From assembly GCA_022750195.1 (NCBI GenBank), contig JAKIWE010000001.1:244672-308671 (forward strand): 64,000 bases of DNA, in the 5' to 3' direction. Numbering within the stretch: position 1 is the first letter of the stretch; every line of letters starts with the position of its first letter. The DNA is from Thermoplasmata archaeon (GTDB lineage: Archaea > Thermoplasmatota > Thermoplasmata > Lutacidiplasmatales > UBA184). Shown here one piece after another: positions 1 to 64,000 of the stretch. Below the pieces are notes generated by a model. It saw only the letters and a program-made list of their open reading frames with translations, was not told where the DNA came from and ran no database searches. A program made the translations under genes and the position numbers.

Positions 1-1
1 C

Positions 2-2062
2 GAGACCCAGTTCGTGGCGAGATTCTCGCCTCCTCCTTCGGCCGTGCGGTCGGTCGAGCAGTACTTCGCCGGGTACGGAGGCCATGGGTTCACGGTGACC
101 GGCGACCGTCTCGGCGTCTCCTTCGACGGGCCGTCGGGCGCGCTGGCCGAAGCCCTCGGGACCCACTTCGTACTCCTCGGTAGGACAGGAGCGCGACCTG
201 TCTACACGGCCTCGGAGGCCCCGACGTTGCCCGTAGCCTTCGGATCCCTCGTGGCCGGCGTCGGTGGCCTGAGCGACGTAGAAGAATCGTATCTTCGACT
301 GGCAGTGTCGTCGCACCTCCCGATGCCTCGGCCGGTGGGTCGATCGATCGAGCAGTACGTGGTCGACCCGAACAGCGGCGGCGAGTGGTTCCTAGGCTCC
401 GACTATGCCCAACTGCTCAACGATTCGTCGTTGTTCCCCGGCCGATCGACGCTGCCGAATGCGACCTTCGCCTCGCACGAGGCGGTCGCCACTATCCTGA
501 TGAGCGGTTTCAACGACACCACCCAGCAGGACCTGCCACCGTTCGATCCGGTCGCCGTCGAGCAGTACTTCAACGATACCTTCCCACCATCCTGGCCCCA
601 CCCGAACGTCTCGGGCGTGCCGGTGACGGTCGCCGGCGTAACGCCGCCGTCGCCCGGCTTCTACAACGGCGCGAACGACACGACCCTCGATGAGGAGGAG
701 AACTCGCTCGACCTCGAGATGGCCGGGAGCATGGCGCCCGGAGCGAGCGTCGTCAACTTCTACTTCGCCGCCAGCGTGTACGATGGCCAGAGCTCGACCG
801 CGACCGTCGGCTCGTTGGCCGACTACTTTGCGGCGGCCCTCGCGGCCGCCCTCGATCACAACTACTCCGGGGCTCGGCTCGCCGCCGTCACGAACTCCTA
901 CGGTCTCCCGGATCTCAACGACTCGCTCTGGGACATCGAGATGCTGCACGCTGAAGCGTTGGGCGTCACGGTCGTAGCGGCGAGCGGGGACCAGGGCGAC
1001 GCCCCAAACGAGGTCAGCGGCCGCTTCCAGGGCCAATGGCCGACCTGGCCCGGGACGGCGGCGTACAACGGCACCGGGACGCTGGCCATCGGTGGGGTGA
1101 GCCTCACCGCGACAGGACTGCCCGAAGGGTCGTTCGATGGGACCAACCTAACAGCGGGCTTCGACGGGAACATGACCGGGGTCTCCTCGCTCAGGACCTG
1201 GTACGAGACGCGGGCCGGCCCGGGCAATCTCTCGGGTTCGGAAGGCGGCGTGAGCAGCGAGTACCCTGAGCCGTACTGGCAGTTCCACTCGGCGGCGCAA
1301 CCGACGATCGCCAACGCCTCGGCCCAGGAGGGGGTGGGCGCTCTCGGGCGCTCCGAGCCCGACCTGGCGTTCCCGGCGAACGCCACGATCGCCTACGTGG
1401 CCCGAGACGTCTCGGGGACCTACTTCGACGTGCTGGAGGGGACCAGCGTCGCGTCGCCGCTCTTCGCCGGCATGCTCGCGGAGGCCGCGGCGGTCGCGGG
1501 CCATCCGTTCGGATTCCTCGACCCCGAACTGTACCGCATGGCGAGCTACTTCGCGGCGCACCCCGGTCCCATGGACCCGTTCGTGGACATCGCCTCGGGC
1601 TCGAACTTCATCTTCACGGCCGGACCCGGGTGGGACGCGACGACGGGTTGGGGACTACTCGACCCGGGCAAGTTCTTGGCGATCGAGAACGATTCGGCGG
1701 TACGGAACTACCAGTATACCGGACCTACCCCAGGGCTCCCGCCGGTGCCCCCCCCGATCCTACCCCCCCAAGGGGTGACGAGCGCGCTGTCGGCGGTCGT
1801 GCTCATCTTGGTCGGCCTCCTCGGTGCCGTCGTCGTGGTGGTCGTGATCCTCGTCGGCCGCCGGCCGAAGGTCGACGCCCCGCCCCCGTACCCCCCGTAC
1901 GGCACCTACGTGCCACCCCCGCCGGGGGCGACGGGCGGTTACGTCCCGCCTCCCCCGACCACGCACCCTTTCACGCCCGGCGGGTGGACGTTTGCTTGTC
2001 CCTACTGCGGTCGGATCCGGCCGGCCGAACCGGTCCCGTGCCCGTCCTGCGGACGGCTCTAA
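2..2062 (+). CDS. Secreted S53 (sedolisin/kumamolisin-like) serine peptidase, 5' end cut by the window edge; carries a C-terminal TM helix, Pro-rich linker and zinc ribbon
   Basis: Frame is open to the window start. N-terminal region resembles a pro-kumamolisin activation domain. SGDQGD and GTSVASPLFAGM motifs. About 16 N-x-S/T sequons. Hydrophobic ALSAVVLILVGLLGAVVVVVVILVG. Tail is CPYC-x10-CPSC. Confidence 0.8.
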   Translation, partial: ETQFVARFSPPPSAVRSVEQYFAGYGGHGFTVTGDRLGVSFDGPSGALAEALGTHFVLLGRTGARPVYTASEAPTLPVAFGSLVAGVGGLSDVEESYLRLAVSSHLPMPRPVGRSIEQYVVDPNSGGEWFLGSDYAQLLNDSSLFPGRSTLPNATFASHEAVATILMSGFNDTTQQDLPPFDPVAVEQYFNDTFPPSWPHPNVSGVPVTVAGVTPPSPGFYNGANDTTLDEEENSLDLEMAGSMAPGASVVNFYFAASVYDGQSSTATVGSLADYFAAALAAALDHNYSGARLAAVTNSYGLPDLNDSLWDIEMLHAEALGVTVVAASGDQGDAPNEVSGRFQGQWPTWPGTAAYNGTGTLAIGGVSLTATGLPEGSFDGTNLTAGFDGNMTGVSSLRTWYETRAGPGNLSGSEGGVSSEYPEPYWQFHSAAQPTIANASAQEGVGALGRSEPDLAFPANATIAYVARDVSGTYFDVLEGTSVASPLFAGMLAEAAAVAGHPFGFLDPELYRMASYFAAHPGPMDPFVDIASGSNFIFTAGPGWDATTGWGLLDPGKFLAIENDSAVRNYQYTGPTPGLPPVPPPILPPQGVTSALSAVVLILVGLLGAVVVVVVILVGRRPKVDAPPPYPPYGTYVPPPPGATGGYVPPPPTTHPFTPGGWTFACPYCGRIRPAEPVPCPSCGRL

Positions 2063-2685
2063 AGGGTCGACGAGCTCAGATCGTCGGACGTGCCGCTGAC
2101 CATCGCCGGGGTGGGCGAGACGTCGGCCGCCCCCTCGAGGACCGCCCCGTCGGGGGGCGTGGTCGAGGGAACGACGCCCAGTTTCTTCTCCAGGAACTGG
2201 CGGATCTCCTCCGGTCGCGTCGACGGGATGCCGAACTGCTCGGCGAACAGCCGCGTGGTGGTGAGCTCGAGCGTCGAGCCGTGCGGCTCGGTGCGGACGA
2301 GTCCCGCTGAGCGCAGCCGCTGGACCTCTTCGTAGACGACGTCGCCCAGCATCTTGGCGAGCACGCTCTGGAGCATCGGCTGGTGGTAGGCGATGAGCGT
2401 GAGCGTCTTCAGCGTCCGCGGCGCCATGTCGAGCGGGGTCACCACCCGCGCCCCGGCCACGAACGGTTCCCGGAGCTGGATCGCGTACCGGTCACCGACA
2501 CGCCGCACCTCGAGGGCCGTCTGCCGTCCGTCATACGCGGCGGTGAGCTGGCGAAGCGCCGCACCGATCGAGCGGGCGTCCGAAAGGCCCAGCGCGTCGC
2601 TTAGCTGCCGGACCGAGAGCGGTCGGCCGCTCGCGAACAGGAGAGCTTCGAGCTTGAGGACCAGGTCATCGACCTTCGAGGGCAT
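2059..2685 (-). CDS. scpB: Segregation and condensation protein B (ScpB)
   Basis: LEALLFASGRPLSVRQLSDALG winged-helix signature. Lies directly downstream of scpA and smc. Its stop overlaps the convergent peptidase stop (CTAA). Confidence 0.9.
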   Translation of the reverse strand: MPSKVDDLVLKLEALLFASGRPLSVRQLSDALGLSDARSIGAALRQLTAAYDGRQTALEVRRVGDRYAIQLREPFVAGARVVTPLDMAPRTLKTLTLIAYHQPMLQSVLAKMLGDVVYEEVQRLRSAGLVRTEPHGSTLELTTTRLFAEQFGIPSTRPEEIRQFLEKKLGVVPSTTPPDGAVLEGAADVSPTPAMVSGTSDDLSSSTL

Positions 2686-2691
2686 CTCGGC

Positions 2692-3636
2692 TCAGGCCTC
2701 CGGCACGGGTTCGGGCCGGCTCTCGGCCAGCCGGGTGACGAGAAGAGTGCTCTCGGAGAGCTTCTCCTGGTTGAGGTCGATGACCCGCTCGCGCGCGAGG
2801 AACAGGACCGCGAGGAACAACGCGACCAGGCGATCGCGCCCCTGAGCGGCGCGCCAGAGGCTGGTAAACTCGAAGGCCTCGCCGACGGGGTGCGAGCGAG
2901 CGGCCTCCCAGGCGTCGGCCAGGTCCTTCTCGGGTACATCTCCATGGACCAGGACCTCCGGCGAGGTGCGTTGCTCCTCCCGCAATCGGTTGCGAAGCTC
3001 GTCGACGCGGAGCGACTGGCGGGCCTCCCGCTCGGCCGCGCCGAACGCTTGCACGAGCTCGAGCAGGCTCACCGGACGTGTTTCGGGGTGGCGGACCATC
3101 TCGATGAGCGGCGGCGCCGATGTCCCGTCCAAGACCGCAGTCGTTACGTCCAGCGCCTCGGGGGTGGAGAGGTCGCCCAGGTACCCGTCGTCGAGCGGGT
3201 CGTCGACCGCGAGGGCCGGGTCCGGCGGGTGCTCGCGGTGCGCGAGGATCTCCCTCGATTGGAGGTTGAGGATGCTCCAGGCCATGTAGACGAGGCGACC
3301 GGTGACGGCGAAGTTGATCCCGCCGTCCTCCTTGAGCCGCTCGTAGTAGGCCTGGGTGAACTTCACGAGGTCGATCTCCCACGGGTCGAACTCCTCCTGC
3401 ATGACGAGCTCGAAGAGGAGCGCGGTCGCCTTCTGGTACGGGTCGGCGATGACGATATGGACGCCCTCCTTGAGGCCGCGGACCAGCGAAAGGTACCGCT
3501 CGAGGAGAGGACCGGGACCGTCCGTCTCGCCCAGGAGCGACCGGTGGAAGACCAGGTAGTCGAGCACGCGCTCGGCGGCCTCTCGGGGGACCGGCTCGGT
3601 GACGAGGCTTCGGGCCTCGGCGGCGGCGATCGTCAT
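2692..3636 (-). CDS. scpA: Segregation and condensation protein A (ScpA, kleisin)
   Basis: DPWEIDLVKFTQAYYERL motif. 4-nt overlap with the end of smc. Confidence 0.9.
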   Translation of the reverse strand: MTIAAAEARSLVTEPVPREAAERVLDYLVFHRSLLGETDGPGPLLERYLSLVRGLKEGVHIVIADPYQKATALLFELVMQEEFDPWEIDLVKFTQAYYERLKEDGGINFAVTGRLVYMAWSILNLQSREILAHREHPPDPALAVDDPLDDGYLGDLSTPEALDVTTAVLDGTSAPPLIEMVRHPETRPVSLLELVQAFGAAEREARQSLRVDELRNRLREEQRTSPEVLVHGDVPEKDLADAWEAARSHPVGEAFEFTSLWRAAQGRDRLVALFLAVLFLARERVIDLNQEKLSESTLLVTRLAESRPEPVPEA

Positions 3637-6600
3637 GCGGCCTCGGGGGCCAGAGCGACCTTCGGCTCGGGAAGCCGGTCGCGCTCATCGACGTCGACGA
3701 TCTCGTCGAGCTTGAGGCCGACGACGCGCGAGCAGCCGTCGCCGTGCATCGTCACCCCGAAGAGACGGTGAGCGAACTTCAGCGTAACTTTCCGGAGGGA
3801 GATCACGATGAACTGCGCCCGCTCGGCGTTCCGGCGGAGCAGCCGCCCGACGTTCTCGGCGTTGACCCCGTCCAACGACATGTCGACCTCGTCGAACACG
3901 TAGAGCGGGCTCGGGTCGTAGCGCTGGAGCGCGAAGATGAACGCAAGGCTCGCGAGCGACTTCTCGCCGCCGCTGAGCTGCTCGAGGCGCTGGACGTTCT
4001 TGCCGACCGGGCGAGCCTTGATGAGGAGCCCACCCGCGAGCGGGTCGTCCCCGCTCTCGAGCGCGATCTCGCCCTCGCCGCCGCCGGAGAGGTCGGCGTA
4101 GATCTCCCGGTAGGCGATGTTGATCGCGTCGACGACCTCGCTGATCTTCACGCGTTTGCGCTGCTCGACCTCGTGGACGAGACCCTCGAGCTCCGTCCGT
4201 TCGGTCGTGATCCGGTCGACCTCGCCGACGAACTCGTCGAGCCGGGACTTCTCCCCGTCATACTCCTCGATGGCGCGGAGATTGACCGAGCCCATTCCGT
4301 CGAGCTGGCTCGTAAGGCCCGCGATCGTCCGCTTGAGCTCGTCGAGGCTGAGCGGCTTTTCGTCGGGGGTCGGCGGCGGGAGCTCGGCGAGGGCGGACTC
4401 GACCTCCTTGAGGTGGAGCTCGGCGGTCGCCAAGCGCGTCGCCTCCTGCTGCTCCATCTGGCTCCTCGCGCGCACGGTCTCCTGGCCCCTGGCGAGCTGG
4501 TCCACGAGCTTGAGTCGGGCCTGTTCGAGCTTGGCGCGCTTTTCGACCTGGCCCTTCACGGCCTCGAGCTGCTGGGCTTCGACCACCCGTAGGGCGTCGA
4601 GCGCGTGGCGAGCCTCTTCCCGGTTCGCGGTGAGGCTCTTGAGGAGCTTCTCCTTCTCCGAGCGCAATCGCTCGGTCTCGGTGGACTCCTCCTTGGACCT
4701 CGAGAGCTCGGAGGCCGCTTGCTCGGCGGCGCTCTTCGCCGCTTCGACCTCGCGCGTTAGCCCCACGCGCTCTTCGGCGAGCTTCTCGCTCGTCTCCTGA
4801 AGGGCGCGCAGCTTTTTCGAGACCGTGCCCGGGAGGTGCCCCAAGTACTGTTCTTGCAACTTGGCGATCGCCTCCTTGGCCGCGGAGAGCTCGCCCGCGA
4901 GTTTTTCCGAGGCGGCCGTCGCAGTCGTCAGCCGTCGCTCGGCGGCCACGCGCGCCGCTTCGGCGGTGGTGATGCGTGCCTGGCTCTCCTTCGCGCGGTC
5001 GCGCGCCTGCGAGAGCTCCTTCTCGACGACCTTGAAGGCGGATTTGTCGGCCTCGTCGCGTGCCGAGCGCTTGGTGAGCTCCTCGCTGAGGTGACGGACC
5101 TTCTCCGTCAGATCCTGGAGCTCCGCGCGCGCATCGGTCTCGGCGGCGCTGCGTTCCCGAAGCTCGTCGCCCAGACGCTTGAGCTCGAGCGCGGAGTCGG
5201 CCCCGCGTCCCTTGTCCCCGATCTCGATGAAGCCGCCTGAGATCGCGCCGGTCGCCTCGATGAGGTCGCCCTGTAGCGTGACCAACCGTACCCCGCCCAT
5301 GGCGGTGCGGGCGTGGCCGAGGTCCTGCATGACCACGGTTTCTCCGAAGACGTACCAGAACGCCGGCTGGAGCTCGGCATCGTAGCTGACGAGGTCGAGG
5401 GCGAATCCGAGCGAACCGGCGGCCTTCGAGGCCACGAGCGATCGTCCGTGCGGACGGCCCGGCAGCATCTTGTTGAGGGGCAGGAAGGTTGCGCGACCCC
5501 GCTTCTCGGCGCGGAGAAGGCGGATGCACTCCTCGGCGACCTGGTCGGTCTCGACGACTAGGGCTTGGAACCGGCTGCCGGCGGCCAACTGGAGCGCGGT
5601 CTGATGCTCGGGGGAGAACTTGCAGAGCTCACCCACCGTCCCCCGGATGCCCGGGATCTTCCCGAGGTTCCGCTGCGAGAGCAGGAAATCGACGGCGGCG
5701 AGCGCTCCTCCGCCACCCCGGTCGGCACGCGCCTTGAGGCGCGCGTCGAGGGACATGTAGCGGCGGTTGAGTTCGAGGACTTCGAGGGCGTAGCGCTCCA
5801 CCTCTGCGGTGAGCTGGTTCTCCTTCGTCTTCGTCGCGAAGAACTCCTTCTGGAGGGCGGCCGTCGACTTCGGTTCGCCCCCGGGACCCTCCCGCGAGGG
5901 TTTGACCTGGAGCTCGAGGTCCTTGAGCTCCAGCTCCCGATTGCGATGATCGTCCTCGGCCTGGGCGAGTCCCTGCTCGGAGGTGGCGAGCCCCGCCTTC
6001 GCGGACTCGAGCTGTTGGACCGACTCTTGCCAGCCCTTCTGCAGCCCGTCGAGCTTCCGTTGGCCTTCCAGGATCTCCCGTCGCGTCCCGACGAGCTTTC
6101 CCTGGGATTGATCCGCAACGCCCGTGGCTTCCGCGAGCTCCTTCGAGCTCCGCTCCACCTCGGCCTCGACGGCGGTGAGCTTCGAAGCGAGCGTCCCGGC
6201 GGCGGAGGCGAGCCGGTCCGCGTCCTTGGTCAGCCGTGCGATCTCCGTCTGCAGAGTCTTTCCGCGCTCCTTCAGCCCGTCGAGCTCCTCCTCGGCCTGA
6301 CGAACGTTCTCGTCGAGGCGGGCGACGGTGATGCGGCGATTGTCCATGTCCTCCCTGAACTTCGCCGCCTCGGCGCCACCGCGCCGGGCGACCTCGGCGT
6401 CGAACGCCTCCTGGTCACTCTGAACCTTCTGGCTCTCGTTCTCGAGTCGGGCGGCCTCGGTCCGGAGCTTCTCGAGCTCCGCCCCGAGTTCCCGAAGACG
6501 CCGCTGGCAGGTCTCGACCTCCTGGCGGGCCAGAAGGTGGCCGGCGCGGGCGAGCTGGGCCTCGGCCCGTCGCTTCTGTTCCTGGACCTCTTTGAACTGG

Positions 6601-7256
6601 ATCGCCTGGAGCCGCTGGGATTCGAGGGCGCCGATGCGACTCCGGATCTCGGTGAGCAGCGTCTGGATCCGGTCGAGGTTCTGGCCCAACTCCGCGCGTT
6701 TCGTGTCCGCCCGGGAGAGCTCCTCGTCGTACTGGGAGATCCCGGCGAGCCGCTCGACGAGTCCGCGACGGGGGACCGGTCCCATTCCGACGATCCGGTT
6801 GACATCCCCCTGCTGGACGAGGTTGTAGCCGTCTCCCGAGAGGCGGGCGTGCGAGAGCACGGCGTCGATCTCCGTCTGGGTGCTCCGTCGGCCGTTGACA
6901 TAGAAGTAGGAGTAGTAGCCGTTCGGGTCGCTCGCGACCAGCTTGACGTATCGGGTCAGCTCGACTTCGTCCGACTCGACCGGGAGCATCCGGTCGGTGT
7001 TGTCGAAGACGAGCGCGACCTCGCACTCCGTCGCAGGTTTCTTCGACGATCCACCGTTGAAGAACAGGTGCGTGAGGCGGTCGGCCCGAAGCGCCTTCGA
7101 GCTCGGCGGACCTAGTACGAAGAGGATGGCGTCGGAAATGTTCGACTTGCCCATCCCGTTCGGGCCCGCAACGCCCGTGAACCCGGGCTGGAACGGGATG
7201 TCGGTCGTCCCCGCGAACGATTTGAAGTTCCGTAACCGAACTCGTTTGAGGTGCAT
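3633..7256 (-). CDS. smc: Chromosome segregation protein SMC
   Basis: 1207 aa. N-terminal Walker A FTGVAGPNGMGKSN, long coiled coils, hinge, C-terminal LSGGEKSLASLAF signature and Walker B LYVFDEVD. Confidence 0.97.
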   Translation of the reverse strand: MHLKRVRLRNFKSFAGTTDIPFQPGFTGVAGPNGMGKSNISDAILFVLGPPSSKALRADRLTHLFFNGGSSKKPATECEVALVFDNTDRMLPVESDEVELTRYVKLVASDPNGYYSYFYVNGRRSTQTEIDAVLSHARLSGDGYNLVQQGDVNRIVGMGPVPRRGLVERLAGISQYDEELSRADTKRAELGQNLDRIQTLLTEIRSRIGALESQRLQAIQFKEVQEQKRRAEAQLARAGHLLARQEVETCQRRLRELGAELEKLRTEAARLENESQKVQSDQEAFDAEVARRGGAEAAKFREDMDNRRITVARLDENVRQAEEELDGLKERGKTLQTEIARLTKDADRLASAAGTLASKLTAVEAEVERSSKELAEATGVADQSQGKLVGTRREILEGQRKLDGLQKGWQESVQQLESAKAGLATSEQGLAQAEDDHRNRELELKDLELQVKPSREGPGGEPKSTAALQKEFFATKTKENQLTAEVERYALEVLELNRRYMSLDARLKARADRGGGGALAAVDFLLSQRNLGKIPGIRGTVGELCKFSPEHQTALQLAAGSRFQALVVETDQVAEECIRLLRAEKRGRATFLPLNKMLPGRPHGRSLVASKAAGSLGFALDLVSYDAELQPAFWYVFGETVVMQDLGHARTAMGGVRLVTLQGDLIEATGAISGGFIEIGDKGRGADSALELKRLGDELRERSAAETDARAELQDLTEKVRHLSEELTKRSARDEADKSAFKVVEKELSQARDRAKESQARITTAEAARVAAERRLTTATAASEKLAGELSAAKEAIAKLQEQYLGHLPGTVSKKLRALQETSEKLAEERVGLTREVEAAKSAAEQAASELSRSKEESTETERLRSEKEKLLKSLTANREEARHALDALRVVEAQQLEAVKGQVEKRAKLEQARLKLVDQLARGQETVRARSQMEQQEATRLATAELHLKEVESALAELPPPTPDEKPLSLDELKRTIAGLTSQLDGMGSVNLRAIEEYDGEKSRLDEFVGEVDRITTERTELEGLVHEVEQRKRVKISEVVDAINIAYREIYADLSGGGEGEIALESGDDPLAGGLLIKARPVGKNVQRLEQLSGGEKSLASLAFIFALQRYDPSPLYVFDEVDMSLDGVNAENVGRLLRRNAERAQFIVISLRKVTLKFAHRLFGVTMHGDGCSRVVGLKLDEIVDVDERDRLPEPKVALAPEAA

Positions 7257-7350
7257 CGGTTCCTCCTCCTACCTGCGGGTGGCCGCCTGTCCGGCCGGCA
7301 CTGCCTGTTTGTCAGACAGATGTCAGCGGAAGTGTCCCACTCTGTCCGCC

Positions 7351-7365
7351 ATATTTAATCATATT
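7351..7365. promoter_or_regulatory. AT-rich TATA-like element (atatttaatcatatt) in the 513-bp gap upstream of smc
   Basis: Only strongly AT-rich stretch in the gap. Reads ATTAAATAT on the minus strand, about 95 nt upstream of the smc ATG. It could equally drive a plus-strand transcript. Confidence 0.3.
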
Positions 7366-7769
7366 CGCGCTGAGGAAGTGGACTGATCTCAGCCAGCGGA
7401 ACGTCGACCGTTCGGCTACAAGGTCCGAACGTGCGCGACCTTCTTGCCAGAACTTCGGCCCCGCACGCGGCCGATGCCTCCGGCCCAGCCCCGGCCTGCG
7501 AGCCGGACGACCGCTCCTCCGCCCGACGGGCGTAGGTGGTCGACGTACGTGATTCGGACATGGGAATCCGGGCGGGTGTTCGCGAAACTTCGCCCTCCTC
7601 CCCTGGCCGTCCAAGTTTCGAGCACTCGGGGGTTGCAACCAGCGAGCTCTCCGCGTCCGCCGAAAACGCTTATAGAGGGAAGCACGCTGGTCAGACGTAC
7701 AGATGCGCCGTTCGTCCCGCGGAGGGTAACCCCCCGCTAGTATCCCTCGAGTCCCTGCTGAGCCCATTC

Positions 7770-8312
7770 ATGGAACTTCTGGACACGATACGGGCGTACC
7801 GCCCTTGCCGTCAGTTCCAGCCGCGGCCGGTCCCGGCGGAAAAAATCAAGGGAGTCCTATCGGCGGCTCGCCTTGCCCCCTCGCAAAACAACCTGCAACC
7901 GTGGCGGTTCGTCGTCGTCCAGGACGATGAGCAGAAGCGACTGCTCGCCCAGGCGTGTGTCCGGGGAAAGCCGGTCTCGGAAGCACCCGTAGCGATCGTA
8001 GCGTTCTCCGTCGAGGAGGACCTCCCGGTGACCATCGGCGGGTACATCTCGGCGTACCCTCTAGACGTCGCCGTCGCGATCGATCATCTTCGGCTGGCCG
8101 CTACCTCCGAAGGATTGGGTACGAGCTGGATCGTCGATTTCCATGAGGACAAGATCCGGACGCTCCTCGGGGTGCCCGAGGGAATCCACCCGATCGCGGT
8201 GATTCCGATCGGGTTTCCTTCCGAGAACAACGGAGGGACGCACACCCCCGTCGCCCCCGAGGGCCGGAAGAGCCCCGACGAGATCATCGCGTACAACCGT
8301 TACGCCTGGTGA
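7770..8312 (+). CDS. Nitroreductase family protein
   Basis: MELLDTIRAYRPCRQF...LSAARLAPSQNNLQPWRFVVV signature. I chose the internal ATG at 7770 over the track start at 7536, whose N-terminal extension is low-complexity. Confidence 0.8.
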   Translation: MELLDTIRAYRPCRQFQPRPVPAEKIKGVLSAARLAPSQNNLQPWRFVVVQDDEQKRLLAQACVRGKPVSEAPVAIVAFSVEEDLPVTIGGYISAYPLDVAVAIDHLRLAATSEGLGTSWIVDFHEDKIRTLLGVPEGIHPIAVIPIGFPSENNGGTHTPVAPEGRKSPDEIIAYNRYAW

Positions 8313-8878
8313 TGGACCTCCGGTTTGTCTCGTCGAACGCCGACAAGTTTCGGGAAGCGAAGGCCGTCCTAGGGGGGTTGGGACTCCGGGCCAGTTGGGT
8401 CCGGCGGGAGCTTCCCGAGCCCCAGGCCGACGATCTGAGGAGCGTCGTCCGAGAGAAACTTCGGGCGGCAGCGGACATCTCGGGCACCGTGCTGGTGGAA
8501 GACTCGGGTCTGTTCCTCTCCGGGCTGCACGGTTTCCCCGGCGTCTACTCCGCCTACGTCCTCCGGACGATCGGGCTCGAGGGTATCCTTCGGCTGCTCC
8601 GGGGCCGACCACGGTCGGCCGTGTTCCGCACGGTGGCCGGAGTGGGTCGCGGCGGACATTGCTGGCTGTTCACCGGAGAAGTCAAGGGGATCATCGTCCC
8701 CCGTGCCCGCGGCTCGAACGGATTCGGTTACGACCCTATCTTTCGGGCGCAGGGATCGCGACGGACCTTCGCGGAGCTGGACCCGGCCGAGAAGAACGCC
8801 ATCTCGCACCGAGGCCAAGCGATTCACCGCGCCGGGGAGGCGCTCGTCGCGGGTCTAGGAAAAACGTCGAAAGATTGA
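8309..8878 (+). CDS. rdgB: Non-canonical purine NTP pyrophosphatase (Ham1/RdgB, ITPase)
   Basis: FVSSNADKFREA, GFGYDPIF and EKNAISHRGQA motifs. ATGA overlap with the upstream gene. Confidence 0.9.
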   Translation: MMDLRFVSSNADKFREAKAVLGGLGLRASWVRRELPEPQADDLRSVVREKLRAAADISGTVLVEDSGLFLSGLHGFPGVYSAYVLRTIGLEGILRLLRGRPRSAVFRTVAGVGRGGHCWLFTGEVKGIIVPRARGSNGFGYDPIFRAQGSRRTFAELDPAEKNAISHRGQAIHRAGEALVAGLGKTSKD

Positions 8879-8943
8879 ATCAGTGCCTCCAGGGGTCCGG
8901 CGGACCCCCAGAGGCGGGAAAGAGTTCGGGTCGGTCGAGCGCC

Positions 8944-10611
8944 TTAGTCTTCGCCGAAGTCGCCGCCGCCGCCCATGCCGCCCATACCGCCCATGCCGCC
9001 CGGACCACCCGGGCCGCCGCCGCCGGGCGAGGGGCCCGACTTCGAGGCGATGACGTCGTCGATCCGCAGGATCATGACCGCGGCGTCCGTCGCGGACTCG
9101 ATCGCCTGCCGCCCGACACGGATCGGCTCGATGACGTGGAGCGCCACCATGTCGTCGACCTTGCCGAGCTTGACGTTGACCCCGGCGTACTTCTGACCGG
9201 ACTTGTGCGACTTGCGCAGTTCGATCAGGATGTCGATCGGGTCCAGGCCCGCGTTCTCAGCGAGCGTCCGGGGCACCGTCTCCATCGCCTCGGCGAACGT
9301 CTCGAAGGCCATCTGCTCGCGACCGCCGATCTTGGCGGCCTCTTCGCGCAGGCGCTGGGCGACCTCTTCGGCCGCCGCGCCGCCTCCGTAGATCATCCGG
9401 CCGTCCTCGACGGCGACGGCGACCACGTTGAGCGCGTCATCGAGCGACCGCTCGATCTCGTCGAGCACGTGCTCGGTGCCTCCGCGAATGAGAAGGCTCA
9501 CGGCCTTCGCGTTCTTGCTGCCGCTTACGAACGTCAGGGAGTCCTCCCCGATCTTCCGCTCCTCGACCAGCCCCGCGTGACCGATGTCCTCCTTGGAGAG
9601 CTCGGAGACCTTGCTCACGATGGCCGCGCCGGTCGCCTTGGCGAGCTTCTCCATGTCGGACTTCTTGACACGCCGGACGGCGTAGATCCCAGCCTTCGCG
9701 AGGAAGTGCTGGGCGAGGTCGTCGATCCCCTTCTGGCAGAAGAGGGCCGTCGCCCCGCTCTTGACGACGGACTCGACCATCCGCTTGAGCATGTTCTCCT
9801 CCTCCTGGAGGAAGGCGTTCAGCTGGGACGGGTCGTTGATCTCGATCTTCGCGTCGATCTCGGTCTTCTTGATCTCGAGCGCGGCGTCCAGGAGCGCGAT
9901 CTTCGGCTCCTTGACCTGGGTGGGCATACCCGTGTGGACCTTTTCCTTGTCGACGATGACGCCCTCGATGAGCTGGGTGTCGGTCATGGCGCCCCCCTGC
10001 TTCTTGATCATCTGGATGTTCTCGAGGTCGACGGTGTAGCCCTTCTCCCCCTTCTCGGCGACGGCACGGACCGCCTTCACCGATAGCTCGGCGAGGTGCT
10101 CGCGATCGTAGGAGACAGCTTTGCTCGCCATCGCGGTCGTCGCGATGCGCTGGAGCGTTTCGATATCCTCGAACTTGACCGGCACGGCGATCGAGTCCAG
10201 GACCTCGACGGCCTTCTGGGCCGCCAGGCGGTACCCCTGGCTGATCAGCGTCGGGTGGATGTTCTGCTCGATGAGCCCCTCGGCGCGCTTGAGCAGCTCG
10301 CCGGCGAGCACGACCGCGGTCGTGGTCCCGTCGCCGCACTCCTGGTCCTGGGTCTTAGCGACCTCGACCAGCATCTTCGCGGCCGGGTGCTCGACGTCCA
10401 TCTCCTTGAGAATGGTGACCCCGTCGTTCGTCACGACGACATCGCCCATCGAGTCGACGAGCATCTTATCGAGTCCCCGCGGACCGAGCGTCGAGCGGAC
10501 GGCGTCGGCGATCGCTTTGGCCGCCGCAATGTTGTTCCCGAGCGCCCCGCGGCCCTTCTCGCGTCGAGTTCCTTCCTTCAGCACCAGAATTGGCGTTTGT
10601 CCTGTCAGCAT
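8944..10611 (-). CDS. ths: Thermosome subunit (group II chaperonin)
   Basis: 555 aa. [11 protein letters not shown] and [30 protein letters not shown] motifs. C-terminal [13 protein letters not shown] tail. Confidence 0.97.
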
Positions 10612-10667
10612 GTTCGATTTCCTCCCGAGTTCTCACTGGGTGGTTGATTGCACTGAGTGAGCGGTTG

Positions 10668-10675
10668 TATTTAAT
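10668..10675 (-). promoter_or_regulatory. TATA box candidate for the thermosome gene (ATTAAATA on the minus strand)
   Basis: About 57 nt upstream of the ATG. GGGAGGAAAT Shine-Dalgarno-like element lies just before the start codon. Confidence 0.45.
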
Positions 10676-10774
10676 GATACCTATTGGGTCAGGCAGGACC
10701 AGGAGCTTGGGCCGACCCCATGTCCGGCGCTCTCGTTCCGCCAGCTAAGGACCTTGCTTCGCTTGTCGGTCGAA

Positions 10775-11287
10775 CTACTTCCCGGACCGGGCCGTGGCTC
10801 TTCCGAGCCGCTCCTCGAACTCCGGTGGGCGACGACCGTCAAGCACCGCGGCGAGTCGCTCGAGCACGATCCGCACATACGGCGCCGCGCCGGCTGCGGC
10901 GCGCCGGCTGAGGTTGCGATGCGTGAGCGTCAGCAGGGTCTGCGTCCCGTCAGGCTGCAGCTCCCAGCGCACGACCGCGTCCTCACCGCTCGGCTGGCCC
11001 GTCCACGGCTTGACTTTCCACTCGTACTCCCAGAGCCTCGGGGGCTGCCAGTGAAGAATTCGACCTGTCGCGTGAAGTTGACCCGGGCCGGTCGTGAAAT
11101 CGATCGAGCCGCCAGGCCGCCCATCGATTTTCGCCCGAGTTTTGTACCAGATCTCGAGCTGCTCAGGGTCGGTGAGAGCGGCCCACACCGCCTCTGGCGG
11201 ATGGTCAAGACGCACGCGGAAGGTCAACGTCGCCCGTTCGCCTTCCTTCGACACTTCTCCGACGGGTACCTGCACGAAGCTCGTCAC
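10775..11287 (-). CDS. SRPBCC/AHSA1-like domain protein
   Basis: TLTFRVRLDHPPEAVWAALTDPEQLEIWY signature. Start placed at a GTG that forms a GTGA overlap with the arsR-like stop; the track start at 11392 would overlap that gene by 109 nt. Confidence 0.7.
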   Translation of the reverse strand: MTSFVQVPVGEVSKEGERATLTFRVRLDHPPEAVWAALTDPEQLEIWYKTRAKIDGRPGGSIDFTTGPGQLHATGRILHWQPPRLWEYEWKVKPWTGQPSGEDAVVRWELQPDGTQTLLTLTHRNLSRRAAAGAAPYVRIVLERLAAVLDGRRPPEFEERLGRATARSGK

Positions 11288-11622
11288 GGGCGAGATCTCC
11301 GCTGGGGCGCGGACCGAGCCGGCCTCGAGTCCAGATGGTGAGCCAGCGCTTCGAGTTGCTGCGGCCAAAGCTCGCGGTAGCGGGAGATCCAACGATCGAG
11401 CTCACGAAGCCGCTCGGGGCGCAGGGAGTAGATGCGCTGTCGCGCTCGGGGGTGGGCCTCGACGAGGCCGACCTCGCGCAGCACCCGCAGGTGGCGCGAA
11501 ACACCAGGTTGGGAAAGACGCGGAAACTGCTTCGTCAGTTCGCCGGCGGAGCGCTCCCTGCGGGCGAGCAGCTCCAGCATCTCGCGCCGACACGGGTCGG
11601 CGATCGCGCCGAAAACGTCCAC
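11284..11622 (-). CDS. ArsR/SmtB family transcriptional regulator
   Basis: ADPCRREMLELL...ELTKQFPRLSQPGVSRHLRVLREVGLV wHTH signature. Confidence 0.88.
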   Translation of the reverse strand: MDVFGAIADPCRREMLELLARRERSAGELTKQFPRLSQPGVSRHLRVLREVGLVEAHPRARQRIYSLRPERLRELDRWISRYRELWPQQLEALAHHLDSRPARSAPQRRSRP

Positions 11623-11635
11623 GGCGACCTACCGC

Positions 11636-12064
11636 TCAGGCGCCCGATCTTGCCGGAACTGCCGGAGGCGGCCCGCTTGCTGTCTCATGAAGCGTGAACG
11701 GATTGCCGTCGGGGTCGGTGAAGTGAGCCGCCACCCCCCAGGCGGCCACGAGCGGGGTCTCTTCCTTGAATCGGACTCCTTTCGCTTTGAGTTCCGCAAA
11801 AAGTCGGCGGCAGTCGTCGACCTCCAGCACCATCCCGGTTCCGTTCCCTGGATCCCGTAGGCTCGCCGGAACGACCCCGTCGGAGGCGGCCCCGGCCGCC
11901 CAAAGGACGAGTTCGAGCGGCTGTCCTTTGGGCCCGACCGTCAGCCATCGAGGGTGACCGGGGAGCGTGTAGTCCGCCCGCCTTTCGAATCCTAACGTCC
12001 GGGTGTAGAACTCGAGCGCGGTGGTCTGGTCCTTCACCACTAGGGTCACATGACTCAGCTGCAT
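11636..12064 (-). CDS. VOC (glyoxalase/bleomycin resistance/dioxygenase) family protein
   Basis: MQLSHVTLVVKDQTTALEFYTRTLGF signature. First gene of a VOC-ArsR-SRPBCC operon. Confidence 0.85.
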   Translation of the reverse strand: MQLSHVTLVVKDQTTALEFYTRTLGFERRADYTLPGHPRWLTVGPKGQPLELVLWAAGAASDGVVPASLRDPGNGTGMVLEVDDCRRLFAELKAKGVRFKEETPLVAAWGVAAHFTDPDGNPFTLHETASGPPPAVPARSGA

Positions 12065-12128
12065 TCCGCTTCCTCCGCGGCCACCCCGACCTACCTGCGT
12101 GGGTCAGATCGGTGCCGCGATGGTATCT

Positions 12129-12144
12129 ATAATCTTAGGATTAT
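12129..12144. promoter_or_regulatory. AT-rich inverted repeat ATAATC-ttag-GATTAT in the promoter region of the VOC-ArsR-SRPBCC operon
   Basis: 6-bp perfect arms with a 4-bp spacer, embedded in tctataatcttaggattatataacg (TATA-like), 65-80 nt upstream of the VOC start. Confidence 0.35.
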
Positions 12145-12205
12145 ATAACGTCTTTCGAAATTAAATAGCGGGGGTCGTACTGGAGCTTCGCGGGACGGTC
12201 ATGCG

Positions 12206-13018
12206 TCAGCCGCCGTACCGGCGCTGACGGTCCTGGAAGGCGCGAAGTGCACGAAGAAAATCGACCTTGGTGAGGCCGGGCCAGAGCACGTCCGCGAAGT
12301 ACAGCTCCGCGTACGCCGACTGCCAGAGCAGGAAGTTCGAGATACGTTCCTCGCCACTAGTGCGGAAGATCAAGTCCGGGTCGGGAAGGTCGGCCGTGTA
12401 CATCTCCTTCGAAACGGTCTCTGGGCCGATCGCTTCGGGCTCGAGTCGCCCGGCGCGCACCTCCGAGGCGAGGTGGCGGATCGCACGGACGATCTCCTCG
12501 CGCCCGCCGTACGCGATCGCGACGTTGTAGTGGTAGTCCCGGTAGGAACTCGTGGCGTTCTCCGCGGTGGCGATCGCCTCCCGGACGAACTCCGGCAGGA
12601 GGGCGAGGTTGCCGAAGGCGCGCACCTGGATCCGGTTCTTGTGGACCCGCTCGTCGACCGCGATCCGCCGGAAGCTCTCCGCGAACAGCTCCATCAGAGG
12701 GTCGAGCTCCTCGGGGGGGCGTCCTAGGTTCTCGGTCGAGAGCGCGTAGACCGTCAGCACTCGAACGCCGACCTCGAGGCACCAGTTGAGCAGCTCTTCG
12801 AGCTTCTCCTTCCCCTGGACGTGGCCGTCGTGGATCAGCAGGCCATTGCCCCTGGCGAACCGTCGGTTGCCGTCCATGATGATCGCGAGGTGTTGCGGGA
12901 CCGGCGAGCTTGTGACCATCTGGAACAGTCGCCGTTCGGTGGCGTCGCGGAAGGCCCCGGCGATAGCGTGAGAAAGGTACGGCGACCGCTCGGCCGCGTC
13001 GCCGTCCTCCTTCGCCAT
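12206..13018 (-). CDS. uppS: Cis-prenyltransferase (undecaprenyl/dolichyl diphosphate synthase type)
   Basis: HLAIIMDGNRRFA, YALSTENL, and RTSGEERISNFLLWQSAYAELYF motifs. Confidence 0.93.
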   Translation of the reverse strand: MAKEDGDAAERSPYLSHAIAGAFRDATERRLFQMVTSSPVPQHLAIIMDGNRRFARGNGLLIHDGHVQGKEKLEELLNWCLEVGVRVLTVYALSTENLGRPPEELDPLMELFAESFRRIAVDERVHKNRIQVRAFGNLALLPEFVREAIATAENATSSYRDYHYNVAIAYGGREEIVRAIRHLASEVRAGRLEPEAIGPETVSKEMYTADLPDPDLIFRTSGEERISNFLLWQSAYAELYFADVLWPGLTKVDFLRALRAFQDRQRRYGG

Positions 13019-13073
13019 GCGATTAGGAACGAGCGCGAGGGCAATAAGTTACGTTCGCTCCGTTCGGTCGGCG

Positions 13074-14033
13074 CTAGCCCTCGTCGGGGCGAAGCAGGCG
13101 CGGGATCTCCGTGGCGAGGGTGTGGCGGCACGCCACCCCAAGTTCCCGCTCGGTCAGGCTCCGGTCCACGGCGAACTCCGGGGCCAGAAGTTCGATCGTT
13201 CCCCGGGGATTGGTGACGATCTCGCGGCGAAGGGGCGGTGCCCCCGGGTGGCCTTGCGACCAAGCGGCGGCGACCCGGTCCGCTAGCTCGATCACCGAGG
13301 CGGATTCGCCGCTGGCGACATTGAACCGAACAAAGGCCCGCTCGCTCCGGTGCTCAAGCAGATACCGAGTAGCTGACACCCAGTGATCGACGACGTCCTC
13401 GAGGTGAATGTAATCGCGGCGCTGGGTGCCGGGCGCGTTGACCCGCAGCGCGCCGGTCGGCGCCTGGCGGGCGAACTCGTTGAGAACGTTCCCTTTTACG
13501 ATCGGTCGGTCACCGACCCGGTACCTTCCGTATACGTTGCTCATGCGGAGAACCGCGCCAGACGCTCTCCCGCCCTGGACCGCCGCTTCGAGTAGCCTCT
13601 CCCCCTCGGCCTTTTGGCGCGCGTACTCGTGCGTCGGCCGAGGAGGCGTTGCCTCGGTGATCGGTAGCTGACGCGGGACTCCGACTACCGCGAAACTGCT
13701 GGCGAAGGCCACCGGCATGCCGCCCGACAACGCCCACCGGAATAGGCGGTCGCTTGCGGCGACGTTCACCGCCGCGCTCCCAACCGGGTCTTCCGCGCAC
13801 GCCATCACTCCCGGGACGGCCGCGAGGTGGAGAAGCACGTCGGAGCTGCGGAGTCGCTCGAGGGCGGATGCGTCGCGAATATCGGCCCGTTCGACGGGGA
13901 ACTCCGGTCGTTCGACCTTCCAGGGCCCCGAGAAATCATCCAGGAGGTGCAGCTCGTGCCCCGCCCGCGCGAGGGCAGGGACGAGCAGTCCGGCGATGTA
14001 GCCAGCCCCCCCGGTGATACCCACGACGGCCAC
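13074..14033 (-). CDS. NAD-dependent epimerase/dehydratase (extended SDR)
   Basis: VAVVGITGGAGYIAG Rossmann motif and YARQK catalytic motif. Start moved to the GTG at 14033; the track extension to 14156 is Arg/Gly-rich. Confidence 0.8.
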   Translation of the reverse strand: MAVVGITGGAGYIAGLLVPALARAGHELHLLDDFSGPWKVERPEFPVERADIRDASALERLRSSDVLLHLAAVPGVMACAEDPVGSAAVNVAASDRLFRWALSGGMPVAFASSFAVVGVPRQLPITEATPPRPTHEYARQKAEGERLLEAAVQGGRASGAVLRMSNVYGRYRVGDRPIVKGNVLNEFARQAPTGALRVNAPGTQRRDYIHLEDVVDHWVSATRYLLEHRSERAFVRFNVASGESASVIELADRVAAAWSQGHPGAPPLRREIVTNPRGTIELLAPEFAVDRSLTERELGVACRHTLATEIPRLLRPDEG

Positions 14034-14148
14034 GAGCGGCCGAGAAGCGCGTGGGCTTAACCCAGTGGGCTGGCGAGAGTCAAGGCGCTGTGGGCCACCA
14101 CCCCCATTATCTCGCTTTCCTCGCTCCGGGGAGGTCGGTAGGCTCTTC

Positions 14149-15405
14149 GTGCGCATCCTCCGTATCGACAGCTGGGACGGTCAGCCGGGGGGCGCCCAGG
14201 ATTACATCCGCGAGATCGGAGTCGAGCTCTCCCGACGGGGCCACACGACCGAGGTGCTCGACCTGGTGAGCGAGCCGATGGACCATCCGCCCCCTGGCCA
14301 GCGTTCGGTGAAGGTCCCCGCCGGCTGGGGGCGTCGCCTGCCGCACGACGTGATCGCCGCTCCCGACGTGGAAGCGGCGATTCGAGCGGCCGTCCGGGCC
14401 TTCCAACCCGACCTGCTCCACCTGCACCACTTCGATGCGGCGTTCGCCTCCATCGGGCGGATGGTGCCGGAGCTTCAGGTCCCTCTCGTCATGACCGCCC
14501 ACGACGCGGAGCTCGTCTGTCCGATCTCCACGCTCGTCCGCCCGGGGAACATCGTTTGCGAGGGAGGGGTGCGTCCTCGCTGTCTGTTCACGGGGTGTCA
14601 CGTCGGATTTGGAGGGCTCTACAATCTCTGGCAGCAACGTGTGTTCGACGCTCAGGTCGCTCCCCACGTGCGCGCGTACCTGTGCCCGAGCTACTCGGTG
14701 GCGGGGTACCTCCAGACGCACGGGTACCGCCCCGCTGTACACTTGCCCTCGTTCGCCCGGATCCCACCGGAGGTCGCTGCCGGCACCGTCGTTGCGCCTC
14801 CTGACGGCGTGGTGCCTACCGTCGGCTACCTGGGTCGATTGGAACAGTACAAGGGAGTCCACGACCTGATCTCGGCGATCGCGATCTTGCGTCGAACCCT
14901 GCCTACGGCTCGCCTCTCTATCGCCGGTGCCGGACCGTACCGGGCAGCGCTGGAAGCATTGGTCGAGCGCGAGGGCCTGCTCGGCGCGGTTGAGTTCGTG
15001 GGTTCGGTGAGCGGAGCCGCGAAGGAGACCTGGTTCAGCTCGGTCCACGTGCTCGCGACCCCTTCCAACTTCTGGGAGAACTTCCCGCTGGTCGCGCTCG
15101 AGGGCCTGGTCCGCGGCCGCCCCGTCGTCGGAACCGACATCGGCGGGATTCCCGACATCGTCGTCCCGGAGGAGACCGGGCTGCTCGTGCCCATCGCGGA
15201 CCCTTCGGCGCTGGCCGCGGCGCTCGGTCGATTGCTGACCGATGAGCAGCTGCGCTCGCGGCTCGGAGGCGAGGGGCGTCGACGCGTGCTGGAGAGGTTT
15301 ACCCCCGAGCTCCACGCGGACCGGTTGGAGGCCGTGTACCGCGCGATCCTCGCCGGGCGGAGCTTCCCCCCGCAGAGCGAGGCCGACGCCTGGCGGATCA
15401 GTTGA
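14149..15405 (+). CDS. Glycosyltransferase family 4 (GT-B)
   Basis: VRILRIDSWDGQPGGAQDY start. C-terminal EGLVRGRPVVGTDIGGIPDIV...ETGLLV motif. GTG at 14149 chosen, giving a 115-bp divergent promoter region. Confidence 0.85.
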   Translation: MRILRIDSWDGQPGGAQDYIREIGVELSRRGHTTEVLDLVSEPMDHPPPGQRSVKVPAGWGRRLPHDVIAAPDVEAAIRAAVRAFQPDLLHLHHFDAAFASIGRMVPELQVPLVMTAHDAELVCPISTLVRPGNIVCEGGVRPRCLFTGCHVGFGGLYNLWQQRVFDAQVAPHVRAYLCPSYSVAGYLQTHGYRPAVHLPSFARIPPEVAAGTVVAPPDGVVPTVGYLGRLEQYKGVHDLISAIAILRRTLPTARLSIAGAGPYRAALEALVEREGLLGAVEFVGSVSGAAKETWFSSVHVLATPSNFWENFPLVALEGLVRGRPVVGTDIGGIPDIVVPEETGLLVPIADPSALAAALGRLLTDEQLRSRLGGEGRRRVLERFTPELHADRLEAVYRAILAGRSFPPQSEADAWRIS

Positions 15406-15442
15406 AGGCGTGCGAGTCCGGCCAGGGAGAGCGAGGGGGCGA

Positions 15443-15543
15443 CGCCCTGGTCGGGAAATCCGGTCGCGCGACCACCGCGCGGCTTTCGAACCCGAGTCCC
15501 AAGCTCGACAGACTTAGATCCTAGACCACTAGACTACCAGGGC
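15443..15543 (-). tRNA. tRNA-Asp(GUC) with a ~28-nt insert in the T-loop (candidate non-canonical intron, about 15457-15484)
   Basis: Minus strand reads GCCCTGG TA GTCT AGTGGTCTA GGAT C TAAGT CTGTCGA GCTTG GGAC TCGGG [35 nt] CCCGA CCAGGGC G. Acceptor pairs 7/7 and T stem 5/5. Anticodon loop is CU-GUC-GA. Removing 28 nt restores TTCGAAT. Confidence 0.65.
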
Positions 15544-15760
15544 AGCGCCCGAGCGCGGTACTCTCGGCACCTCTTGAACGTTGCCCGAGTGCCGCGCCGT
15601 CGCACCGCTGCTCGAGAGCAGGTCGCTCGTGGGACCGGGATATACTCCGACGGGCCGGGACGCGGAGGGGTCCACCGCCGGAGAAGCTGCGGTGCAGTTC
15701 CCTAGTAGGGATTTATGAACCGGTAAACGCGCACTCCGGTCCCGCGAGGGGGGAACGAAG

Positions 15761-15904
15761 ATGGGAACCGTTCTTGCTTGGACGACCGCCGTCGCCATGT
15801 TGATCGCCGGGATGTTCGCGTTGCGCCAACTCGGAGTATCGGTCGGGCCGATGATCACGACCATCGTGCGGGGCGTGGCCCACTTCCTAGGGCATCCGCT
15901 CTGA
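15761..15904 (+). CDS. Small hydrophobic protein (47 aa), below the ORF-track length cutoff
   Basis: ATG preceded by gaggggggaacgaag (SD-like). MGTVLAWTTAVAMLIAGMFALRQLGVSVGPMITTIVRGVAHFLGHPL. About 80 percent G/C at third codon positions. TATA-like gatttatga lies ~50 nt upstream. Confidence 0.4.
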   Translation: MGTVLAWTTAVAMLIAGMFALRQLGVSVGPMITTIVRGVAHFLGHPL

Positions 15905-15936
15905 GCCTGCCCGTCCCCGGGGTTGGGGGCGGCTCG

Positions 15937-17109
15937 TTACCCCGCCGGGGGCCTACCCCCCACTTCGCGGAACAGTCGCTCATAGGCCGCCATGGTCACC
16001 TCCTTGCTGCGGTGCTGGAGGACATCGGTTCGGCCCTTTTCTCCCATGCGAAGCCGCAGTTCGTGCGAACCCGCGAGCTCGTCCAGTCGGGCCGCGAACT
16101 CGTCGACCGATCGCACCGCGAACCCGGCCCCGGCCGACGCAAACTCAGAGAACGCACCGGTCTCGAACGCGACGAACGGCCGGCGAACCGTCATCGCCTC
16201 CTGCACGGCGCCGCCGTACCCTTCGTAGGAGCTCCCCTGCGCGTACGCGTCACACGCTAGGAATCCGCGGATCAGCTCCGACCGGGGAATCGTCGCGCCG
16301 TCCCCGAGGAATGTCGCGTGCACGCCCAAGCGTTGGGCCAACGCACGACAGTGCGCCAGGTCGTACGGCTGCCTAGGCCAGTCGGCCCCCGTGATCACGA
16401 GATGCCAGCGGGACTTCGACCGAGCGACCCCCTCTATCACTCGGTCCATCCGCTTGTTCGGTGCATACCCACCCGCGCTCAGCAACAGGAGATCGCTCTC
16501 CATCCCGTGGTCCGTCCGGAAACCCCGGCCCAGCGCGTCGTCGAGCGGGAACTCGTCGACATCGACGGTGTGGGGAATGAGCTCGATCCGTCCCCGGTAG
16601 CCGAACTGACGGAACTGCTCCCTCTCTTGGATCGTCTGCACGACGCACGCATCGACCGCGGCCGCCGCCCGTGGAAAGTACCGCTCCGCGTAGAATCGGT
16701 TGAGAAGGTTCGGGTGCATGAACAGCTGGTAGAAATTCTGTCCCGTGAGGACCTTCGGGTATCGCAACCTAGAGGCGATCGGCAGGAACAGGTCGCTGTC
16801 CCAGATCCGGTTCCCAAAGACGTGGAGGACGTCGGTCGGCTCCTTGAGCAGCCGCCAGTAGCCGACCGGCAGGCGGATCGGCCCTCCGACGAAGTCGAGG
16901 CGACGGACGCGGTAGGTGATCGGAATCACCGGTAGCATTGGAGGGGGTGGGACGACGACCTTCTCGTCGCGCGGCGTAGCTCCGGTCCGCAGGGTCACCA
17001 CCTCGACGTCGTGACCCCGAGAGGCCATCGCGCCGGCCATCATCTCCGCCATCAGCTCCGTTCCCCCCACATCAGGGCGGAAACGGTGCACCGCGATCCG
17101 AATCCTCAC
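15937..17109 (-). CDS. Glycosyltransferase family 4 (GT-B)
   Basis: MRIRIAVHRFRPDVGGTELMAEMMAGAMASRGHDVEVVTL start. C-terminal GSSYEGYGGAVQEAM motif. Confidence 0.85.
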   Translation of the reverse strand: MRIRIAVHRFRPDVGGTELMAEMMAGAMASRGHDVEVVTLRTGATPRDEKVVVPPPPMLPVIPITYRVRRLDFVGGPIRLPVGYWRLLKEPTDVLHVFGNRIWDSDLFLPIASRLRYPKVLTGQNFYQLFMHPNLLNRFYAERYFPRAAAAVDACVVQTIQEREQFRQFGYRGRIELIPHTVDVDEFPLDDALGRGFRTDHGMESDLLLLSAGGYAPNKRMDRVIEGVARSKSRWHLVITGADWPRQPYDLAHCRALAQRLGVHATFLGDGATIPRSELIRGFLACDAYAQGSSYEGYGGAVQEAMTVRRPFVAFETGAFSEFASAGAGFAVRSVDEFAARLDELAGSHELRLRMGEKGRTDVLQHRSKEVTMAAYERLFREVGGRPPAG

Positions 17110-17384
17110 GGAGGGGCCTTCTCAAAGTCGAGACCGTCCCCCGGGCGCGACGACGACCGTCGTGATCGCCGGGTCGACCGGACCGGCCCCCTCGAAGGTC
17201 CCCGCGGAGCTGTGGTCGGGATAGCGGCGGGATCCCGAGCACTGCCGAGCATCGCCATGGAGGGTGGCCCCACCGGGGCCCGGGCTTGAAACCTTGTTGA
17301 GCAGAGGCCGTGCTGCGTCTGCAAAGGATTTGTACCGCGGGCCAGTGAAAGACCTCGGGTCGCGCGTCGCGTCCAGGTCGAGAG

Positions 17385-18347
17385 ATGGCGCGCGTACTCA
17401 TCACCGGGGGCACGGGGTTCCTCGGCTCCTACCTCTCTCGATTCCTCGCCGGGCGAGGGGACCAGGTAACGGCGACCTTCCTCGTCGACCCGGACCCATT
17501 CCTTCGAGAGACCGCCTCGACCACCTCGATCGTACATCTGGACGTTCGGGACGCGAAGGAGGTCGACACCGTCCTTTCGAAGGTCCGTCCCGAAGTGATC
17601 TACCACTTCGCCGGGCAACCGTACGTCCGCCCCTCGTGGGACGACCCCGTAGGTACGTTTCGGACGAATGTCGACGGGACGGTCCACGTGCTCGAGTGGA
17701 TCCGCCAGCATAGTCCGAGCACCAAGTTCGGATTTGCCGGGAGCAGTGCGGCCTACGGGATCGCGGAGCACCAACCGATCCCGGAGAACGAACCGCTGCT
17801 CCCCTCGAGCCCGTACGGCGCGAGCAAGGCCGCGGCCGACGTGATCTGCTATCAGTACTGCGTGAGCTACTCGATCCCGATCTACCGCTTCCGGATCTTC
17901 GCCACGACCGGCCCGGGCAAGACCGGCGACGCGCCCAACGACTTCGCCACGCAAGTCGCGCGGTTGGAGGGGGCCACGGGACGCCGGGTCCTGCGGGTCG
18001 GTTCGTTGGAGACCCGCCGTGACTTCAGCGATGTGCGCGACACTATTCGTGCCCTCTGGACGATCGTCGAGAAGGGGACCCCGGGCGAGGCCTACAACGT
18101 AGGGTCCGGCGTCACGCGAAGCATGAAGGGAATCGTCGAGGGCTTTCTCGGTCTTGCCAAGACCCCCATCGAGGTGGAGGTGGAGGATCGTCGCCTGCGC
18201 CGGGTCGACGAACCGGTGATCCACGCGAAGGTCGACCGCCTACGCGCGCTCGGATGGACGCCGACAGTACCGTGGGAGCAAACGCTCGGCGACCTACTGA
18301 ATCACTGGCGCCAGCACCCTGCTCCTTCGGAGCTGGCTCCCAAGTAG
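17385..18347 (+). CDS. NAD-dependent sugar-nucleotide epimerase/dehydratase (GDP-mannose dehydratase/reductase-like extended SDR)
   Basis: MARVLITGGTGFLGSYL Rossmann motif and YGASKAAAD catalytic YxxxK. Confidence 0.85.
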   Translation: MARVLITGGTGFLGSYLSRFLAGRGDQVTATFLVDPDPFLRETASTTSIVHLDVRDAKEVDTVLSKVRPEVIYHFAGQPYVRPSWDDPVGTFRTNVDGTVHVLEWIRQHSPSTKFGFAGSSAAYGIAEHQPIPENEPLLPSSPYGASKAAADVICYQYCVSYSIPIYRFRIFATTGPGKTGDAPNDFATQVARLEGATGRRVLRVGSLETRRDFSDVRDTIRALWTIVEKGTPGEAYNVGSGVTRSMKGIVEGFLGLAKTPIEVEVEDRRLRRVDEPVIHAKVDRLRALGWTPTVPWEQTLGDLLNHWRQHPAPSELAPK

Positions 18348-18367
18348 TCGTGAACCGGTTGGGGCGA

Positions 18368-18393
18368 TCGCGAACCCGGTCGAGGGTTCGCGA
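18368..18393. terminator. Perfect 10-bp hairpin (TCGCGAACCC-ggtcga-GGGTTCGCGA) between convergent genes
   Basis: Seen directly in the sequence, in the 83-nt gap between the 18347 and 18431 gene ends. Function as a terminator is an inference. Confidence 0.3.
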
Positions 18394-18430
18394 CCGTCGG
18401 GAAGCTCGATCCCGTTCCGGGCGTCCGGGT

Positions 18431-18907
18431 TCAGACCGCCTTGCCGCACATGGTGCAGGTGCGGGTCTGCATGTTGACCGCGCCGCCGCAGGCCGGGCAG
18501 GTCATCACGCCGGCCGTTCCCGGGGCGCCGGGCATCATGCCCGGGCCGCCCATCATCATCGGCATTGGCTTGAACACGAGGGCCAAGATTCCGCCGATGA
18601 GCGCCAGAATGAACCCAAGGATGAAGCCGCCGCCGCCGAGGGGGATGCTGATGACCGCGAAGACGATGATCAGGACGCCCCAAATGACGTGCTGCTGCGG
18701 GCGAACCCATACCATGACGCCTCCAACAATGACCAGAATGCCGAGGAGAGCGCCAATTCCACCGTAGAGTGCTACCGTTCCGCCGGCAGCACCGAATCCG
18801 AGGGACCCGATGATGCTGCCAAGCGCGATCAGAACGATCCCACCCAGCATGATGAATATTCCACCAATCAACGCTAGGACAAACGCTGCGGTCGGCTTAT
18901 TGCTCAT
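18431..18907 (-). CDS. Polytopic membrane protein with Met/Gly/Pro linker and C-terminal zinc ribbon
   Basis: Four Gly-rich hydrophobic segments, then PMPMMMGGPGMMPGAPG, then CPAC-x10-CTMC at the C-terminus. Confidence 0.7.
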   Translation of the reverse strand: MSNKPTAAFVLALIGGIFIMLGGIVLIALGSIIGSLGFGAAGGTVALYGGIGALLGILVIVGGVMVWVRPQQHVIWGVLIIVFAVISIPLGGGGFILGFILALIGGILALVFKPMPMMMGGPGMMPGAPGTAGVMTCPACGGAVNMQTRTCTMCGKAV

Positions 18908-18939
18908 TCGGCTTCCTCAATCGCGAGAAGAAAAACCCG

Positions 18940-20013
18940 TTACTTAAACGTTCGTTTGGAGCGTGCTATGGGGGTTTTTCGTCGCCGAACAGGGTTACTC
19001 TCCGACTTTGAGTGCGCATTGCCGCGCGCCGGGTGTTGGTCGAGCAGTCGACGGAGCCCGGCCGCTCGGACCACGCCGAACGGGGTGACGAACCCCGTGA
19101 CGTACCGTGCCGGCGTGACGTCGAAGGCCGGGTTGCGCACCGGGCTCGCCCGAGGTGCAAGTCGCCGGTCGCCGGCGAAGGCGATCTCCTCCGCTCCTCG
19201 CTCTTCGATCGGGATCTGGTCCCCGTGCTCGAGGGTGGCGTCGAACGTGCTCATCGGCGCCGCGACGTAGAACGGCACGCCGTTCTCGCGCGCCAGCACG
19301 GCCTTCTCGTAGGTCCCGACCTTGTTCGCAACGTCGCCGTTCCGGGCGATCCGGTCGGCGCCGACGATCACCGCGTCGACGTCGCCGCGGTGGATGAAGA
19401 AACCGGCGGCGTTGTCGGCGATGACGGCGTGGGGGATGTGCTCTTGCGCGAGCTCCCACGCGGTGAGTCGCGACCCTTGAAGGAGGGGTCGGGTCTCGTC
19501 GACCCAGACGAACAGTTTCGAGCCCCGGTCATGGGCGACCCGCAACGGGGCGAGCGCGGTCCCCCATTCGACCGTCGCGAGGGCCCCCGCGTTGCAGTGC
19601 GTGAGGACCTTCGGATCCCCCCGGAACAGGCTGGCGCCGGCTTCTCCGATGCGGTGGCATTCATCGACGATCCTGTGCGCGTAAGCGTCGGCTGCGGCTC
19701 GGGGATCCCTCCCGCCGGCCCAAGCCTCACGGACCTCCTCGATCCCAACGAACAGGTCGTGCGCGGTCGGTCGGGTCTCACCGAGAAGTTGGGCTGCGGA
19801 GGCCGGGGTGTGCCTTCGACGCGCCGCCGCGAGAACCATCCCGTACGCGGCGGCGACGCCGATGGAGGGGGCGCCCCGAACGGTGAGCGTCCGGATCGCC
19901 TCCGCGACCTCCTCGACGGTTCGGAGGTGTCGGACGAGGACGCGCCCGGGGAGCTCGCGCTGGTCCAGGAGGTGGAGCCGGCCCCGATCGAACCAGAGCG
20001 CTCGGACGGCCAT
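18940..20013 (-). CDS. mtnA: Methylthioribose-1-phosphate isomerase-like protein (eIF-2B alpha/beta/delta family)
   Basis: LWFDRGRLHLLDQRELPG start, VRGAPSIGVAAAYG motif and GADRIARNGDVANKVGTY motif. The N-terminal extension favours the MtnA type over the ribose-1,5-bisphosphate isomerase type. Confidence 0.8.
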   Translation of the reverse strand: MAVRALWFDRGRLHLLDQRELPGRVLVRHLRTVEEVAEAIRTLTVRGAPSIGVAAAYGMVLAAARRRHTPASAAQLLGETRPTAHDLFVGIEEVREAWAGGRDPRAAADAYAHRIVDECHRIGEAGASLFRGDPKVLTHCNAGALATVEWGTALAPLRVAHDRGSKLFVWVDETRPLLQGSRLTAWELAQEHIPHAVIADNAAGFFIHRGDVDAVIVGADRIARNGDVANKVGTYEKAVLARENGVPFYVAAPMSTFDATLEHGDQIPIEERGAEEIAFAGDRRLAPRASPVRNPAFDVTPARYVTGFVTPFGVVRAAGLRRLLDQHPARGNAHSKSESNPVRRRKTPIARSKRTFK

Positions 20014-20019
20014 AGAGGG

Positions 20020-21042
20020 TTACGCGTCGAAGGTGTGGAGCAGGTCGAGCCACGCCGCGTCGACGACCTTGGTCGCGCGCGTCGCGTCCTCGATCGTCAC
20101 CCCGACCACCTCACCGCCGTGAAGCGCGGCGACGTGTCCGAACTTTCCCGCGAGGGCGAGGTCGACGGCCCCGGCGCCCAGCCGCGTCGAGAGGAGGCGG
20201 TCGAACAGCGTCGGGGGACCCCCGCGCTGGATGTGACCGATCTGGGCGCTGCGCGTCTCGATGCCGGTGGCGCCTTCGATCCGTTTCGCGAGCCAGGCGC
20301 CTACGCCGCGCTCGCGGAGCAGGGCGTGGCCGAACTGGTCGCCCTCCGCTCTGCCGCCGCCTTCCAGGGGCAGGTCGATCCCTTCCGAGGCGACCACGAG
20401 GGCGTAGCCACGCCGAGCGTGGGCCCGTCGGATCTGCTCCATCAGCTTCGCCTCCACGTACGGCTCCTCCGGCACCAACGTCGCGTCGGCGCCGGCGCTG
20501 AGGCCGGTCGCGAGCGCGACCCAGCCCGCGTTCCGACCCATCACTTCGAGGACGATGGCCCGATGGTGACTGCGCGCGGTATCGCGAAGCCGCTCGACCG
20601 CGTCCATGGCGACGCTGCTCGCGGAGTCGAAGCCAAACGTCCAGTCCGTGGCGGCGACGTCGTTGTCCATCGTCTTCGGCACGCCGACGACCTTGCCGCC
20701 GCGCCGGCCGAGCTCGCGAGCGGCGGAGAGCGTATCGTCCCCGCCGATCGCGACGAGGACATCGATCCGGTTCTTCGAGAGCGTCGCAAGGACCTTCTCC
20801 GCGTCGGCCTCGGCCTTGAACGGGTTCGTCCGACTCGTACCGAGGAGGGTGCCACCGAGCGTCACCGATTCGGCGAGCTCGGCGGGGGTGAGCGGCCGAT
20901 GGAGGTCGTCCCGGAGGCCCTTCCAGCCGTCCAGGAACCCCTCGGTCGTATGTCCGAAGTGGGCGGCGCGGTAGACGACGCCTCGGATCGCGCCGTTGAG
21001 GCCCGGGCAGTCCCCACCTCCCGTGAGGACGCCGAACCTCAT
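20020..21042 (-). CDS. pfk: 6-phosphofructokinase, probably PPi-dependent
   Basis: MRFGVLTGGGDCPGLNGAIRGVV. IGGDDTL (Asp where ATP-PFKs have Gly) and PKTMDNDV (Lys where ATP-PFKs have Gly). Confidence 0.88.
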   Translation of the reverse strand: MRFGVLTGGGDCPGLNGAIRGVVYRAAHFGHTTEGFLDGWKGLRDDLHRPLTPAELAESVTLGGTLLGTSRTNPFKAEADAEKVLATLSKNRIDVLVAIGGDDTLSAARELGRRGGKVVGVPKTMDNDVAATDWTFGFDSASSVAMDAVERLRDTARSHHRAIVLEVMGRNAGWVALATGLSAGADATLVPEEPYVEAKLMEQIRRAHARRGYALVVASEGIDLPLEGGGRAEGDQFGHALLRERGVGAWLAKRIEGATGIETRSAQIGHIQRGGPPTLFDRLLSTRLGAGAVDLALAGKFGHVAALHGGEVVGVTIEDATRATKVVDAAWLDLLHTFDA

Positions 21043-22148
21043 GCAGCGACCTCGAGATACTCCCGGGGCGCGTCGGTGAGGAACTTGTAGCCCTTCTCGG
21101 TGACGAGCACGTCGTCCTCGATCCGTACTCCGCCTTTGCCGGGCAGGTAGATGCCCGGTTCGATCGTGACCGCCATGCCGGTGAGCAGTCGGCCCTCGCT
21201 GGACGGTCCCATCCCCCAGCCGTCGTGGACGGCGAGGCCGATCGAATGGCCGAGCCCGTGGATGAACCGCCCCTTGAACGGCGAGGCGTCGATCACCTTC
21301 TGGGCGGCCATGTGGACGTCGCGGCCCGCGGCTCCGGCCTTGACGAGGTCGAGGGCGGCGTTCTGGGCTGCCTGGACGGTCTCGTGCACGTGCTTGAGCT
21401 CCGGGTCGGCCGGCCCGAACCGGAACGAACGGGTGATGTCGCTGGCGTACCTCTGGTAGAAGGCGCCGAAGTCGCAGACGATCGACATCCCCGGGGCGAG
21501 CTTGACGCCTTGCGGGGAGTAGTGCGGTTCGGCGCTGTTCGGACCGAAGCCGACGATCGTGCTGAAGCTTCGGCCGGAGGCTCCACCCCGCATCATCCGG
21601 TACTCGATCTCGGCAGCGACCTCGACCTCGGTCATGCCGGTCTTGAGGATGGAGGGGATCTCCTTCGCCACCTTCGAGGCGATGGCGCCCGCCTGCTGCA
21701 GCCGCTCGATCTCGCGCTTGTCCTTCACGACGCGCGCCCGCCGGATCGCCTCGGAGGCGTCGATGAACGTCGAGCCGACGAGCACCTTGTCGAGGAGCCG
21801 GTAGAGCTCGTGGGTCAGCTCCGGATAGTTCAGCGCAACGGTCCCGGATTTCGGGGCGAGCTTGAGGAGCAGTTCCTCCCGCTCGGCCTTCGTCGAGGGC
21901 GCGTGGATGGTCACGTCCGGGTCGTCCCGCGCGGCCCTTCGCGCGCTCTCCTCCTCGAGAGGGCCGGCGATGATGTCCGCTTTCCCGTCGGCGTGGGCGA
22001 CGACGAAGCTCGACTCGAACAGCCCACTAGGCACGTCGAACACGTAGAAGAACGACTGGTCGAGGTGCGTGTCGAGACCGTTGGCCAGGATCAGCGCATC
22101 CGGCGCAACCTCGAGCTTGTCAAAGATGGAGCGGATCCGGCCCTTCAT
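21039..22148 (-). CDS. M24 family Xaa-Pro aminopeptidase/dipeptidase
   Basis: HGLGHSIGLAVHD, GMAVTIEPGIY and VRIEDDVLVT metal-ligand motifs. Confidence 0.88.
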   Translation of the reverse strand: MKGRIRSIFDKLEVAPDALILANGLDTHLDQSFFYVFDVPSGLFESSFVVAHADGKADIIAGPLEEESARRAARDDPDVTIHAPSTKAEREELLLKLAPKSGTVALNYPELTHELYRLLDKVLVGSTFIDASEAIRRARVVKDKREIERLQQAGAIASKVAKEIPSILKTGMTEVEVAAEIEYRMMRGGASGRSFSTIVGFGPNSAEPHYSPQGVKLAPGMSIVCDFGAFYQRYASDITRSFRFGPADPELKHVHETVQAAQNAALDLVKAGAAGRDVHMAAQKVIDASPFKGRFIHGLGHSIGLAVHDGWGMGPSSEGRLLTGMAVTIEPGIYLPGKGGVRIEDDVLVTEKGYKFLTDAPREYLEVAA

Positions 22149-23629
22149 GGGCCGGTCGCAGGCGGGGTCGGCGTTTCAAGGTTTGCGCCCGGGCTCCGCA
22201 GGTCCCGCCAGGAGAGGAGGAGCTCGCGGGCGGCTCGGACCTCGTCGACCCGCCCGACCGCGAGGTTGTGCGGCGCGGTCTTGAGATTCGCATCCGTGTC
22301 GGCGAGCGAGCGTTCGACCGCGGCGATGAACGCGTCGACGTCCCGGCGGCTCTCGGTCTCCGGCAGCTCGATCATCAAGGCTTCCTCGACGAGGGACGGG
22401 AAGTAGACGGTCGGCGCGTGGACGCCCTCGTCGAGCAGGCGCTTCGCGAGGTCGAGCGTGCGCAGGCCGCGCTGGCGGAGCGGCGCGCCGGAGAGCAGGA
22501 ACTCGTGCTTGACGAGCGGGCGGAACGGACGGGGAAGATGCCGGCCAAGCTTGTGAGCGGCGTAGTTCGCGTTCAGGACCGCCCGCCGTGAGATGTGGCG
22601 GAGCCCTTCCTCACCGTGCGCGAGCAGGAAGGCGTAGGCGCGCAGGTCGAGGCCGAAGTTGCCGTACCCACTTTTGATCTTCCCGATCGACTTGGGTCGG
22701 TCGTAGTCGAGCGCGAAACGGCGACCCCGCTTTGCGATCCGAGGCACCGGCAAGTACGGTGCGAGTTTGTCACCGCAAGCGAGGACTCCGGCGCCGGGGC
22801 CGCCCCCTCCGTGCGGGGTGGCGAAGGTCTTGTGGAGGTTCAGGTGGGCGACATCGAACCCCATCCGGCCGGGGTTCGTCACGCCCAGGATCGCGTTCAG
22901 GTTCGCCCCGTCGTAGTAGACGATCCCGCCCGCCGCGTGGACCGCTTCGGTGATCGCGGGGATCTCGGTTTCGAAGAGGCCCGCGGTGTTCGGGTTCGTC
23001 AGCATGAACGCCGCGGTCCGTTCCGAGAGCGCCGCGCGCAAGGCGTCGACATCGACGCACCCGTCGCGGGACCGGATCTCGTGGGCGGTGAACCCCGCCA
23101 TCATCGCCGACGCCGGGTTCGTGCCGTGGGCGGTGTCGGGGAGGAGCACCTCGGTGCGCGTCTCGAGCTCCCCTCGGTCGTGGAAGTAGGCGCGCGCCAT
23201 CAGCAACGCGGCATACTCGCCGTGAGCCCCCGCGGCCGGCTGCAACGAGATCTCGGGGAAGCCGGTGACCTTCGACAGCGCGCGTTCCAGGCGCCAGAAG
23301 ATCTCGAGCGCTCCCTGGACGGTCTCCTCCGGCTGGTTCGGGTGGAGCTCGGCGGCGGTCGGCAGGCGCGCGAGCCGCTCGGAGATCTTCGGGTTGTACT
23401 TCATCGTACACGACCCGAGCGGGTAGGTCATCGTCTCGATCCCGAAATTCATCTGCGAGAGGCGGGTGTAATGCCGCAGCACCTCCAGCTCCGAAAGCTC
23501 CGGCCACTGGAGCGGACTTTTCCGGTGCCACCGCTCCGGCAGCCCAGGGATCACCGGCGCCGCCTCGTCGCTCGCCCGCCCGATGTCCCAGATCGGGGGC
23601 TCGTCCCAACGGGCTTGCCGGAAGGTCAT
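22145..23629 (-). CDS. gcvPB: Glycine dehydrogenase (decarboxylating) subunit 2
   Basis: GSCTMKYNPK and NLHKTFATPHGGGGPGAG (PLP lysine region) motifs. 4-nt overlaps on both sides. Confidence 0.95.
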   Translation of the reverse strand: MTFRQARWDEPPIWDIGRASDEAAPVIPGLPERWHRKSPLQWPELSELEVLRHYTRLSQMNFGIETMTYPLGSCTMKYNPKISERLARLPTAAELHPNQPEETVQGALEIFWRLERALSKVTGFPEISLQPAAGAHGEYAALLMARAYFHDRGELETRTEVLLPDTAHGTNPASAMMAGFTAHEIRSRDGCVDVDALRAALSERTAAFMLTNPNTAGLFETEIPAITEAVHAAGGIVYYDGANLNAILGVTNPGRMGFDVAHLNLHKTFATPHGGGGPGAGVLACGDKLAPYLPVPRIAKRGRRFALDYDRPKSIGKIKSGYGNFGLDLRAYAFLLAHGEEGLRHISRRAVLNANYAAHKLGRHLPRPFRPLVKHEFLLSGAPLRQRGLRTLDLAKRLLDEGVHAPTVYFPSLVEEALMIELPETESRRDVDAFIAAVERSLADTDANLKTAPHNLAVGRVDEVRAARELLLSWRDLRSPGANLETPTPPATGP

Positions 23630-25011
23630 GCCGCTCCTCCCACCCTCGCAAGCGCGGCGCTGGCGGCGCGCTCGTACCGTTGGATCGACTTCGCATCCGT
23701 CCCCTCGTGCGCCGAGACGAGCATCAGTTCGCCGAACGGAGACCGGTGGGTCGGTCGAGGGTCCCGCAGGGGTATCCCGCCCAGGACCCCCTTTCGGCGA
23801 ACCGCGTCCAGGAATTCGGCGGCGGTCCCTCGCTCGATTTCTACCGCGAAGTCGGAGAGGAACGGCGCGGTGTGCCTCGGAGAGCGCAGACCATCGACCC
23901 GAGCCAGGGCCGCGGCGAGGCTTCGCGCCTTCTCGGCGTTCGCAGCCTGAAGCCGTGCGAGCCCTCGGGGCCCCACGACCGAGGCGTAGGCGAGGAAGGC
24001 AAGGGCGAGGAGCGACTGGTTCGTGCAGATGTTGGAGGTCGCGCGGGAGCGCCGGATATGCTGCTCCCGAGTCTGAAGCGTCAGCGTGTAGGCCCTGCGT
24101 CCTTCCCGGTCGACCGTAGCGCCTACGATGCGGCCCGGGGCGAATCGGACGTGCTCGCGGCGGCAGGCGAACAGCCCGAGAAGCGGCCCGCCGAACGCGG
24201 GAGTGGCACCGAACCCTTGCCCCTCGCCGACCACGATGTCCGCGCCCCAGGCGCCGGGCGGTTCGAGGACGGTCAGCCCGAGAGGGTCGGCGGCGACGAC
24301 GAGCGGAACTTCGCCGAGCGTGGACTTGAGATCGGGCAGTACCGGGTCGACGAGGCCGAATCCGTTCGGCAGGTCGACGAGCATCCCGAACACATCGCCC
24401 TTCGCCAGCTCCGAGCGCACGGCCGGCACATCGAGCCCGCCCGTGGCGGGGTCGAACGGGACCTCGACCAGCGAGAGCCCGTGGCCGCTACCGTAGTTCG
24501 CAAGGACGCTCTTCTCCTCCCACGGGAGGCTCGCGGGGATCAGGAACCGACGGCCGTCGTGGATCCGTCGGCTCAGGAGCATCGCCTCGCCCGCTGCGGT
24601 CGCCCCGTCGTACATCGAGGCGTTGGCGACGTCCAGCTGGGTCAATTCGACCCAGAGGCTCTGGAACTCGAACAGCGCCTGGAGCATCCCCTGGCTCGCC
24701 TCGGGCTGGTAGGGCGTGTAGGCGGTGTAGAATTCGCTCCGCGAGAGGATCCCGTCCACCGCCGCCGGGACGAAGCGCGTCGGAAGCCGACCTCCCAGGA
24801 ACGAATCGAACTCGGAGTACGGCTTGTTCCGGTCGAGGATCTTCGTGATCGCGTGGACCACTCCGGATTCGTCCAGACCCGGAGCGACCCCGATCTTCCC
24901 GACGCGCAGCTTCTTCGGGACGTCCTCGAAGAGTCGCTCGATGTCGGTGAGGCCGATCGCGCTCAACAGCGCGGCTTCATCGGCGGGTTCGTCCGGAATC
25001 CACTTCGCCAC
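23626..25011 (-). CDS. gcvPA: Glycine dehydrogenase (decarboxylating) subunit 1
   Basis: LSAIGLTDIERLFEDVP, FYTAYTPYQPEASQG and NICTNQSL motifs. Start placed at the GTG at 25011 (461 aa). The track ORF runs to 25389 through Arg-rich sequence that overlaps the divergent GTPase gene. Confidence 0.9.
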   Translation of the reverse strand: MAKWIPDEPADEAALLSAIGLTDIERLFEDVPKKLRVGKIGVAPGLDESGVVHAITKILDRNKPYSEFDSFLGGRLPTRFVPAAVDGILSRSEFYTAYTPYQPEASQGMLQALFEFQSLWVELTQLDVANASMYDGATAAGEAMLLSRRIHDGRRFLIPASLPWEEKSVLANYGSGHGLSLVEVPFDPATGGLDVPAVRSELAKGDVFGMLVDLPNGFGLVDPVLPDLKSTLGEVPLVVAADPLGLTVLEPPGAWGADIVVGEGQGFGATPAFGGPLLGLFACRREHVRFAPGRIVGATVDREGRRAYTLTLQTREQHIRRSRATSNICTNQSLLALAFLAYASVVGPRGLARLQAANAEKARSLAAALARVDGLRSPRHTAPFLSDFAVEIERGTAAEFLDAVRRKGVLGGIPLRDPRPTHRSPFGELMLVSAHEGTDAKSIQRYERAASAALARVGGAA

Positions 25012-25162
25012 GAAGTGACACCGGTTGGCGTTCGAGCCGGGAAGTCCATAAAAGAATTGGCTCGCCTTGAGGTAACCGAGCGTCTCCCGCGGCTGTCCCG
25101 CGCCCGGCGAGGCCCCGGCCGAGGGCACAAGGGTGAAGGGCCCCCCCCGCTCGCGGAACGGG

Positions 25163-26206
25163 ATGCCCGCGCGCCCACGCCCCAAGAAAGGACGGGAGGA
25201 GCGTACGGCATCGACCGCCCGACGCCCGGGAACCCCGATCACTGCGGAGATCCTCGATGCGGCGTTCCGACGGGCATACCGGGTGAACGCGCACGGCACC
25301 TCGCCCCTCGACCGTTCCCGGCGCCGCGCCCTACTGAAGATCGTCCGCTCCAGCGCCGTGGTGCTGCGACGTCTGCACGCGGAGATCAAGGGCCTCGGTA
25401 CCGACGACCTCAGTCCCTTCCAGCGGGCGCTGCTCGAACAGGCCTACGGGGGAGGGACGGTGCCCCGCTCGCTCCTGCGCATCCGGCACGCCGAGGAACG
25501 GATCCGCAACCTCCGTCGGGACGCCGAGAGGGAGCTTCCGAAACTGGTCGACGGCGACGCGCTCGCGGAAGCCGTCCGGCGATTCTACGGACGGCTGGCG
25601 AGCTTCGTGCGGGAGGTCGAGGGCGATATCCGTTCGCTTCAGAAGGCCCGCTACTTCCTGAAGGAACGGCCTCGGCTCGACCCCGGTGGTTCGACGGTGG
25701 TCATCGCCGGCTTTCCGAACGCCGGAAAATCGACGCTCATCGCGGCGCTCTCCACCGCCCGGCCGAAGATCGCTAGCTACCCGTTCACCACTCGGGCCGT
25801 CGCGGTCGGCCACGCCGACCTGGGGTTCGACCGCGTCGAGTTCGTCGATACCCCGGGCGTCCTCGGTCGCTCGGGTCGTGCGAACTCCGCCGAGCGCGAG
25901 GCGACGACCGCGGTGCGCGGCGCCGCTGCCATCGTCGTCTTCCTGATCGACCCGTCCGGCACATGCGGGTACCCGCTCGCGGATCAAGAGGCCTTGGCGG
26001 TGCGCTGGCACGCGGAGTTCCCGAAGGTGCCGATCCTCGAGGTGGAGACGAAGGCCGACCTCCTCCACCGCGCGACGGACCGGTTGGTGATCTCGGCGAA
26101 GACCGGCGAAGGGTTGGCCGAGCTGCGGACCCGCGTCGAGACCCTGTTGCACTCGGTCGAGCCGACGCCGGCCGAAGGACCGGTCTACGAGCTCGGTCCG
26201 ATCTAG
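25163..26206 (+). CDS. Nog1-like GTP-binding protein (archaeal COG1084 type)
   Basis: G1 [10 protein letters not shown]3 DTPG and G4 TKAD motifs. Start is uncertain: ATG at 25163 or GTG at 25133. Confidence 0.85.
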
Positions 26207-27474
26207 ACCGTGAACTTGTGCCCGTTCTCGGGGACGAGGACTTCGAATTCGTCCCGCAGCGCCTCGACCAAGTGGCCGCGCTGATCGCCGTGCATGAGGA
26301 CGATCTTCTGGGCCCTCGTCGACTTGGCGAACTTGACGAGCTCGGAGTGGCCGCTGTGGGCGGAGAAATCGAACTTGAGGACCTCGCACTCCGGACGGAT
26401 CGTCACCTCGTCGATCGTCATCGTGCCCTGGTCGAGGAGCTGGCGGCCGTTCGAGCCGTCGACCTGGAAGCCGGTGAGAAGGATCGAGCTGTTCGCGTCC
26501 CGATACTGCTCGCCCACGTAGTAGAGGACCGGGCCCCCGTCGAGCATCCCCCCGGTGGTGACCACCACGTCGGCCTCGCGGAGGGCATGGCGCCGTTCGG
26601 CCTGGCCCTCCACGACGTGGACCGCCCCCAGGGCCCGCTCGAACCTCCGCTGGTCCATGAGGTAGGTCGGCGCGGCGCGGTAGATCTCGTTGACCTTGCG
26701 GGCCATGCCGTCGAGCCAGACGGTGAGGCCGCTCGAGGCGAGCGCCATCACGACCTCCTGCGCTCGCCCGACGGCGAACGCCGGGATGATGACCTTGCCG
26801 CCGCGTTCCACCGTCTCCGCGACCTTGTCCCGGAACTTCCGCTCGGTCTCAGCTCGGTCGGGGTGCTCGCGCCCGGCGTACGTCGACTCCATGACGAGGA
26901 CGTCGCACGTGACCGACTCGGCGCCGCCGACCAGGTGGGTCGGGATCGTTTGAATGTCGCCGGTGAACAGCAGGTCGTGGTCGCCGCGGTAGCGGTACAT
27001 CGTCGCCCCAGGGATGTGGCCCGCCGGAGTGAGTTCGACCTCGATCCCCTTGTGACGGTAGACCCCGCGCTGCTCGACCGCCGTGAACCGGTGATGCAGG
27101 GCGCGGATGTCCTGAACGGTGTACGGCTGGAGGTAGCCCTCGAGCTTGGCGACCTTCAAGGCGTCGTGCGTGAGGAGGTCGGCGACCGCGATGGTGACCG
27201 GCGTGGAGACCGCGCGGGCCTGCGGCATCCGGCTGAGGAGCGGCAGCATGCCCGAGTGGTCGAGGTGCGAGTGCGTGAGGAACGCTGCGTCCGTGTTGAG
27301 CGGCAAAGGCCGCGGATAGGTCGGCGGGTCGGACGGCGTCATCCCGTAGTCGAAGAGCAGGGTGCGCCCTTGGTCACGGACGACGAGCCCGAGCGAGCCC
27401 ACCTCCGAGGCGCCGCCGAGAAACTGAAGTTCCACGGAGCGCGCGAGTCGGGCTGGTTTAAGGGGTTTCCCCAT
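26203..27474 (-). CDS. Beta-CASP / metallo-beta-lactamase fold ribonuclease (aCPSF2-like; no KH domains)
   Basis: [14 protein letters not shown] motif, 423 aa, C-terminal FSAHSG and MHGD motifs. Confidence 0.85.
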
Positions 27475-27557
27475 CTCGGCGACGTAAGCGGCGGAACGCC
27501 GGCCGCGCTCCCCCGCGCGGAGGAGGCGATATTAGCGGAGCCCCGGTCCCTCGGCGC

Positions 27558-28370
27558 ATGGCACCAGACCGGAGGGCGGACCTCGAGGTCCTCTTCCGGG
27601 TCGGGGCGTCGGTTCAAAGCGTGGTGCAGGAGGCGGTGACCTCCCCCCACCGGGCCGACGTCGTCGCGATGGGTGCCGACGGAAGCCCGACCGAGAGCAT
27701 CGACCGGATCGCGGAGATCCAGCTCCTTGCGTCGCTTGACGCGGAGGGGGTCGACTGGGACGTGCTGAGCGAGGAGGCCGGACTGGTCCAGCGCGGCGGG
27801 GGCGACCTGTTGGTCGTCGACCCGATCGACGGCAGCCACAACGTCCTCCGGGGCCTTCCGTTCGCCACCATCTCGCTCGCGCTCGGAAAGTCCGATCTTG
27901 GCGGGATCGAGCTGGGGGTCGTCCGGGACCTGAACCGCGGCACGACGTACTGGGCGCAACGAGGGAAGGGGGCGTTCCGCGACGGCCGTCCGATCCACAC
28001 CCGAGCTTGGAGCCCGAAGGCCGAGATCTTCTACGTGAACCTCGGACGCCACGCGACCGAGGCGGCGGTCAAGCTCGCCGCGAAAGGCCGCCGGATCCGG
28101 TCGCTAGGCTGCGCGTCGTTCGAGCTCCTCATGGTGGCCCAAGGCGGGGGCGACGCCTACCTCTTCGACAACGACACGATGGGCCGGAACCTCCGCGTCA
28201 CCGACATCGCCGCCGCGGCGTTGATCCTCCAGGAATCCGGGGGCGCCATCGCCAATCGCGCTTGGGAGGACCTGGCCGCCCTCCCCCTCGAGATCGGACA
28301 ACGGACCAGCGTGCTCGGGTGGGGCGACCCCAAGTTCCGCGCCGAAGCCGGACCGATGGGGTATCTGTGA
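27558..28370 (+). CDS. Inositol monophosphatase / FBPase family phosphatase (possible NADP phosphatase)
   Basis: VVDPIDGSHN motif and SLGCASFELLMVAQG. GTGA overlap with the NAD kinase gene. Confidence 0.85.
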   Translation: MAPDRRADLEVLFRVGASVQSVVQEAVTSPHRADVVAMGADGSPTESIDRIAEIQLLASLDAEGVDWDVLSEEAGLVQRGGGDLLVVDPIDGSHNVLRGLPFATISLALGKSDLGGIELGVVRDLNRGTTYWAQRGKGAFRDGRPIHTRAWSPKAEIFYVNLGRHATEAAVKLAAKGRRIRSLGCASFELLMVAQGGGDAYLFDNDTMGRNLRVTDIAAAALILQESGGAIANRAWEDLAALPLEIGQRTSVLGWGDPKFRAEAGPMGYL

Positions 28371-29245
28371 AGATCGGGATCACGGCGAATCCGCAGAAAC
28401 CGAAGGCGGTCGAGCTCGCCCGACAGGCCGTCGCCCGCGTGGGCGACAAGGCCGACGTCGTCGTGAGCGAGGAGACCGCGTCGGTCCTCGGCACGGGTCT
28501 TCCGTCCTCGCCGCTCGAGGCCCTCACCGCGGACGCGCTGATCGCCATCGGGGGCGACGGGACGTTCCTCTACGCCCTCCAGCAGACGACGGTCCCGCTG
28601 TTACCGGTCAACGCAGGGACGTTCGGCTTCCTCGCCGAGGTGGACGGCGGGTCGGAGCAGGCGTTCACCTCCGCGATCGACCGGCTCCTGCGCGGCGACT
28701 ACCTCCTCGAGTCGCGGATGAAGCTCGCCTCGCACGTCGCGGGGACGCACCTACCGGACGCGACCAACGAGGTCGTCGTCCACACCTCGCAGGTCGCCAA
28801 GATGCGCCGCTTCGAGATCGCCGTGAGCGGGGAGCCGGTCGGAGAGCTTCGCGCGGACGGGGTGATCCTCGGGACGCCGACGGGGTCGACCTCCTACGCG
28901 CTCTCCGCGATGGGCCCGATCGTCGACCCCGGCGTTCCAGCGATCGTGATCGCCGCGCTCGCCCCGTTCCGTGCCTCCCCGCGCACGGTCGTCGTCGACC
29001 CCCTCAAGACCGTGACCGTGCGCCTGATGGATCCGGGCAAGGAGGGGGTCCTCGTCGTGGACGGCCAGGGCGAGCACCCGCTGCCCGGGGGAGAATCGGT
29101 AACGGTGTACCGGTCGACCCGGCAGGCGACGTTCGTCCGTTTCCACCCGCACTTCTTCGATCGCCTGCGGGGCAAGAAGATCCTCCCCTGGACCGACGTC
29201 GAGCCCCGAGGGGCATCGCATGCCGATCTTCCGACCTCAACGTAA
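28367..29245 (+). CDS. nadK: NAD kinase
   Basis: VKIGITANPQK start, IAIGGDGTFLYA motif and ADGVILGTPTGSTSYALSAMGP. Start at the GTG at 28367; the track ORF from 28007 is an upstream read-through. Confidence 0.92.
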   Translation: MKIGITANPQKPKAVELARQAVARVGDKADVVVSEETASVLGTGLPSSPLEALTADALIAIGGDGTFLYALQQTTVPLLPVNAGTFGFLAEVDGGSEQAFTSAIDRLLRGDYLLESRMKLASHVAGTHLPDATNEVVVHTSQVAKMRRFEIAVSGEPVGELRADGVILGTPTGSTSYALSAMGPIVDPGVPAIVIAALAPFRASPRTVVVDPLKTVTVRLMDPGKEGVLVVDGQGEHPLPGGESVTVYRSTRQATFVRFHPHFFDRLRGKKILPWTDVEPRGASHADLPTST

Positions 29246-29747
29246 GCGGCCGGCCGACGCAGGTCGGCTCGGCTCGTCGCCGACGGCCATCACCCGCAAC
29301 TGTCTCGACTCCGCCCTGGCGTGCGCCCGCTCGGCCTTGCCCAACGAGTTCGGTGGGGTCTTGCGCGCCGACCCGCCCGGCGTCATCTCTGAGCTGTTGC
29401 TCCTACCGGGTACGACCGCGGGACGACGGCATGCCAACTTTCAGCTGTACATGCTGCCCGTCGACCTCGCGGTCTCGGGCACGGTCCACTCCCACCCGTC
29501 CGGCGCCCTGCATCCTTCCGAGGCCGACACGACGCTCTTCCGTCATTGGGGGCGGCGCCACTTGATCGTCGGGCGCCCGTACGACGCGGGGAGCTGGCGT
29601 GCCTACGACGGCAACGGCCTCGAGGTCACGTTGAGCGTGATCGGAGCCCCCCCGCGGGGGTCGGCCGCCGCGGGCGTCTACCGACCGCGCGCCGTCCACC
29701 GACCCGGGGAGGCACCCCTGGAGTCGGTGGTCCCGGACCAGGAGTAG
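29220..29747 (+). CDS. JAB/MPN (JAMM) domain metalloprotease
   Basis: NEFGG (Glu) followed by HSHPSGALHPSEAD, a complete JAMM motif. Start is uncertain; the ATG at 29220 overlaps nadK by 26 nt. Confidence 0.8.
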   Translation: MPIFRPQRKRPADAGRLGSSPTAITRNCLDSALACARSALPNEFGGVLRADPPGVISELLLLPGTTAGRRHANFQLYMLPVDLAVSGTVHSHPSGALHPSEADTTLFRHWGRRHLIVGRPYDAGSWRAYDGNGLEVTLSVIGAPPRGSAAAGVYRPRAVHRPGEAPLESVVPDQE

Positions 29748-29753
29748 GGTCGC

Positions 29754-31346
29754 CTACTCCCGCACGGGGATCGTCGGGACGGGCAACCGCTCCGGGTGCC
29801 GGGTCGGGTCCTCGAGGTTGAGCGCCCCCTTCTTGGGAGGGCTGTAGAGGCCGTGCATGCGGGCGAGGCCGTCGAGGAAGCCGATGAACCCGCGAAAGAC
29901 CGAGCGGTAGATGCCGGTGTTCGGCCCCTCGGAGTCGAAGAACTCACGGAGGAGCGTCTTCGACTGGCGCAGCCCGTGGGTCAGGGCGCGCTTCAGCAGT
30001 TCCTGCTGGATCGGGCTGATCCGGTCTCGGGTGAACCAGTCCTTATTCTTGAGGTGCCCGAGGGGTACGAAGAACATCGGGACCAGGATCGCCCGGAAGT
30101 CCCAGAGGTCGTCGATCAGTTCGATCGTCTTGATGACGTCGTCCTCCGTCTCCTGCGGAAGCCCCACGATGAACGTGCACGCCGGGTAGACGTGGTTGTC
30201 GTTGAGCAGCCCCGCCGCCTGCACGACGAGCTCCGGCCACTGGGAGGCCTTGAACGGGGCGACCTTGCCGGGCATCGCCGCCGTGATCATCCGGGGACTG
30301 CCGGTCTCGACCCCGATCTCGACGCCCCACCAGCTTTGGTGCTCGTCGAGGAGGATCTCGCCGCACTTCTGCAACAGGTGCGGGCGCGTCATCAACGAGG
30401 CGACGGCCACGTGGCTCCAGCCGACCTGCTTGTAGTACCTCTTCGCCAGCTTGAGCAGCGGGAGGAGCTTCTCCTCCCGGGGCATGACGTTCGGGCTGCC
30501 GTAGAAGTAGACGTCGTCGCTGTGCAGCAAGCCCTTGCGCACGCCGATCTTCGCGTTGATCTTGAGCTCCTCTTCGACCTTCTCGAGAGGGTACCAGCGC
30601 GTGGGCCGCGTAGTGACCGAGCAGAACGAGCAGCCGCGGCAGCAGCCCCGGCCGATCTCGATGAGCCCGTTGACGCTCGGGTACTTGATCGAGGAGATCT
30701 GCTCGACCTTCGGGGCGTCCTTCGGGGTCAGCACGACGTGAGGAGGGAGGAACTCGTCGTTGAGGGCCTTCTTGACGAGGTCGCGGACGAACAGGTCCGC
30801 CTCGCCTTCGACGACCGAATCGATCCCGCCGATCGACTCGACGAACTCGCCGACCCACGGGAGCTTCTGACGCGTTGCGGGGGCGAGCTGCCAGGCGCAG
30901 GGACCTCCGGCGATGAGCTTCATTCCCTGCTGACGGGCTTCCGCGACACACGGCTGCGTGAGCATCCGTTTGAAGTTCACGCAGTTGAGCGGCTCCTTTT
31001 TCATCACGCCGGCGAACGTCGAAGACGGCGGATTGAGCCCGAAATAGTCGTGGCCGCTGACGAGGAGCACCTTCGTCTTGCCCGGCAGGTAGCGATCGAG
31101 GAAGCTCGGGTGAACGATCCGCGCGTCAAAGCCGCCGTCGATCAGCGACGCCTCGACCTTGCGCATCCCGTACGGCGCCTGCTCCGGAAAGCCGTTCTCG
31201 TCGGTCGGCATCGTCGGGAAGAACAGCTTCTGGTACGCCTTCTCCGGCAGCAGATACGCCGGGGTGGTCGTACCGAACCCCAGGAACTCCTTCCCGTGGT
31301 GGTTGCTCATCATCGTCCAGTCGCACGTCATCACGACTTCGGGCAT
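29754..31346 (-). CDS. B12-binding-domain radical SAM protein (archaeal uncharacterised type)
   Basis: GRGCCRGCSFCS (Cx3Cx2C). N-terminal VLLVSGHDYFGL...KLIAGGP resembles a cobalamin-binding domain. 530 aa. Confidence 0.8.
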   Translation of the reverse strand: MPEVVMTCDWTMMSNHHGKEFLGFGTTTPAYLLPEKAYQKLFFPTMPTDENGFPEQAPYGMRKVEASLIDGGFDARIVHPSFLDRYLPGKTKVLLVSGHDYFGLNPPSSTFAGVMKKEPLNCVNFKRMLTQPCVAEARQQGMKLIAGGPCAWQLAPATRQKLPWVGEFVESIGGIDSVVEGEADLFVRDLVKKALNDEFLPPHVVLTPKDAPKVEQISSIKYPSVNGLIEIGRGCCRGCSFCSVTTRPTRWYPLEKVEEELKINAKIGVRKGLLHSDDVYFYGSPNVMPREEKLLPLLKLAKRYYKQVGWSHVAVASLMTRPHLLQKCGEILLDEHQSWWGVEIGVETGSPRMITAAMPGKVAPFKASQWPELVVQAAGLLNDNHVYPACTFIVGLPQETEDDVIKTIELIDDLWDFRAILVPMFFVPLGHLKNKDWFTRDRISPIQQELLKRALTHGLRQSKTLLREFFDSEGPNTGIYRSVFRGFIGFLDGLARMHGLYSPPKKGALNLEDPTRHPERLPVPTIPVRE

Positions 31347-31403
31347 GGTGAACCGTCTACCCTCCAGTTAGCTCGGGCTGGTGGACGGGGGTCCGCCTCT
31401 TAT

Positions 31404-31427
31404 TAGTTACGAACGGCGAGGTAACTA
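31404..31427. promoter_or_regulatory. AT-rich inverted repeat TAGTTAC-n10-GTAACTA upstream of the radical SAM gene
   Basis: 7-bp perfect arms, 58-81 nt upstream of the ATG at 31346, next to TATA-like aactaataag on the minus strand. Confidence 0.3.
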
Positions 31428-31475
31428 GCTCCGAGACCCGGGGCCCCGTGTCGAACGGCCGGTCGCGGTCGGGGC

Positions 31476-31721
31476 TTACTCGGCGTCCTCGTCGTCCCGC
31501 GGAAGGACCCCGTCGAGGGTTTCGGGCGACTCGTCGCCGGCCTCATCGCCCTCGCGGAAGGCGGGGTCGCGTTGGATGAGGTGGATGCGCACGCAGTCGC
31601 GATGAGCGGGATTCCCGTTCCAGGAGCTGACCTCGGAGGGTTGCGTGAGCGGCTCGCGACAGAGGCTGCAGAGCTCCGGCGGGGCGACGACCCATGCGGT
31701 GCGACGGGGGGCGGTAGACAC
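31476..31721 (-). CDS. Small protein with CxxC...HxxC knuckle and acidic C-terminal tail
   Basis: CSLC-x17-HRDC, then a tail EGDEAGDESPETLDGVLPRDDEDAE. No family recognised. Confidence 0.4.
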   Translation of the reverse strand: MSTAPRRTAWVVAPPELCSLCREPLTQPSEVSSWNGNPAHRDCVRIHLIQRDPAFREGDEAGDESPETLDGVLPRDDEDAE

Positions 31722-31797
31722 GCTGCTCGCTCACCAAGACGGGGGGACTCCCCATCTACCTTACGGTGAGGTACGCACGGCCGCGGCCCCCGCCGGA

Positions 31798-31843
31798 CGC
31801 GGCCCGAGCGGCTCGTGGTAGGGTTGAAACCGCTCGGGCCGCG
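31798..31843. other. Perfect 14-bp GC-rich inverted repeat with an 18-nt loop in a divergent intergenic region
   Basis: CGCGGCCCGAGCGG-ctcgtggtagggttgaaa-CCGCTCGGGCCGCG, read directly and cross-checked against the translation of track ORF 31766. Confidence 0.6.
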
Positions 31844-31866
31844 GGTGTTTCGCCGGGCGCAAACGG

Positions 31867-31872
31867 AAATAT
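31867..31872 (+). promoter_or_regulatory. TATA-like element (aaatat) ~25 nt upstream of the HTH-CBS start codon
   Basis: The spacing suggests a leaderless transcript. Confidence 0.3.
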
Positions 31873-31893
31873 CCAACGGCCCCTCCCCCGTCG

Positions 31894-32487
31894 ATGGAGT
31901 CGCTCGCGGAGATCCGCCGGCGCCGGCTCGGGCTGGGCATCTCCCTCGGTGAGCTCGCACGGGCGGTCGGACGAAGCGATGCGACGATCTCCCGCATCGA
32001 GCGCGGACAGATCCGGCCGTCGTACGACCTCGTGCGCCGGATCCTCGAATACCTGGAGGCCCACGAGGGCGTGGCCGCCCCCCATCTTCGGGCGCGCGAG
32101 GTGATGAATCCCCAGCTCGTCACCGTCGACGCCGCGACCCAGCTCGCCCAGGCGGCCCAGCTGCTAGAGCGAGGGGGATACTCCCAACTCCCGGTCACGG
32201 ACGGGGGGAGGTTGATCGGCTCGCTCTCGGAATCGACGGTCCTGAAAGCTCTGGCCAGTCCGAACGGACGCCGCACGCGGGTCCGCGACGTCCTCGAGGG
32301 GTTGTTTCCTCAGGTCGACGAGGAGTGCCCGGCCGACCTGCTGGCGACGATCCTGACCCGATACCCCGCCGCCGTCGTCCTCCGTCGGGGGGAACCGGTC
32401 GGTATCGTCACCAAGATCGATCTCATCCGGGGCCTGCGCGGGACGAGCTTGAGGCGCGCGCCGACCGCGGCTGGCCTTGCAGCGTAG
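31894..32487 (+). CDS. XRE-type HTH plus CBS-pair transcriptional regulator
   Basis: LGISLGELARAVGRSDATISRIERGQ HTH, followed by two CBS motifs (VMNPQLVTVD..., GIVTKIDLIRGL). Confidence 0.85.
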   Translation: MESLAEIRRRRLGLGISLGELARAVGRSDATISRIERGQIRPSYDLVRRILEYLEAHEGVAAPHLRAREVMNPQLVTVDAATQLAQAAQLLERGGYSQLPVTDGGRLIGSLSESTVLKALASPNGRRTRVRDVLEGLFPQVDEECPADLLATILTRYPAAVVLRRGEPVGIVTKIDLIRGLRGTSLRRAPTAAGLAA

Positions 32488-33265
32488 CGAGCCGCTTGGC
32501 TCGCGGCCGCAACCGCTCTTCCACCACGGCCACGGCGATGCCGTCGTGTCCCTTCTCGCCCACCCATTGGACGACGGTGGAGGTAAGTCGACGATCCGCC
32601 CCGAGCCGTCGCAGCAGACGCCGAGTTCCGGCCCCTTTCGTATCCCCCGAAGCGGGGCGAAGGATACTGCCCTGGCGTACGACATTGTCCACGAGGATCA
32701 GGCTGCCCGTTTGGGCGAGGCGCTCGGCCCACTCGAGGTAGGCCGCGCCGTTCTCTTTGTCGGCGTCGATGAAGATCAGGTCAAACGGCTCCTGGCCCTC
32801 TCTCGCGAGCCGGGCCAGGGACTCAAGCGCGGGCCCGACGCGAACTTCGACGGCCCGCGACAACCCCGCGCGCCGAAGGTTGGAGCGAGCGACCGCCGCG
32901 TGGAGCGGGTCGATCTCGAGCGTGATGAGACGGCCACCGGGGGGAAGGGCCCGACCCAGCCAGGCCGCGCTGTACCCTCCCAATGTGCCGATCTCCAGGA
33001 TCCGTCGCGCTCGGACGAGGCGGGCCATCACGTGAAGGAATCGCCCCTGAAGGGGCGACACTTGAATGCCTGGCAGGCCCGCCCGCGCGCTCGAGGCGAG
33101 GGTCTGGCGGAACGCAGGGTCCGGACGGCCCAGCTCCGATTCTAGATACCGGTCCACTGCCTCCCATAGCCGTGGGCCGCTCGGGACGGGCGCCGAACCG
33201 GGAGGGTCCGGACCATGTGAGGGTCGGCGGGAGCTCCCTTGCACCCGCCGTCGCAGAGGCTTCAC
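32423..33265 (-). CDS. Class I SAM-dependent O-methyltransferase (caffeoyl-CoA OMT-like, COG4122 type)
   Basis: RRILEIGTLGGYSAAWL and FDLIFIDADKENGAAYLEW motifs. Its C-terminal tail overlaps the convergent HTH-CBS gene by 65 nt. Confidence 0.82.
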   Translation of the reverse strand: MKPLRRRVQGSSRRPSHGPDPPGSAPVPSGPRLWEAVDRYLESELGRPDPAFRQTLASSARAGLPGIQVSPLQGRFLHVMARLVRARRILEIGTLGGYSAAWLGRALPPGGRLITLEIDPLHAAVARSNLRRAGLSRAVEVRVGPALESLARLAREGQEPFDLIFIDADKENGAAYLEWAERLAQTGSLILVDNVVRQGSILRPASGDTKGAGTRRLLRRLGADRRLTSTVVQWVGEKGHDGIAVAVVEERLRPRAKRLATLQGQPRSARASSSSRAGPG

Positions 33266-34215
33266 GGTCGTTGCACCGCACGCACGATCGCTTCTTGCAC
33301 AAGGCCGGAGGCGACGTGCCCAACCACGTCCGAGCGTCGAAAGTCCGGTTCGGGCTGAAGCCGCCGCGGTCGCGAGCGGGTGGCCACGGAGAAGACCACG
33401 TCGCCGTCGACCGCAGCGTGCGCCGGCGCGACGGCGCGCGCGAGGCCGGCCTGAGCCATGACGGCCACACGCTTCAACTCCCGCCGATCGAGCGGCGCAT
33501 CCGTCGCGACGATCGCGAGCGTGGTCCCGCTGCCGGCGAGCGTCGATCGGAGTTCGGGCCGCAAGAGGCGTCCTGGCGGCGCGACCTTTCCCGACGGGCC
33601 TCGGGCCCCTGCCACCCAGCGGCCGGTCTCTGGGTCACGGACGGCGCCCACGGAGTTCGCCACGACGAGGACCCCCACCCAGCCCACCCCACGAATCCTC
33701 TCGGCGGCCGAGCCGATACCTCCCGGCATGGCCCGCTCCCGCCCCCCGTACTTCCCGACCGTCGCCCCCGCCCCTGCGCCCACGCCTCCTTCGGGGACCG
33801 GCCCGGATCCGGCCGACTCAGCTGCTTCGTACCCGAGCGGCAGATAGTCGGAGATCGCTCCGCCCCGAGGGGGAAGATCGTAGATCGTCGCCCCGCTCAC
33901 CTGGACGATCGGCACTCGGCCACCGAGCACAGGAGTCCCGGCGCCCAGTTCTAGGAGGCGCGTTCGAATTCCCCGGGCCGCGTCGAGCCCGTAAATGCTG
34001 CCTCCGGCGAGGAAGATCGCCCAACGGCGGCCGAACGTCGCTTCGAGGTCGAGCGAGGCCGTGTCGTAGGTGCAGGAGGCGCCGCCCCGAACGTCCAGCG
34101 CGGTCGGGGACGCCGCATCGAAGAGACAGGCGGTGACTCCCGTCCGAAGCTCTAGGTCCGTGCCGTGGCCGACTCGGACCCCGGGAACCGAGGTGAGGGT
34201 GCGGCCCCGGGTCAC
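33262..34215 (-). CDS. Peptidase S58 (DmpA/L-aminopeptidase D-esterase family)
   Basis: LTSVPGVRVGHGTD start and GTTLAIVATDAPL (Ntn nucleophile region). Confidence 0.82.
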   Translation of the reverse strand: MTRGRTLTSVPGVRVGHGTDLELRTGVTACLFDAASPTALDVRGGASCTYDTASLDLEATFGRRWAIFLAGGSIYGLDAARGIRTRLLELGAGTPVLGGRVPIVQVSGATIYDLPPRGGAISDYLPLGYEAAESAGSGPVPEGGVGAGAGATVGKYGGRERAMPGGIGSAAERIRGVGWVGVLVVANSVGAVRDPETGRWVAGARGPSGKVAPPGRLLRPELRSTLAGSGTTLAIVATDAPLDRRELKRVAVMAQAGLARAVAPAHAAVDGDVVFSVATRSRPRRLQPEPDFRRSDVVGHVASGLVQEAIVRAVQRP

Positions 34216-34296
34216 GCCGCGGGATGCACCGATTCGCGGATTAGAGCTGCGAACCCGGGGCGAGGCTTATCGTCCGTCCGGTTTCCGCGACGCACC

Positions 34297-34875
34297 GTGG
34301 CTGACCCCCCGACTCCGGACGAGACCTCTCCGCATCTGCCGGCGGGCTTCCGGGTCGAGCGAACTCGGACCCCCGGCCGTTACCCGATCTTGTCGGTGTT
34401 CCCGGGGCTCGGCGGGCTCGAGACCGCCCGGCGACTCGAACCCGACTCTACCGCTCGCGCACGTCTGTTTGCCGAAACGCTCGTGGAGGTCGTCGCCGAG
34501 GACATGTGGATGTACGTCGCCCCCCACGACGAACCGTCGATCCTCCGGCTCCGGAAGGCGGTCGTCGTGCCCGTGAAGGATTGCGTCGTGGTGGGGCTCA
34601 GCCACCTCGCGGAGAGCCCCGCCCTGATCCTCTTCTTGGATATCTTCCACGAGCTGTGCCACGTCCGGCAGCGCCAGGCCGGTCGCGAACTCTGGGACCA
34701 GAGCGTGAGCTACGTCACCCGTCCGACCGAGGTCGAGGCCTACCGCTTTGTCGTTCAGGAAGGTCGCCGGCTCGGCGTCCCGGACCCCGTGCTCCGCGAG
34801 TACCTCGAAGTCGAGTGGATCACCGCCGCCGAGCACGAACAGCTGTGGTTGGCCGTGAACCAAACGGGCCCGTAG
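34297..34875 (+). CDS. Hypothetical protein with HExxH motif (putative metallopeptidase-like)
   Basis: LFLDIFHELCHVRQRQ motif. Start is uncertain: GTG at 34297 or later at MWMYVAPHDEP. Confidence 0.5.
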   Translation: MADPPTPDETSPHLPAGFRVERTRTPGRYPILSVFPGLGGLETARRLEPDSTARARLFAETLVEVVAEDMWMYVAPHDEPSILRLRKAVVVPVKDCVVVGLSHLAESPALILFLDIFHELCHVRQRQAGRELWDQSVSYVTRPTEVEAYRFVVQEGRRLGVPDPVLREYLEVEWITAAEHEQLWLAVNQTGP

Positions 34876-34990
34876 CGCCCCGGGAGACGCCGGGGCGAAT
34901 TCCGCCTTCCTGAGCGGACGAGAGTTTATCGTTCCTTTCGTCGCTCGTTCGGCTTTACCGGGTTCGACCCGGCCGTCGGAGGCGTGGTCC

Positions 34991-36427
34991 GTGGACATCC
35001 AGACACGCCCGACGCTCCGCCCTTCGACGAGCGACCTTTGGTTCCTCTCCTACCTCCCGCTGGCCGTTTCGGACGGGGTGGCGACCCCGCTGATCCCGCT
35101 CCTCGCCCTCCAGCACTTCGGCGCCTCGGCCTTCGCCGTGACGATCATCATCGCGGCCAGCGCGATGAGCCAGGTACCGTTCACGATCGTCTGGGGAAAC
35201 CTCTCCGACCGGGTCGCCCATCGGAAGTTCTTCCTGGTCGGGTCGTTCCTCGCGACCGGCGTCAGCCTGATCCTGATCGCCTTCGCCAAGGACCTTCCGA
35301 CGTTCTTCTGGCTGAACGTCGTGGAGGGGCTCGCCTCGGCGGCGAGCGCCCCGATCGGGACGATGCTGTTGCTCGAGACCCGCCACAAACGGTGGTGGCC
35401 GCAGGACATCGGCCTGTTCGGCCTGATCTCGGGCGTGGGGACGACCGCAGGTCTGGGCCTCGGCTTCGTATGGTTATTCGTCCTCCAGATCACGCCGAGC
35501 GTCATCCAGGTGATGACCGCCCTCCTGGTCGTCGCAGGCGTTCTCGCCCTGCTCTCCGCGTACCTCGCCTACTCCTGGATCGAGGAGCCAGCGGTCCGGC
35601 TCGAGCGGCGCTCCCTCGCGGACCTCCTCAACCTGCACCGCGGGGTCGTCGAGAGGATCCGACACATGCGCAACCGCGTCCTGAACGTCATCGACCTGAC
35701 GCGTCCCTCCTCGGGCCGGCTCCCGCGGCGGGAGATCCTCTTCCTGCTCGCCCTCGGCGTGATGACCGTCGGGTTCGACGTCTTCTACGGGCCGTTCCCG
35801 GTGTTCCTCAACCGTTCGCTGCAGCTGGGCGACGCGGACATCTTCATCGTCTACCTCGCGGCGAGCTTCACCTCCACGCTGCTGTTCTTCCACTCCGGCA
35901 AGGTCGTCGAGTGGGCCTCGCCGAAGTTGGTCTTCCTCGAGAGCCTCGGGGGCCGCGTCCTCCTGCTCGGACTTTTCCTGTGGGCCCCGGCGTACTACGC
36001 GCTCGGGCTCGGGACGCCGCACCTCGTGATCTGGGTCACCCTGCTCAACGGCCTCATGGGCGTCACGTGGGCGTTCATCAGCACCGCAAGTACGCTGTTC
36101 CTTGTGCGGGTGGTCGGACGGTCCAAGCGGGGGCAGGCCCTCGGCCTCTACAACGCGGTCGCGGGCGCGGGAGGGCTGTTCGGGACGCTGCTCGGGGGAT
36201 TCCTGTTCGCCACCTACGGGTTCAGCGCGGCCTACACGGTCGCGGCGGTGACGGTCCTCGCCGGTGCGGTCCTCCTCCTGCCGATTCCGTTCCACGTCTT
36301 CTTCGCCCCGCAGGCGAACCACCGCCGCTCCCCGCTCAAGGGTGCCCGCGCGACCTCGCCCCCTCGGTTCCCGGTCCGGCCTCCGCCCCGTGACCTGAGC
36401 CCGGTGCTCGACGGTCATCACCGTTAA
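34991..36427 (+). CDS. MFS transporter
   Basis: About 12 hydrophobic segments. GNLSDRVAHRKF loop 2-3 motif. Confidence 0.85.
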   Translation: MDIQTRPTLRPSTSDLWFLSYLPLAVSDGVATPLIPLLALQHFGASAFAVTIIIAASAMSQVPFTIVWGNLSDRVAHRKFFLVGSFLATGVSLILIAFAKDLPTFFWLNVVEGLASAASAPIGTMLLLETRHKRWWPQDIGLFGLISGVGTTAGLGLGFVWLFVLQITPSVIQVMTALLVVAGVLALLSAYLAYSWIEEPAVRLERRSLADLLNLHRGVVERIRHMRNRVLNVIDLTRPSSGRLPRREILFLLALGVMTVGFDVFYGPFPVFLNRSLQLGDADIFIVYLAASFTSTLLFFHSGKVVEWASPKLVFLESLGGRVLLLGLFLWAPAYYALGLGTPHLVIWVTLLNGLMGVTWAFISTASTLFLVRVVGRSKRGQALGLYNAVAGAGGLFGTLLGGFLFATYGFSAAYTVAAVTVLAGAVLLLPIPFHVFFAPQANHRRSPLKGARATSPPRFPVRPPPRDLSPVLDGHHR

Positions 36428-36586
36428 GCGCGCCCTCGAGGTCGTGGCGCTTCTCGGAGGGAGAGTTCGCTGGAGAGCGCGGGCGCTCGGTGGCGACGCC
36501 GGGCGCACCACCTGCTCGCTCATCCGCTCGCCTGGGCCCGGTACGTCTACCGACGCGAGCTCCGCCACCGAGAGATCGAGTTCGCG

Positions 36587-37345
36587 GTGAACCCCCGGTT
36601 CTTCGACTTCCGGCCGATGTACGAGGTGAGCCGTCCCGGCCTCCTTCGTCTCCTCGGGCTCTCGCGCACCGAACTGGACGGTTTCTTCAACGAGCTGGGG
36701 CCGATCCACCGCGAGTTACTGAACGAGGTCGGTCATGTGGCGAGCGCAGGCGCCCTGATCCAGGCGCCGCTGCTCTACGTGCTGGTACGGGCGACCGAGC
36801 CGCAGTGGGTCGTCGAGACCGGGATCTCCTCGGGGTACAGCGCGCGCCTCGCCCTCGAGGCGTTGGCCCGCAACGGCCACGGCCATCTAGATTCGATCGG
36901 GATCGATGTCTTCGCTCTCGGCCAGCCGGGCGAGGCGCGCCCAGACGCGCTCGCCGGCCGCTCCGTCGGCTGGCTGGTTCCTCCTAGGCTCCGGTCCCAA
37001 TGGGGATTGATCATCGGGCGGAGCGAGGAGCGTCTTCCGGCGCTGCTGGGGGCTCGACCCGGTGAGCTCGATATGTTCCTCCACGACAGTCTCCACCAGT
37101 ACCCCGTGATGAAGGCGGAGTACGAGCTCGCCGCCCGCGCGCTTCGGCCGGGCGGCCTCCTCCTGTCGCACGACATCCACGCGAGCCCCGCGTGGGCCGA
37201 GTTCCTCGCTCACAAGGAGTTGCACGAGGCGGAAGAACTGGATCACGACCTGGGAGTGGTTCGGCTGCCCGGGTCCGCCACCGGGGGGCTTCCTACGAGC
37301 CCGTCGACCGCCCAGGCGCCGCCTATATCGCCCCCCTCGGCGTGA
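36587..37345 (+). CDS. Class I SAM-dependent methyltransferase (Methyltransf_24-like)
   Basis: VVETGISSGYSARLALEAL, DMFLHDSLH and GGLLLSHDI motifs. Confidence 0.7.
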   Translation: MNPRFFDFRPMYEVSRPGLLRLLGLSRTELDGFFNELGPIHRELLNEVGHVASAGALIQAPLLYVLVRATEPQWVVETGISSGYSARLALEALARNGHGHLDSIGIDVFALGQPGEARPDALAGRSVGWLVPPRLRSQWGLIIGRSEERLPALLGARPGELDMFLHDSLHQYPVMKAEYELAARALRPGGLLLSHDIHASPAWAEFLAHKELHEAEELDHDLGVVRLPGSATGGLPTSPSTAQAPPISPPSA

Positions 37346-37355
37346 GAGCCGAGCC

Positions 37356-37895
37356 ATGCCCGAACTCTCGCTCGTTCCGATCCCTTCGACCGATTTCGAC
37401 CGGTGGCAGAACGAGCTCATCGAAGGGTACGCCCTCGAGCACACCCGAGCTGGCACCTGGGACGCCTCCCATGCGCTGGCCGCGGCCCGAGAGGAGTTCG
37501 CCCGCCTGCTTCCTCAGGGTGCCGGCACGCCCGGCCACACGATCCGGTTCCTCAACGACCCGCAGACCGGCCACGATGTCGGCACGGTCTGGCTGTTCGT
37601 TTCCCCCGATCAATCGGGGGGGCAGCGACGCGGCCTCTTCGTCTACTGGGTCGGCGTCGACGCTCCGTTCCGCGGCAAGGGCTACGGCCGAGCCGCGATG
37701 GAGCTCATCGAGCGCGAGGCCCGGCACGCCGGGGTCGGCTCGATCGCGCTGCACGTCTTCGCGGAGAACAAGGTCGCCCTCGAGCTGTACCGGTCCTGCG
37801 GGTTCGAGGAGACGTCGTTCTCGATGCGGAAGCTACTCGGAGCTTCGGGGAAGGAGTCGAAGGACTCGGCTCCGCCCGGTTCGCCTTCCCCTTAG
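37356..37895 (+). CDS. GNAT family N-acetyltransferase
   Basis: FRGKGYGRAAMELIEREARHAGVGSIALHVFAENKVALELYRSCGFEE. Confidence 0.88.
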   Translation: MPELSLVPIPSTDFDRWQNELIEGYALEHTRAGTWDASHALAAAREEFARLLPQGAGTPGHTIRFLNDPQTGHDVGTVWLFVSPDQSGGQRRGLFVYWVGVDAPFRGKGYGRAAMELIEREARHAGVGSIALHVFAENKVALELYRSCGFEETSFSMRKLLGASGKESKDSAPPGSPSP

Positions 37896-38368
37896 CGGAA
37901 CATCTCCCACACGAGCGTTCGGATCAGGTACCCCAGCGCCAGGTTCGCGAGGAACCCCTCCAGGTCCGTGGGGAACTCGCGGACGATGCACGACCGGAAG
38001 CCGAGCTCTCCGGTAGCGACGACGTTGCGTCCGTTGAGAATCGCGAACTTCCCGGTGAGCTTCTCGAAGATCTCGTAGTGGGTACCGGAGTAGTCGACCG
38101 TCATCGGCCCGAACAGCGAGGAGACGGTCCTCCACTTCTGCTCCCCGACCTGGATCAGGATCTCGTCCTTCTTCGGGCTGTAAGAGACCGTGGAGTGGAC
38201 CTGTCCGGGCTCGTTGGAGCGCTCGGTCTCGTAGGTCGCCGAGAACAGCGAAGCGATCTTCCGGGCGAGCGGAGAGGTCTGCGAGACGACCGGCCGACAG
38301 GTCCAGATGACCGGGCCGACCTCCATCTCGATGATGTTCTTCAGCACCCGGGCCGTCGCTCGAATCAT
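37892..38368 (-). CDS. Hypothetical protein, possibly tubby C-terminal/LURP-one-like fold
   Basis: KFAILNGRNVVATGELGFRSCIVREFPTDLEGFLANLALGYLI. Visibly less GC-rich than its neighbours. Start placed at an internal ATG. Confidence 0.5.
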   Translation of the reverse strand: MIRATARVLKNIIEMEVGPVIWTCRPVVSQTSPLARKIASLFSATYETERSNEPGQVHSTVSYSPKKDEILIQVGEQKWRTVSSLFGPMTVDYSGTHYEIFEKLTGKFAILNGRNVVATGELGFRSCIVREFPTDLEGFLANLALGYLIRTLVWEMFR

Positions 38369-38424
38369 TCCAGAACGAGATTCCCTACCGGACAAGGAGA
38401 TTAAGGAACTCTCGATGGAGGGGC

Positions 38425-39741
38425 GTGGCGGGCGGAGCGTACGTTCCGCCACCGGCCGAGCGCGCGGTGGGCCTCGGGTTTTACGTCACGACGACCCCCG
38501 GCGTCCCGGCGACGCTCAAGGAAACGCCGGAGGACTTTCGCGTCTCGGAGATCTCGCGGTACCCGATGCCGGTCGAGGACGGCCCGTTCACCGTGCTCCG
38601 TCTCCGAAGCCAGAACTGGGAGCAGCACGAGCTCGCCGCGCGCATCGCCTCCCGCCTCGGCCTGCCCCGACACGCGATCGCTTGGTCGGGAACCAAGGAC
38701 CGTCGGGCGGTCGCCGACCGGTTGTTCTCCTACCGCGGGCCGCCTCCCCCGGGCCCTCTCGGGATCGACGAGGTGGAGCTGCTCGAGGTCTACCGTTCAC
38801 GCGACGGGCTCTCGCTAGGCCACCACTACGGCAATGCCTTCACGATCCGGCTCGGCGGCGTCGAGGCGAACGGCGACGCCGCCCTACAACTCGAGCGCAC
38901 GCGCGCCGAGCTCCTCTCGATCGGAGCGCTACCGAACCTTTTCGGCCTTCAACGGTTCGGAGAGGTCCGGCCGATCACCCATCTCATCGGACGGCGGCTG
39001 GTCCGCGGGGATGCCGCCGGCGCGGTCGAGGCGTATCTGACGGTCGAGGTCGAACCGTCCCACGGGCCGGGGGTGGAGGCCCGGCGCTCGTACGCCGGCC
39101 ACCACGATCCCGCTCGGGCCCTTCGCGAGTTCCCGCCGTCGTTCCGCTTCGAGCGGACCCTTCTGGATCACCTCGCACGTGGACACTCGCCGGAGCGAGC
39201 CCTCCTAGGGCTCTCCCGCGAGCTCCGTCAGCTGTTCGTCCACGCCTACCAATCCTGGCTCTACAATCGCTGGCTGACCGCGCGGCGGGAGACTGGCGTC
39301 TCGCTCGTCTCGCCGGAGCCCGGCGACTACCTGGTCCGATGGGCAGCCGACGGGACGGTCGCACGGTCCCCCGCGGTCCCGGTCGAGCTCGACAATCTGA
39401 GCGAGGCGAGGGAGCTGCTCCAGCGCGGCCGCGGGGTGCTCGCGGCCCCGCTCGTCGGGACGGAGACGCCTTCCCTCGAGGGAGGGGCGGGTCTGCTCTT
39501 CGAGGAACTGCTCCAGGAGGAAGGGGTGGCGCGGCGCGACTTCTCCCTCCCGTCGATGCCGGAGATCGCCAGCGAGGGGACGTGGCGGCCGATGACCATT
39601 CCGGTGCCCCCCGTCGCGATCGAAGCAGGAGCGGAGGGGGGCCCTCGACTCACCTTTGCGTTGCCGAGGGGCAGCTACGCGACCGTCCTCCTCCGGGAGT
39701 TCCTCAAAACCGGCGCCGAAGTCACCCGATCGGCGTCGTGA
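38425..39741 (+). CDS. truD: tRNA pseudouridine synthase TruD/Pus7 (Psi13)
   Basis: GLGFYVTTTPG...PEDFRVSEI start, GTKDRRAV and NLFGLQRFG motifs. Confidence 0.92.
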   Translation: MAGGAYVPPPAERAVGLGFYVTTTPGVPATLKETPEDFRVSEISRYPMPVEDGPFTVLRLRSQNWEQHELAARIASRLGLPRHAIAWSGTKDRRAVADRLFSYRGPPPPGPLGIDEVELLEVYRSRDGLSLGHHYGNAFTIRLGGVEANGDAALQLERTRAELLSIGALPNLFGLQRFGEVRPITHLIGRRLVRGDAAGAVEAYLTVEVEPSHGPGVEARRSYAGHHDPARALREFPPSFRFERTLLDHLARGHSPERALLGLSRELRQLFVHAYQSWLYNRWLTARRETGVSLVSPEPGDYLVRWAADGTVARSPAVPVELDNLSEARELLQRGRGVLAAPLVGTETPSLEGGAGLLFEELLQEEGVARRDFSLPSMPEIASEGTWRPMTIPVPPVAIEAGAEGGPRLTFALPRGSYATVLLREFLKTGAEVTRSAS

Positions 39742-39892
39742 GCCGCGCCTCGAACCGAGCCATCTAATAGGAGCGGTCGAAGTTCGACGGCCCGAGGAGG
39801 TGGGGGGGCTGGCCATCGATGCGCCGCGACCGTGGTACGCGAACACGGCGACCTTCATCGCCCCGACCGCGGCCGACACCCGGGGCGGCCCG

Positions 39893-40735
39893 GTGCGCGT
39901 ACCGACCGGGGTCCCGGACTTCGACTACCTCGCCGGCGGCATCCCGGCGGGATCGACCGTGCTGTTGCTCGGGGAACCGGGGGCCGGGCACCAGGAGTTC
40001 GCCCTCACGAGCGCCGCTCACCTGATGCTCCATTTTGACGACCCGGAGCTGCACCGGATCTATCTGGGGAACGCGCGAGGGCCGTTCGTCTACCCCGCGG
40101 GGGTCGTGTACGTGAGCCTGACCCGGGCGCAGGACCAGGTGATGCGCGAGGTGCGGGGGACCTTCGATGCCACCTACCACGAGGTGCTCCTGCGCCACCT
40201 CCGGTTCCATGACCTTTCGCCGTCGTACTTCACCGACTCCGTCGTGCCGACGAGCTGGTCGTCGGTGGAGGAGGGCCTCCTCGCCGGGCTCGCCTCCGGC
40301 AGCGCGACGGTCCGGCCCTCGGCACCTCCGCTCACGGCCCTCGCCGACGCCCTCGAGGCGGACGGGGCGGGCAACCTCGTGCTCATCGACTCGCTCACGG
40401 ACCTTCTCGTCCGAAGGGGCGTCGACACGGAGGAAGTGCTCACGCTCGTCAAAGGGCTTCGGCGACGCTCGAAAGGATGGGGTGGACTCGTCTACCTTCT
40501 CCTGACCCGCGGGGTGGCGCCGCCGGCCGTCGAGGCGGCGATCCTCGACTCCGTGGACGGCGTACTCTCCTTCTCCTGGTCGACGAGCCCCGTCCACTCC
40601 TACCGCCAGCGAACGATGCTGATCGAGAAGTTCATGCCGGTCCTCTCCCGGATCCCCCAGGAGCACCAGGGCCGGTTCATCATCCGGGTCAGCAACGTGA
40701 GCGGTCTGGTGACCACGCAGTATGAACGAATCTAA
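39893..40735 (+). CDS. KaiC/RadA-like single-domain protein with degenerate Walker A (predicted pseudo-ATPase)
   Basis: VRVPTGVPDFDYLAGGIPAGSTVLLLGEPGAGHQEF, with Lys-Thr replaced by His-Gln. SLTR sits where the paralog has SLEE. Walker B-like LVLIDS is retained. Start may instead be the GTG at 39800. Confidence 0.65.
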   Translation: MRVPTGVPDFDYLAGGIPAGSTVLLLGEPGAGHQEFALTSAAHLMLHFDDPELHRIYLGNARGPFVYPAGVVYVSLTRAQDQVMREVRGTFDATYHEVLLRHLRFHDLSPSYFTDSVVPTSWSSVEEGLLAGLASGSATVRPSAPPLTALADALEADGAGNLVLIDSLTDLLVRRGVDTEEVLTLVKGLRRRSKGWGGLVYLLLTRGVAPPAVEAAILDSVDGVLSFSWSTSPVHSYRQRTMLIEKFMPVLSRIPQEHQGRFIIRVSNVSGLVTTQYERI

Positions 40736-41450
40736 CCCGGCCGAGGAGAAGGTCCCGACCGGGATCGCCGGTCTCGACGAGATGCTCGGGGGAGGATTCC
40801 CGAGGGGGCACGTGGTGCTCGTGACCGGACTTCCCGGAACCGGAAAAACCTGTCTCGCTCTCCAGTTCCTGAGCGCGGGCCTCGCGCGGAAGGAGAAGGG
40901 CCTGTTCCTCTCGCTGGAAGAGGATGTACCGGAGCTGCTCGCCAGCGCCCGACAGTTCGGCTGGCCGGTCGACGACGCGGTGAAGTCGAAGAGCCTTCAG
41001 TTCCTACGACTCGACCCGAAGGAGACGAAGCAGAACCTCACGCGCATCCAGGGCGAGCTCCCGAAGCAGTTGGCCGCGCTCGGGGTGCAGCGCATCGTCG
41101 TCGATTCGGTCTCCCTCCTCAACATGCTCAGCGACGACGAACCGGCGCGCCGCACGACCCTCTTCACCCTCGCGGCGGTCTGCCGACAAGCCGGGGCCAC
41201 GACGTTGCTGACGGCGGAGGCCGACCCCCAGCACCCGGAGATCTCCCGCGACGGCCTGTCGGAATACGTGGCCGACGGCGTCGTCGTGCTGGGCTACAAC
41301 CGGGGGGACGACGGTCGTCGTATCGGGCTCGCCCTCCGGATCCTGAAGATGCGCCGGACCTCCCACGCCCGAAGCGTGCAACCGTACGCGATCGGGGCGA
41401 GGGGGATCACGGTCGACGCCAAGGCCGTCGACTTCGGCCCCGGCGCGTAG
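40722..41450 (+). CDS. KaiC/RadA-like single-domain ATPase (canonical motifs)
   Basis: VPTGIAGLDEMLGGGFPRGHVVLVTGLPGTGKTCLALQF, LFLSLEE and RIVVDSVS motifs. Overlaps the upstream paralog by 14 nt. Confidence 0.88.
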   Translation: MNESNPAEEKVPTGIAGLDEMLGGGFPRGHVVLVTGLPGTGKTCLALQFLSAGLARKEKGLFLSLEEDVPELLASARQFGWPVDDAVKSKSLQFLRLDPKETKQNLTRIQGELPKQLAALGVQRIVVDSVSLLNMLSDDEPARRTTLFTLAAVCRQAGATTLLTAEADPQHPEISRDGLSEYVADGVVVLGYNRGDDGRRIGLALRILKMRRTSHARSVQPYAIGARGITVDAKAVDFGPGA

Positions 41451-41458
41451 GCACTTCC

Positions 41459-41489
41459 GCGCCCCGTTTCACGACCCCGAGCGGGGCGC
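41459..41489 (+). terminator. 8-bp GC hairpin (GCGCCCCG-n15-CGGGGCGC) 9 nt after the KaiC-like stop
   Basis: Seen directly. The loop begins with TTT. A terminator role is inferred. Confidence 0.3.
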
Positions 41490-41522
41490 ATAAGTCCGCG
41501 CGGCGATCGACCCTACCGGCCC

Positions 41523-42629
41523 ATGGAGTGGACGATCTACCTCGACATGGACGCCTTCTACGTCTCCTGCGAGCTCCGGGACCGGCCGGAGCTCAAGGGG
41601 CGACCGGTGATCGTCGGGCCGGATCCGACGAAGGGGCCGAGCCGAGGCGTTGTGCTCTCCGCGAGTTACGAGGCACGACCGTTCGGCGTTCGCAGTGCGC
41701 AGCCGGTCGGCCTCGCCCACCGGTTGTGCCCCGAGGCCGTGTGGATCGACCCGGACATGGAGAAGTACGTCCGGGTCTCGCACGAGGTCCGCGCGGCCGT
41801 CGCCGCCGTCGAGGCGAACCTCGCACCGCTGAGCATCGACGAGATGGCGGTCCGGGTCGACGTGCCCGACGCAGCGAGCGCCGAGGAGAGAGCGCGAGCG
41901 CTCCAGCGGACGATCCGCGAGCAGCTGGGGCTCCCGGTCTCGGTCGGGGTGGCGACCTCGCAGATCGTGGCGAAGATCGCGACCGACCTCGCCAAGCCCG
42001 GGGGCGTCAAGGTCGTGCCCCCGGACGGCGTCGCGGAGTTCCTCGGGCCGCTGTCGGTGCGCGCGATCCCGGGCGTCGGGCCGAAAACCGGAGAACTTCT
42101 CCACCGGTACGGGGTCGAGACGATCGCCGATCTGCGCGGAACCCTCCCCTTGGGCCTACGACGCGAACTCGGCGACTTCGGGGCCTGGTTGCGCCGTCTC
42201 TCCCGCGGCATCGTCCTCGAGGACCCTCGCCGCGACGAGGCAGGGCCACGATCGCGGAGCGTCGACTGCACGCTCGAAGCGGACTCGAGCGACCTCGGCG
42301 AGCTCGAGAAGATCCTGGACGGCATGGTCGAGCGACTCGTCCCCTCGCTCGAGGAGGAACATCTCGCCTTTCAAACCGTCACGGTGGCCCTGCGGTGGGC
42401 CGATTTCGAACAGACCCAGCGCAGCCGCACGCTCGCGGCCTCGGCCACCTCACGCGCCGCGTTGCAAGTCCCGGCCCGCCGCCTCCTCGCGGAGATCGTC
42501 GAGCGGGAGGGACGAGGAGCGCGGCGACCGACTCGGCGGCTGTCGTTGCGGGTTGAAAGGCTTCGGCCGAGGCACGGGAGCGAGCGACCTATCGAGAGCT
42601 TCGGAGGCGCGCAGGGGGCGCTTAAGTAA
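41523..42629 (+). CDS. dpo4: Y-family DNA polymerase IV (Dpo4/DinB-like)
   Basis: IYLDMDAFYVSCE, SIDEMAV and IPGVGPKT motifs. Confidence 0.93.
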   Translation: MEWTIYLDMDAFYVSCELRDRPELKGRPVIVGPDPTKGPSRGVVLSASYEARPFGVRSAQPVGLAHRLCPEAVWIDPDMEKYVRVSHEVRAAVAAVEANLAPLSIDEMAVRVDVPDAASAEERARALQRTIREQLGLPVSVGVATSQIVAKIATDLAKPGGVKVVPPDGVAEFLGPLSVRAIPGVGPKTGELLHRYGVETIADLRGTLPLGLRRELGDFGAWLRRLSRGIVLEDPRRDEAGPRSRSVDCTLEADSSDLGELEKILDGMVERLVPSLEEEHLAFQTVTVALRWADFEQTQRSRTLAASATSRAALQVPARRLLAEIVEREGRGARRPTRRLSLRVERLRPRHGSERPIESFGGAQGALK

Positions 42630-42655
42630 CGCGGGGCCCAGCCCGGCCGAAGCCT

Positions 42656-43540
42656 GTGGAACCTCTCCTCGCCTGGAGTTCTACCGCCCCCTCCTTCCTC
42701 GCGATCCTCTTCGTCCTGCTGCTCGCCTGCGCTGCCGGGGCCGTCGGCTCGCTGCTCGGCCTTGGGGGCGGAACGTTCCTCGTTCCGGGTCTCGTGCTGC
42801 TCTTCGGCTTCGACTTCCACCTCGCGGTGGCGGCGAGCCTCGTCAGCATCGTCGCGAACTCGCTCGGGAGCTCGGCCCGCGCCGTCGAGGAGGGGCTTAC
42901 CGACCTTCGGATTGGGATGTTCCTCGAGACCGCGACCGCGGTCGGCGGCCTCGCCGGGGCCCTGCTCGCGGTCACCGTGCTCGCGGCCCGCACCGACATC
43001 CTCACGCTCGCCTTCATTCCGGCCGTCCTGATCGCTGCCCTCCTGATGTTCCGCACCCGAGCGAAGGACTCCGACCCGACCGTGGTCCCGGACGCGGTTG
43101 CCCGGCGGTTGCATCTCGGGGGCACCTACTACGACGACCAGCTCGGCCGTTCGATCACCTACCCCGTGCACGGAACCGGTACCGGGCTCGGGCTCGCTGC
43201 GCTCGCCGGATTCTCGTCCGGCCTCCTCGGGATCGGCGGGGGCGTCTTCAAGGTACCCGCGATGAACGCCCTGATGAACGTCCCCATGCGCGTGGCCAGC
43301 AGCACCTCGATGTTCATGATCGGCTTGACAGCGACCGCGGGTGGGCTCGTCTACCTCTTCGTCGGCGATGTCGAGCTTCCGTTGGCCGCCACGGTCGTGC
43401 TCGGCGTCCTCGTCGGCAGCTACCTGGGCAGCCGGGTCCAGATGACCACCCCGGCCCCTCAGCTCAAGGCGACGTTCGCCGTCGTCCTGGTCGTCGCGGC
43501 GGTCCTGATGGCGCTGCGTGTCTTCGGGGTGGTCGGTTGA
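42656..43540 (+). CDS. TauE/SafE family sulfite/anion exporter
   Basis: LGLGGGTFLVPGLVLLFG and the repeated GIGGGVFKVPAMN motif. About 8 TM segments. Confidence 0.85.
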   Translation: MEPLLAWSSTAPSFLAILFVLLLACAAGAVGSLLGLGGGTFLVPGLVLLFGFDFHLAVAASLVSIVANSLGSSARAVEEGLTDLRIGMFLETATAVGGLAGALLAVTVLAARTDILTLAFIPAVLIAALLMFRTRAKDSDPTVVPDAVARRLHLGGTYYDDQLGRSITYPVHGTGTGLGLAALAGFSSGLLGIGGGVFKVPAMNALMNVPMRVASSTSMFMIGLTATAGGLVYLFVGDVELPLAATVVLGVLVGSYLGSRVQMTTPAPQLKATFAVVLVVAAVLMALRVFGVVG

Positions 43541-43947
43541 GCGACCCCGTTTCGGAGCTCCGTCCCGCGGTTCGGCTCCGGCGGGGTCGGCCGGAGGAGG
43601 AGAAGCTTCCGTCCTCCCTCCGAGGCATCGTGACCCGGGTCCTTCAGACGGGCGTGGCGGCGACGGTCGTGCTCCTGCTCGTGGGACTGACGCTGCTGTT
43701 CACGCTGGGTCCCGGCACAGCGATCGCCGCGCGGGTAGGCCTTTCCGGTCTGCTTCACGGTCTCGCCAGCGCCGATGCGACCGCCTACCTCTACCTGGGG
43801 GTGGTCGTTCTCCTCGCCACGCCTCTGGTTCGTGTGGCGCTCTCCGCGACGCTCTTCGCCCAATCGGGGGACCGACCGTTCGCGGGGATCACGCTGTTCG
43901 TGCTCGTGCTGCTCGTCGTGTCGATCGTCGTGGGGTTCGTCGTCTGA
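43537..43947 (+). CDS. DUF1634-like small membrane protein
   Basis: VLQTGVAATVVLLLVGLTLLF...LATPLVRVALSATLFAQSGDRPFAGITLFVLVLLVVSIVVG. TTGA overlap with the TauE stop. Start is uncertain. Confidence 0.6.
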   Translation: MSDPVSELRPAVRLRRGRPEEEKLPSSLRGIVTRVLQTGVAATVVLLLVGLTLLFTLGPGTAIAARVGLSGLLHGLASADATAYLYLGVVVLLATPLVRVALSATLFAQSGDRPFAGITLFVLVLLVVSIVVGFVV

Positions 43948-45254
43948 TGCCGGCCCGACGCCCTGGACCCACCGACCGGCGCGACCGGAGCGCGGCCGAG
44001 CTTGCCGCGCCGCGCGCCCCGCTCCAGCTGCCCCGACCTGCGTACGACGGCCGGTCGATCGTCAACGTCTCCTCGACGGTGTTCCGGCGCTTGCGGCCCG
44101 ACGATGACCCCGAAGGGCTCGCGCCTCCGCTGGCGAGCGACCTCGACCCATGGGACCGAGGGACCCCGACGGGGACGGTCGTCCTGCTGCTCGTGGACGG
44201 CCTCGGCTGGAACGCGTTCCGAGGCTGGACGCGCGGGGGCGGCCCGAACGCCACGGCGTGGGATCGCCTCGCCCGGCCGATCACGACCGTGTTCCCGTCG
44301 ACGACGACCACCGCGCTGGTCTCGCTCTCCTCCGGGACCACGCCCGCCCAGCACGGCTTCGTCGGCTACCGCCAGTACCTGCCCCGGTTCGGCCTCGTGG
44401 CCGACATGCTGCACATGAGCCCGGCCGGGCTCTACCTTCCCGAATCGCTCACCGGCCCGGCGTTCGTCCCCAGCGACGTCAGTGGTTCGCGCTCGCTGTT
44501 CCGGCGGGGCCTGCACGCCGCCGCGGTCTCCCGGGACAAGTTCCGGACGACCGGGTTCACCCGGGTGCTGTACGACGGCGCCGAGTATGTGCCGTACGCT
44601 ACCGCGACCGATCTCGCTCGCGCCCTCGCCTCGGTGCTCACGCGGCCTCGCCCGCCGCCCGCGGTCTTCGCCTACTGGGACGAGCTCGACACGATCCAGC
44701 ATCTGCACGGTCCGGACCCGGCATGGATCCGGTTCGAGCTCGACAGCTTCGCCGAACTATTGGCTCGCGTCGCGCGGGCGATCCCGGCGGGGCGGCGGCG
44801 TCAGACCACGCTGCTCATCACCGGCGACCACGGCCAGGTGCCGACGACCCCCGGAGCACGGATCCGTGTCGAGGAGGAACCGACGATCGTGCGGGAACTC
44901 GCACGCCCGGTCGCCGGGGACCGGCGCGGCAACTTCTTCGCGGCCCGCCCGGGCCGGCTGCCAGCGCTTCGTACGGCGCTCGAACAACGGCTTCCGAAAG
45001 GGAGCCGGATCGTCACCGTGTCGGACGCGGTTCGGTCCGGCCTGTTCGGCCCTCCGCCGTACCACCCGGAGCTGAGCGACCGGATCGGCGACCTTCTCGC
45101 GCTCGTCCAGAGCCCCGCCGCCGTCACCTATCGCCTCCCGGGCGCCGCCGACCCGCCGCGGTACCTTCTCGGTGGCCACGGTGGGCTCGAAGCCGACGAA
45201 CTCATCGTTCCCCTGGTCGCGGGTACCCTCGACCGGTTCGTCCGGGAGAGGTAG
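43947..45254 (+). CDS. Alkaline phosphatase superfamily protein (type I phosphodiesterase/nucleotide pyrophosphatase, COG1524-like)
   Basis: VVLLLVDGLGWNAF, TVFPSTTTTALVSLSSG (nucleophile region) and LLITGDHGQ motifs. The ATG overlaps the upstream TGA by 1 nt. Confidence 0.8.
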   Translation: MPARRPGPTDRRDRSAAELAAPRAPLQLPRPAYDGRSIVNVSSTVFRRLRPDDDPEGLAPPLASDLDPWDRGTPTGTVVLLLVDGLGWNAFRGWTRGGGPNATAWDRLARPITTVFPSTTTTALVSLSSGTTPAQHGFVGYRQYLPRFGLVADMLHMSPAGLYLPESLTGPAFVPSDVSGSRSLFRRGLHAAAVSRDKFRTTGFTRVLYDGAEYVPYATATDLARALASVLTRPRPPPAVFAYWDELDTIQHLHGPDPAWIRFELDSFAELLARVARAIPAGRRRQTTLLITGDHGQVPTTPGARIRVEEEPTIVRELARPVAGDRRGNFFAARPGRLPALRTALEQRLPKGSRIVTVSDAVRSGLFGPPPYHPELSDRIGDLLALVQSPAAVTYRLPGAADPPRYLLGGHGGLEADELIVPLVAGTLDRFVRER

Positions 45255-45319
45255 CCGCGGGTAGGGCGGTCCCTTGGCCGCCGCGGAAGCGTAATGGACC
45301 CGGACCGGCGTCTAGGGAC

Positions 45320-47083
45320 ATGGCCGAGCTACGGCAGCCCATTGTCTCGTTGCTGGGCCACGTCGACCACGGAAAGACGACGCTCCTCGACCGGATCGCC
45401 GGTTCAGCGCGAGCGGAACGCGAGGCCGGAGGCATCACGCAGCACATCGGGGCCGTCGAGGTCCCACGCGCCGCCATCGAGCGGCTGAGTCTGGGGATCG
45501 TCTCCACCGAGAACTTCGCCGTCCCGGGTCTCCTGTTCGTCGATACGCCCGGCCACCGATCGTTCGAAACGCTCCGACGGAGGGGCGGTGCCCTAGCCGA
45601 CCTCGCCGTGCTCGTGGTCGACTCCCGCGAAGGGGTCATGCCGCAGACCCGAGAGTCGATCCAGATCTTGCGTCACGAAAAGACGCCGTTCGCGGTCGCG
45701 ATGACCAAGATCGACCTGATCGCCGGGTGGCGGAAGCCGACCGGACCGCTCTCGATCCTTTCCCAGATCACCAAATCCGGGGACGAGTACGGCAAGCAGC
45801 TCGACGCTCGCGTCTACGCGCTCGCGGAAGAGCTGGACGGGCTCAGCTTCTCGGCCGACCGGTACGATCGGGTCAGCGACTTCACGCGGAACGTCGGCAT
45901 CGTTCCGGTCTCTGCCCGCTCCGGCGTCGGCGTCGCCGAGCTGCTCGCGCTCCTCGTCGGGCTCGGTCAGAGGTTCCTCAAGTCCGAGCTCGCGATCGCC
46001 ACCGAGGGCGGCGAGGCGACGATCCTGGAGCGCTCCGATCAGCGCGGGGTCGGCCCGGTGAGCAGCGTCATCGTCTACCGGGGCCGGTTGCGCGTCGCCG
46101 ACGAGGTCGTCGTGACGGGCCGTACCGGTCCGTTCGCGACGCGGGTTCGAGGAATCTACCGGCCCCCGCCGCCGGGACGGGGCAAAGGTGGCAAGCATCC
46201 GGCGCTGGTGTCGGCCGAGGCGGTGGAGGCTGCGGCGGGGGTCTACCTCTCGGCGCCCGGGATCGAGGACGCCATGCCCGGTGGGCTCCTGAAGGTGGTC
46301 CCGAGAAGCGCCGACCTCGAGCGGGTCCAGGTAGAGCTGGCCAAGGCGAGCAACCCGGTGACCGAGACCGCGGAAAGCGGAGTCGCGTTGGTCGCGGACA
46401 CCCTCGGGGGCCTCGAGGCCCTGGCGTTCGAGTGCCGGGAAGCGAAGATCCCGGTCCACGTCGCCCACGTCGGACCGGTCCACGGCGCGCTCCTCCTCCT
46501 CATGTCGACGGTCCGCGACCCCCGACACCGCGCGGTGCTCGCCTTCAACGTCCCGGTCCTGCCGGAGGCGCTCGCCTCCGGGGCGAGCGCGGCGGTCAAG
46601 GTGTTCCCCGGGGAGGTGATGTACCACATCCTCGAAGAGTACCAAACGTGGTACGCCGAACAGACCTCGAGCCTCGCGCAACAACGACGGGTCGACACCG
46701 TCCATCCGGCGAAGCTCCAGGTCCTTCCGGGCTTCGTCTTCCGCACCTCCAAGCCCGCGGTCGTCGGCGTGAAGGTCCTCGGGGGAACGCTACGCCCCGG
46801 GGTCCGCTTGATGAAGATCGACGGCACCGAGGTCGGTCTCCTCAAGTCGCTCCAGGAGGACGGGGTCTCCGTCGCCCAGGCCGCGGAGTCGAAGGAGCTC
46901 GCCGCCTCGATCGACGGGGCGGTGGTCGGGCGGAGCCTGAACGAGGGCGACCTGCTCTACGTCTCGATCCCCGAATCCGCCGCGCGGTCCTTCAAGAGGG
47001 AGGAGCTTTCCCCGGGGGAGCAGAGGGTGTTCGACGAGGTCCTCCGGATCCGTCGGAGGACGGAGCCGTTCTGGGGCCAGTAG
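45320..47083 (+). CDS. infB: Translation initiation factor aIF5B (IF-2)
   Basis: MAELRQPIVSLLGHVDHGKTTLLDRI start, DTPGH and TKID motifs. 587 aa from the ATG at 45320; the track ORF from 44150 is an in-frame read-through of the upstream gene region. Confidence 0.95.
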   Translation: MAELRQPIVSLLGHVDHGKTTLLDRIAGSARAEREAGGITQHIGAVEVPRAAIERLSLGIVSTENFAVPGLLFVDTPGHRSFETLRRRGGALADLAVLVVDSREGVMPQTRESIQILRHEKTPFAVAMTKIDLIAGWRKPTGPLSILSQITKSGDEYGKQLDARVYALAEELDGLSFSADRYDRVSDFTRNVGIVPVSARSGVGVAELLALLVGLGQRFLKSELAIATEGGEATILERSDQRGVGPVSSVIVYRGRLRVADEVVVTGRTGPFATRVRGIYRPPPPGRGKGGKHPALVSAEAVEAAAGVYLSAPGIEDAMPGGLLKVVPRSADLERVQVELAKASNPVTETAESGVALVADTLGGLEALAFECREAKIPVHVAHVGPVHGALLLLMSTVRDPRHRAVLAFNVPVLPEALASGASAAVKVFPGEVMYHILEEYQTWYAEQTSSLAQQRRVDTVHPAKLQVLPGFVFRTSKPAVVGVKVLGGTLRPGVRLMKIDGTEVGLLKSLQEDGVSVAQAAESKELAASIDGAVVGRSLNEGDLLYVSIPESAARSFKREELSPGEQRVFDEVLRIRRRTEPFWGQ

Positions 47084-47738
47084 CTCCTGCCGTCCCGCCC
47101 GCTGCGATCGCTTCGGCGTCCTCGGGGCCGCGGGAGACCAGGCGAGGAGGACCTCGGTAGACCCCAGCGCGGAGGAAGACCCCGAGGAAGAGGGCCAACG
47201 CTCCGATCGCTGCGAGGATCACGAGGGAGGCATCCACTAGAAGTCCGCCCACGCCGGCAAGTCCGGATCCCGAGGTGATGGTCTGGCGGAGGGTGAAGGA
47301 GATCGAGCCGCCGGACGCCCCCGCGTTCGTCCACTCGAGATAGAGAGGTCCGGAGAGGCGACCAGAAAAGCTCCAGCTGCCGCTGCTCTGATTGGTCCAG
47401 GTGGCGAGCGGCTGGAGGAAGGGAGCGCACGGGAGTCCACCGCCGCACGAAGGTCCGGCCCCCCAGGGCCACGAGACATTGAGATCGACCGTCGATCGCC
47501 AGGTGAGCAAGAAGGTCGCCGACGCGTTGACGGGGTCGATCGCGGGGGACGATCCAGCGGCCTTTGCCGGGGCTGGCTCGGGCAGGCCGGTGAACGTGTG
47601 AACGCTGGTCGACGGACCGGGGGCCGCCGGGAGGTAGAGGGACGCGAACGTTCCAACGGTAAGCGTGAGGAACGCCACGCCGATCACCACCAGCCCGGGC
47701 CGCACGACCCTCGGACGCCCGGCAAATCGGAAATACAC
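46992..47738 (-). CDS. Bitopic membrane/surface protein, hypothetical
   Basis: N-terminal hydrophobic GLVVIGVAFLTLTVGTFASLYL, then a ~150-aa Ser/Gly/Trp-rich domain, then a C-terminal TM LLVDASLVILAAIGALALFLGVFL. Its low-complexity tail overlaps the 3' end of infB by 92 nt. Confidence 0.5.
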   Translation of the reverse strand: MYFRFAGRPRVVRPGLVVIGVAFLTLTVGTFASLYLPAAPGPSTSVHTFTGLPEPAPAKAAGSSPAIDPVNASATFLLTWRSTVDLNVSWPWGAGPSCGGGLPCAPFLQPLATWTNQSSGSWSFSGRLSGPLYLEWTNAGASGGSISFTLRQTITSGSGLAGVGGLLVDASLVILAAIGALALFLGVFLRAGVYRGPPRLVSRGPEDAEAIAAGGTAGATGPRTAPSSDGSGGPRRTPSAPPGKAPPS

Positions 47739-47800
47739 TTCGTCCCGGAGGAGGTCCCCTCGAAACGGTCGTTTTTCGTCCTGCGTAAGCAGAGGACGGC

Positions 47801-47808
47801 CTAAATAC
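47801..47808 (+). promoter_or_regulatory. TATA-like element (ctaaatac) 25-32 nt upstream of the proposed tfb start
   Basis: The spacing is consistent with a leaderless mRNA. Confidence 0.35.
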
Positions 47809-47832
47809 GCCCGAGCGAATGCATGCCAACCC

Positions 47833-48792
47833 GTGACAGGGTCTCCCCCGACCTACGAGGCCCCTTTGGGGGCCGCTCCGGCGGGTGAACGCCCTCGGTG
47901 CCCGCTCTGCCAGAGCCTCGGCCGCGAGACGGACCCGGGGACCGCGGAGACCCATTGCACCGAGTGCGGGCTCGTCTTCGATTCCCAACCCGTGGTCGCC
48001 GCGCCCCCTCTTCCGAGCGCCCCCGGCGGTTCGGACGGCAGCGGCCGAGGGATCGGCCCGTTCACCGCCCCGGGCGGAACGCGACGGCATCTCGGCTCCA
48101 CCCTGTCGATCCGCCGCGACGGCCAGGGTCGCCCGCTCGGCTGGCAGAAGCGGTACGAGTTCCAGCACCTGCGCCGGGTGATGGAGCGGCAGACGTCCCG
48201 CGCGATCGAAGGTCCGCTCGAGCGCTCCCAGGCCCGCTCGGTGATCGCCTTAGCCGGTGACCGACTCGGACTACCCCCCCTTGTCCTGGCCGAGGCCGAG
48301 CGGGTGTTCGCGGCGGCCAAGGTCCGAGGGCTGTTCCGCGGCCGTAGTCTCCCGGCCAGCGCCGGCGCGGCGGTCTACGCCGCGTGCCGGCGGTACTCGA
48401 TCCCCCGAACGCTGGGCGAAGTGGCACGCGCGCTCGGGGCACGCCGCTCGGAGATCGGGCGCGCGTTCAAGGTCGTCCACCGTGGCTGCGACACGCCGGT
48501 GCCCTCGCTCGGGGCCCGGGCGTTCCTGGCCCGGTACGCCGAGGAGCTCGCTCTCTCGCCCCGGGTGAAGTCCACGGTCGATTCGATGATCGACCGAGCG
48601 AACGAGAACGCCGAACTCTCCGGTCTCTCGCCGCACGGCCTCGTCGCCGCCTTGATCTACTTAGCGGCGGAGCGCTCCGGCGAGCGCCGTTCACGAGCGC
48701 AGGTCGCGCGGGTGGGCGCGGTGACCGAAGTGACGCTCCGCTCTACGAGCCGACTCGTTGAGCGGTTGCTCGGTTCGGACGAAAAAACGTGA
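47833..48792 (+). CDS. tfb: Transcription initiation factor TFB
   Basis: Zinc ribbon CPLC...CTEC, B-reader region, and two cyclin repeats (LGLPPLVLAEAERVF..., YAEELALSPRVKSTV...). GTG at 47833 chosen, giving 319 aa. Confidence 0.9.
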   Translation: MTGSPPTYEAPLGAAPAGERPRCPLCQSLGRETDPGTAETHCTECGLVFDSQPVVAAPPLPSAPGGSDGSGRGIGPFTAPGGTRRHLGSTLSIRRDGQGRPLGWQKRYEFQHLRRVMERQTSRAIEGPLERSQARSVIALAGDRLGLPPLVLAEAERVFAAAKVRGLFRGRSLPASAGAAVYAACRRYSIPRTLGEVARALGARRSEIGRAFKVVHRGCDTPVPSLGARAFLARYAEELALSPRVKSTVDSMIDRANENAELSGLSPHGLVAALIYLAAERSGERRSRAQVARVGAVTEVTLRSTSRLVERLLGSDEKT

Positions 48793-48798
48793 GCCGGG

Positions 48799-49023
48799 TC
48801 ACTTGAGCAGGTGGTAGCCGGCCGCCTTCTCGCGGACCTTGCGGCGAGCGAAGCCCTTGGTCTGGAGCTCTTGGAGGGCGTTCATGACCATCGTCTTGGG
48901 GAGCTTGGTCGACTGGGTGATCCGTTCGGCGGTCCCCATCTTCTGTTCGGAGAGCATCGCCATCTCCTTCATCGCCTTGTAGACCTTGACGCCGTTGCCC
49001 GACAGCTCGTCCTCGATCCCCAT
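48799..49023 (-). CDS. Small Lys-rich winged-helix DNA-binding protein (74 aa)
   Basis: TAERITQSTKLPKTMVMNALQELQTKGFARRKVREKAAGYHLLK. Start placed at the internal ATG, because the longer track ORF overlaps the deacetylase gene. Confidence 0.6.
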   Translation of the reverse strand: MGIEDELSGNGVKVYKAMKEMAMLSEQKMGTAERITQSTKLPKTMVMNALQELQTKGFARRKVREKAAGYHLLK

Positions 49024-49110
49024 CCGCCGACCCGGGCGCGGCGAGCTGGGTTCGGTACTTAAGCGAGCGGCGGTCGCGAGGCCCTCGGGAGCTCGGAGGA
49101 TGGGGAACCA

Positions 49111-50268
49111 TTGACCGAAGCCCGGATCGTCTGGGACCCTCGCTTCCTCGCCTACGATTTCGGACCGCAACATCCCTTCACCGAACGATCTCGCGGTCTC
49201 GCGGTGGAGCTTCTCCGGCGACTTTCGGAGGGAGCGAGCGTCTCGTGGGAAGAGCAGGTCGATCCCCTCTCGCGCGAGGAGCTCGAGCGTTTCCACCGCC
49301 GAGAGTACATCGACCTCGTTGAACGACTAAGCGCCCGAGGGCAGGGCGAGCCACTCGACGCAGGGGACACCCCGTCGTTCCCCGGGTGCCACGAGGCCGC
49401 CGCCCGCATGGCCGGAGGCACGGTCGCGGCCGCGCGATGGGCGATGGGCGGGGCGGGCCGTCGCGCGTTCCAACCGGGCGGCGGACTGCACCATGCCCAC
49501 CCCGATCGAGCGAGTGGGTTCTGTATCTACAACGACCTCGCCCTCGCGATCCGGTACGCCCTCGACGGACCCCTGCACCTAGCCCGGGTGGCCTACCTCG
49601 ACATCGACGCGCACCATGGGGACGGCGTGATGTACGGATTCTACGACGACGGGCGGCTCCTGGACATCGATTTCCACCAAGACGGTCGTACGATCTTCCC
49701 CGGAACGGGGGCTGTGGGCGAAACGGGTCGAGGCGACGGCGCGGGACTCAAGGTCAACGTCCCGTTGCCTCCGGGCGCCGGCGACGAAGCGTTCCTACCG
49801 ATCTTCCATCGCGTCGTGCCGGAGCTCCTCCGCTCCTACCGACCGCAACTCCTCGTCCTCCAGCACGGGGTCGACAGCCACGCCGGGGATGCTCTCGCCG
49901 GTCTCCAGTACACCCATCGCGCCTACGCCGAGGCCCTCCGCGTCGTCCTCGAGCTCGCCCATGAGCTCGGCGAGACACCGGTCCTCGTTACCGGGGGCGG
50001 GGGATACACGCCGGAGAACGTGACCCGAACGCTGGCCCGCGCCGGCCTCCGGCTCTTCGGGTGTCCTCCTCCCTCCTTGGATCACCCGTTACCGGAGGGA
50101 TGGCGGTCCGAGTTCCGCCTCCAGTTCGGTCAGGAGGCCCCCGCCGACTTTGGGGATTTAGCTCCGGTCTACCGTTCTCCGTGGACGGAGCACCGGACCG
50201 AGAAGCTCATCGAAGAGCTCGAGGAGGCCATGGGGCGAACCTTCCGGGCTCCCCGGGGTGCTGGATAG
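49111..50268 (+). CDS. Histone deacetylase family (class I/AcuC-like) Zn-dependent deacetylase
   Basis: GGLHHAHPDRASGFCIYNDLALAI and YLDIDAHHGDGV motifs. Confidence 0.9.
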   Translation: MTEARIVWDPRFLAYDFGPQHPFTERSRGLAVELLRRLSEGASVSWEEQVDPLSREELERFHRREYIDLVERLSARGQGEPLDAGDTPSFPGCHEAAARMAGGTVAAARWAMGGAGRRAFQPGGGLHHAHPDRASGFCIYNDLALAIRYALDGPLHLARVAYLDIDAHHGDGVMYGFYDDGRLLDIDFHQDGRTIFPGTGAVGETGRGDGAGLKVNVPLPPGAGDEAFLPIFHRVVPELLRSYRPQLLVLQHGVDSHAGDALAGLQYTHRAYAEALRVVLELAHELGETPVLVTGGGGYTPENVTRTLARAGLRLFGCPPPSLDHPLPEGWRSEFRLQFGQEAPADFGDLAPVYRSPWTEHRTEKLIEELEEAMGRTFRAPRGAG

Positions 50269-50272
50269 CGTA

Positions 50273-50301
50273 TTGCGCCGCTCGCGGGCCCGGGGGCGCA
50301 A
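50273..50301. terminator. Hairpin TTGCGCC-n15-GGCGCAA between convergent genes
   Basis: Seen directly. Function is inferred. Confidence 0.25.
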
Positions 50302-50318
50302 GACGACCGGGCCATCCG

Positions 50319-51374
50319 TTAGAGAATCCGTCCAAGCGTCGGTCGGTCGAGGAGTTCCATGTCGGTGGCCCGGATCCCGTCGGCGACACCTAGGGCGCCC
50401 AGGTGGTCGCTCGGCGCCCCTGCAGCCAAGCCTCGTACGGCGGCGCGACTGATCACCGTGGATGCGACTTCAGCGAGCCGCTCGGCCAATTCTTCGGCCA
50501 GCCAGTCAGCGCTCGGGGCGTCCGGGTTCTCTTCGTAGACCGACCAGAGTGTGTGGTCCCGAGCGAGCACGTACCGGAGGAATCCCGCGAGCAAGCGCTC
50601 GGCTGACGGGTCCAACGACGGGAGGTCGAGCGGTGGGAGGAAGGTGCCGAGATGACGCGCTACACCTCCCCCTTCGGCAACGGCGAGCAGCTCCCACCCC
50701 CCGGGGGCGGAGGCGAGGGCGACACGACCGTGGTCGGGGTCGAAGAACAACGGTAGGTCGGCGAGTCCCGCCTCCGCGGAAGGAGGCTCCCAGGGATCGA
50801 GCCCCGTATCGAGCAGGGTGTCCAGCTCTTCCTGAACCGCTTCACGGAGCTCGCTGTCCATGGACGCGGGGTCCATCCCGACACGACGAGCGTAGGCTCT
50901 AGCTCGGCGCTCGGCCTCGCGCCGATACGCCTCTAACGGCGCAACGGCGATCTCCTTCTCGATGGATGCGAGCTCCTCGTCGAGCCCCTTCGACGGCGTG
51001 GAGGTTGCGTCCGGCCAATCCGCGAGAGGTTCGACATTCACGCCGGGACAACCGAGGACGAGAGAGGCTTGAAGGCGGGCTCCGATGTGGACACCGACCG
51101 GAAAGCTCCGGCACGGGAACGGTCGCGCCCCCCGAACGGTGCACCGCTCCGAGGCGAGGAAGACGCAGGCGCCACCGTCCGGACGGCAGGGGAGCTGTTC
51201 GAATCCCTGGGACGCCGGGAGGAGATCGGTCTCGGGACGGATCGAAAGCAGCTGGTGCGCCTCTACCGCGGAGACCGCGGGAGAGCCGTAGCAGCAGAGC
51301 GCGCATCCCGGACGGCAGGCGAAGTCGAACCCGTCGAGCAAGGTTCTGTCGAACGGCGTCTCGGCCGGCTGCAT
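50319..51374 (-). CDS. YkgJ-family Cys-cluster (putative Fe-S/Zn) domain protein with a long C-terminal extension
   Basis: FACRPGCALCCY...CVFLASERCTVRGARPFPCRSFP. Start moved to the ATG at 51374. Confidence 0.7.
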   Translation of the reverse strand: MQPAETPFDRTLLDGFDFACRPGCALCCYGSPAVSAVEAHQLLSIRPETDLLPASQGFEQLPCRPDGGACVFLASERCTVRGARPFPCRSFPVGVHIGARLQASLVLGCPGVNVEPLADWPDATSTPSKGLDEELASIEKEIAVAPLEAYRREAERRARAYARRVGMDPASMDSELREAVQEELDTLLDTGLDPWEPPSAEAGLADLPLFFDPDHGRVALASAPGGWELLAVAEGGGVARHLGTFLPPLDLPSLDPSAERLLAGFLRYVLARDHTLWSVYEENPDAPSADWLAEELAERLAEVASTVISRAAVRGLAAGAPSDHLGALGVADGIRATDMELLDRPTLGRIL

Positions 51375-51537
51375 CGGGGCCGGCCCAAGCGGACGGCGGC
51401 CTATACGCTGAGTGCGGAGGGGGAAAGGCGGAACGAGAGGCGCTTCGATTCGCCCCGCCCGCAACCGGTCTCCGGTCCTGCCGTGTGGTTCTGCGGGCTT
51501 CAAATAGCCCGCCTCGAGGATTCTCTACTCCACAAAC

Positions 51538-52665
51538 GTGACGACCCACGTCGAGCGGAACGGTCAGGAGGCGGAGCCGACGGTCCTCGTTGCACGGGGA
51601 GAGGTCGCCGACGCCAAGCGCCCCTCGAACCGTGCGAAGTTGCTCCTCAGCCTCCGGCAGTTCCTCGGGCGTCACCCGGTCCTTCTGCTGTTCTTCCTCA
51701 CGCCGGGCATCCCGGAGTACCTATCGGGCTCGAGCCAGCTCCGGGGACTGCTCGTCGCCCCCCCGGTGTTCTTCATCTTCCTGGCGCTGAACGGCGCCCT
51801 GTACACCCCTGGTGTTCTGCTGATTCGCGAAGCGGCTGTCCGGTGGCGGAAGGGTTGGCTGACGGTCTTCGTTCTCGGCTTGGCGTACGGCCTCTTGGAG
51901 GAGGGCGTCGCGCTGAGCACCCTGTTCAACCCCAACGCCGGGGTCGTCGGAGTGCTCGGCGGCTTCGGGCACTGGATGGGCGTCAGCTGGGTGTGGGCGA
52001 CCGGAGTGCTGCTCGTCCACGTCGTCTTTAGCGTCTCCCTCCCCCTTCTGCTCCTCGGACTCGCCCTGCCCGAGACCCGGGGCCGGCCGCTGCTGACCCG
52101 GCGCGGTTGCGCACTCGCTTTCGCAGTTCTCGGAGCCGACGTCGCCGCCCTGCTGGCGATAACGGCGGGGGGCGCCCACTTCTGGATGGGGTGGCCGACC
52201 CTGGCGGCTTCGATGCTCGTGATCCTGGCACTCGTGATCGCCGCGTACCGGATTCCCAAGAGCTGGGAGCGCCCATCTCACTCGGCCCTCCCGAGCCGCC
52301 GCACCGCCGTGCTCGTCGGAGCCTCTCTGTTCCCGGCGATTCTCCTGAGTCAAGCGGCAGGCGGACTGGTGGGTCTTCCCGCAGTGGGCGTCGTAGCGGC
52401 GGTACTGGCCGTAGAGGCCGGCTACTTCCTCTGGACTTGGAACCACCTTCGATCCCCGGGGGCCGAAGGGGTGCAGATCGCCTTCGCACTAGGGCTCCTC
52501 CTCCCTCTCGCGGTGATCGGCCTTCTGGTCGGATTTCCGGTCGAGGTCGACCTGCTGGGGGTCGTCCTGATGGCGTGGTTCTTCCATACCCTCCTGCGGA
52601 ACTATCGACGGGCGAAGTCCGGCCACGCGCTCCGATCACCTTCTGCGACCTCCGCAGGAATCTGA
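51538..52665 (+). CDS. Polytopic membrane protein, hypothetical
   Basis: About 9-10 hydrophobic segments. No family recognised. Confidence 0.6.
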   Translation: MTTHVERNGQEAEPTVLVARGEVADAKRPSNRAKLLLSLRQFLGRHPVLLLFFLTPGIPEYLSGSSQLRGLLVAPPVFFIFLALNGALYTPGVLLIREAAVRWRKGWLTVFVLGLAYGLLEEGVALSTLFNPNAGVVGVLGGFGHWMGVSWVWATGVLLVHVVFSVSLPLLLLGLALPETRGRPLLTRRGCALAFAVLGADVAALLAITAGGAHFWMGWPTLAASMLVILALVIAAYRIPKSWERPSHSALPSRRTAVLVGASLFPAILLSQAAGGLVGLPAVGVVAAVLAVEAGYFLWTWNHLRSPGAEGVQIAFALGLLLPLAVIGLLVGFPVEVDLLGVVLMAWFFHTLLRNYRRAKSGHALRSPSATSAGI

Positions 52666-52722
52666 GTGGTGGGCCGAGTTGTGCCCCTCGGCACGCGGGG
52701 CCCGAAAATGCGGCCGCGAGGC

Positions 52723-53415
52723 CTATCCCTCGGACGCCGCCGTCCGCAGTCCCCCCCTTGCTCGGGCGCGACGGTGTGGGCCCGGGACGGCGGTCCGGGA
52801 CCCTACCGCGCGTACGTCGAATCGGAAGAACAGGGCGTTCGGGACGGGATGCGGCCAGTAGGGAGTGGTGGGTCGGAACCCGATCCGGCGGTAGAGTTCG
52901 GCCGCCGTTGTCATTCTTGGCAGCGTGTCCAATACTACGGATCGGTACCCGACGCGCCGCGCCTTGTGTAGGAGGGCGAGAGTGAGGCGCCGCCCGACGC
53001 CGCCTGCGCGCGCGGAAGGTCGCACGAACAACCGCTTGAGCTCGGCGACGCCCGCCGTGTGGCGCCGCATCACCACGCAGCCCACCGCTCGCTCGCCGGA
53101 GAAGGCGAGGAACATGGCACCGCCGGGCGGAGCGTACTCGCCCGGGAGCGAGTCGATCTCCCTCTGGAACCGGTGCAGCCCCCGCTCGAGGATCGACGTC
53201 TCGAAATCGGTCACCTCGCGATGAACGCGCATCCATCGCAGGTACTCTCGAAGCAGGCGCCGAACCTCCCGTAGGTCCTGCTCCCTCCACGCCTCCCGGA
53301 CCCGCAGGGTCCCTTGTCGCCCTTCGGACGAGTTCGAGGCGCTAGGCTGGCGAGCTCGTCGAGCCCTCGGCCGCGCGCGTCGACCGCGGCTATCGGCTGG
53401 GTTCGACTCTCCCAT
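52723..53415 (-). CDS. GNAT family N-acetyltransferase
   Basis: VAELKRLFVRPSARAGGVGRRLTLALLHKARRVGYRSVVLDTL...ELYRRIGF. Confidence 0.85.
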   Translation of the reverse strand: MGESNPADSRGRRARPRARRARQPSASNSSEGRQGTLRVREAWREQDLREVRRLLREYLRWMRVHREVTDFETSILERGLHRFQREIDSLPGEYAPPGGAMFLAFSGERAVGCVVMRRHTAGVAELKRLFVRPSARAGGVGRRLTLALLHKARRVGYRSVVLDTLPRMTTAAELYRRIGFRPTTPYWPHPVPNALFFRFDVRAVGSRTAVPGPHRRARARGGLRTAASEG

Positions 53416-54484
53416 CGGCTACGGACCGCTCGCGCGGAGCCACTGGTTCGCCCTCGAAGATGGCGTGGAGTCCCCCCGCGGGGAGGACGCGCCGAAGCCG
53501 GAAGTCGGCCTCGGCGAACAGCCCTCCCATCTCGGCGCGCGTCCGCTCACGGCCGCCGAGCGAGATCATCATGTTGAGGTCGAGCAGTTTGGAAAGGTGG
53601 GGCGCGAGCGTGGCGGGGACCTCCTCGTCGATCACGAGGAGCTTCGACGAGGGGCCGGCCGCGGAGCGCACGGTCCGAAGGATCCTCGTAGCCTCGGCAT
53701 CCGGCCAGTCGTGAAGGATGCAACGCAGCACGTAGGCGTCCGCGCCGGACGGCACCTCCGTGAAGAAGCTCCCGCCGACGACGGAGCACCGCGCGTCCAC
53801 CCCCCGGGCGGCGAGCAGCGGCGCCGCCCCCGCCACGACCTCCGGGAGGTCGAACAGGGTCCCTCGCACCCGAGGGTATTGTGCGAGCACTTCGGCGAGC
53901 AGGGCCCCGTGGCCTCCGCCGATGTCCGCCACCTCGGAGAAGTCTCCGAAGTCGTACGCCGACAAGATCGCGTCGACGCTCGACAGGGAGCCGCTGGTCA
54001 TGGCAGCGTTGAACAAGGCCGCCTCGTCGGGGTGGGTGGCGAAGTACTCGAAGGAGGTCCCTCCGGTGACCGCCACCATCGCGGGCTGGCCGGTGCGGAC
54101 AGCGAACTCCAAGCTCTCGCCGGCCCGGGCGCGGTACGGCCGCAGCACGAAGCGGACGAACGGCGCCACCGAGTCCGGACGGTCCGTGCGCAAGCAGGCC
54201 CCTGCGGTCGTCAATCGGAACACGCGGCTCTCGACTTCCTCCGTGATGCCGACGACGGTCAAGGCCCGCAACAACCGGTAGAGCGACGGGGGATCGACCT
54301 TGAGCTGCTCCGCGAGCTCCTCCGACCGGCCAGCGCGGTCGCCCAGGACGTCGGCGACGCCGAGCTCCACGAAGGCGCGGAGAGCGTCCAGCGACAGTCG
54401 GTGCTCGAAGATCGTCATCCGAAGTCGCGCCGCGGGAGAGGACGTTGGGCCCACCGGCGCCTCGGCTCGGTCTTCCTGTGGCAT
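53390..54484 (-). CDS. O-methyltransferase (COMT/ASMT-like, with dimerisation domain)
   Basis: N-terminal wHTH-like dimerisation domain. VADIGGGHGALLAEVLAQYPRVRGTLFDLPEVV SAM motif. Confidence 0.88.
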   Translation of the reverse strand: MPQEDRAEAPVGPTSSPAARLRMTIFEHRLSLDALRAFVELGVADVLGDRAGRSEELAEQLKVDPPSLYRLLRALTVVGITEEVESRVFRLTTAGACLRTDRPDSVAPFVRFVLRPYRARAGESLEFAVRTGQPAMVAVTGGTSFEYFATHPDEAALFNAAMTSGSLSSVDAILSAYDFGDFSEVADIGGGHGALLAEVLAQYPRVRGTLFDLPEVVAGAAPLLAARGVDARCSVVGGSFFTEVPSGADAYVLRCILHDWPDAEATRILRTVRSAAGPSSKLLVIDEEVPATLAPHLSKLLDLNMMISLGGRERTRAEMGGLFAEADFRLRRVLPAGGLHAIFEGEPVAPRERSVADGRVEPSR

Positions 54485-54526
54485 GGGTTGCCGTCTGCGA
54501 GGCCGGCTCGGTACGTAACAGTTGGT

Positions 54527-54982
54527 TCAGGTCGCGCGCTTCCGCCGCTCGGCGGCTGTGGGCCGCCGCCCCACGGTAATCCAAATACCGTCCGGGTCTC
54601 GTACGCTCGCCATCCACCCCTCGGTGGTCCCGGGATGCCAGCCGGTCGCTCGTCCGCCGTGCCGCCGCAGTTCGGCGTAGACCCGCTCCAGCTTCGCTCG
54701 GCTCGCGACGCCGAGCGTGAAGTCGAGATGGTCGAGGTTGGCGCCGGGGTGGTACGCGCCACCGAACCGCGATCCCTTCGGATACCAGTTGAGCTCGAGG
54801 AGGCGCCGCGAGGAGGGATCCCGCAGCCGGACCCATATCCCCCCGCCCCAGCCGCGCGTATCGCCCCGTCGCACTTCACGCAATCCGAGGGCCTCAGTGT
54901 AGAACCGCACTGATCGAGCGAGGTTCGTTACTCGCAGGCCAACTTGTTCGAACCGCATCGTTCGACCCGTGCCGCCCGACAT
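54527..54982 (-). CDS. VOC (glyoxalase I-like) family protein
   Basis: MRFEQVGLRVTNLARSVRFYTEALGL. The true start may be the ATG at 54958. Confidence 0.85.
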   Translation of the reverse strand: MSGGTGRTMRFEQVGLRVTNLARSVRFYTEALGLREVRRGDTRGWGGGIWVRLRDPSSRRLLELNWYPKGSRFGGAYHPGANLDHLDFTLGVASRAKLERVYAELRRHGGRATGWHPGTTEGWMASVRDPDGIWITVGRRPTAAERRKRAT

Positions 54983-55139
54983 CGGCGGTAGATTTACCGC
55001 TCACCTGGGGCCGACCACAACGTCCGGAGCGAAAGGAGGGAACTTACCCACGTCGGCGAGGGTCTCGAGCGAGAGGTGCCCGGGCCGGTCGACACGGACG
55101 GCGAACAGAGTGCCGGCGGGTCCCGGAGGCGGGGCTCGG

Positions 55140-57452
55140 TCACCCCGCCGACGGTCCGCGGCCGGGAGGCGCCGAGCGTTGCTCCGAGGAGGCGGGCGGG
55201 GGCGCCCCTGGCTCGCCAGACTCCGTCAAGTCGCCAACGCGCGAAGGGTTCGAGGTGGCGAGCTCGGCGGCCGGCCTTGCCTCCCGGGTTGGTACCGTCC
55301 GTCGTTCGTCCGGTTCCCCGGGCGCAGCGCCGGTCCGCGAGTAATAGTCGAAAGCGGGCGCGGCCGCGAAGGCGAGCGCGTAGTAGAGCAGCCAGACGAG
55401 GAGCAACGCTGACGGCAGGCTCAAGTGCACCGACGGGAGGTACCAGTACCGGTACACGCTCACCCCGAGGACCCCGAACAGCGCGAGCGATACCATCGAC
55501 TCGAACCACGACCCCCGTAGCGACCCCGCGAACGCCGCGGAGCGCGAGGGGCGGCCCTCGCGGGTCTTGGGCGTCCGTACAAAACCGATCCGTGCGCCGA
55601 ACGCCGCCCGGATCGCGGCGGAGAGGTCGTTGATCTTGATCGCGTACCAGAAGCCTAGCACGCCGACGACATCCGAGTAGCCGACGTCGGTCGACGAGCG
55701 GAGCGCCACCCGGAGCTTCAGCACGCCATCGAAGAGGAGGAGGACCGGAGCTGCGGAGACGAGGGCGAGCTCCGAGAGGCTCCGCACGGAGAGAAAGACG
55801 CCGAACCAGGAGGCGACGACCACGGTCGCGAGCGCCGCTGCCACGCCGAGGAGGAAGAGCCCGTCGATCCAGAAGACGCGGCTCATCAGGAAATCCGTCC
55901 GCTGACGCTGCGACATGTGGAACGGCACCAGGTTGCGCTGGTTCATCCGGAGCATCTGCCAGCCACCCGTGGCCCAGCGACGGTGCTGCGACCGGGTGGC
56001 GCTCATCGAGGTTGGGGCGAGCCCCCACCCCAGGGTCCTCGGCAGGTAGACTCCTCGCCAGCCGCGGGCGAGAAGTCGGATCGAGAGTTCGGCGTCCTCC
56101 GTGACGCAGCTCTCCGACCAACCGCCCGCGCCCTCGAGCGCGCCCCGGGCCACGAGCCCCATCGTCCCGCAGAAGATCAGCGACTGGGCCCGGGCCCGCA
56201 CCGGCTGGACGACCCGGTAGAAGTACGCGTCCGCGAGGGCGTACCAGCGAGCGAACGACCCGGGTGGGGCGTTCCGGTACGCCTGGGGGGTCTGGACGAA
56301 GCCGACCACGCGGGAACGGAAGGCGGGCACCGTCGCCCGCAGGAAGGCGCGGTCGACGATGTAGTCCGAATCGACGATGGCGATCAGCTCTACTTCCGGG
56401 GGCAACGCGCGCAGCCCGTCGTTCAGCGCACCGCCCTTGAAACCGCGGCGGTTGGTCCGATGACGATAGTCAATCTGGTGGGCCCGGCAGTACTCCCCGA
56501 GGGTCTCCACGGTCCCGGCCTCGGTGGAGTCGTCCAGCAGCTGGACCACGAACCGGTCCCGCGGATAGTCGAGAGCGATGATCGACTCCAAGCAACGGAG
56601 CACGACCTCCGGCGGCTCGTTGTACGAGGCGACCTGGACGGCCACGAACGGATACCGCGGCGGCGCGGTGGCCCCCGGCTCGCTGTGCGTCACGGGGGTC
56701 CGTGTACTTCCGGCGATGTACTCGACGGTGTAGAACTGGTAGGCAAGGAAGAGCAGGAGCCCAAAGATCTCCACGATGAAGAGCACCGCCGCCAAGACCC
56801 AAGCGAACAGGCTCGACGAGCTCAGAACGATCAGGATCGTGAAGCCGAAGAGGCCCGCAGCGACCAGGATCAGTCCCAGCCAAGTCGCGATGCCGGAGAG
56901 CGTCCAGCGGGACGAGCTGCTCAGCCAGCCGACGAGGGCGCCGAGGAACAGCGCGACGAACACGGCGAAGCCGCTCGCGTGGAGGCTCGACCAGTAGTGG
57001 AGCACCTCGAGGCCGTACGTGTGGGCGGGGCCAACCAGCCAGGCGGGAAGGATAGTGCCCAGGTGGGCGACGCCCGGGGTGGTGGCTCCCCCCGCCCGCG
57101 CGAAAGGTAGGGGAACGTTGGAGGTCACGCCGACGATCCACGCCGCCGTCACCCGCTCGAAGGCCAGCGTCGCGAGGGCCACCGCGATGACGGCCGTAGC
57201 CATTCCGAGGAAGACACGGCCGAACGCGGTCACCCCTTCGCTCTTGAACCAGTGCGACCGGGCCCCGGCATGTCGAGGCAGCGTCAGCCAGCCAAGGGCG
57301 ACGAGAATGAGCCCTCCCAGCGTCCAGTCCGACGCGGCTCGAAGCGAGAACCCCTCCCAGGTCTCGGTCCCCGGGGTCAGCCACCGGAACGTGGCCGCTT
57401 GCGCGACGAAGTGGAGCAACAGGGCGAGGAGATTCGCTTCCCATCCGGTCAT
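55140..57452 (-). CDS. Membrane-embedded processive family 2 glycosyltransferase (cellulose/chitin/PNAG synthase-like)
   Basis: VASYNEPPEVV...LLDDSTE, VDSDY, TEDAELS and QHRRWATGG (QxxRW) motifs. Multiple TM segments flank the catalytic domain on both sides. Confidence 0.9.
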   Translation of the reverse strand: MTGWEANLLALLLHFVAQAATFRWLTPGTETWEGFSLRAASDWTLGGLILVALGWLTLPRHAGARSHWFKSEGVTAFGRVFLGMATAVIAVALATLAFERVTAAWIVGVTSNVPLPFARAGGATTPGVAHLGTILPAWLVGPAHTYGLEVLHYWSSLHASGFAVFVALFLGALVGWLSSSSRWTLSGIATWLGLILVAAGLFGFTILIVLSSSSLFAWVLAAVLFIVEIFGLLLFLAYQFYTVEYIAGSTRTPVTHSEPGATAPPRYPFVAVQVASYNEPPEVVLRCLESIIALDYPRDRFVVQLLDDSTEAGTVETLGEYCRAHQIDYRHRTNRRGFKGGALNDGLRALPPEVELIAIVDSDYIVDRAFLRATVPAFRSRVVGFVQTPQAYRNAPPGSFARWYALADAYFYRVVQPVRARAQSLIFCGTMGLVARGALEGAGGWSESCVTEDAELSIRLLARGWRGVYLPRTLGWGLAPTSMSATRSQHRRWATGGWQMLRMNQRNLVPFHMSQRQRTDFLMSRVFWIDGLFLLGVAAALATVVVASWFGVFLSVRSLSELALVSAAPVLLLFDGVLKLRVALRSSTDVGYSDVVGVLGFWYAIKINDLSAAIRAAFGARIGFVRTPKTREGRPSRSAAFAGSLRGSWFESMVSLALFGVLGVSVYRYWYLPSVHLSLPSALLLVWLLYYALAFAAAPAFDYYSRTGAAPGEPDERRTVPTREARPAAELATSNPSRVGDLTESGEPGAPPPASSEQRSAPPGRGPSAG

Positions 57453-57631
57453 CTTGCTCCTCCCTCCTTCGGTCCGATCGACTCGGCCCGCGGCGTCGCC
57501 GCCGCTCGCCTCCCTCGCTGGGGCCGGGTCCCTCCGGCTACGTGAATCGCCGGCGACCTAGGATATGAAACCGAGGCCGGGCGGGGGACCAGTGTGTAAC
57601 CCGGTCCGGGCGCGTCTCCCCCGGTAGCCGC

Positions 57632-57650
57632 CCGGTCGGCGACCGACCGG
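57632..57650 (-). terminator. Hairpin CCGGTCGG-cga-CCGACCGG immediately after the 57651 gene stop
   Basis: 8-bp perfect stem seen directly. Function is inferred. Confidence 0.25.
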
Positions 57651-58343
57651 TTACTTGGGCGGGGTAGAGGGAAGCTGGCCGGTCCGCTCGAGGGCCTCTT
57701 TCAGCTGGCGAAGCCGTCGGGAAAGGATCACGGCCGTGGCGATCATGCCAGCGGCGAGCGCGACCATCGATCCGATGAAGGCGATCGAGAGAAGCAGCGC
57801 GACCTGGAAAAGCCCGCTCGGGAAGGAGAAGCCGCTGCTCCCGTTCCCGCTTCCACCGTTGTTGCCGTTACCGTTGCCATTGCCGCTGTTCGAGGTGACC
57901 GTGAGCGTGGTCGAAGCCGAGGTGTGGCCCGCCGGGCTCGAGCTGTCCGCCACGTCCAGGTGGATGTTGAAGCTGCCCGTGGACGAAGGCTGACAGTTGA
58001 ACGGGTACTGCTGGGAGGAGATCATGACCGGATTGGACGTAGGGGCGCAGTTGCTCGGTGTGTTGTTGAACCAGAGGAAGTAGGGCGCCATCCCCCCCGA
58101 CAACGCGACGCTCCCGCTCGTCTGTGAATTCGCAGAGACGGAGCTCGGCTGGAACGAAAAGCTAGTAATGCTAACCTGAGTGGCGGCGGGCATCGCGAGC
58201 GCGCGACCCACGACCGGCGATGCGACGATTCCGCCGATCGGTCCTGCGATGAAGAGAGTCAGCAGCGCGGTGAGGGCCAGCGCCCCGCACCGACGTTGGA
58301 ATACCGTACGTGTCCTTGCTCGGCGGTCCGCCATTGCGTTCAA
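57651..58343 (-). CDS. Surface-anchored protein, hypothetical
   Basis: N-terminal signal/TM segment, a ~100-aa Ser/Thr-rich beta-like domain with 2 Cys, a GNGNGNGNNGGSGNGSSG linker, a C-terminal TM and a basic tail. Confidence 0.65.
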   Translation of the reverse strand: MNAMADRRARTRTVFQRRCGALALTALLTLFIAGPIGGIVASPVVGRALAMPAATQVSITSFSFQPSSVSANSQTSGSVALSGGMAPYFLWFNNTPSNCAPTSNPVMISSQQYPFNCQPSSTGSFNIHLDVADSSSPAGHTSASTTLTVTSNSGNGNGNGNNGGSGNGSSGFSFPSGLFQVALLLSIAFIGSMVALAAGMIATAVILSRRLRQLKEALERTGQLPSTPPK

Positions 58344-58476
58344 GTGTCGGGGTTTGATATTTCAACATTCGGCGAAGCGTGCAACGTCATCGGTCCGTGG
58401 AGGTCCTCATTCCGGAGCCACCTCGGGTTACGGGCCGTCGAACGCCGATCACGGTCGGTCGCAGTCGAGGTCACAT

Positions 58477-58530
58477 CGCGTTCCTGTCGCTGACACCGCG
58501 CGTTCCCCGCACTCCGTAACGACGCGTTCC
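58477..58530. repeat. Three direct copies of CGCGTTCC spaced 22 and 24 nt apart in an intergenic region
   Basis: Copies at 58477-58484, 58499-58506 and 58523-58530, read directly. Confidence 0.5.
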
Positions 58531-58678
58531 GTCGACAGGCTCGTCGACACGGTTGGACAAAAGAGCCACGGTCACCTGTCGCCCGCGCCGAGCCATGGGA
58601 CGGACAAGTCCAAGGCCTGTAGGAGCATGAGCCGGCGCCCGGTTCAATGATAAATTCGATGATACTCAGTACCGACGC

Positions 58679-58909
58679 GTGAGCGCCAATCCCATGACCA
58701 GCAGTTCGGTCCACGCCGACGTGCTTCACCGGCTTCAGGATAGGAAGTCGGGAAGCAAGACCTGGGACGAGTTCCTCTTGGATCTACTGGAGGACTACGA
58801 CCCTCCCGAGTGGATCGCCGAGATGGATCGACGGAGGCGTCGAGGTCGTGACGTAACGAGGTTGTCCATCGAGCGGACGCATGCGGAGCTCAAACGCCAG
58901 GGCCGATAG
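58679..58909 (+). CDS. Putative antitoxin-like small protein (COG1753/VapB-like pattern)
   Basis: SVHADVLHRLQDRKSGSKTWDEFLLDLL resembles the archaeal 'ISDEAYERLKKLK...SFSEVI' antitoxin pattern. Family assignment is tentative. Confidence 0.5.
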   Translation: MSANPMTSSSVHADVLHRLQDRKSGSKTWDEFLLDLLEDYDPPEWIAEMDRRRRRGRDVTRLSIERTHAELKRQGR

Positions 58910-58912
58910 GCC

Positions 58913-59110
58913 GTGCCGGAACGCCACGTATTCCGAGAGGCAGCGTGGAACGAATTTCGTAGGCCTCCTGCGGAAGTTCGTGAACAATTCGCGTAGGCCA
59001 TCTAGGGCCTGCTTTTCCAGCGGTTCCGACCCGGCCGGGACTGTCGCGTCAAGTGGCTTCGCGAGACTCCAGGGCTCGGGCGTTGTGACTCGACGGTTAC
59101 TTCGAACTAG
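58913..59110 (+). pseudogene. Decayed RelE/ParE-like toxin remnant with two in-frame TAG stops
   Basis: GTG lies 4 nt after the antitoxin stop. VPERHVFREAAWNEFRRPPAEVREQFA-stop-AI-stop-GLLFQRFRPGRDCRVKWLRETPGL. The N-terminus resembles the toxin pattern 'Y.V.F...A.K.L.KLP....RI'. Confidence 0.3.
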
Positions 59111-59630
59111 GGTCTTGGATACGGCCGACCTTGTGATCCCATTCGATCCAGTTGTAGACCGGCGCCTCAACGTTGGTCTGCCAGAGTAAGGCATTGAGTT
59201 CGCCTCGATGCTGGAGTTCCTCTTCCACCAAATGCCACAGGGCTTCTCGTATCGGAATGTGACAATCGTGGCTAGAACCCTTGCCCTTTTCCCTGAAGAT
59301 CGTACGAGAGAGGTCGGCCTCGGTCAGCTCCTTCATGACCCTCCGGATCTGGGTCTGAACATACGCCTCGTCCTTCCTGAGGACTTCGATCGAGGGCGGG
59401 GCGTCGGGGTCCCCGTCCTGCGGCGGAAACTCAAACGTGGCGATGCCTTTCATCCAGAAATAGAGTGCGCCTTGAGAGTGCGCAAAGATGTCGAGGAGCG
59501 AGGGGTACGATGCACCACGATCCCTGGTCAGTTCTGCGGTGGGTAGCTTCGCGAGCGTCTCGATGTAGCCTCGGCGGGCGTCGGCGAGGTAGTCGAACCA
59601 CGCACGAATCGACTCGAGCTCCGAAACCAT
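59097..59630 (-). CDS. DinB/YfiT-like four-helix-bundle protein
   Basis: IRAWFDYLADARRGYIETLAKLP...SLLDIFAHSQGALYFW...EEELQHRGEL. Confidence 0.8.
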   Translation of the reverse strand: MVSELESIRAWFDYLADARRGYIETLAKLPTAELTRDRGASYPSLLDIFAHSQGALYFWMKGIATFEFPPQDGDPDAPPSIEVLRKDEAYVQTQIRRVMKELTEADLSRTIFREKGKGSSHDCHIPIREALWHLVEEELQHRGELNALLWQTNVEAPVYNWIEWDHKVGRIQDPSSK

Positions 59631-59656
59631 CGATACACCGAACGAAGGCTCGCTGA

Positions 59657-60034
59657 CTAAGCCGAGCCCTTGATCAACGCCCCGAACGACTGCTTGCGCT
59701 TGATCTTGCCGTGCTCCACCTCGAAGATGTCGATGTATCGGACGGAGAGTGAGCTTCCGTCCTTCTTCGTCACGTGAGCCGTTCCTTCAGCGACCACGAC
59801 GTTGTTCTCTTCGGTAAGCCGATGAAGCACGTTCCGGAGGTCGTCGTCTCCGTAATTCTTGATGTGGGCATCCTTCCCTCGGGTAACTGCCCCTGAGGCG
59901 GGTACCCCGTCGCCCCACTCTACCCATTCCACATCGTCGGCCAGCAATGAGCCGAGCTTCGATTTGTCAGCGGTGGCCAGGTAGGTCTCGATGAGCTGCT
60001 TGTTCGGGCTCAATCCCGCCATGACCACCTGCAC
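59657..60034 (-). CDS. SnoaL/NTF2-like fold protein
   Basis: NKQLIETYLATADKSKLGSLLADDVEWVEWGD...YIDIFEVEHGKIKR. Confidence 0.8.
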   Translation of the reverse strand: MQVVMAGLSPNKQLIETYLATADKSKLGSLLADDVEWVEWGDGVPASGAVTRGKDAHIKNYGDDDLRNVLHRLTEENNVVVAEGTAHVTKKDGSSLSVRYIDIFEVEHGKIKRKQSFGALIKGSA

Positions 60035-60219
60035 CGCCGGCCTTCATTATGTACGCACCGTGCCCTCGAAACCAAGACAGTTGGACGGCAAGAATCGGCG
60101 ACGGTGACGCCAGGATCTTGAGTCCACCCCCACGGTACAGAAACTACCCCCGGAATCCTGATGCCCGCCCGAGGCGACACGAGATTCACCATGGGATAGC
60201 CCCCGACGGAGTCGAGTCT

Positions 60220-60234
60220 TAGCCCCGAGCGGAT
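60220..60234 (-). repeat. 15-nt exact copy of the 3' end of the tRNA-Gln gene (att-like)
   Basis: tagccccgagcggat is identical to 61558-61572. Confidence 0.55.
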
Positions 60235-60518
60235 CTGCTAGCTGCCACAGAATCAAGGGGATACAATCCACGGGCGAGAGTATTCTGCGCCACGAGGATA
60301 GGTAACGTAATTTTGCACTGTCTCCCGCCATTGCTCGTCCCAGCCGCCCCGTAAAGGTACGGCCGACCCGGAGATCCGCAGTGCCCAGAAATGTTCGGGG
60401 CGCAGGCCCGTCAGAGCCCGGACCGTCCACAGATCCTTCGAGGCAATGGGTCTCGACGAGAAGCTACTGCCCTCCGTGCCCTTCTATAGCGACGCCGCAA
60501 TCGCTGGGGTCGGGGAAG

Positions 60519-60816
60519 TTGGTGCCGGATTGCGACAGTGTCCACGAACAGCTCGATCGGTTCGCGAACGCTGAAATCCGTGTTGGGACCCTCCCGTCAT
60601 GGACCCGTGTCCAAGGTAGAGTCGCCTGGACTGTCTGGAGAGGGCCCCTAGACATGCTCGGTGAAGCTTGGGTCTTTTTTTTATCGAAAGGTCCGAGCTG
60701 GGCATCCGGGCCCCCCGGACGGTCCGCCAGGGGAGGTCTTTGTCTGTCGACCCGAGGACCATGCCGCCGACGCTCAGAGCCGGCTCCTGACACTGCTGTA
60801 CCTGCCGATCGAGTAG
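60519..60816 (+). pseudogene. GyrI-like (SHS2 repeat) small-molecule-binding domain fragment, frameshifted in a T8 run
   Basis: Frame 0 reads ...AEIRVGTLPSW...VWRGPLDMLGEAWVFF. After the T8 run at 60675-60682 the sense continues in the +1 frame as ...GHPGPPDGPPGEVFVCRPEDHAADAQSRLLTLLYLPIE-stop. Confidence 0.4.
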
Positions 60817-60929
60817 GCAATCGACCTTGTCGGAACGCTCACTTGACCCAAGGGACCCATTGAGTGACGATGCCCCTTTGGATCGAGGTCAGTCGCAGTA
60901 CCCGATGGCCCTCTGACGCGTTCGAACAA

Positions 60930-60953
60930 TAACCCCGAGCGGACTCGAACCGC
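60930..60953 (-). repeat. 24-nt degenerate copy (22/24) of the tRNA-Gln 3' end (T arm plus acceptor)
   Basis: taaccccgagcggactcgaaccgc compared with tagccccgagcggattcgaaccgc at 61558-61581. I could not find a matching 5' acceptor strand or anticodon arm. Confidence 0.55.
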
Positions 60954-61098
60954 CTACGTCCCCCGGTTCCGATTCCGGCGGCCGCGGTGCCCTAGGTTGC
61001 AACGAACATTGCGGGGGAGTCGCTAACGACGGAGTCCCACCTACCCCCTAAGTACGTAGCACGATTCCTCGAGGCCAGAGCAGGCCCCCAATCAGCGA

Positions 61099-61410
61099 TT
61101 GGAGACGGAGTGTGTGGAAGGCTCCATGGTTTCAGAATCGGAGGTGAGGAGGCGATTTACGCCAGTAGGGACCCTGGATTCCATTCTCGAGGAGGAGCAG
61201 GCTCGAGAACGGTGGTCGGACAACCGTCATCTTGTTCACTACTTACCCCTCGGGGTCGTCACTGCGGGAGCCGGGTCGTACCTCATCCTTTGGCACCCCG
61301 GGATCAGTGTGACAGCCGGCATCGAACTGGGCCTGGGCTATTGGGCTATCGTTGCGATTGGGAGCGTCATCCTGGTGCGCGCGTGGAGGTTTCGCGGCCC
61401 CCCCCGCTGA
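61099..61410 (+). CDS. Small two-TM hypothetical protein
   Basis: LVHYLPLGVVTAGAGSYLILW and GIELGLGYWAIVAIGSVILV segments. Lies inside the tRNA-flanked islet. Confidence 0.3.
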   Translation: METECVEGSMVSESEVRRRFTPVGTLDSILEEEQARERWSDNRHLVHYLPLGVVTAGAGSYLILWHPGISVTAGIELGLGYWAIVAIGSVILVRAWRFRGPPR

Positions 61411-61557
61411 TAGTCGGTGACCTGACCCTACTTCACGCGCGGCATGTCGAAAAAGCGCTGGGTAGGCGCTCCTCATTTGGGACGTGGGCCCTCTCTCGCC
61501 TTCGCGAAGCGAAGGCGTAGAAGGGGCTAAGGGACCGCCCCGGTCGGATCCGAGCCA

Positions 61558-61630
61558 TAGCCCCGAGCGGATTCGAACCGCTGTCGCCGGCTCCAAAGGC
61601 CAGCATGCTTGGCCACTACACCACGGGGCT
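61558..61630 (-). tRNA. tRNA-Gln(UUG)
   Basis: AGCCCCG TG GTGT AGTGGCCAA GCAT G CTGGC CTTTGGA GCCGG CGAC AGCGG TTCGAAT CCGCT CGGGGCT A. 73 nt, no encoded CCA. Confidence 0.9.
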
Positions 61631-61654
61631 GTCAGCGCAACGGAGGACCGGGCG

Positions 61655-61663
61655 TAATAAACT
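61655..61663 (-). promoter_or_regulatory. TATA box candidate for tRNA-Gln (AGTTTATTA on the minus strand)
   Basis: 25-33 nt upstream of the tRNA 5' end. Confidence 0.5.
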
Positions 61664-61781
61664 CGCGGAGTCCGATGGCGTGGACCGAGGAGTGACCCCT
61701 TCGAGGAGCCTCGCTCACGTCTGGCTGTGGGGACGGCTCTTGCGCTGAAGGTTCGTGCTTGGCCACCCACCCTACTGGGAA

Positions 61782-63008
61782 TCACGCCGCCGGGGTCGCA
61801 GAGGCCTTTGCCGGAGCCCGGTTCGGCCGCACCAAGACGAGGAGGGGGAGCAGCGCAAGACAGAGTAGTCCGGTGAGGAGCCAAGCAATCAAGTAACCGT
61901 GCAGGGCCGCCACGAATCCAAAGCCGATCGCGAGCCCTCCGCCGACCATCACTTGGATCGAGTTGATCACGGCGACCCCCAACGCCAGCCCTTCCCCTTC
62001 GCTCTCCGGGAGGTAAGCCGGGATCAGGTAGAGCACGGCGAACACCATCCCGTCCACGAACCCGAGGACCGCGAACAACGGCCAGAGGACCCACAGCGGC
62101 GCGAACGGAAGACCGAGGACGAGGATGCCCGTGGCGGCCCCCAGGATCCCGATCATCCATCTCCGATCCCATCCACGCTCGGCCAACCACCCTCCCACAG
62201 GCCCCCCGGGGAAGGAGATCACGACGGTCAGCGCGGAGAGCGCCGCGGCGGTCCCGATTCCCCACTCGGGGTGGACGTCGTGCGCGTATTGTACGAAGTA
62301 CTGCGCGACCACATAGATCGCGGTCCAGAACCCGGTCAACCCGACGGACAACGCCCAGATCGAACGGGACCGCAGGACGACGCGACCGGTCGCGAGAACG
62401 GCGCTCACCGAGCGACGAACGCTCGTCGCGACCACCGGGGGAAGGACCCACGCCGCGATTGCGGTGAGCAGCCCGAGCACGAGACCGCCCACCCCGAGCG
62501 TGACCGGCCAGCCGAAGGCGGTGCCCGCCGCAGCCCCCGCGAACAGTCCGATCGCGCCCCCCACGCTGAAGCCGCCGTTGTACAGCCCGACGATCGGTCC
62601 GCGGACGCCGGGCGGATAGTACGAGGCGATCAAGCTCAGCGCCGGTGAGAAGAAGAACGCCGCCCCCACCCCGGCTCCGAAGCGCGCCAGGGCGAGCCAG
62701 GTCCAAGTAGGAGCCAACGCGGAAAGGGCGCAACACACCGACATCGCGGCGAGTCCCGCCAGCGAGACACGACGAGCGTCCCAACGGATCGAGGCGAGCC
62801 CCGCGGGGACCTGGAAGAGCCCTACGCCGAGAAGAAACAGCCCAAGAACGAGACCGAGCTCCGCCGTGCTGGCCCCGAGACCAGCTCCGATCAGGGGAAG
62901 GACGGCGCCGACATTGTACCAGTTGAACGCGTAGACGACACGAGCGACGAACAGCGCGGCCGCGGGTCGGGTCCGTTGACCCGGCGGGAGCACCACCTCG
63001 CGGCTCAC
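61782..63008 (-). CDS. MFS transporter
   Basis: 12 hydrophobic segments. FQVPAGLASIRWDARRV loop motif. Confidence 0.85.
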   Translation of the reverse strand: MSREVVLPPGQRTRPAAALFVARVVYAFNWYNVGAVLPLIGAGLGASTAELGLVLGLFLLGVGLFQVPAGLASIRWDARRVSLAGLAAMSVCCALSALAPTWTWLALARFGAGVGAAFFFSPALSLIASYYPPGVRGPIVGLYNGGFSVGGAIGLFAGAAAGTAFGWPVTLGVGGLVLGLLTAIAAWVLPPVVATSVRRSVSAVLATGRVVLRSRSIWALSVGLTGFWTAIYVVAQYFVQYAHDVHPEWGIGTAAALSALTVVISFPGGPVGGWLAERGWDRRWMIGILGAATGILVLGLPFAPLWVLWPLFAVLGFVDGMVFAVLYLIPAYLPESEGEGLALGVAVINSIQVMVGGGLAIGFGFVAALHGYLIAWLLTGLLCLALLPLLVLVRPNRAPAKASATPAA

Positions 63009-63949
63009 CCCGAGAGGAGGCCACGTTGCTGAAAGTACCGCAAGAGGCCCTGGGCCGCGAGATCGTAGCTGGAGATCATCTCGCCCCGGCGCTCGTCCGG
63101 TGGGACCGCCTCCGCTGCGCGGGCGGCGGCCGCCTCGTACTCGCGCAGCACCGTCGCGATCGCCTCGATCTCAGGGCGAATCCTGGCTTCGGCCAGAGCG
63201 GCGTCGCGCCACCCGCTGACGGCCGCGCGGTACCGTTGAAGCTCCTCGGAGGCGTGGTCCCTCGCGCCGAAATGGCTGTAGAGCAGACGCTCGGGAGCCA
63301 ACTCGCCCATGCGGTCGAGGCTGCCGAAGAGGAGCTCGAGGTCCAGGTCCGGTGGCGGGACGGCCGGCCGCGGCCGCCAGGAGCCGGCGAGGCGCACCCC
63401 CGCCGAGTCTCCGGTGAACAGCCCCCGCGATCCTGAGTCGAAGAACGACAGATGGTGCTTGGCATGACCGGGCGTCGCGATTGCTTCGAGGTGTCCGCCG
63501 GCGACCTCGAAGCTCTCGCCGCCCTGTAGGGCGATCAGGCGCTCGGAGGGGATCGCGACCATAGGCCCCCACAAGGCGTCGGCGGCCGGGCCCCAGGCCC
63601 GGCGCGCGCTCTCGACAAGGCGCTCGGGCGCGAGCAGGTGGCGGCGGCCGAGCTCGTGCACGTAGAACGTAGCTGCTGGCAGCGCCTCGACGAGGCTCCC
63701 CGCACCGCCGGCGTGGTCGAGGTGAATGTGGGTGAGGAACACGCGACGGACTTCCGGGGGCTCCACTCCGGCCGCGGAAAGGGCTGCGAGCAGCGAACCG
63801 TGGCACGTGGTCGGCCCGGTCTCCACGATCGAGTAGCCGTCGCTCTGGGGGACGAGGTAACTAGCGATCAGGCCGGGCTCTCCCCGGAAGCGGAGGTCGA
63901 GCAGCCGTCGACCGGAGCCGAGCTCCGTTACGACCGGTCCCGACGGCAT
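63005..63949 (-). CDS. Metallo-beta-lactamase fold hydrolase
   Basis: VFLTHIHLDHAGGAGSL and ATPGHAKHH motifs. 4-nt overlap with the MFS gene. Confidence 0.85.
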   Translation of the reverse strand: MPSGPVVTELGSGRRLLDLRFRGEPGLIASYLVPQSDGYSIVETGPTTCHGSLLAALSAAGVEPPEVRRVFLTHIHLDHAGGAGSLVEALPAATFYVHELGRRHLLAPERLVESARRAWGPAADALWGPMVAIPSERLIALQGGESFEVAGGHLEAIATPGHAKHHLSFFDSGSRGLFTGDSAGVRLAGSWRPRPAVPPPDLDLELLFGSLDRMGELAPERLLYSHFGARDHASEELQRYRAAVSGWRDAALAEARIRPEIEAIATVLREYEAAAARAAEAVPPDERRGEMISSYDLAAQGLLRYFQQRGLLSG

Positions 63950-64000
63950 GACGATCAGAACGGCGGCACCGACGGAATGCTCAGCACCGCGTAGGCGTAC

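Follow-up and report, generated by a model that had tools for sequence, protein, structure and literature searches.

A tRNA-Asp(GUC) gene of an uncultured Thermoplasmata archaeon with a probable 28-nt intron between T-loop positions 59 and 60

The stretch of DNA analysed here (the window, 64,000 nt) carries a tRNA-Asp gene in which 35 nt separate the two strands of the T stem. The question raised by this locus is whether such an interrupted gene can give rise to a normal tRNA or whether the interruption signals a decayed, misread or otherwise altered gene. The first part of the answer follows from direct reading: the minus strand from 15543 to 15443 is a real archaeal tRNA-Asp(GUC) gene that has a 28-nt insert between positions 59 and 60 of its T-loop. 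As to the second part, we believe, with a probability of roughly 90%, that this is a functional gene from which the insert would be removed as a protein-spliced intron. Below, we discuss the evidence for this view together with the alternatives.

The complete pre-tRNA gene has a size of 101 nt (15443-15543, minus strand), G1 being located at 15543 and the discriminator G73 at 15443 according to direct reading, ARAGORN analysis of the spliced form and an alignment of homologues (alignment A1). Starting at 15543, the acceptor strand GCCCTGG is followed by UA, the D stem strands GTCT and GGAT on either side of the D loop AGTGGTCTA, a C, the anticodon stem TAAGT/GCTTG enclosing the loop CTGTCGA (CUGUCGA in the RNA), the variable loop GGAC and the T stem strand TCGGG; after the 35 nt come CCCGA, CCAGGGC and the discriminator G. 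Both direct reading and ARAGORN assign the anticodon GUC (Asp) to 15507-15509. The acceptor stem is formed by 7/7 Watson-Crick pairs and the T stem by 5/5, the anticodon stem includes two U·G pairs, and CCA is not encoded in the gene. The 5′ exon (15485-15543, minus strand; tRNA positions 1-59) extends from the 5′ strand of the acceptor stem to U54-A59 of the T-loop, and an identical 5′ exon sequence is present in five other species. The insert, AGCCGCGCGGUGGUCGCGCGACCGGAUU, occupies 15457-15484, and the 3′ exon (15443-15456, minus strand; positions 60-73) consists of U60, the T stem strand CCCGA, the acceptor strand CCAGGGC and G73. Thus, our reading agrees with a preliminary description of the locus, which had reported the same layout, the pairing of both stems, the anticodon loop, the 35-nt region and the two G-U pairs, and which had pointed out that deletion of 15457-15484 generates the T-loop TTCGAAT. 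The tRNA-Gln gene located at 61558-61630 in the same window has this very T-loop. The pattern of a T arm containing an insert occurs once in the window and was not encountered in 100 shuffled sequences.

Removal of the 28 nt yields a flawless 73-nt tRNA-Asp(gtc) cloverleaf according to ARAGORN, with the predicted exon junction TTCGAA/TCCCGA, that is, GGGTTCGAA joined directly to TCCCGACC. The molecule has GUC in a 7-nt loop, stems of 7, 4, 5 and 5 bp, and G73, and these stems are paired across 102 homologues, as is characteristic of tRNA-Asp(GUC). The preliminary description had warned that finders tuned to 37/38 introns would miss this gene and had proposed an ARAGORN run; the run succeeded with the spliced sequence and failed with the raw one. 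With its intron mode either on or off, ARAGORN returned a single model at this locus of the raw window, an uninterrupted 76-nt tRNA-Asp at 15470-15545. That this reported model is the correct one has next to no probability, because its acceptor stem is poor (a C·C mismatch and three G·U pairs), its T stem has 4 bp, and its 3′ half is intron sequence that is conserved in no homologue; we therefore consider it a forced call. Rfam did not produce a tRNA match for the interrupted gene at the gathering score, and at a permissive threshold the match was partial (model positions 8-63) with 18.2 bits, below the threshold of 29. Since ARAGORN and Rfam mis-call or miss the interrupted gene, annotation that does not rely on a BHB-aware finder may suggest that genomes of this clade are devoid of a proper tRNA-Asp. 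Several other calls were rejected. Firstly, the miRNA matches in the permissive Rfam search were due to chance. Secondly, a custom script that searched the window for further tRNA genes with T-loop introns found only the tRNA-Asp gene, and a "tRNA-Gly" inside a glycosyltransferase ORF near 14275-14470 was a false positive that arose after 56 nt had been deleted artificially. Thirdly, the insert is not a self-splicing group I intron, which has a core of at least 200 nt and is found in the anticodon loop, whereas the insert is 28 nt long and is located in the T-loop; neither did it match any intron family of Rfam.

Archaeal tRNA introns are delimited by a bulge-helix-bulge (BHB) motif, in which a 3-nt bulge adjoins the 3′ end of each strand of a 4-bp central helix, and cleavage occurs after the second nucleotide of each bulge. 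The 59/60 register was derived from this standard geometry, which we cross-checked against the canonical 37/38 intron. In the resulting structure, the outer helix h corresponds to the T stem, its 5′ strand (UCGGG, positions 49-53; 15491-15495, minus strand) pairing with CCCGA (positions 61-65; 15451-15455) over 5/5 positions that are invariant in 102 sequences. The central helix H is formed by U54, U55, C56 and G57 of the exon (15487-15490) and the intron nucleotides C23, G24, G25 and A26 (CGGA, 15459-15462), giving the pairs U-A, U·G, C-G and G-C. The 5′ bulge contains A58, A59 and the first intron nucleotide, A(i1) (15484-15486), with a predicted cut between 15485 and 15484, and the 3′ bulge contains U(i27), U(i28) and U60 (15456-15458), with a predicted cut between 15457 and 15456. 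The inner helix h′ (15463-15483) lies entirely within the intron and is interrupted: a single pair next to the bulge, G(i2) at 15483 with C(i22) at 15463, is followed by a C·A mismatch and then by a 6-bp stem of CGCGCG (15476-15481) and CGCGCG (15465-15470) around the loop GUGGU (15471-15475). The motif is a strict hBHBh′, since it has two 3-nt bulges on opposite strands, a 4-bp helix between them, and flanking helices h and h′. It is identical to the minimum free energy (MFE) fold obtained for the isolated T arm with RNAfold, (((((((((...(.((((((.....)))))).)))))...))))), at -18.5 kcal/mol, in which the 5′ bulge is likewise a 3-nt bulge. Taken together, the T-arm fold and the BHB register therefore define 15457-15484 as the intron. 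Accordingly, the claim of the preliminary description that a textbook BHB could not be drawn does not stand, whereas the hairpin that it had noted within the insert is borne out by both the fold and the covariation described below. It had also proposed folding the precursor in search of a BHB at the junctions; the T-arm segment gives one, and the MFE fold of the full 101-nt precursor is not a cloverleaf (-45.7 kcal/mol), the cloverleaf plus BHB evaluating to -35.2 kcal/mol.

The strongest variation between related genes is found in the insert. When species-representative genomes were scanned for the D arm and anticodon loop, 110 matching loci emerged. In 104 of them the same site is interrupted by 27-34 nt (mode 33), and nearly all of these are labelled as Thermoplasmata metagenome-assembled genomes (MAGs); the remaining six are uninterrupted and bear the labels Micrarchaeota, Nanoarchaeia or Halobacteriales. 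Another scan identified at least 11 further intron-bearing tRNA-Asp genes that differ by one base in the D loop. In all, the interrupted gene is present in at least 115 Thermoplasmata assemblies, including those of Ca. Lutacidiplasmatales, and the intron appears to be fixed across the Lutacidiplasmatales-like clade. The 104 loci plus the window make up a set of 105 precursors that contain 102 distinct introns and no more than nine distinct spliced exon sequences, every one of them 73 nt long. A smaller set, the window plus 101 homologues, was used for alignment A1 (n=102). Across A1 the acceptor and anticodon stems covary, which indicates that the exons are under selection as tRNA.

These data bear on the possibility that the locus is a tRNA pseudogene disrupted by a random insertion, with a working tRNA-Asp gene located elsewhere in the genome. 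The failure of standard finders on the interrupted gene is what one would expect of a pseudogene. However, we consider this explanation extremely unlikely because the exons are near-invariant in at least 115 species-level assemblies and the insert is variable, compensatory changes keep the acceptor and anticodon stems paired, and a promoter-like box is present at a fixed and conserved distance. Moreover, when accession prefixes were compared by eye, no assembly was present in both the intron-bearing and the intron-less sets among the matches listed.

The intron-less set was collected by looking for genes that share the T arm and acceptor but have no insert. It contains at least 119 archaeal assemblies (Methanomassiliicoccales, other Thermoplasmata, Altiarchaeales and others), and the closest of these genes among the matches listed shares 67 of 73 nucleotides with the predicted product of the window gene. 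The intron-less T-loops read TTCGAAT or TTCAAAT, with U60 directly following A59, which is what splicing at 59/60 would produce; with the register shifted to 58/59, most relatives would instead end up with TTCGACT. As a proxy for the spliced sequence of the window we used the Rfam tRNA scores of two intron-less orthologues, which are 58.5 bits for L201 and 60.9 bits for L020, whose D arm is the same, against the threshold of 29. Thus, the proposal in the preliminary description that the gene contains a non-canonical T-loop intron of about 28 nt is upheld by the strict hBHBh′ junctions, the perfect spliced tRNA, the conservation in at least 115 assemblies and the T-loops of intron-less orthologues.

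Next to the exons, the structure of the insert itself is maintained. RNAalifold, run without any structural hint, predicted the intron hairpin, both the acceptor and the anticodon stem, and all but one of the five T stem pairs, but missed the cloverleaf register of the D stem in the homologue alignment. All pairs of the intron hairpin show compensatory changes, and many of them, as judged by RNAalifold and by counting pairs on A1. When the named structure was laid over A1, 96.2% of the cells were paired as compared to 89.7% after shuffling, and 177 cells with a double change were observed versus 40.9 expected; none of 500 shuffles reached the observed values, and slid controls gave 29-62% paired. 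The features required by the BHB are conserved in the same way. Firstly, helix H is paired at 4/4 positions in 97 of the 105 sequences (98% of its cells are paired in A1), its intron strand being CGGA or CGAA in 90 of the 105. Secondly, the closing pair of h′ is G:C in 101 of the 105. Thirdly, the 5′ bulge reads AA/N, the slash marking the predicted cut, and the 3′ bulge ends with U60, both in 105 of the 105. The only conserved part of the intron sequence is its 3′ end, C-CGRA-AN, which comprises the partner of the T-loop and the bulge. Because the exon strand is invariant, the changes in helix H are mostly one-sided, and there is a single compensatory case, G:C to A:U. This case concerns a subclade of 10 loci with the T-loop TTCAAA, eight of which have a mismatch at A57 and two of which have the compensatory A:U pair.

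It might be argued that the insert is not removed at all and that the mature tRNA has an enlarged T-loop with an extra hairpin arm. On the one hand, every homologue has an insert that folds into a stable GC hairpin. In addition, thermodynamic folds often leave helix H unformed: this is so in the isolated T-arm fold of 100 of the 105 homologues, and in 98 of these 100 the energy of the BHB conformer exceeds the MFE by 0.2-5.2 kcal/mol. Thermodynamic modelling may thus be said to back the BHB weakly, and since helix H is often open in the folds, the support for the motif is comparative and not energetic. On the other hand, nucleotides U54-A58 are required for the tertiary interaction between the D-loop and the T-loop, and a retained insert would disrupt them. 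Moreover, the sole conserved features of the intron are those of the BHB (CGRA facing U54-G57, the 3-nt bulges and the G:C closing pair), whereas its length (27-34 nt) and its sequence otherwise drift freely, and sister lineages make do with an uninterrupted T-loop. Retention is therefore very unlikely in our view, and splicing is the reading that we follow below. With conservation confined to what the splicing motif requires, an independent function of the intron is improbable; that it shields the gene against integrating elements is speculation.

If the intron is spliced, the process would be expected to follow the archaeal pathway. Transcription would probably start from the conserved BRE/TATA-like box located about 30 nt upstream. 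U54-G57 of the T-loop of the precursor would then pair with the CGGA near the 3′ end of the intron to form the central helix of the BHB, and the endonuclease EndA would cut after the second nucleotide of each bulge, between 15485 and 15484 and between 15457 and 15456, leaving a 2′,3′-cyclic phosphate and a 5′-OH. An RtcB-type ligase may subsequently join the exons of 59 and 14 nt into the 73-nt tRNA with the T-loop UUCGAAU, the intron being discarded or circularised. The tRNA ends would be processed, and CCA, as it is not encoded, would be added after splicing. Modification of the T-loop would likewise take place only after splicing.

Would the endonuclease of such a host cope with this substrate? 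It has been stated that archaeal endonucleases recognise the BHB irrespective of the mature domain, including in T-arm loops, and that the homodimeric enzyme of Ferroplasma cleaves minimal BHB substrates (PMC8707768). Based on this, an enzyme of the Thermoplasmata type should, by analogy, be able to process a strict motif at position 59/60. Our own search for EndA used the M. jannaschii sequence as the query, which agrees with PDB entry 1a79 along all 171 residues of the chain. A tblastn search of the window and all retrieved loci gave matches in three Hermodarchaeota-like loci only, with none in the window or in the Thermoplasmata loci, and a search of a large protein database gave only α4-type relatives.

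The window intron is a genuine further example of an established intron type and its mechanism is not novel, because position 59/60 is documented and similar T-loop introns are present in other tRNAs of Thermoplasmata and Asgard archaea. Position 59/60 is among the known sites of non-canonical tRNA introns (PMC4090602), and ARMAN-2 (Ca. Micrarchaeum acidiphilum) has 59/60 introns with a strict hBHBh′ motif in tRNA-Pro(GGG) and a relaxed hBH motif in tRNA-Cys(GCA) (PMC3239211). Our scan for the BHB signature gave, among the matches listed, T-loop introns in tRNA-Lys(UUU) (in addition to a canonical intron), tRNA-Arg and tRNA-Gly of Thermoplasmata, in tRNA-Arg(UCU) of Methanomassiliicoccales-type MAGs, and in tRNA-Arg, Leu, Gly and Glu of Asgard MAGs. 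The preliminary description had thus overstated the rarity of T-loop introns.

Comparison with the known systems reveals both similarities and differences. The insertion site is shared with ARMAN-2, as is the strict hBHBh′ in the case of its tRNA-Pro, and the same splicing logic would be expected. However, the affected tRNA here is tRNA-Asp in a Thermoplasmata host and not one of a DPANN archaeon with an ε2 endonuclease, and the tRNA-Pro gene of ARMAN-2 has two adjacent T-loop introns, whereas the tRNA-Asp gene has a single one that is kept in more than 100 species. Like the window intron, those of Crenarchaeota/Thermoproteales and Thaumarchaeota are short and bounded by a BHB, include position 59/60, and have only the motif conserved (PMC4090602). 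These lineages, on the other hand, possess an (αβ)2 endonuclease, and their motifs are often relaxed and their genes often interrupted more than once, as opposed to the strict motif in the window, whose host belongs to a euryarchaeal-type lineage with cultured relatives that have a homodimeric enzyme. With canonical 37/38 hBHBh′ introns the window intron has in common the order of 3-nt bulge, 4-bp helix and 3-nt bulge, so that the same enzymes and chemistry would be expected; it differs in that its central helix is built from T-loop positions 54-57 and its outer helix is the T stem, instead of the anticodon loop and stem. Finally, the nucleomorph introns of Guillardia theta (cited in PMC4090602) also lie in the TΨC arm of tRNA genes that are otherwise normal, but these are eukaryotic, have a size of 3-24 nt and, unlike the window intron, lack a clear BHB.

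In the searchable literature, Thermoplasmata are absent from the lineages listed as having non-canonical or multiple tRNA introns (PMC4033280, PMC9287336). The present data extend the documented 59/60 position to soil Thermoplasmata (Lutacidiplasmatales-like), with an intron that is kept across more than 100 species. Because the motif alone is conserved, the set of interrupted tRNA-Asp genes constitutes clean natural data on the requirements of the splicing endonuclease and, when the T-loop introns of tRNA-Lys, Arg and Gly in related genomes are added, offers a way to ask whether the position of introns is restricted by the architecture of the endonuclease. It is conceivable, though rather doubtful, that T-loop 59/60 introns spread to tRNA-Asp, Lys, Arg and Gly and were then fixed there across large uncultured Thermoplasmata clades whose cultured relatives have an α′2 endonuclease. 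If these lineages do use α′2, and especially if it cuts the precursors with helix H mismatches in the TTCA subclade, non-canonical introns would exist beyond the lineages with (αβ)2 or ε2 enzymes, and the accepted view of the co-evolution of intron position and endonuclease architecture would need revision.

By synteny, the host is assigned to the Thermoplasmata as an uncultured, high-GC archaeon near Ca. Lutacidiplasmatales. The window has a G+C content of about 68%, and over 12211-16695 it is collinear, at 73% identity, with locus L018, which is derived from MAG SubAcS15-120. The AcS/SubAcS MAGs and UBA184 belong to Ca. Lutacidiplasmatales (TMEG), which have 67-71% G+C and come from acidic soils (PMC9287336). 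The interrupted gene is present in several loci from Lutacidiplasmatales MAGs (L001, L018, L021, L031, L045, L049, L092, L106, L149, L167 and L175). The study that described this group used tRNAscan-SE 2.0.5 and nowhere mentions introns (PMC9287336); tRNAscan-SE 2.0 looks for non-canonical introns by default (PMC8450103).

The genes flanking the tRNA-Asp gene are ordinary ones, encoding a prenyltransferase, epimerases, two glycosyltransferases and an IF-2B-family protein, and in many relatives a block similar to window positions 19042-21000 adjoins the tRNA-Asp gene. This context is relevant to the idea that the interruption is a scar or attachment site marking where a mobile element once entered the tRNA gene. 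The 3′ halves of tRNA genes are indeed frequent integration targets. However, the insert is just 28 nt long and occupies the identical position in more than 100 species, the 3′ end of the tRNA is present in a single copy without an att-like repeat in the 64 kb, and no integrase was seen among the flanking genes; the probability of this explanation is close to nil.

Upstream of the gene, the preliminary description had seen no clear TATA box. Comparison of 103 homologous upstream regions leads to a different picture: these share a position-fixed AT-rich box with the consensus AA..TTCATAG, in which the A+T content is 74-94% versus a background of about 20%. In most homologues the box is located at -37 to -28 from G1; that of the window lies about 2 nt further upstream. 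The corresponding window element (15571-15583, minus strand; -40 to -28) is composed of CAAC (15580-15583) and TTCAAGAG (15571-15578; -35 to -28), and its sequence and position suggest that it is likely a BRE/TATA promoter element. The homologous upstream regions also have a second, small AT patch at -16 to -14, and a T at -1 in 93%. The tRNA-Gln gene of the window, for its part, has TTTATTA at -31 to -25.

The D stem of tRNA-Asp has the form GUCU/GGAU, with two G·U pairs, in 102 of the 102 intron-bearing genes of alignment A1 (columns 10-13 and 23-26; the D-arm region of the window's gene lies at 15518-15534). Among the matches listed, the D stems of most intron-less orthologues are instead fully Watson-Crick paired (GUGU/AUCA or GUCU/AUGA), an exception being the intron-less tRNA-Asp of L020, whose D stem is of the G·U form.

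One subclade of intron-bearing tRNA-Asp genes is characterized by the acceptor sequence GCCCCGA, the T-loop TTCAAA and A57. In L004, L016, L026, L030, L054, L078, L088 and L107, A57 reduces the central helix of the bulge-helix-bulge (BHB) motif, formed between T-loop positions 54-57 and the 3' part of the intron, to three pairs and a mismatch; in two subclade members, L043 and L056, the pair is regained via an intron U. The mismatched helix may be a relaxed motif, requiring wider enzyme specificity.

T-loop introns at site 59/60 are also present in other tRNAs. tRNA-Lys(UUU) contains two introns, a canonical one at 37/38 and a 59/60 intron of the same type as that of tRNA-Asp, in sister Thermoplasmata or "Methanobacteriota EA_" MAGs (L114, L123, L133, L136, L137, L144, L160, L161, L170, L190, L191 and L195, and further L134, L198 and L142). 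Several MAGs bearing this double-intron gene have an intron-less tRNA-Asp: SMAG_U11571, U8782, U10571, U11616, U13408, MFD01299.bin.2.33, EA_6 and EA_11. The same layout (37/38 and 59/60) was found in tRNA-Arg(CCG) of L122 and L194. In MAG YP4.bin73 (L081 and L174), tRNA-Gly(UCC) is interrupted at 59/60 by a 32-nt intron and tRNA-Asp is intron-bearing as well; the two introns share no obvious sequence similarity. In Methanomassiliicoccales/Methanomethylophilaceae-type MAGs, it is tRNA-Arg(UCU) that carries a 26-28-nt intron at 59/60 (L156, L169, L178, L183 and L199); their cultured relatives may possess the same intron.

In Asgard MAGs (Hermod-, Thor- and Jordarchaeia), tRNA-Arg, Leu, Gly and Glu are interrupted in the T-loop at 59/60 (L112, L118, L140, L143, L153, L157, L168, L171 and L179, among others) by introns that fit the same BHB signature as the tRNA-Asp intron. 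This signature was also present at the Odin- and Promethearchaeota loci L121, L135, L162 and L166, where no tRNA was called by ARAGORN. Among the matches listed, three Hermodarchaeota-like loci contain a splicing endonuclease gene (L112, 43-637; L168, 1014-1573; L181, 7428-7959) at most about 100 nt away from a tRNA-Arg(CCG) gene, the latter itself interrupted by a 59/60 T-loop intron; the encoded endonucleases share 33-36% identity with M. jannaschii EndA.

Comparison of neighbourhood spacing (window 15544-19041 versus L042, L015, L074 and others) showed that tRNA-Asp is no more than about 0.3-0.5 kb away from a conserved block (matching window 19042-21000) in most relatives, whereas about 3.5 kb of sugar-modification genes separate the two in the window. 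A glycosyltransferase neighbourhood around tRNA-Asp is common to the window and L018, a locus that ends too early to show this spacing. Elsewhere in the window, positions 58001-62000 have a G+C content of 60-62%, compared with about 69% in the remainder; this stretch includes tRNA-Gln(UUG) (61558-61630, minus strand), preceded by a clear TTTATTA box (61655-61661).
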